Shown here: positions 1-33,232 of the stretch, in pieces
How the letters are laid out: each line of letters begins with the position of its first letter
Position numbering within the stretch: the first letter of the stretch is position 1
Assembly: GCA_964200185.2 (NCBI GenBank)
Contig: CAXNAD020000066.1
Coordinates: 1-33,232 of the forward strand
Reading direction: 5' to 3'
DNA length: 33,232 nt
DNA from: Choristocarpus tenellus KU-1152
Lineage: Eukaryota > Protista > Phaeophyceae
Position numbers and translations under genes: made by a program
The notes under the pieces: generated by a model
The model's input: only the letters and a program-made list of their open reading frames with translations
Databases searched by the model: none
What the model was told of the DNA's origin: nothing

Positions 1-3000
1 GTACCCCCCTTTACACAGCGCTGGAGTAGCTGCTGCAGGAGTTCTGGGGCCTGCTCCTTGGCTGCAGAGGTCTTCACCAATGGTGCCAGACAATCCGATA
101 CAGCAATCTGAACTGCCTCAGAGGGTGTTGAAAGAGCACCTGTTAGAGTGTGGACAATTGAAATCACCTTGGGGTCATCTTTGTCAAGGTGCTTCGCAGC
201 ACTGCCCATGAAAACCACCACCCCTTCCCGCCTCCAGTCAAAGCATTGCATATCCTCAGTCGAAATGGGCTTTTCTTCCATGACAGCCTCACAAGGACGC
301 AAGAAACGGAGTGCACTCCCTTCACCATAGGCAGTGATGATTGCCATGCCAGCTGCAAGCATTTGCCCCCGAATGGCAGTGTCATAGTCAGACAGACCTT
401 GCTGTACCAGGAAAGAGAACAACCTTTGCAGCTCCTCTGCACCTTCCTCCTCATGAAGTGCTCTAGCCTTTCCCACAGCTTCCAAAGCTTTTGCAACCCC
501 ACTGCGCGATGAACGCCCCATCTCAGCCTGTTGATCAGTAGAATCTTCACCCCCTAATGGTGCTGCAAAAAATTTGTCCATGTCCATTTTTTTGTCTTGC
601 ACTTGAGTTCGTGGGGGAGGGGAACTTGCAGTGTAGAGATCATAGAGCCTTCCCAGCACTGTTTGAGCAGACCCAGGGTGCTCAATCATTCCTGCTGCAA
701 GAGCACCAGCTGCTGCATTGCGAACATGGGCCTTCTGATTAGAGAGAAGAACCATCAGTGGTGGGACATACGCTGACGTGAGTGTTCCACCCCTCGCCTC
801 CCACAGCTGACCAGCCAATGCTATATTCTCACCATCTGCATCAAACTTGCTGAGCCATAGTCGGCACTCAAGCAAAGGGTCACCTATCAAGGCTTGCCCC
901 TGCAGCACCATCATCATCACTGCCTCCAAGCAGGCTAGTCGCACATGGGCAGCCTCACTCAGGAGCCCTCTATTGCCCAGAAGTAGACCCCACTCACTTG
1001 TGTTGAGAGGTGGTCCTGTGCATAGTGTGGCAAGAACAACATCTGGACCAGGTTCGATTTGTGGGAATCTATCCAAAACACTCAGGACAGCATCAATCAT
1101 AGGCTCACGCAGCTCTTGCATCGCTTGATGAGCTGCAGCACTGCCATTAGCCCAAAGGTCATCCATATCAGAGTGGATAGCAATAACCCTTAAAGCAGTC
1201 TCACACTGAGCAGCAGAGGCTGGGTTTGTGAGGACAGCTTGCAAAACTGGAAAGACAAGAACCAGTGCACGGGGCTCAAGAGGTCGCTCATCAGAGAACT
1301 TTGGTAGACAGGTATTGGCAATCACTCCCAGGCATGCATCCACAGTAGAGGACCCGGCAGCTCTGGCTGGCTCTACCTGGAGCAACAGCAACGCAGCTGC
1401 AACTTTCCCCTCAACGCCTTGGAACTCCCCATTAGCAGTGGAAACAAGAGCTTTGACAGTACAATACGCCTCTGTCTCAACCAGGCGGCATGTCAGAAGT
1501 GGAAGAAGTACTGGAAGGGCAACAGGAATATATTCATAGCCAAGCTCCTGGCAAGCAGAAAACCCCGCCCCGAATACCTTCAATGCTGCTTCTGTCTGGT
1601 GCTTCACAGCCCCAACTTGCTCACGGACTGCTGCCTCCTCTATAAGCAGCTTAGCTACCTCCATCTCATCTGGTTTCTTATTCCCTTGGCCTGTAACAGA
1701 GGCACCATTCAAGCCAGATCGGGGCTGACTTTTGGTCTTGGCTCCTAACTCTGCCCGAATGCGCTCCTCCCATTCCACCTCCTCAGCATCTTTACCACGG
1801 CGGGCCGCATTCTTGCTTACCATACTTGTATTTTTCTTTTGCAACGATGGTGTCCCGTAGAGAACTCCCTTAGCAGTGAAGAACACATCAATGTCAGGAG
1901 CCGACACACTGAGAACCTCTGAAGACCGTAGCTCACGTAATAGTGTTGGGAAGATATGATTTTCCAAGAGATACCTCCCACCCTTCCCACATCCTGAACC
2001 AACTGAGCCCATGGCCCAGGTGGCTGAGTCCCTGTTGCAGCAGAGTCAAAGCATCATTGGACAAAAAAACAGTTCTTAGCAAAGAATCAGCACAATACAG
2101 AAAGCATTAGGGTTGCAGATAAATCAGTGCATGCAACACATCAATTCCTCTCAAAGGTAACGAGTAGCACAGTCACTCTCCCATGGTAAAATTGAACCTG
2201 AAAGCAGATATAGAGTTAGCAATGTTCTTAGGTTTGTAAATCAGAAGAACATTTGAGTGTTACATTGATCAGTTCAAAATGATTTCATGACCTCAATTAA
2301 AGCACAATGTTAGGAGGTTTCAAGTGAAGTATGTAGTGTAGATGCAGTGAAATGAACAAACAACAAATTGTCACCTCAGTCATTCTTCAATTGAAGTAAT
2401 CCTTGCGATTCACAACACTGAATTTGCCCTGTCAAAGTAACATGGACACAATGCAAGAATGTTTCATGGGAGCAATAGCCGCTTTTGATCGAATGTAGTC
2501 ACACCATGCTGTGACATTATTTCTGATTCGATAATAAATAGTGTACCATGCTGTGTCCTGTCGGGGTGATCTCTATTGTTCTTAAAAAACGCAACTTCAA
2601 AGCTGATCCACCAATGAAATCAAACATTTTTGACATAAATTACTCACACAGTTCTAGCAAATACTGATCATTTATCTACACATGCATACTGTAAAATTAC
2701 TTACTATCAAGAGTACCAGGGGCAGTGCATCTGTTTCTGAAGATTTTCTCTACAAGTATGGAGGGGATAGCGATTAGTGTTACTTGAAACTGTATCTCTA
2801 TCGTACAAGAACACACTACTTTTGTATCTCTATCAAACAGGTTAGTGTACTACACAAAATTGGTGGTTGATCTTCACAAAAGGCATGTGTGATAGTTGAC
2901 TGATGCATCTTCCAGTAGCATTTCCCATACTTAAATTCAGGTTGCTTATATTGCAGGATATTGCGGTCTTCACCTAGGAATCAGATATTATTCTTGGCAA

Positions 3001-6000
3001 GAAGATAATACTAGTCTACTTGCACATCTGATTGAGGTCTGTGTAAAAAAGAGGTTTTTTATTTCTCAAACGGACTAGCTCTCGTAACTCTGCAAATAGA
3101 TCCAAATTAAAACTCTGTGGAAACACTATTTGAAACAATTCAATAGTTTATTTCCCAAACTAGACAGTGGTAATTTGTCATCAAGTGTAGGGTACGCTTC
3201 TCACATTTGAGTCTGAACTTGGCTGTTCGCAGCTGACACTATACTGGAAGTCACCTCTGCAGCAACAGCATCATCCTCCAACAGTTTGCTCACACAATCC
3301 ACTCCACCAAAGACTCGCCTCCCTACGTGTTTCCACAGAACACGAGCACCCTTTGGGGAGTGACAGACCAAAGAATCATGTGCAAGCAGGATAACAAGTG
3401 GGACCACATCACTGACAGCACTTGTTCCACAGCAGCCAAAGAGGGCAGTTGTCAATCGACTCGGAGGAAGCAGCGCCTTTCCTGAATCTTGGTTATCTTT
3501 CGAATCTTTTGAATCTTGGTTATCTTTCGAAGGCAATGTGCTTCGCTCCTTCTTGCTCATTTCTGCTGCAAATGCCACAGTGTGCACCACCTATTTAGTG
3601 TCCACATCATGCATTAGGTCAGATTTAGATCCCACAAGAGCATATTATTGTGAATGGATACTGATTGAATTGAGCAAGACTATCGAGGAGAGAAACCATG
3701 TCCCCTTCTTGCATGTTTTTTCATTCTCCTTTGCCATCCACAGCCAAACACACAGAAAGCACAACTGACCTGCTTTAATGCTCCAAGCAAAAACCGCTGG
3801 GCCTCAGTCACACAGCTGTGAATGGTTCGTACAGCATCCAGTGCAGCCTGCCTCACTCCTTTCTCAGGGAGAAGCATACACTGTACAAGAGCCATACAGG
3901 CTGCATTGGTGACAGAGGAAAGCCTGTTTCCCTGATCACCCTCCTCAAACAGTGTTGCTTGAGAACGGAAAATTGTGCCTGCAGATGCCAATAGACGGCA
4001 AAGAGCAACGCAAACAGATGACATGAATGGTCCTGAAGCTTCCCCTGTAGAAATAGCGTCAGGTTTGTATGATGTCAGCATCATGGTTGGATAAAAGAAA
4101 GACGATGCATCCTTCAGCAAAGACCAGGGAAAACTTGTGCACACTTCTGTGGAGACAGTGGCATCTTGAGCTGCTATATCGAGGAGTGTCTTCGCCGCCA
4201 ATATGCCGTCTGGATGAAAGTTGCTCGACTTTCCTGCTGCACCATCTATCCGCTGCAGCAGGCACGGCACAAGGGGTATCAACTGAGTACAGAGACTGAT
4301 ACATCCACTCAGCTCAGATACTGCCGTAAGATATGCTGCCGCCACAGGTTTACTTGAATGCTTTGTCCCTTTCTTCAACAGATCCAAAACTTCAGAAGGG
4401 ATGCTGTCAAGCATTGTTATCCATTGTATCATGCACTGTAGCCCAAGTGATCGAGTTTCTTCATGAGATTCCTTGTCCACAGCTGGCACTAGTGCATTGA
4501 CTGCACCCAAAGCAATGGATGCCACCCCTTGCTCCAATGATAGAACCCCCATCCGCACATGGATGAGTCCCATTATGACGCACTGCCGTTGGTACCACTG
4601 TGCCAAGACCCCTGCCTTGCCACCTAGCACCCCAAGTAGCTCCATCACAATGTGCTCAAGGACCTGCCATTCAAATAAATCCACACATGCACCATCAAGT
4701 GTCAGAGAAGAAGCACATTCCAAGGAAAAAGACTTGAGAACTCTGGTAGTGCTCACCAGCCCTGAAAACCTTGATCAAATGTGAGTAATAAATTATCCAG
4801 TGTTCCCTGGACATACTTGAATGCTCGCAAGATCACACCTCAGGAGCGCTGCAGTGCCTTGCTATACTTCCCACCAGCTCAACCGCAAGGTGGCGAACAT
4901 CCTCCTTCGGAGACCTGAGTTGCCGCAGTAGAGGTGGCACAAATATCTTTTCTGCATAAGGACTCAGGTCAATTGCAATTTGTGCAACAACAGATTTGAC
5001 CGCAGCCAGGATACTATCAGGATTCTTTTTCTGCAGCTTCTCCAACACTGGCTCCATGACGTTGGAGAAGTCGTTCTCTGTCAAGGATCCAATCAGAGTT
5101 GCAAAACTGTCCAACTTGTATTGTACACTCGAACTGCCCTTTGCCATCAAAATGTTCTTCATGTACAAGTCCATTAGGCGGGGTTTGATCATGCCTGTGT
5201 AACAGTGATGTTATAGCAAAAAATTGCTGTCAATGTTTGCATAAGAAGTTGATCACAAGACCACAATATGTAGCAGTACGAGTGATCCTTCTAAGTGGTT
5301 CCAACTTTTTACACAGGAATGCCTTCTGTGATATCACAACCAGTCACCTTGGCAAACATGAGGCACAGCCAAGGGAACCAAGAAAGGGTAGTGGCAATAC
5401 CCACTACCTGTCACATTTCAGTAGACTATGCACTTTCTGCGCTCTCTAAATCAATATTATGGATTGTATGCAAACAGTGGCATCCTTGGTGTGATCACAT
5501 ATATTTAACAACCAACTTGCGTAACACCCTACATAATGGCCAGTCCACAGAAGAGGAGGAACTCACTTTCATACTCTGGCCTTGAGACGTAGACTGATGT
5601 AACCACTGAAAGAGCTACCAGATTGATGCCGCACTTATCATCTGAAGTCAAGATGTCTAGGTAGGTACTGCACAAATGGGAACGCGAGATCAACGCCCAT
5701 CGCGTGATCTTTGCTGCTCTTGACACTAGTTTGACATCCCCCATACCGCCAATTACATCATGTACACAGCCCTGCAGTCTTATTAATTTAACTAGCCAAT
5801 CTGGAGTAGGTTCCAAGCCCTCAGATGGCACCATTGTCCTGAGGATCACCTGGGCGACACGAAGGGTTCTCATCTGTTCCCCTGCATCCACACAAGACTC
5901 GGCAAATCCTTACTCAGAAGAGCCAAGGGTATTTAATTGTAACACAGCACAAGGATTACACAGTTAGGAACGAGTAGGAGTATTAAGGAAAGGTATGTTC

Positions 6001-6622
6001 ATTGTTGATGTCGGACGTACTATTGATGCATTGTATTTCAGCCGTTTGTACGCTACAAGCGTCCCAACGGCATCACAGTCAAGGGCAAAAAAGTGGTGGG
6101 AGTAGGGGGATAGTCTAGTAAGATCGACATCTACTAAAATTATGAGAGATGCAGAAAAAAGCAAGTTCTCACCATCGAGGTTCACTACACACACTTGCAC
6201 GAAGAGAGGGCAAATCGGTGAAGTCGCGGCCATGGCAATTGCACCATGTAGCCCCCTTTGCCACACACGCTCGAGGTAATGCGGCCGAACGATAGAACCA
6301 AGAAGTAGACGGGCCAACATCCGAGTCTGTACCCGCGTAAGCTCTTCATTGGCAGCCAGGCCGACCAACTGAGCATGATCGCCACCCTTGAGGACCTCGC
6401 TCAGATGCTGCAGGGAATCGAGAAGGAACAAAAAGGGACGTTGGAGAAGTCGATCTTTCACTTCGCTTCCAATCGGCAACTGAATTGCACCAAAGTCGAT
6501 TAAAGCCAACGTTCAAGGGGTTCTCGAGATCTGCAATTGCTCACCTTCAAGGAATTGAGACGATGCTCTAGACTCCGGTCTTCCAAGCCGTTAGCTAGTT
6601 GAGACTCCAAGAAGCTCTCCAT
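1..6622 (-). CDS. GCN1: Translational activator GCN1 (ILITYHIA-like HEAT-repeat protein), 5' part; gene continues beyond window position 1
   Basis: Manual spliced model with all GT-AG junctions phase-consistent: exons 6622-6545, 6407-6173, 5908-5567, 5194-4839, 4663-3770, 3590-3205, 2031-<1 (4,322 nt, ~1,440 aa). The last exon is stop-free for 2 kb and is missing from the ORF track because its stop lies outside the window. GCN1-typical segments: 'LEKLQKKNPDSIL', 'DIDVFFTAKGVLY...EVEWEERIRAEL', 'LECRLWLSKFD..GENIALAGQLWE', 'DWRREGVVVFMGSAAKHLDKDDPKVISIVHTLTGALSTPSEAVQIAVSDCLAPLVK'. Confidence 0.93.
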
Positions 6623-6869
6623 TTCCCCCCTTTACCCTCTACTGTACCCAGGCTACCCTCAAAAGGGGTGCCCCTTCAACTTAGGGTGAGCCTTCAGTCT
6701 GAGCTTGGGAGATAGGAAGGAGTACAGTTCTCCAAGACAAGGAAGTGTGGTTCAAAGAAGTGATTGAAGGCCTTCCAGTATTTAGAAGAACTTTTGTTGT
6801 TACCTCTACAACTATAATCTATAAACCACATATGTCAGGTGTGTTTGCTGTTCCTCCCAGGACTTGAGT
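6623..6869. promoter_or_regulatory. Putative compact bidirectional promoter between GCN1 and the divergent ORF
   Basis: About 250 bp separate the GCN1 ATG (6622, -) from the first ATG of the + ORF (6870). The interval lies in a CpG-retaining zone (~6.0-7.8 kb) and contains a small inverted repeat AAGGGG-tg-CCCCTT (~6663-6676). Confidence 0.45.
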
Positions 6870-8045
6870 ATGCCTCACTGGGGACGGTGGTTTTGTTTGG
6901 TTCCTATTTGTATGCTACCTCAAGTTTCCCAGGGTTACCACTCATCAGAGCTATCCACTAGGCAAAGAAGGGGTGACAGCTGGTCTCCTAATGAAAGAAA
7001 GGTCTTCCCAACTATCGATTCAAGAGGCAAGCCTGCCAATTCGTCTCTGGCGTATCGACCATTCCTGGCGAACTCTGTTGGTCGATATATCGTCGCAGCT
7101 TACATGCTATCAGTGGAATGCTTGCACGTGTACTCCCCAGCACCAGTGAGTTTCGTGACATCGTCCTTTTTGTTATGTCTATCAAAATTTTGGGGAACAT
7201 TACGACGATCGCCGCTGAGCGCGCACGGTGATAAAAATCGGAGACCAGGTCTTTCCTACGAGAAGTTCATGTCCAGAGAAATTGGTGACACAGCAGAAGA
7301 GTCTACTCCCACACTATCTCTCAATCCTCCAGATAAGTACAGACGACTTTCGAGTGCCTTCAAGCGGCGACACCGCATTGGAGGAGAGCAGACTAACGAC
7401 AACGTCGCTCCCCCTGAAAACAGCAAGGTTCCTACTTTACTACACAAAGGATTGGAAGAGTATCATGATCATGGACTGCCATCTACGTGTATTGGCATTG
7501 CGGTGAAGAAAAGTGGGATCGGCATGGCGCCTGACCAAGCAGCTGGTCGTAGACAACGCAAGGTGGAACAGTTCATGGGGGAGGATGATGACCTCGAACT
7601 CTTGTCTGACCCTAATCTTGGGGATAACTTCTCAGATGATGATGAACAGCTGGTCATTAAACCTACACCATATCGGCGCTGGTCGAAGGCAATCGAAAGT
7701 GCAAAGGTGATGACAAAGTCACTAAAACCCACAACTCAGTCCTTCACGCGACCACACCAGGCAGATGGGAAAACAGTAAAGAGATCGAACAGCAGAAGCA
7801 AGGCGTTTGCTCGGGATCATACTGATAGCCTGGCTGATACAGATGACAGTGATGCAAAGGAATTATTGACAAAACTGCGTCGGGCCTCTACTAGCCACAA
7901 AGAAAATAGAGTAGGGAGTACTTTGCAGGACCCTCTGCAAAAACGGAAACCTGTGAAAACGTCAACAACAGCATCAGTAGCTACATTATCCCAGCGGCAA
8001 GGGGGCACACGTCCTCTGCCACAAAGTAGGAAGGAGAAACCATAA
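6870..8045 (+). CDS. Hypothetical protein, largely hydrophilic and probably disordered (S/K/R/D-rich); start and possible 5' splicing uncertain
   Basis: Uninterrupted ORF of ~392 codons (6864..8045 in the track) in CpG-rich, undecayed sequence. It has an acidic stretch (GEDDDLELLSDPNLGDNFSDDDE) and a basic C-terminus. No recognisable domain. An alternative start is ATG 7269 (MSREIG). Confidence 0.6.
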   Translation: MPHWGRWFCLVPICMLPQVSQGYHSSELSTRQRRGDSWSPNERKVFPTIDSRGKPANSSLAYRPFLANSVGRYIVAAYMLSVECLHVYSPAPVSFVTSSFLLCLSKFWGTLRRSPLSAHGDKNRRPGLSYEKFMSREIGDTAEESTPTLSLNPPDKYRRLSSAFKRRHRIGGEQTNDNVAPPENSKVPTLLHKGLEEYHDHGLPSTCIGIAVKKSGIGMAPDQAAGRRQRKVEQFMGEDDDLELLSDPNLGDNFSDDDEQLVIKPTPYRRWSKAIESAKVMTKSLKPTTQSFTRPHQADGKTVKRSNSRSKAFARDHTDSLADTDDSDAKELLTKLRRASTSHKENRVGSTLQDPLQKRKPVKTSTTASVATLSQRQGGTRPLPQSRKEKP

Positions 8046-11000
8046 ATATGGTTACAACACGAGAAGGGTGACTCGAGCACAGTACTTATTATATCCAATC
8101 TGAACAATTTGTTTCATTGCTTTATAATGTTTGTCTGCTTGTGCATGTGTGGAAGGAGTTTCTTGTCACTTTAATGAGTCTGACTCAAGTCCTGCCTCTG
8201 GCAGGAGGGACCATGATGCCTGCCAGGTTCCACGGTCACCTTTTAGTTACGTACAATCAAATCGTTAGAGTGCAAGTATATCGTTAGTACATTCTCTGCT
8301 GCTTGGTTTTGTCATCCAAGCATCTCCTGCTGTGGCAAGTATTTCCATTAGTTGTAGAAGATGTTCTGCCCTGGCAGGTTCCTTACTACTGAACTGGGAT
8401 TGGCATACTTGTCCTCCCCACATTACTGCTAACTGATAAGAACAAATCTGCCTTCTGCGTGCTCAGTGCCGATTTATTTTCAAGCCCCACAGGAGACGAG
8501 ACAAGACATTTTGTGGTGTACGGGCACAATTCCTTGTCAGCACAAACTCCATTTTCAACTTTGGCACTGTTTATACTGTTGCTTCTCAACTGGTTCAACA
8601 AGATGCAGGGATACACCATTGCTGAATATTGTGTAACACCATTGCCCTCACTAAATCATGAAGATCAGTCAACCTTGGTTCCAACTCACTGCAACTGTAT
8701 ATAGATTTTTAATTTTAAGAAACATCTCTGTACTGCATCTTTCTTTGTTAATATGCTGGGAACAGAAATCTTTACCTTCTTGTGGAAAACAGAAGGTATG
8801 ATGCTTGAGAATGTCTTGAAATTCTACAGTGGATGTATCTGATTGTTTCATGGGTGTATCTGTCCAAGCACATGGAACCCAAATTGACATCTATCCTCCC
8901 CTGCCTTCAACCCTCTTCCCCAACTCAAATCATGCCAGAGATATATTTGCTTTGTGTGAGTAATGAGTATGCTAAAAAGAGAGTTTTTTCACCTCATAGA
9001 ACCATACAAGGACGTACCATGTGAAAGACCACTTGCCCAACAGTGTGAATCGCTTTATACCAAAACCAAGAAAATTGCTACTCTGTGTACTGCGAAACAA
9101 AACTTGCAACTTGTCCCCAAAGTAGGAACAAACCTGCTACACTTACTACATTATTTGGGTTGGATTTCCATGGGAGGCTGCAAATGATAACTTTTATGGC
9201 GTAAATCTACAGTGTAACATTTTAGCCCTTCCAATAACAGGCCTTTAACAAGACTAAACCTATCTGTGTTGTAAGACCTACCATAAATGACAGTAGAAAA
9301 CTACACCACGTACAAATTTTTATCTTTTTTCCAATACCCTCTTGTTTTTCAAGTTCCCCCCTTAATATCCACCTTAACCCTAATCAATAAGATAATGGGA
9401 GGTTGGGCTCTTTAGAAAGGGATTGAATGGGAATGGCAGGGATGGACCTTGAAGTGTCCTGACATCTCAGCACAAGGAAGCAATGTTATGGTGGGGTTGG
9501 CAACAATTAAAGGGATCTTATATATGTATGCAATGGGTTCTCCACAATACCTAGCACAGCTGGTCTAGTATACAGTGTATCACCAATAGACCCTTGAACA
9601 TTTTGCCATGACCCAGTGGGTTTCCTAAGATATTTTTAATGTGATGTATGTGACCTAGAACAATTTTACTCTAGTGCACTGTAACACCATGCTGATCAGG
9701 GGCTACCAGACTCAAGCACAACAGGAGAGTAACAGCCAATGTGGGAATGGTGCTGCATGGTGTGCAATTCCTAGATCTCCAGCACGACCAGGCCTGCTGT
9801 CAAAGATAATCATCTGTTGCTCACACCACAAACCATGGAACCATTTAGAACATGCTTGGAGTGAAGACATCTGCCTACTTCATATCTGACAGAAGGAATC
9901 TAAAACAATAATTTAGAGTGTACCTAGGAATACTCCGCACTAAAATGTATTCTACAAAGTTCGTATTGAGAGGCATTACTGTCAAATTGGCATATCTGTA
10001 CAAAAAAATCGAGTATTTTTGTCAACCTAATAACAGCTGAAAATTCAATGTCCACACATCATCAACAGGATCCTAGAAAGAACTTTCAAGGATGACAGGC
10101 ATTACGTGAAACTTGCCAGAGGACACCTCCTTAGAATTGATACTGATGCTGACATCTGCCATAGCATATCGATGTGATTGCTTCAGTAGTTTTTTTTGTT
10201 GTGTTTCCTACTTGTGTCCGACTGAGTGAGTGGAGGTCTCATTGGACCTTTGGGCTGTATTTGTGATAGAATTGGACCTTGCCACAGGTGCTGTTGGAAT
10301 CTGCAGCTGATAGCTGCAATTGACCTTCTCTACTATAACCAAGTTTCCTTTCATATTTCTTTTGTACTTCTTCTGCTGTCATAATTCTTTGAGTTATTTC
10401 TGACCACACCTTTGAGAGGATCAACCAACGTTGTGATAGTAATATTAGAGTCGATTACACACACCTCTCAAAATGGTGAGTACCCTCTTGTTCAATGTTG
10501 CTCCCGGCATCATGCAAGTGTATCAAGCCTCTGCCACTCATTCTCTGTTACTCTCTACACCAAGTGACCTTTGAACATTCTACAAGTGTCACAATTGTAC
10601 AACCAATGAAAAAAAGCTTGCACACAATGCACCACAGGACCAGGGACCAACACAATAAAACTTACTTCTATGGTAGATTTCTCACCACAAACAAATTTCT
10701 CTATTGTACTGTAAGATTTGGACCTGTAAATTAGTATCAATTCTAGTTGTCTGATTCCAATTTGTCACTATAAATTTAAAAGCAACTTTCTGCACACATT
10801 GTTACAAAGCATGCACATGCACAAATGTGCAATGGATGCTTCTCGGAAAGCCAACATGTAGCAGGCGAAACCCTTCTCTCTTTATTTATGGTATGTTCCA
10901 TGTTTACATGTACTGCACAAACACGTCACAATAATATGATTAAATTTGCAAGACACTTTGTGAAGAGTTGTTTTGGCAATGATAGCGTAGCATGCAACAG

Positions 11001-11512
11001 TGCCATGCAATGTTTGAACAAATATGTCCACAATATAATAATAGAGGTTCCTAGTGGGGACTTCCTCCACGAAATGGTGCAGTAGGAAATACCAAAAAAT
11101 GAAATTTCACGGTGTGGTCGTAGTAGTGGCTACCATGAACCTTTCCACAATAATTTATCTACAAATCTCTGCAAATGAGGATAAAAGCAGATGTAAGCCA
11201 TTGTAGAAGAGGCCATGAAAAAGAACATTTTTGTGGCACACTTTTCTTAATCATAATACTCCCTCTGTCCCATCCATAGGTCTGGGCCGTTAAGTTGTAC
11301 CTCTTCAGATGACCTCCGATTACAAAACGGACTTTTGCCTTGGATTCCTTGGAATATTATGCACTAAAAAACTAAATTTCGAAGAATTCTGCAAAGAATT
11401 CTGTTCTAAAAGGGTTCCGAAGAAATGGAACACAGAATGTGGCATATTCTTATCATTTTTTAATGTTCCTGCTGCAGCATGGAGCCAGCCGCACCACACT
11501 CTCACAACCCCC

Positions 11513-12996
11513 ATGGCGAGCCCCCACAGTCTGTCATCCCTGGCGCAAAGCCCACCATCTCATAGAAAGAACTCCAAGCTGACCGAGGAATGTCAGACCA
11601 CACTTGCTCTACGTTACGCATTGGCTCTTTCTTCCTCTGAGTCACAAGAGACTCCCGAGGGGTGTGGAGTATAAATTGGTGAAAGAGTTTGGAGTGGGAA
11701 AGAGACACCCTAGACAGGTGTGGATGCGTATCAGAACAGTGAGAATACCGTCTCCCTGAAATCACAAGGACGATCAGGGCGGCCGTTGGACTTTACACCA
11801 ATGCAAAAAGTGAAGATCCGGAAAATCAAGGCCAGTAATCGCACACTGACTATCAACCAACTTTCCGCCAAGCTCACCGAAGCAGGCCTCACAGTCGGTG
11901 GCTCAAAGCTTCATTGCTGGCTTGAAGCCATAGGGGCAACAAGGGTTCAGCGGCGCATCACCCCTAACCTTTCATTTTCTCACAAGAAGAACAGGGTGGA
12001 CATCATCCTCAACCAGATCTCCCACAACCACAAAACCTACAGGACTGGCCTCAACACCATTCACACCGACGAGGCGTGTTTCTACCTCATCCACAAACCA
12101 TCCACAAACCATCCACAAACAAGAGATGGTGCGCATGTTTCTGGGGGAGGAAAGGTGGGCTCGATGAAGGTGCAACATAAAGAGTCATATTCTCAAAGTG
12201 ATGGTCATCTCCTCCATTTCGCACCCGGATCATTCTCATGATTTCAATGGCAAGATCGGGATATGGTAGGTTTGCGTCATCAAGGAGGCACAACAGACTA
12301 CAGCACAGAACATGAAGGGTGAGGAGTACGAGGTCAAAGTCACCGTCAATGCCGAGTGGTACCTGGAGTGGTACATGGAGTGGTGGTACCTGGAGTGGTA
12401 CATGGAGTGGTGGTACCTGGAGTGGTACATGGAGTGGTACAAAAGTGGTACATGGAGTGGTACAAAAGTGGTATATGGAGTGGTACAAAAGTGGTACATG
12501 GAGCAGGTGTTTTGTCAGTGATCAAGGAAAAATTGCCGTGGCTGGAATCGGGAGGGGCGTCAATTCAGCAGGACAGTACGACTCCTCATATGGGCAAGGG
12601 CACGGTGTAGAAGCTGGATGCTGTAGGGTGGACGAGGAATGGAACATTAAGCTCATGACCAGCCAACACGGTCACCAGATCTCAATGTCAATGATTTGGG
12701 GCTTTCTGCATCTTTGAAGAGCAGGGTTTAGGCGGAGTGTTGGATCCGTTGATGAACCTATAGAGGGGGTTTCAAGTATGTTTCATGTGTATGATGCAGA
12801 CACACTCAACAGGGTCTGGCAGAGTCTGTTTAAGAGGTACAATCAGGTGTTAAGGGCTCTGGGGGGGGACTATTTCAAGGTAGAGCACACCGGGACAATA
12901 AAAAGGCAGCAGGAGGGCGGGTTGGCTAGATCAGTCGAAGTAGACCAAGTGGCCTCCATGGTGACCCTGGATTGGTGGGTTGACGGTGTCAAATAA
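11513..12996 (+). pseudogene. Mariner transposase pseudogene (frameshifts, stops, internal repeat expansion)
   Basis: Pieces in shifting frames: 'SGRP..FTP' HTH region, 'IHTDEACFYL' (first D), 'KSHILKVMV', 'FNGKIGIW', 'IQQDSTTPH' (second D, 12572), 'QPTRSPDLNVNDLG' (third D, 12693; 121 nt from the second D, about 39-40 codons), 'TLNRVWQSLFKRYNQVLRALGGDYFKVEH'. Confidence 0.9.
12354..12503 (+). repeat. Compound tandem repeat of a (G/A)AGTGGTAC core inside the transposase
   Basis: About 12 copies of AGTGGTAC/T arranged as 27-bp units (GAGTGGTACATGGAGTGGTGGTACCTG-like) followed by 23-bp units (GAGTGGTACAAAAGTGGTACATG). Confidence 0.9.
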
Positions 12997-15900
12997 AGGC
13001 GAGATATAGTTTTTAAATATAAACTATCCAAAGGAATCTAACACAAAGGTCCGTTTTGTAATCGGAGGTCATCCCGAAGAGCTACAACTTAATGGCCCAG
13101 AATTATGGGGCAGAGGGAGTATTATTTTATCCTCTTGTATAGAGAGTTGCGAGAGGGGTCTAGCCATTGCTTGATTTTGCAACCTCTGATTTCGTTAACT
13201 ATAGAGATACCACCGACCACCAGTACAGTAGATTGCATCACACATTGCCTCAGTGGTACAGTGATACTTAAATCTTTGATAAAGTTCATTTAGGAAACAC
13301 TGCACAATGGTGAGCATTTTCCAGTGCCCAGAGGTCGAAAAATGAAAATATTGTAGCCTGCTGTATATAATAGTGTTTGTTGCATTTGCTAGGAACTACT
13401 CCAGTTTTTTACAGTGTGGGCAGGGCTGTGAAGTTTTAGTCTACAGGGGGTGTAATTTCAGCAAAGGATATGTAGTGGTACCTACAGGCTGGAGGTTACC
13501 AATGCCCCTTACTTCAACTTAGTACAAAACCAAAAAAGACATAATATCATTTGTTGCTAATTGTTCAATATATTGCGTAATATGGAACAATGTGTATGAG
13601 ATGGTAGTCTCAGCTACGTGGAGAAACAAGAGGCGTGCAATAACAAGATACAAGTAACATGCCTCTACCTCAAGACCATCAGACCCTCAAGGCTCAGCCT
13701 AGCCTACCTCCTACATCTCCCACCCTGCTTAAGGTCAAACGCAGGGAGATTTAGCAATGTCAAAGTTGAAGGTCATTGCAGTGCATGTATGCAACAGTCA
13801 TTACTCAAGCACCTCTTGTCACATTTTTCTCTCCTTGTTTGATTTGCAGACATGATTTCCATGTATGATGCATTGTTGGTCAGAGATATTGTGCAGATGT
13901 TATTACTGCAAAGGAAGTAACATTGAATAGCTCAGACATGGGGACAAAAACAAAACGAAAGTTAGGAGAAGTGTCATGGATGGAACCTATTTTGGATTAA
14001 CACTGATGTGACAGACTGTACACAAATGTGTGTGTTACATACACAAGTGATATGGTGTGGGTCAGACAAATGCAAACTTGTTGTGACCCAGACATGATCC
14101 ACAAAGTCAACCAGGGAATTCAGGGATCATGTTCTGTTCTGACAGATCGCATCCAATATATAGCTTTGTAGTGAGGGAGAGGTTGCTTTCAGGATCTCAA
14201 CCGTTGCTCAGCCTGCCCTAAGGACCCCTCTCATTTTTCTTTGAACCTCATCTCTAGTGGTTCTAATCACCCCATATCGCCCAGAACTCGACCACTTTCA
14301 CAGTGTGTACTCATGAAGATTTGTTTTGGGTGCTCGTCAGAGATGGCGTGGTCATGCCAAAATGGCAGACACAAAGAAAGCACAACCAACTTTTAAGGTT
14401 GTTGACCCAAAGTCAGAAATATATCAAGACTCGGAGAAAGAAAGCATCACCATGGAGGTGCAGATTCAGAGGTAGAATCACCCAATGCCCCAACTCTAAT
14501 GGATCCTGAGCCCCAATATAAAGGTGAACAAGAAGGGGCGGCACTGGAAAGGCTTACGGGTGACACTCCACGTAACCCTGAACAGATCTGCTATCAAGAG
14601 TTGACTGGAAATGAATAGTACAAGAAGGACGAGCGGTTTGGTATCAATCACACCATCACCATCTCCATTCAAGTGTGAGCAGTTAGTCTAGTTAGTTTGC
14701 CAGAGTCTAATGCAGTTCAGGAGTGAGGAGAGTGTGGAGGCCAGTCTCACTGGCGTATCCTTTTCAAGGAAGATCCAAGGAAGAGCCAGCACCAGACAGA
14801 TGAACTAGTATATTGACCCACCCTTCCCCAACCACATTCCCAGTGGCTATTTACTTCTTCACAAAGCTTTCTCACAAGGATTTACACCCTTGAGTTATGG
14901 AGCATAGGACTTGTTCCCTGCTTCCTTTGCCATATTTCAAAAATAAGTCATGCCTTTTCTTGCCCATAAATGTACCTCACAGCAACCACAAACAACTGTT
15001 GCGGCTATTGCAGGGTGTGTCACACTGGCAGAATTGCAGGAGGGGAGAATGGGGAATGCAAAAATCTAGGGGAGCCATCCTGATTCTATTTCCTCGTAGT
15101 AGGGGGAAAGATGTGGTAACAAGGGACTTGTTTTCAAGATCAGAAACCACCAAAGAAACTACAAAACTTAGGATGCAACTTCATTAGTATACACAGTAAA
15201 TCATCAATACTACCACCACAAATAAGACATGTAACAAGTATTGCGTCTGTCATCACTCCTTCTGCTTGAACCCTTTTGGAGGTGGGAAAAGACTACTTTC
15301 AGATCAAATTGTATTGTTCCACTGGTCATATTGCTAACACAAAACCATCACACAAAATAAAACCACATATTACATCCTGCACATTTCATCTTTCCACACA
15401 AGGATCCCTAGGGATGTGGGTGATCACCATATTTCAAACAATAAAGCCGGTATGGGCACTGACATACTGGTGATTTTCTTTCAATACATACTGACCCCAC
15501 CCTACAATCTCCAAGGGACGACTTTGTGATATATAGCAGGGACTCTACATCTAAAATTGTTCATGACTTGGTTCAATGTCAACTACACCTTGGGGGGGCG
15601 TGTCAATTCCTGTGCAAGCAGTAGCCATACCTAATTTGGGAGTGGATAAACTTGTGTTAGACATGGCATCATGAGAGCATCTGAGGTGATGCTGGATGAG
15701 GACAAAGAAATATAACTCAAGGGAAATTTTTTAAGGTTTTTTCAAAGATGGCATTCATGAATACACAACTGAAAATACCTGGGCAGGAAGAGCTACAGTG
15801 CTAGACACTGTGACCAACGTCTTATATTTTCCTTATCAAACCCTGAATTGAAAAGAGGCTACTGCTACACCACAACATCAGTAAAATTTCCTGTATAACC

Positions 15901-16839
15901 ATGTGCAAGTCCAGTGAATTGACCACTTCATAATACAGCACCAAACATACGCACCACTATTTGACTATGTGTATGCAGCATGGAAAAGAGGTCTCCTTAG
16001 TGATGGGGAGCCCCGCCAGAGACTTAACTTTTTCAGGGCTTTTCACGGTTGTTACACCAACAACAATAAAAACAATAATAAAAACACAATTGTTTCACGG
16101 TTATGGATACAGATGTAGAAAATGTCTAAGGTTGTCGATAGCACACACCTACTATCAGAAACCTGCAACAAAGTGTTGACAACCATGGAGATATTGAAAA
16201 ACTGTGCACAGTCATCATAACTGACTGCATCAATGGTACGATGGTGGCCATGGGTTCTATTTACCCTACTTCTACTTCTGATACAATTACCATACCGTCC
16301 AGATAGTATTCAGTGTAATGACAATACTGTCCTGTTCCTCAAGTAAACACAACCATATCAAAGGTTAGGGTTAAAGGTATAGCAAAGGTTAAAGGTATAG
16401 CAAATATAGCAACTGTTATTTTTATGTGGTGAATTCTCAATCTTCAATGTTCAGCTTGTCACCCTAGTACCATTGTAGCATAAATTATGAATGAATCACT
16501 ATCAATATACCTGATACATATAAACATCAAGATGATTCATTCATTAGAAAATTAAAATATACAAGAAAGCTCTAATTTTGGAGAGAGCTAAAAAGTAAAT
16601 AAGAAGAATATTTGATTACCAACCCCTTCACCATTATCTAACTGTTAAGATTATGTTACTCAACTGTTGAAGGGTCATGCTTTCATCAATGTTGACCTAG
16701 GGGAAAGTTGGTACAACTGTGACCGAACAGTTTGAATCCAAATTGCAACTGTACTGTCAAGTCAAAACAACCTGAATAATAGTGTCCAAAACAAAACTCC
16801 AGCCGTAGACCGGAACATACCATGAGGCCGTAAGAAAAT

Positions 16840-16930
16840 AAACATAAGAAATTAAACATAAGACAATAAACATAAGACAACAAACATAAGACAATAAACA
16901 TAAGACAACAAACATAAGACAATAAACATA
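16840..16930. repeat. 14-bp tandem repeat (AAACATAAGACAAY)n, ~6.5 copies
   Basis: Directly visible, with T/C alternating at the last position. Confidence 0.9.
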
Positions 16931-17230
16931 ACTGTACAGTACCAAGTCAACGTAAGCAACAGGAACCCACAGTTGTATTTTATGGATGTGGAAAATTCAG
17001 CTATTCTTATCAATATGTACAGAGTTTCTTCCGATTTATGTTGAAATGTTTCAAACAATTGAAAAATGAACCCTGTCTAATCAAAGTCAGTGCTTCATCC
17101 ATAGAAACAAAAACAAGGGTGAATTTCAAAAGATTGAAAAATTGTATTTAAACTGTCTTTAAATGCAAAACCAAAACAGAGCACCTCTCATTATTTACTT
17201 TGACTCTTACCTGACCGTAATTTTCTTGTG

Positions 17231-17417
17231 TTCTTCCATGTTTCCACTCTAATCTAGTAGTGTCCTTCCTTGAGTACTTGAAAGGCATGTTGATGTTGGT
17301 TCATTGGGCAGTCCCTGTAATGAACTCATTCATCTCTTGTTTGTGCTATTAGATGAGAATTTTATTTTTCTTGAGAAGCAGTTCATACTTTGAGGTACAA
17401 GAGAAAACACATACCAA
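17231..17417. repeat. ~186-bp dispersed direct repeat, copy 1 (copy 2 at 32493-32678)
   Basis: TTCTTCCATGTTTCCACTCT...GAGAAAACACATACCAA; roughly 90% identical to copy 2 by eye. Confidence 0.9.
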
Positions 17418-17901
17418 AACCAAAACCAACTGTCAAAATTCCCTCCACAACCATTTTTACCACAGCAAAGACAAGGACAGTAGCTAGAACCATGTTAACA
17501 TATTTCATGGCTACATAGAGTGTTGATACCTTTTAACTATTCTGCTTTATCTTCAGAAAACAACCAAAAAGTGAAAGTAGTATCATATAGGGCCCTGATA
17601 TTGACCTATTCCTTTCAAAATTTCACAAATACTCGAGTATATTTTTTTTACAAGAATCAAATCAACTTTTTTGGAACACTGTAACTTTTCTGCTTCTGTT
17701 GCATTAGCAGAGGAAGTGCCAACAGGTATGGTCATAGGATGTTTATGTGTATTCTTTCTCCCATAGAGGACCAAATACATCATTTCAAGTGTTGGGGGAA
17801 CACTATGACTGCGATTGGAACCAATGACAGCACAAATTAATGTGTACATAAGATCATTGATACATATATGTGTATGTTTGAGTGCGGTGTTACTTATAAC
17901 A

Positions 17902-18171
17902 TCACTAATCATACTAATCACACTAATCACACTAATCATACTAATCACACTAATCATACTAATCATACTAATCACACTAATCACGCTAATCACACTAATC
18001 ATACTAATCACACTAATCATACTAATCACACTAATCATACTAATCACACTAATCACACTAATCACACTAATCATACTAATCACACTAATCACACTACACT
18101 TATCACACTAAGCTTATCACACTAACCACACTACTACACTTATCACACTTATCACACTAATCACACTAATC
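17902..18171. repeat. 9-bp tandem repeat (ACTAATCAY)n, ~21 near-perfect units plus a degenerate tail
   Basis: Directly visible. It generates the spurious TNH/ITL/MISVIS ORFs in the track. Confidence 0.95.
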
Positions 18172-18787
18172 AAACCGATCACCCGAAATAACCCGAAAAT
18201 CTGTCCATTTGGCCTCAACATCCTCAGCCCTAAGATTTTTCGCTATGATGTTACCCTGTTTCCTCCCCAACCATACACATGAAACTGACCAATGATAACT
18301 AATTTTTCCAACAATTTGCACCCGAAAAGACCACCAAGATGCAGGCCCTACAGCATTAATCTTGGACAGGGAAACTCGACACGTCATCCATCAAGTATGA
18401 ATGTCTACTTCACTCATAGAACAATAGAACTGAAACAAACTCATTTTGTAAAAAAATCTAAATTAACATGAACCATATATTTTTTGGTAAAATCTTCAAT
18501 TTTAAAAGTTATCGATTCATGACCACTACTGTTTACGGAAAACTTTTGTTCACACTAGGACGATGAAAATATTCACCTTGCATAGATATCCAATCTGCCC
18601 ATTGGCAAGCATTAGTAACAATAATTGTGGAAGGCAAACAATCAAAGACTACCTTCTTTTCATCACACGAGACAGGAAATGACTCTCAGAGGTTAACATT
18701 TGGAGTATAAAATGCATTGTGTATCATTTGACCCTGCATTTCTGAAAGATTTTCTACAAATGAACCGAGCTTTTTGTTATTTGTATA

Positions 18788-20545
18788 CTTCCTACGTTCG
18801 GAATTAAATGTAACATAACTCTTGCAACCTCCATCCTCACCTGGAAATGGCCCACATGATAAACCCTCTGGACAAGGTTTAGTTCTCATACACATTAGGA
18901 AGCAGCCAAAGTTGATCATGGGCTGTCTTGACTGTGGAGGATCACCAGTGCAAAGTTGACCAAGTCACATTTGATGGGATTCAAAAACCTCATGGAACTG
19001 TCAAACCAGGTGTTTATTGGGATGTCTAGGATGAAGGCCCCCCTTCATTTGAGCAGCTCGCCCGTCATCACCCATTGGTCCCAATTCTTCAATACAGAAG
19101 TTTGTCCAGAGTCCAGAGTCTCAAACATCCCAACGAAGAACAGTGTCGTGAGGTGATGCCTTGAGGTGAGAGAGAGCAAGACTCAGATGCCATGGGGGAA
19201 GGAAGGCGTCAGCCATCACAGAGGACTTCTAGAATTTCCCAAATCACCACGTTCTGTCATGTGAAGGAGTATGACAGCCAGATCACACAAGGGTGAATGC
19301 ATGGACCTTGTACAACATCACAATAGGCAATGTGGCTGCTGTACAAGTATCCTGGACCCTTGGGATGTCCCATCTGTACAACAAATGTCCTTTCACAAAT
19401 GGGCAGTCAACACTGGGGTCCCCCTTGCCTCATTGTGGGATCTGTACAGGCACAAGAAGGTGAAGGTCAAGTAGTGGATCAAGCCAGTCCTCTCAGACCA
19501 CCAGAAAGTCAACAGGGTGGGTTTTCTCATCAGCCGCATGCACAGGAGGAGGGCAAGTGGGGTATTAGTGGATGATCTATGTGACTGGGTGAATGTGGAT
19601 GAAAAGTGGTTTTACATCCTCAAAGATGGGCAAGGTGTATGTACCTGCACCCCACTGAGGACCCCCCCCAAACACCCATGGGGATACCCATGGGGACACC
19701 ATGGGGACAGACTAAACATTACATTACGAAAGTGATGTTCCTTGCAGCTGTGGCCCACCATAGGAAGCTAGCTCTCCAACAGGGTGTGGTTCAATGAAAA
19801 AAATGGGATCTGGCCAATCGTGAACACTAAGGTCACCCATAGCTCCAGCTAAAACCATCTCAAGGGCACCAAGGTGCTTGTGACAGCCATGGGGGACAGG
19901 GAGAGGCATAAGAAACTCAAGATCGAGCATGTCATCCCACCAATCAAGGCCCACATGCTTAGGGCGGAAGGACATACCATCCTCATCCAGTAGGGCAGGA
20001 CAAAGCCACACACTAATGGGGGGTATCATGGATGCAATTGAGGAGGCGGCAGCGGATGACATTGTCATAAGACACCCAGCCAGCCAACTCACTTGACCTC
20101 AACATCAACGACCTGAGATTCTTTTATTCCATCCAGCTACTGAAGGAAGAAATGGGGGTGACCAACACAGAGGAGCTGGTGGAGGCCACAATGAAACTGT
20201 TTGATGTATACCCCTGGGAAGCACTAGAGCGTGTCTGGCAGAATCTCTTCACAATCTACAGTGAAGTACTGGGGTCCAAAGGTGACAACATCTTCAAAAA
20301 TTTCATTTCAGCAAGGAAAATGCTGAGAAGGTGGGAAACCTCCCCCTGAATGCCCCAGTGGATGCAGCGAAATATCATGGTGGAATGGAGTTTTGGAGGG
20401 TTTCAGGGGCAGAATCATAGATAGGCATAGACTGCCCCATTTTGGTTGAGATTTTGATGGCAACTTTTTAGTGTCAGTATACTGAACCCCACAAAATACG
20501 AACATGTGATGAGCGATTACAAAATTTAATTCCAAACAGAGGAAA
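18788..20545 (+). mobile_element. Second, more decayed Tc1/mariner (DD39D-like) transposon of a different subfamily
   Basis: Left end TA|CTTCCTACGTTCGGAATTAAATGTAA; right end TTACAAAATTTAATTCCAAACAGAGGAAA|TG (degenerate inverted copy). Transposase relic at ~19100-20400: 'WVNVDEKWFYI', 'HYITKVMFLAAVA', 'EKNGIWPIV', 'ILIQ*GRTKPH', 'QPANSLDLNINDLRFFYSIQ', 'ALERVWQNLFTIYSEVLGSKGDN'. Confidence 0.88.
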
Positions 20546-21699
20546 TGTCTTAGATAAACATTTATTATTTAGCCTCCCCAATGTGGATAATCTGACCATC
20601 TAAAATTGAACACAACAGTGTTTTCAACCACGTAATAGCAATCTGTCGGGATTACAAGTTACAATAAAGCTGACCAAGTCTCAATCTAGTTCAAAATAAA
20701 TTGACTACTTGGGACATGATACAAGCCTGAAAGAAACAGGCATATCAAAAGCTTGAATTCAAGCTATTAATAGTGATACAACCCCCCTAAAAGTGCAAAA
20801 GGTCTAACATCCTTACTAGGTTAAACAAATTTTGTGAGGAAATAAATTTCAAATTTTGTTACTATTGCAGAAGTTTTACTACAGTTACTACACCAGAACA
20901 AACCAATTATGCTGAAAATTACATTAAAATTACATTAAATTACCACCAAGCGGTAACACATCACACAACATCGGACAAATTGTCCACAACAGATTGCTTT
21001 TGACCTTTGAAAACGATTTCTATCAGTGGTTCTAGTGTTAAACTTTCCTGATCTCAAGAAAGCTCATACATCAATAGCAGTAGTGCAAGATAATGATGGA
21101 AACTTCGAAATCATGAAGTATTACAGTGTCTTAATCTCCCCTTCCTACAGATGATATTTCACCACTAAAAAAAAAGCCTTGCAGTAATCCTCACAATTCA
21201 ACACTGGAGACGATATATGTGGTATGAACATTTCATTCCTATTAGTAATCATTCAGTCTTACGTTGGCTACATCTTATGCAACACATTTCAAACCTCTAG
21301 ACTACACTGACTTCTACATGACTACATGACATGACTACAAGGGGCATGACGCTAATTTAACCGTCATTCGCAAGCCTGTTTGATTACATTACTTTCCCAA
21401 TATAATGTCAACACCTCAATTTAGAGCTGATTCTTAAATATGGGTCTCAACCAGTTATTCTTATCCCCTTCATGTTACATTGAATCCAAGACCCTAGACA
21501 CCACCCCAAAAATAACAAGGTCTACCCATCATACGAGTTATAAGTGGATCATTTGGGGGGAGATTACACAAGTGGCGAATAAGTAAGATCTCTTTGTTAG
21601 TGCTACCAGTGTTTCTCCGCTAATGGACCCAGAGGTACTAGCCAAAGTCCAATGTACACTATATGATCCATACATTTTTTAAGGCTTTGGCAGTCACTG

Positions 21700-22830
21700 A
21701 AAATACAGTCCTATTTCAAAGGAAAATGTGCATGTCATACTTTTTGCACAGGAGAGAAATAAACTCTTCCTACTGTACTGCTCTTTCCAACCTAGTAACC
21801 TACAGAGAATCCCACGATCAACTAGTTGCCCAAACCAGAACTCAGGGTTTAGTCTTACACACCCTTTGTCACCATCAGGTACTGGTCATCTTGCTTTTAG
21901 GCACATGTTTAACCCTGTAAGAGATTTTGGTGGTCAACCTTACATGCAGATGTTGGGAAATGGTGCGAAACTTGTCAATCATGTCGCAGATGGAAAAGAT
22001 CCCAAACTCCTAACCATTACCACAGAACTCGTGTCGTGACATGTCCGTTTCATCGGCTAGGAATTGAGCTGTAAAAATTATAGTACATCTTCAACTTCCT
22101 CATTTGTATAAATTGATATTCACAGACTTACTATGAAACATAGCATACTCTCCGATAAGTCAATACCAGACGGCAGCCGAAGCAAATGGCGCCCCCTCTA
22201 ATTAAGCCCACATCTCGGTCAGTCGCCTCCACAATTTAGTTATCCTGCTTTTCATTCCGCCTTCAAAACTCTGTACAGATGGCAGCGTCCTCAACCAGTA
22301 CAACTCCAACCCTTTTCCATAGATAAGGTCAACACTCAGAAGGAGTGCGCATGCAGTAGATGTTCACCCTCACCCCCATTGATTTCCACCACCTCCGTTA
22401 ACCGGTCTTCCTGCATAAACGAGTGCCAAGCAAACGGGCTGGAAGTAGATTTGTGGATACGACCCAAAGATCATGTATCAATATTGTTAGCCTCAACTAT
22501 CAACAGCACACACAGAGAATCCACTTGGCATGGCTGCATTTCACTCACCCTTCCCTCCCACCGGAAGTCCCAGCAGCAAACGCGAGTCCGAGAGGGTACG
22601 ACATACTAAGATCAGCACCTCGGCGCCTCATGCAAGGCGCCATATACCTGATTGTCCCTCACCGTGGCCTGTCTCGCCGTTTTATCTTATCGACAACAAG
22701 CGTTGACAAAATTTTAGACGATTCCCAACTGAAACTCATGTGTGGTTGATGGTTCACTCATTCCCTTCCACGTGGATTATTTCTTTCATTCTCCCTTGGC
22801 TGAGTATATCTTCCCTCCCTCCCCCTCAGT
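21700..22830 (+). mobile_element. Ty3/Gypsy LTR-retrotransposon relic (integrase zinc-binding domain, partial core, probable chromodomain)
   Basis: Across frameshifts: 'GTGHLAFRHMFNPVRDF / WWSTLHADVGKWCETCQSCRRWK...TCPFHRLGIEL' (HHCC region and start of the rve core, ~21875-22070). A chromodomain-like 'VDKILD....../..W...PSTW' lies at ~22700-22780. No LTRs identified; boundaries approximate. Confidence 0.72.
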
Positions 22831-23311
22831 ACCCTCCACCATCTAACCTTTCATCAACAGGTCGTACTCATTTTTTAGACCAAACTCATCAGACCTGTTC
22901 CACGCCCTCCCAATCGACCCTGCTGAAGCCATTAAAGCCTAGAACTTGTGCTTATTTGCTTTCTATAAATATCATATAGGCAAGTCAGACTCCTTGTAGT
23001 GGTTCTAGCATATAATAGAGAATAATCTCTTACGTTGAATATGGTGATGTGTACCAAACTCAAAAATAACTCGAACACCACAACACACACACGTTTGATA
23101 TTTTTTGTTTCCATATTACTAGTAGAACTACTCCTTTGGTCCAAGCAAAACAGAGCACAAGGTTTGTTGTCAGTCTCTTTCAATACACCAACTAGCAGTT
23201 CCTGAATTCTCCCTGCGATTTGTGTTGATACCTTCTGTGAAGGTAAAGGAACTGACTGTCCTCGATGGTCAAAATCTTGCTGCAAGCTACTTTTGATTGT
23301 AATTGTGCAAC

Positions 23312-23580
23312 ATGACTAGACAGTCATGGCAGTGGCAAAGCGAAACTCAGACGTTTTGGTGCCTTGTTTTTCTTCTGGTAGATTTCCCTCTGAAGATCAA
23401 TTCTTTTCAGTGGGGTTCACAGAAGGGCCTTAATAGGCAAACCCTTTGGGTTCCGCAACAGGCGCTGTCAACATTTTGGAGTCTACATCTCAACACCCTT
23501 ACACCCACTCCCCCTTCTTACGGGAGTAAGTGGTATATCAAGAGTGTATGTAGGACCTGTGCTGCAGTAAGATCCACAAG
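23312..23580 (+). other. Putative bipartite plastid-targeting presequence of the RSH (signal peptide plus transit peptide)
   Basis: Hydrophobic core FWCLVFLLVDFPL, possible cleavage INS|FQW (Phe at +1, as in the ochrophyte ASAFAP rule), then an S/T-rich stretch of ~60 residues lacking acidic residues. Confidence 0.55.
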
Positions 23581-26500
23581 TCTGGATGCTGATAAGGAAA
23601 GAGAGGTAGTCCTCTCGGACTGGTTAGAAGAAAGTCTCCTAGACCACTATGTGCAGAGGGATAAAACACCTTCCATGGGGCTGGAGCTAGTTAATTTAAG
23701 CGGACAACAACCGGAAGAGCATCGACAGGGGGACCAGGACGACTACAGCAGCGCTCCATTCCGATTTCACCTCCTTGTTCAGGTGATAATGGCGAGCTTG
23801 GGCAGTAGCATCGTCAATATGTCGTCCCTCTCGGTTTCATGTCGCATGTAGTGGCTAATATCCCTTCCGTATTTGCATTGCAGCACGTATGGAGTGAGCT
23901 GACTAAGGATGATCAACTTGCTTACCTGGGCCCCGTGGGGCAGGCCAAGGTCAAGCGGGTTTTAAGTGTCCTGGCGGCGTATGGGGCACTCCGTGAGCAC
24001 CCACAACAGTCAGGTGTTGCCAGCCCCCAAAAGGTAACACAGACTACTCCTACATGCGCGCATGCATGCGTCGGAATGTTGAATTTATTGCTTCTCGGGC
24101 GTTGTTTCCGGAATTGATGCCATGGAGTTGAATTCTGCGGCTGTTTTTCTGACCTACATATATCCTTTCTTGTCTGATCAGGCCTTCTCTGAGATGGATA
24201 TTGATTCGGATGGCCAAGTAACATTTGAGGAATTTGTGCAGTGGTATAGCAAAAGTGACTCCCATGAACGGCAGAGATCAGAGGTTCAAGCTTCTGCACT
24301 CGTGTCTGGGAGAGCCCTTTCGAGTGACGTTGGACAAAATATTGAGGAAGCACAAAGTTACCCAGGCAGTGAGCAGGGTGAAGGTGACATCAGTGGAGAT
24401 GGGGTGAAATTGAGAACAGGGTGGGGAAGTCAGGGCTCTTCAAACATGGTATTGGTGTCTGATTATGCTGCATATACAGGGGATCGAGGTGAGGCAAGGA
24501 AAATGACCGCTATGGAGGAAGACACTATAAGGGAGCGATGGCTGGCAGAAGAACTTGCTGAGGATGTCAACACACCAAGTGCCGAACAACCTTGGAGCTC
24601 AATGGCAAATGGCTTAAAGCAAATATTGGAAGTCGCGCATGGGGTGGAGGAGAGGACAATGACTGCTGAGGAGAGATGCTCAATCAGGGAGCAGTGGCTG
24701 GCAGAAGAGTTTGATGAGGGTGTGTGCACACCCATAAGCATTGAGCAGCCACAGATTTCAACCTCCCATGACTTAAAGCAGGGTTTGGAAGTCATGCAAA
24801 GCAGTAAGGAGAGATCAATGACACATGAGGAGAAAAACGTTTTAAGGGAGCGATGGCTGGCAGGAGACCTTGCTGAGAATGTCTACACACCCAGTGTTGA
24901 GCAACCCAGGAACTCAGCCTCCAGTGACTTGAAACAGGCGTTGGAAATTGTGCAGATACTTGTCAAGGCCCATGCTGACTCTGACACCATCATTGCAGCG
25001 CTTGCCAGCTCAATCATCCGGAACCCTCTAGGGAGGTAATGTTTGATACATTGAGAAATTGGCCGCTTTGTCTGCTGAAATGAGGTCACTTCTCAATGAG
25101 GTTGCTAAAATGGTTTGTGTATTCTTTCACTCAAATGGACAGAATATTCCTTGGCGTTTTTCATGCCAGGTACAACCTTGGGGTCATAGAAGAACAGTTT
25201 GGACCCATCATTCGAGGAATTGTTGAGGACCGACTTGTGCTGGAGCGATTACCTGAGCCCCCGTCATCTTCTTCCTTTGTTACTCTTCAAAAGGTTTGAA
25301 ACCAAGGGGGTTCTACCAATGCACTTAAATATCCACAACATTAGAGCAGTGGTTTGATATTTTGTGTGCAATACAACATTACACATTCCACAAATTTCTG
25401 TTCCTTTCCCACCAACAGTCACATCAGTACAAACTTGACACATTTTCGCCCAAGTATTATTGTATGTTTCTCTTCTCAGTGATGTATTTCCATTCATTCC
25501 CTGTTGCATTTTTCAGGCTAAGGGGATGCGTCCTCTTCTTGACATGGATGATCATGATGCAAAGCTCCTGCGAGAGTTCTTGGTGAGGCGAATAACCATC
25601 TCCTTGTGAGAACTTGTGAGAATATTGATTTATGAGTTTATGAGGCATTCATACACACAATTATGGCATTTTAATCCTGTTCTGTACATGGTATTTATGT
25701 CTGTATGTGGAACTCTGTTGAGTTCAACAGTCTTAACTATTTTGATAACACAATCCTACCCGTAACTATCACTCGATACCAGACTCATGAAAGTTGGAAT
25801 TTGACATAGCAGAAGCTGCACATGGTGTTGACTGGGATATTGGTACAAGGTTGGCGTTTGAGATACTTAGTACAAACTGTTTGCTGCTATGACAGGTGCA
25901 CTCCTCAAAGGATGCCCGGGCAGTGGTGGTTCATATGGCTGACCTTGTGTATCGTCTCAGACTGCCTAGTGATACACCAATTTACCACCGACAAAATCTT
26001 GCCATTGAAGCTCTTCAGGTGAATCAGCAGTGCCTGCTGCTTTCATGCTCTCAATTTCTAGTCAGGATTGTGTTTGTATGTGAATCGCATTCAAGTTTGC
26101 ATTTATCGGAACCTTGAGGATTTTAATTGGTTTTGTTGTATCATTTTTTTCTCTGAAATCTGTAAACTCAACAGCCTGACCCTGAGCAAGACAATGTTGT
26201 GTTGTGTTTCTCAAGGCTTAGACCATTGATTCTGTAGCAACAATACAAACCAGATCCTACATTGGTGAACATTTGAGAGGTGTTGCTCTTTGTCTTCATT
26301 CTACTAACAGTGTTGATGTTGAGCCCTGTGGTAAGCTTCACAAGCAAGACATACTCTGACGGACCAAAACTCAATGCACTCAGATCTATGTACCAGTTTC
26401 CAACGCACTAGGCCTGGGGTCAAGCTTCTGTGAGCTGGAGGAGTTGGGATATCGCACTCTCTTCCCACAGACATACAGAATGCTCTCTGTATGGCATCAA

Positions 26501-28524
26501 AGGGTGACACAAAAAAATGATTTTTGATTGTTACTATTAGCATTACACCTATTTTGGCAGTTAAGGTCAAGCTCCATCACACTTGCATCTTTGTGTACTT
26601 TGACAAACTACAATGTAACTTGCACAGTCACTTTTGTACAGGTTGGGCGTCAGGGGCATGTCATTGTTGCACAAGTAAAGGAGGATATCCTCAGGGCTCT
26701 CAACTGTAGGCAAGACTTGTCATGCCATGTTCAAGGCTACGACATCCAGGGGCGCACCAAGGGACTTGTCAGCACCTTCCGAAAGGTATTATGTGTGTTA
26801 AGCTTGATCTGTGTGTATGCAGAGTATGTACCTGTGCGTTTTGGAGTCACAAAGGTTTGGGTCTCCATGGTTGCGTGTAACAGTGCTGAATGCTTGGCCT
26901 TAGGGGGTTGAGATGAAGTATGTCATATGATTTGAGATGAAGTATGTCATGTGGTTTGAGATGAAGTATGTCATGTGAATTGGTCACAACAAGAACAAAA
27001 GGTATTTTGTCTTTGCATTTTTTTTTGTCTAAAAGGTCTTCCGTCAGAATAAGCGTGCCGATGAAGTGCATGATTTGGTCGGTCTACGCATAGTGGTGAC
27101 ACCCAGTATTCCACAGAGGGAGGCAGAGGACGTTAAGCCACCTGTAGCAGGGAGTGAGAAAAGGATTAAGTTGGCTACAGTGAGCAGTGATAGTGCTTGT
27201 ACCCCAAGCTTAAGGGATGACAACAGATCAGGCGAGCATGGAGAATGGGAGGGCATTTGTGAGACAACTGAACTCAGCAGAATTGGGGAGGTCAGCAGAG
27301 ATGTCATTTGTGTGGAGGCTGGTAAGGTGTTCAGTTCAAGTACATATCCACCTCCATACCTTGATTCAGACAGCTGCCTGCTTCATGATGTGTACCATGT
27401 TGTAACAAGTCTCTTCAGTGAGGTGCCCGGGCGTTACAAGGTAAGTTGTGACTCTCATTGAAGAAACATACTATTCTGGTGAGCTTTGTCATTGCCCCTG
27501 CTGGAAGAGGTTTGATGTTGGCATTGTTCTGCTCAATAAAGCTGTACAAGGAAGTGGATAACTACTGATTCGTTGAGACTCCAAAGTGTACCAAGCACCA
27601 TGTTGCCCTAGGTTTTAAGTCTTGAGTGGCGGTACCAACAATGGATGATGTACACCAACCTCGCCTGTACATTCTACCGACATCCTCTTGTCCCTCAAAC
27701 AGAGTTATAAGAAGGATCTCTTACACCAAAATGTCACACCAGTGTTCTTCAAGAACTACAAAAATTCAACAGGTTGCCAAGTTCTGTAAAGTGACTATTT
27801 AGATATTGTATATATATTCGACAGGAGTCCTGCGCTGTTGACATTGATAGCCCAATAAATGTTCCACATGCTCATTATCATACCAATTTACTGAACCATG
27901 ACATACAAACCGTCTCTGCCCCAATCTGGTACTGTTTACCATATCTCATGCATTCACTCAGTTCCTGGTCCTTGCTGTTTGAACACTGAGACATCGAAGA
28001 ACTGAGCTATCAGATAGACTCCAGTGTATGGAATGCATTAGGTCAATTAGCAATTGGTTGTACAACCCATACTTGAAGCGGTGACTGCTTAAGTGCACTT
28101 GAACGGACTGTGACTTCTGAACCTTGTCCCTAATTCTGGTGCAGAACTATGTTGACTTTCCCAAGCGAAATGGTTATCGGAGCTTGCACACAACAGTTAG
28201 TCACCCTGATGGACTCATGATTGAAGTACAGGTGGGTCCTGTGTTGGACAGACTCCCAAACTGGGTATAGTTGACCGTATCTTCTGTGTCAGGTGGTCAT
28301 CAATCTCAGCTTGCTTGTACCTTTGCAGAGCCTTCAGTGACTGGGTACCTACATTTTTTTTTTCATTACAGATTCGCACAAAGAGTATGCACATGGAAGC
28401 AGAAAATGGAGCTGCTGCACACTCTCTGTACAAAGGAGCGCTTCAAGATCCAACAGATGCCCTCGCATTCCGCTCAAAAATGCAGAGCCAGCCACCACTG
28501 TCTACGACAAGGAACACCAGTTGA
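23312..28524 (+). CDS. RSH: RelA/SpoT homologue, (p)ppGpp synthetase, predicted plastid-targeted, with EF-hand and degenerate HD domain (~898 aa)
   Basis: Eleven phase-consistent GT-AG exons: 23312-23782, 23884-24033, 24182-25035, 25170-25293, 25517-25582, 25896-26018, 26384-26503, 26642-26785, 27036-27440, 28145-28231, 28372-28524 (2,697 nt). Motifs: 'IEEQFGPIIRGIVE', 'KDARAVVVHMAD', 'AIEALQIYVPVSNALGL...ELEELGYRTLFP', 'GRTKGLVSTFRK', 'EVHDLVGLRIVV', 'VPGRYKNYVDFPKRNGYRSLHTTV', 'EVQIRTKSMHMEAENGAAAHSLYK'. Confidence 0.93.
24197..24232 (+). other. Canonical 12-residue EF-hand Ca2+-binding loop within the RSH
   Basis: AFSEM-DIDSDGQVTFEE-FVQWY: D1, D3, D5, G6, hydrophobic 8, T9, E12, with flanking helix Phe residues. 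Confidence 0.88.
24503..24960 (+). repeat. Three in-frame tandem repeats (156/159 bp; 52-53 aa) in RSH exon 3
   Basis: Units start at ATG 24503, 24659 and 24818. Consensus MTxxE+xxIRE(R/Q)WLAE(E/D)LxExVxTPSxEQPxxSxxxDLKQxLEVxQ. Confidence 0.9.
26908..26979. repeat. 24-bp tandem repeat x3 in RSH intron 8
   Basis: TTGAGATGAAGTATGTCATRTG-- repeated three times head to tail. Confidence 0.9.
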
Positions 28525-29499
28525 AGCATTTAAACAACACCAAGAGGCATACCATAGCTGTATGCCCACATTAATTGTTGTAGTGCAACATGCCATGTCC
28601 AAAACAACTGATATAGACTAGAGGCAGTTGGAGGGGGATGCTCCAGCAGGATAATTTATGTTACCTGCAGGTACAGGGTGCCACAAGGAAATGCCCCATA
28701 TATAATGTAAATAATAAGTTGAAACACATTGGTCTTTAAGGAGTATGAGCTTCTTTAAGGTAGGTAGACATCCTACATTGTGAAATAGCAGTTTTCCTCC
28801 TTTTTATAGTTGTACAAGATTTTAAATCTTAAGCCAAAGGCAATCCATCCACAACGCACTATAAATCAATATTTGTCCAGGTTTAAAGACTTACTTTAGG
28901 ACCACAGTTCCTTGCAACCATTGTTAAGCACAAGTGTATTTCCCCCCATAGTTTGAAATAGGCCAGGTGATTGGCAGCATGGTATAATGGCAATAAAATC
29001 CTTCTAATAAAATATACAAGACAATTTCAATAGTCTTCTCTCATCATACCACCTGCTAGCCATCACTTTTTTGCAAGGAAGTATCATTTCACACATTTTC
29101 CCTTGTAGTTTGTGGGTGCACAGACTAAAAAAATGCGTCATGTTTTTGAGTCACTGTGATTCAATGAATCAGGAGAAGATTAGAAGATTTTTTTTTTTCT
29201 GCCTCTTGTTGCTTGAACCACATTAGCAAGGTCATTACAAGTTGTAAACACTACCGTGAGTTCATGAACCATGTATATGCATGCTGAGCACAGTGGGGGT
29301 AAGTACCTACTAAATTTGACATTGATCCATCTTCCGGGTATGCTCTCCTGGCTGAGGAAGAAGTGGTATAGAAGGCAAAGGGTCAGATTAAGACGAAGAG
29401 GTTGACATGAACCCAGTTGGGGTGATGACTGACCAGCAGAAAGTAAAGTGTGTGAAGGTGTGGAAAAAGTAAAAGCCTGTTTGATTTAAGGCTGGCATA

Positions 29500-30750
29500 T
29501 GGTACATCTTTAGATTGTGCAGGAGGGGAAGGATGTCCTGTGTCATCTAACATATGTAGTTGTGTGCTCAATCTGTGTGAATGACTTTTTAAGTCAAAAT
29601 CAAGTTGGGAGATTGAAAGGCAACAATCAAAGCAAGATTACACCTCTAGAGATTCAAACTTGGGCACAGAGGAACTCTTTGCAGTTGAAGAGTTCTGTGA
29701 ATGAGGATGTAGATTCTGCGTTGGGTGGTCAGTGGGATGTGGACTTATTATTCAAGGCCATGCCAGCAAAGTGGACCACACCTTTCTGTCACTTTATATG
29801 TTGGACAAGGAGTTACTTTTGGAAAGATGGTCTTACATCTCAGCCTTTTCGGATCTTGGGGTACCTACCTTCATTTTCACTAAGATTCTCATGTGTCATG
29901 CATGTTGACACATATGCAACAATATGTCAGTCAAATCATCTCCTTTTCCATCTGGAATGTGTAAGGGAAGCTAGAGGATGCAATACAAGCCTGCAACACC
30001 TTCATAACCACCATCCCTGAAAGGGCGGAAGTGGAAATTGTTGTATGCAATTTTGCTAGTGTGATGTTGACTGATTTGAGAACTCAATTGGCACAGGGAA
30101 GAATATTGTATAGGACTCCATGTGTGACCACAGGCTTGTAAGAGGATCCAAGTGGAGGTGGTTTTTGGCTACTCTACGTACATACCAGCACCAAAATCCT
30201 TCATAGGATTCCAGATGGCAAGGAGAAGACACTTGGAGGCAGGTGGAATTGGAAGTTGTAGTTAATCTGGAGTGTAGAGCACAGGAGGTGGAGGCAGGTC
30301 CTGGGATGGAGCCTAGCCCACACTCACACACTACCCATCTTGAGAGGGGGCAGCCCTCCCATAATATCGTAAATACCTTGTAAGAGTTTCCCTTCCAATG
30401 TGCCGGTGGAGAATACCACTGGTGCTTGTGGGGTGGTGGAACATATGGTGAAAGAGCACATGGAAGAGCCAGTACTTGTGGAAGTGTCTGGAATGAGGCT
30501 CACAATAATTAATCCTTGTGGTAGAGCTTACAACAACCCATTCAAGTGGTGGCAGGAAAGGAATTCATACTTCCTGCCCATGTCCATACTTGCCTGATGC
30601 AATCTACTTACTTCAGTCACACAGGTAGGTTTGGAGTACACAGAGAATGCATGTTCTCAATAGCTATCTGGGAATATCACGGCACCAAATAGGACAAGCT
30701 GGACACAGATGATATGCAGCTCCTTGCCTTCCTGTGCAACGCCTGGCTGA
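29500..30750 (+). mobile_element. hAT-superfamily transposase relic
   Basis: C-terminal dimerisation-domain pattern across frames: 'NPFKWWQERNSYFLPMSILA*...ECMFSIA..ITAPNRTS.DTDDMQLLAFLCNAW' (~30535-30747). Upstream 'KAMPAKWTTPF' resembles the hAT 'DVxTRWNSTF' motif. TIRs and 8-bp TSD not identified; left boundary approximate. Confidence 0.72.
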
Positions 30751-32492
30751 ATTTGGATGCATGGGAGATTGCCAAGAAGCGCAAAATAGCAGCTACAAAG
30801 TGAAGGTCTCAGTAGTGGTAGTCAATAGTACCAGTAGTACTGTGCAGCTGCAAATACACAAATATCTGGAAGCAGTCGTAACAAATACCACACTTAAAAT
30901 TCTCCAACAATCCTTTTGACTCTTCAGCCAGCTGTTCTTCTGTAAAATAAACTGAAAAAATCTCCTAGACATAGACATGACATCCAAGTGTATCTCGTGG
31001 TGGGAAAACAGCATGCAGATCAAGTACATGGAATATATTTATGTATGTATATATATGCATCTGTGAATTGGGTGGGCTGTGTCAGAGGGTGTCTATGCCT
31101 GCCTGCTCAGAAACAAATGACCTATTACAGTTAAATGTACATGTGTAACTGTGGGAGCTTCTGTGAGTATCTTTGACTTTCCATGTGCCTACACTTGGGA
31201 ATTCTAAACTAATGGAGGCATCAATCAACCAATCAATCAGGGAGTACATCAATCAATCAGAGAGCAGTACCCTACCAAAATACAGAAAAAAAAGGTTGCC
31301 AAATGAGGTACATGTACAAGGGAAAGGGGAGGATGATAATAATTATAAGTTCCCTTTGTTTATGTGGTACCTACCATCATCTTCTACTACACCGCAGTGA
31401 TTGCTCCCTACTAACAACCTCTGGGGTCAACCTTCCTTTTTTTCCCAGCAAATACTACTTCAAGGTCTTACTTCAAGGTCTTACTAGAGTAGGTCTTGCT
31501 GGAGTATGTATCTATGTCCGGTCCTGTGTAGCTGTTGTGCAGATACCCAAAAGTTGCTACTACTTCCGTGAACAAAGAGAAATAGAACTAGCAAGTGTGT
31601 TGATTTTTCTTAGATTGTGTGTTCAACGGGTAATTGATCATACTACATACCACACTATGATCCTTTGCTGTTGAAAGTAAAACATACATGGTGGGTAAAT
31701 GGTGGGAAAATTGTAACATATACTTCATGTGATCATCTTCCCACTAATCTTCGTCTTGCTATGTGGTGCATACGTTTCATTCATTGTTTCATAGAAAAAG
31801 ATATTGCAAGATTACTCATTTGTCATGTATGCAACATTTTCACATATGTAGCACAAAATGCCCTTTTCATTAATCAGCAATGTTTGGCACAGGGTTTCCA
31901 ACACAGTGAAAGAGCCACTGCAAAGATATAAGATGATCAATTCGGATAGCAAACATCATTGAAGATAGGATGTTTTCATTCGTGGTGTTGTAAATAGAAA
32001 GCTTCTCGATGTGAGTTAAATTTGCTTAGGAGATGAGCTACTCATACTCATCGGTGATCCAGATGGCCTCATTCTGAGGGTACTTTAAACTCACAATTCG
32101 GCAATGAAGTATTTTGGAGTACATAAAGGTTCTATCTCCTCAAGAGTGTAGTCAATGTCATCTTTGGGTAAGTGCTACAGGTATTGCAACACCTCAAGGA
32201 TTGGTGGTGTACGACTAGAACCCCATTTTGTAAATTTCGAAAATGGCCCTGTTTGGTCAAATCTTACTTGTACATAATCAACAACAAAGGAAGTGTTGCA
32301 CCACTTCAATATTGTGTTACAAGATATTCATATATTAAAACGTATCGTGGGTTAATGTAACATGCACAGTTCAAATTTGTATGCAGCATCCACTCTCGCC
32401 TTCAACTCAATGTTTTTCGTATCAGCACTCAAGAATTGATCCCTTTTCCTTGGCTATGTGGAGGTCCTTGTGCAAATATTTATATTTATTGC

Positions 32493-32678
32493 TTCTTCCA
32501 TGTTTCCACTCTAAACTAGCAGTATCCTTCCTTGAGTACTTGAAAGGCATGTTGATGTTGGTTCATTGAGCAGTCCCTGTAATGAACTCATTCATCTCTT
32601 GTTTGTGCTATTAGATAAGAATCTATTTTTCTTTAGAAGCAGTCCATACTTTCACGTACAAGAGAAAACACATACCAA
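32493..32678. repeat. ~186-bp dispersed direct repeat, copy 2 (copy 1 at 17231-17417)
   Basis: Direct alignment by eye with 17231-17417. Confidence 0.9.
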
Positions 32679-33068
32679 GGTGAAGCACATGTTTACAGTA
32701 TTCTTTCCCCAGGCACACAATAATATTAACAGATGTTACATTCAAGTGATGCGACTTGACTGGTTTATTTTTTGAGTACTAAGCTCAGGGTATTTGCGTA
32801 TCAACAGATACACATAAAACCATCCTGAACAGCAAAGAGAGTAGAGTACTCAGTTTAGGATTTATTCATGTATACCCACATATTTCTCATGCTTTATCGA
32901 TTTCTACAACATTTGGTATTACTGTTACACCTTTAACAACACTTCAGGGTGAATGTTTAGTAGGACTATGAGTAGGGTTCATTACATTCCAGAAATAGAA
33001 GATAGAATTTCCACATCCAAACTCCACAAATTGGCTTAAGGTTGACAGGCTCTAACCCTAAACACATA

Positions 33069-33232
33069 CTTCCTATGTTCGGAATTAAATGTAACATAAC
33101 TCTTGCAACCTCCATCCTCACCTGGAAACGACGGCCCACATGATAAACCCTCTGGACAAGGTTTAGTTCTCATACACATTAGGAAGCAGCCAAAGTTGAT
33201 CATGGGCTGTCTTGACTGTGGAGGATCACCAG
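33069..33232 (+). mobile_element. Left end of another copy of the 18788-20545 mariner, truncated by the window edge
   Basis: Preceded by TA (33067-33068). Matches 18788-18948 except for about two substitutions and a 3-bp indel; the upstream flanks differ. Confidence 0.9.

Follow-up and report, generated by a model that had tools for sequence, protein, structure and literature searches.

Plastid ppGpp signalling is understood almost only in plants, and CRSH is its single known Ca2+ link. Land-plant CRSH (RSH4) is a Ca2+-activated plastid ppGpp synthetase (Tozawa et al. 2007, as cited in PMC10107265), with activation via C-terminal EF-hands (PMC6881373, PMC10107265). A 2022 review describes algae as lacking an EF-hand RSH and RSH4 enzymes as lacking an N-terminal extension (PMC10107265). 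Avilan et al. (2019, Sci Rep, PMC6881373) reported N-terminal EF-hands in two CASH RSH4s, and Table S2 of that paper labels N. gaditana EWM28606.1 “EF(Nterm).” In its tree the sister of this protein is the Ectocarpus orthologue of the gene described here, CBJ27227.1, which sits in the clade of red-and-green RSH4s and bears no EF-hand flag in the portion of Table S2 available to us. The sequence-only reading of the locus had asked whether its layout was new to algal RSH surveys; the Nannochloropsis sister had already been given an N-terminal EF-hand in the 2019 survey, so the architecture is already known and novelty is limited.

Gene structure and transcript support

We analyzed a 33,232-nt stretch of DNA (the window) from the early-branching brown alga Choristocarpus tenellus. 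It contains an 11-exon gene whose exons sum to 2,697 nt, or 898 codons plus TGA, in a continuous frame:

23312-28524, + strand: whole RSH4-type gene
23312-23782, + strand: exon 1; presequence, acidic region with the conserved VVLSDWLEES, and start of a conserved pre-EF helix
23884-24033, + strand: exon 2; helices that open the (pseudo-)HD fold, with ...AAYGALREHPQQSGVASPQK at its end
24182-25035, + strand: exon 3; EF-hand, variable linker, three repeats, and an HD helix resuming the pseudo-hydrolase fold
25170-25293, + strand: exon 4
25517-25582, + strand: exon 5
25896-26018, + strand: exon 6
26019-26383, + strand: intron 6; retained in the one cDNA-like contig that spans it as well as in the public protein model, with a stop at 26115-26117
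26384-26503, + strand: exon 7
26642-26785, + strand: exon 8
27036-27440, + strand: exon 9
28145-28231, + strand: exon 10
28372-28524, + strand: exon 11

All 10 introns have GT..AG borders, and exon 1 starts where the public protein P0001 starts. Exons 2 to 11 align end to end with the Ectocarpus orthologue P0003, with gap-free junctions; this collinear 11-exon frame bears out the intact spliced RSH gene first proposed. Checked against RNA, the splicing was recovered for nine of the 10 introns (1 to 5 and 7 to 10), which have exact joints in cDNA-like contigs of run X3. A single contig joins exons 1, 2, and 3, and exon 3 is covered by contig record 11 with 0 differences and joined there to exon 2; the exon 3-4 joint was found separately. 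Both introns flanking the EF-hand exon are confirmed by these joints. We conclude that a ppGpp synthase-type gene in Choristocarpus is real and expressed.

Intron 6 is the one for which no joint is listed among the X3 cDNA-like contigs. Record 13 is collinear over 25895-26502, passing through the intron, and the public model P0001 (628 aa) continues into the intron for 32 codons before a stop, its tail (VNQQCLL...SEP) being the read-through ORF. The public Choristocarpus gene model is thus truncated and without the synthetase, its catalytic domain, a practical point for annotation. It is conceivable, if improbable, that the locus yields mainly intron-6-retaining RNA, which either codes for a 628-aa EF-hand/pseudo-hydrolase protein lacking the synthetase or is degraded, full-length enzyme being rare or condition-dependent. 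This would account for the unjoined intron and the terminated model, but contigs prove the presence, not the absence, of a splice form. Moreover, exons 7 to 11 are open, correctly spliced together in the same run, and retain all catalytic residues, with 51 to 77% identity to Ectocarpus (39% for exon 9). Ectocarpus shares the position of intron 6, which has normal GT..AG ends here and is spliced out in the orthologue models. Retention of this intron may also gate expression in Choristocarpus.

Domain architecture of the encoded protein

Within the joined exons we recognized the following features:

24197-24232, + strand: EF-hand Ca2+-binding loop DIDSDGQVTFEE (D1, D3, D5, G6, V8, E12), with binding predicted from pattern and Pfam
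24489-24959, + strand: three tandem units of 52 to 53 aa (repeat search and protein view)
24866-26503, + strand: degenerate HD (pseudo-hydrolase) domain, end of exon 3 to exon 7 (Pfam HD_4)
26642-28437, + strand: RelA/SpoT synthetase domain, exons 8 to 11 (Pfam on exons, residue columns)
27105-27350, + strand: variable insertion of ∼80 aa within the synthetase domain, exon 9 (alignment to orthologues)

In the presequence of exon 1, an F comes after a hydrophobic stretch (FWCLVFLLVDFPLKINS/FQW), judged by eye as a putative targeting signal. The same arrangement, resembling a signal peptide, was seen by eye in Ectocarpus, Scytosiphon, and P0086, with L replacing F in Discosporangium. We infer that the protein may be imported into the secondary plastid.

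Exon 3 begins AFSEM-DIDSDGQVTFEE-FVQWY, and the loop matches the PROSITE-type EF pattern. Pfam EF-hand_1 scores 26.3 bits on exon 3 and 27.4 bits on P0001 (cut-off, 25.4), a margin of just 1 to 2 bits, and several orthologues score under the cut-off; structure models show a helix-loop-helix at this position. The one canonical EF-hand noticed initially is thus upheld, and no second EF loop was found in the window's joined protein or in the orthologues scanned. The loop lies upstream of the synthetase, ∼590 residues from its NGYxSxH motif in the joined exon model and ∼400 to 520 residues in the orthologues scanned, with none downstream. The repeat insert noted after it consists of three direct repeats of 156/159 nt (72 to 77% identical, at ∼24489-24959), each encoding the conserved motif E..R..WLA together with the start of a helix (DLKQ.LE); the last unit continues into the pseudo-HD. 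This unit is single-copy in other species and triplicated in Choristocarpus, between the EF-hand and the pseudo-HD.

The degenerate HD domain was also confirmed: Pfam HD_4 matches P0001 residues 436 to 597 with 46.2 bits, and the catalytic HD..ED has become SS..RN (AALASSIIRNP) in the window. The catalytic residues are gone from the hydrolase half, which is predicted to be dead. The segment encoded by exon 2, conserved across ochrophytes, had been read as the start of the HD region ahead of the EF-hand, and the structure model of the Chrysoparadoxa orthologue (P0090:70-626; pLDDT, 79; pTM, 0.75) agrees. Rel N-terminal domains match this model with Z scores of 20 to 25 from model residue 22, and the helices upstream of the EF-hand belong to the HD fold. 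Mesh1, SAH, and RelH, which are stand-alone ppGpp hydrolases, align from residues 32 to 38 to ∼335 with just 155 to 170 aligned residues; their alignments begin at the pre-EF helix and leave the EF-hand and linker as an insertion. At the sequence level the signal for an HD start in exon 2 is weak and not significant (hhalign probability, 0.6%; HMM matches, E = 0.003 to 1). The model suggests that the EF-hand and a disordered linker are inserted within the pseudo-hydrolase fold, between its first and next helix. In active hydrolases, the SG(D/E)PY..HP active-site loop occupies the position where the ochrophyte protein has the EF-hand and linker.

RelA_SpoT (PF04607) is matched in exons 9 to 11: exon 10 reaches 27.3 bits by itself (cut-off, 27), adjoining stretches of the profile are matched by exons 9 and 11, and the Ectocarpus orthologue P0003 scores 81 bits. 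Synthetase motifs are intact (GRTKGLVSTFRK, DLVGLR, GRYK, PKRNGYRSLH, EVQ/IRT, and AAHSLYK), and their residues fit the invariant columns (R/K/S/K, D..R, K, PK.NGY.S.H, E.Q.R, and H..YK) of a 25-RSH alignment that includes bacterial Rel. The synthetase half keeps all residues invariant in working Rel enzymes; its RelA_SpoT domain and catalytic residues place the protein in the RSH superfamily. Exon 9 (135 residues) shares 38.5% identity with P0003 residues 664 to 776, and the length of its insertion differs among orthologues. Only ∼28 residues separate the synthetase motif from the stop, and Pfam returned 0 TGS/ACT matches in any exon, in keeping with the synthetase and short tail originally described.

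Conservation and origin of the EF-hand

Orthologues were found in Ectocarpus, Scytosiphon, and Discosporangium, and every member recovered has one EF loop, spanning brown algae, Phaeothamnion, Chrysoparadoxa, an MMETSP transcript, metagenome sequences, and eustigmatophytes. All lineages recovered preserve Ca2+-ligand positions 1, 3, 5, and 12, G6, and hydrophobic position 8. Over 22 sequences, the majority residue reaches a mean frequency of 0.88 in the 22-residue EF block, versus 0.31 in the linker.

In quick trees, where the orthologues represented the gene, the upstream-EF proteins formed one ochrophyte clade (support, 99) sister to an EF-less red-algal RSH4 (Cyanidium). Green RSH4s, whose two EF loops come after the synthetase, fell outside this clade, and removal of the EF region left the result unchanged. 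The orthologues grouped with Cyanidium and green RSH4, apart from RSH2/3 and bacteria. The degraded hydrolase, conserved synthetase, and lack of TGS/ACT, together with tree placement via the orthologues, correspond to the extended RSH4 clade of Avilan et al. (2019). We conclude that the gene is the Choristocarpus orthologue of an ochrophyte-wide RSH4 subfamily, the Ectocarpus CBJ27227.1/Nannochloropsis EWM28606.1 group. Because the upstream-EF clade is sister to EF-less red RSH4 and apart from green RSH4s, independent recruitment of a Ca2+ sensor is supported; the opposite EF position also favors the suggested convergence with plant CRSH. Diatoms lack this RSH4 subclade, which makes a diatom an off-target host for localization.

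How the EF-hand entered the gene is a separate matter, and exon shuffling had been suggested from the phase-0 intron at its start. The exon 3 acceptor does lie directly before AFSEM, and the intron preceding the EF-hand is common to both brown algae mapped, Choristocarpus and Ectocarpus. However, the EF-hand is older than the brown algae, Chrysoparadoxa lacks an intron before it but has one within the EF loop, and the Nannochloropsis gene contains no introns. With no exon boundary on the 3' side of the EF-hand in any species examined, exon shuffling is not supported and appears very unlikely.

Predicted calcium control and comparison with known systems

We lean toward the explanation that this ochrophyte RSH4 is a plastid (p)ppGpp synthase with a predicted Ca2+ switch via the inserted EF-hand. 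The protein would make (p)ppGpp in the secondary plastid, and Ca2+ on the EF-hand would shift the conformation of the pseudo-hydrolase. That shift could then switch the synthetase by way of the coupling between hydrolase and synthetase that bacterial Rel/RelA display, so that the inserted hand would fill the role of CRSH's two C-terminal EF-hands by an independent route. More tentatively, the loop that once formed the active site of the dead RSH4 hydrolase may have received a single grafted EF-hand in ochrophyte algae, with Ca2+ occupancy replacing nucleotide/metal occupancy as the allosteric signal turning the ppGpp synthetase on or off. The conserved E..R..WLAG helix downstream may be an internal partner of the EF-hand.

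EF-hands normally function as pairs, and the hand here is alone, with no partner loop; the Pfam pair model EF-hand_7 scores 21.8 to 22.9 bits, under its cut-off of 30. A model of the small module is weakly S100-like (Z score, 5.3), and S100 proteins are dimers. Such features would suit a structural or interaction element, for example one pairing with a second chain in a dimer or holding a permanently bound ion, in an enzyme whose synthetase does not depend on a Ca2+ signal. We regard this alternative as rather unlikely, since the ligand positions, G6, and position 8 are kept from brown algae to eustigmatophytes. Conservation of the loop in all lineages recovered leads us to expect a working ion site, although conservation does not show regulation.

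Ecologically important algae as a group, brown seaweeds and Nannochloropsis among them, keep this differently built EF-hand RSH4 under clear constraint. Should Ca2+ control the enzyme, Ca2+-to-ppGpp coupling would have evolved more than once, and the insertion site would be a natural experiment in the control of the synthetase half by the hydrolase half of Rel-type enzymes. If the grafted EF-hand also replaced the active-site signal, this would be a mechanistically distinct fusion of Ca2+ to the plastid stringent response, the third independent one counting Bigelowiella, conserved from brown algae to eustigmatophytes in each ochrophyte lineage that yielded the subfamily.

The N-terminal domains of bacterial Rel/RelA (for example, B. 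subtilis Rel, 8acu; T. thermophilus Rel, 6s2u; RelSeq, 1vj7) share the two-domain hydrolase-synthetase fold, matching the orthologue model over ∼300 to 340 residues with Z scores of 20 to 25. These enzymes have no EF-hand and carry TGS/ACT regulatory domains that sense ribosomes; in its dead hydrolase, the Choristocarpus protein resembles RelA. CRSH has the same extended RSH4 family membership, degraded hydrolase, active-type synthetase, EF-hand motifs, and absence of TGS/ACT, and probably the same plastid role. As was first proposed, the architecture is unlike that of plant CRSH: CRSH has two EF-hands after the synthetase, whereas the Choristocarpus protein has one upstream loop, placed ahead of most of the pseudo-hydrolase, and lacks any beyond the synthetase. 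In the tree, EF-less red-algal RSH4 stands between the two, and Ca2+ activation has been demonstrated for CRSH only.

The RSH4 of Bigelowiella natans (JGI 80753, Avilan et al. 2019 data set), another secondary-plastid alga, also has EF-hands upstream of the catalytic region. Its two canonical loops (DVDGDGFITPEE and DVNQDGHIDIYE) sit ∼90 residues ahead of the catalytic region taken for the paper's tree, which begins at 308. Read by eye from the supplement, this pair is appended, unlike the single inserted hand, and is probably a third independent fusion. The closest systems are the Ectocarpus and Nannochloropsis orthologues, which have the same segment order, EF loop (DFNSDGEVSFDE and DVNRDGQLSFEE), dead hydrolase, and intact synthetase without TGS/ACT. 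The Choristocarpus gene differs from this group in its triplicated pre-HD unit and additional intron 1, and the 2010 Ectocarpus protein model is without the presequence. Whereas PMC6881373 described the EF-hand as N-terminal, the structure model places it inside the pseudo-HD fold.

Gene model and transcripts

We analyzed an RSH gene whose 11 exons total 2697 nt and whose introns are all GT..AG, based on a sequence reading of positions 23000-28800 and a splice-site check.

Features of the window
23312-28524, plus strand: RSH gene, from ATG at 23312 to TGA at 28522-28524
~24489-24959, plus strand: three tandem units of 156/159 nt each, 72-77% identical, downstream of the EF loop
26019-26383, plus strand: intron 6 of the RSH gene
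~3200-6500, minus strand: multi-exon gene upstream of the RSH gene, with an ORF at 4833-5189 that scores 80.8 bits against Pfam GNC1_N (GCN1, a sensor of stalled ribosomes)
12087-12717 and 17583-18092: two extended open frames built of short-period repeats (e.g., GTWSGTWSG and MISVISVIS), which look like microsatellite-type DNA, not genes

Pfam was scanned exon by exon; for protein searches, models, and trees, the partial public protein described below (P0001) and orthologues were used in place of the full-length protein. The EF-hand lies at the start of exon 3 (26.3 bits for EF-hand_1; cut-off, 25.4), and an HD_4 match begins at the end of this exon; RelA_SpoT lies on exons 9-11, with the cut-off reached by exon 10 by itself. 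The EF loop, DIDSDGQVTFEE, matches a PROSITE-type EF pattern and is the sole such loop in the gene. The coding repeats of exon 3 were detected by a repeat search and were not picked up by Tandem Repeats Finder. In the pseudo-hydrolase, SS..RN (AALASSIIRNP) replaces the hydrolase motif HD..ED, while sequence reading found the complete set of synthetase motifs, followed by ~28 residues before the stop. These results show that the sequence-only reading described the gene's anatomy accurately.

This stretch was found in three runs of one study, including an identical 12-kb contig in run X1 that is probably source DNA. None of the runs listed is on record as RNA; evidence for splicing comes from one run of unrecorded type, X3, whose spliced contigs give an exact joint at each of introns 1, 2, 3, 4, 5, 7, 8, 9, and 10. 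A single X3 contig joins exons 1, 2, and 3, and the transcript therefore includes the EF-hand exon, spliced at both of its predicted junctions; coverage of the three repeats shows zero differences. We conclude that the locus is a real, expressed gene. The predicted splicing thus held for nine of the 10 introns and for the EF-hand exon, whereas intron 6 is the only one for which the X3 contigs give no joint.

An exhaustive protein search with exon 3 recovered the 628-aa P0001 ("unnamed protein product [Choristocarpus tenellus]," from a brown alga), which is identical across the entire exon. Compared with the ORF read here, P0001 comprises exons 1-6 and a further 32 residues of intron 6 read-through before a stop, and it therefore lacks the synthetase. 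Exons 7-11 align without gaps to the Ectocarpus sp. orthologue P0003 (925 aa) over residues 576-842, and all exon junctions, including exon 6/exon 7, are contiguous on this protein. The X3 contig joining exons 7, 8, and 9 continues unspliced from exon 6 through intron 6 into exon 7, consistent with the truncated public model. A form retaining intron 6 could dominate expression in Choristocarpus specifically, a main rival reading that we consider quite improbable. Because contigs show presence, not absence, intron 6 retention is a lead, not a finding; the intron may be detained or regulated, or its missing joint may be a sampling effect.

Two more multi-exon RSH loci occur in the same assembly, on contigs C97 and C4310. 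A short contig carries an uninterrupted 754-aa frame with RelA_SpoT (G000:C18857:2267-2632, locus L001) that looks like the Rel of an associated bacterium, not an algal gene. As for the GCN1-like gene near the RSH gene, GCN1 is a starvation sensor's counterpart in the eukaryotic cytosol, which makes the neighborhood a curious coincidence.

The EF-hand in relatives and in the predicted fold

The exon 3 search also yielded ~20 open frames resembling exon 3 in other brown algae, one Phaeothamnion protein, and metagenome proteins. A catalytic-region word search added Chrysoparadoxa, one MMETSP transcript, one metagenome protein, and six eustigmatophyte proteins, including that of Nannochloropsis oceanica. 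Exactly one EF loop was present, in the same place, in every relative recovered, with all calcium-ligand positions kept (e.g., DFNRDGEVSFDE, DYDSNGEVSFDE, DVNGDGELTFEE, and DVNRDGQLSFEE). This subclade is absent from diatoms. Across 22 sequences, the mean majority-residue frequency was 0.88 in the EF block (22 residues) versus 0.31 in the downstream linker, which varies from 175 to 320 residues in length. Conservation extends to a short motif, E..R..WLAG, and to the first helix of the pseudo-HD that follows it. Each tandem unit contains the E..R..WLA helix and the beginning of the HD helix that comes next; this unit is triplicated in Choristocarpus only and single-copy in other species, including the sister genus Discosporangium.

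Four other exon 3 matches (P0019, P0022, P0041, and P0065) are large proteins with many EF-hands and a repeated motif, AFAEMDPNGDG.V.F.EF..WYH, that strongly resembles the EF-hand of the RSH protein together with its flanking residues. Based on this resemblance, proteins of this type could be a source family of the inserted EF-hand.

The position of the EF-hand relative to the HD region was addressed by sequence comparison and structure prediction. A small-module model was of moderate confidence (pLDDT 69), with a weak S100 match (Z 5.3) and no significant match in Foldseek, and canonical HD N termini did not match the pre-EF module in a profile-profile comparison. Small HMM searches gave one register in both directions, pairing aYLgeegqarvKqaLvvlAa with bacterial Rel residues 31-50 and AaysALrEHplq with plant AFYEAERAHRGQ, and these hits were not significant. 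A larger model, of residues 70-626 of the Chrysoparadoxa orthologue P0090, was built from 25 sequences and reached a pTM of 0.75 and a pLDDT of 79 (pre-EF helices, 85-93; EF-hand, 82-87). It matches Rel N-terminal domains with Z scores of 20-25 from model residue 22, and alignments to three stand-alone hydrolases (Mesh1, SAH, and RelH) begin at residues 32-38 and reach ~335 with just 155-170 residues aligned. Based on these alignments, the helix preceding the EF-hand is the first HD helix in the predicted structure. The EF-hand and linker are thus likely an insertion at the site of the SG(D/E)PY..HP loop of active enzymes. The claim that the HD region begins before the EF-hand is therefore borne out by a predicted orthologue structure, the sequence tests not being decisive. 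Alternatively, the first canonical HD helix could correspond to the WLAG motif region, where MAFFT alignment A3 places it, but the three-dimensional model does not follow this placement. After the larger model, the idea of a degenerate partner EF-hand in exon 2 was dropped for "first HD helices."

Origin of the EF-hand and earlier records

Ectocarpus has introns 2-10 in common with Choristocarpus and lacks intron 1, the 17 introns of the Chrysoparadoxa gene all lie elsewhere, including one within the EF loop, and the Nannochloropsis gene is intronless. The intron at the start of the EF-hand is thus confined to brown algae among the four lineages examined, whereas the EF-hand itself is older, so this intron is no evidence for shuffling. 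We therefore rejected the earlier suggestion that the EF-hand was acquired by exon shuffling.

In green RSH4-type proteins that contain TPR repeats, two EF loops follow the synthetase, and an EF-loop scan found none in the RSH4 of the red alga Cyanidium. In quick maximum-likelihood trees, which have a small sample and some long branches, the upstream-EF proteins group into a single clade (SH-aLRT 99), with Cyanidium as its sister (support, 96-98) and the green group outside. The topology was unchanged after removal of everything before the resumed pseudo-HD. Our trees agree with a published tree in which Ectocarpus CBJ27227.1 has Nannochloropsis EWM28606.1 as its sister at 100% support (PMC6881373). 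Based on this placement, it is well supported that ochrophytes and the green lineage recruited EF-hands independently, and the proposed convergence with plant CRSH is supported. Bigelowiella natans 80753 has two canonical EF loops well upstream of the HD start and, by eye, looks like a third, separate EF-hand fusion.

The architecture itself is not new. Avilan et al. 2019 (PMC6881373) listed the Ectocarpus orthologue as RSH4 and reported two CASH RSH4s of the red-and-green clade with EF-hands "though at the N-terminus"; N. gaditana EWM28606.1 is marked "EF(Nterm)," and the second is probably the Bigelowiella protein. The Ectocarpus protein carries no EF mark in the accessible version of their table. 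A 2022 review (PMC10107265) states that an N-terminal extension is missing from RSH4 enzymes and that no RSH of algae carries EF-hands. The Choristocarpus gene is an orthologue of an algal RSH4 type already catalogued. Our literature search found no paper on ppGpp in brown algae and no main text linking Nannochloropsis, ppGpp, and EF-hands; the architecture is therefore catalogued but unstudied. This analysis usefully adds that all ochrophyte relatives recovered conserve the EF-hand and that it likely lies inside the pseudo-hydrolase; further additions are the Choristocarpus-specific triplication, the corrected public model, and the intron 6 lead.

Calcium and the synthetase

In this protein, the synthetase is intact and the hydrolase is dead, and the canonical EF loop, which is under constraint, is placed inside the pseudo-hydrolase by the predicted structure. 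The protein may be imported into the plastid, since a hydrophobic stretch followed by F recurs in orthologues. Rel/RelA enzymes are known to couple synthetase activity to the state of their hydrolase domain. Calcium could therefore act on the synthetase: by analogy, its binding at the inserted EF-hand could shift hydrolase-synthetase coupling. The EF-hand, alone in its protein, might instead be structural or dimerizing, which we regard as unlikely. The proposed effect of calcium on the synthetase would be analogous to that in CRSH, whereas the construction is different.
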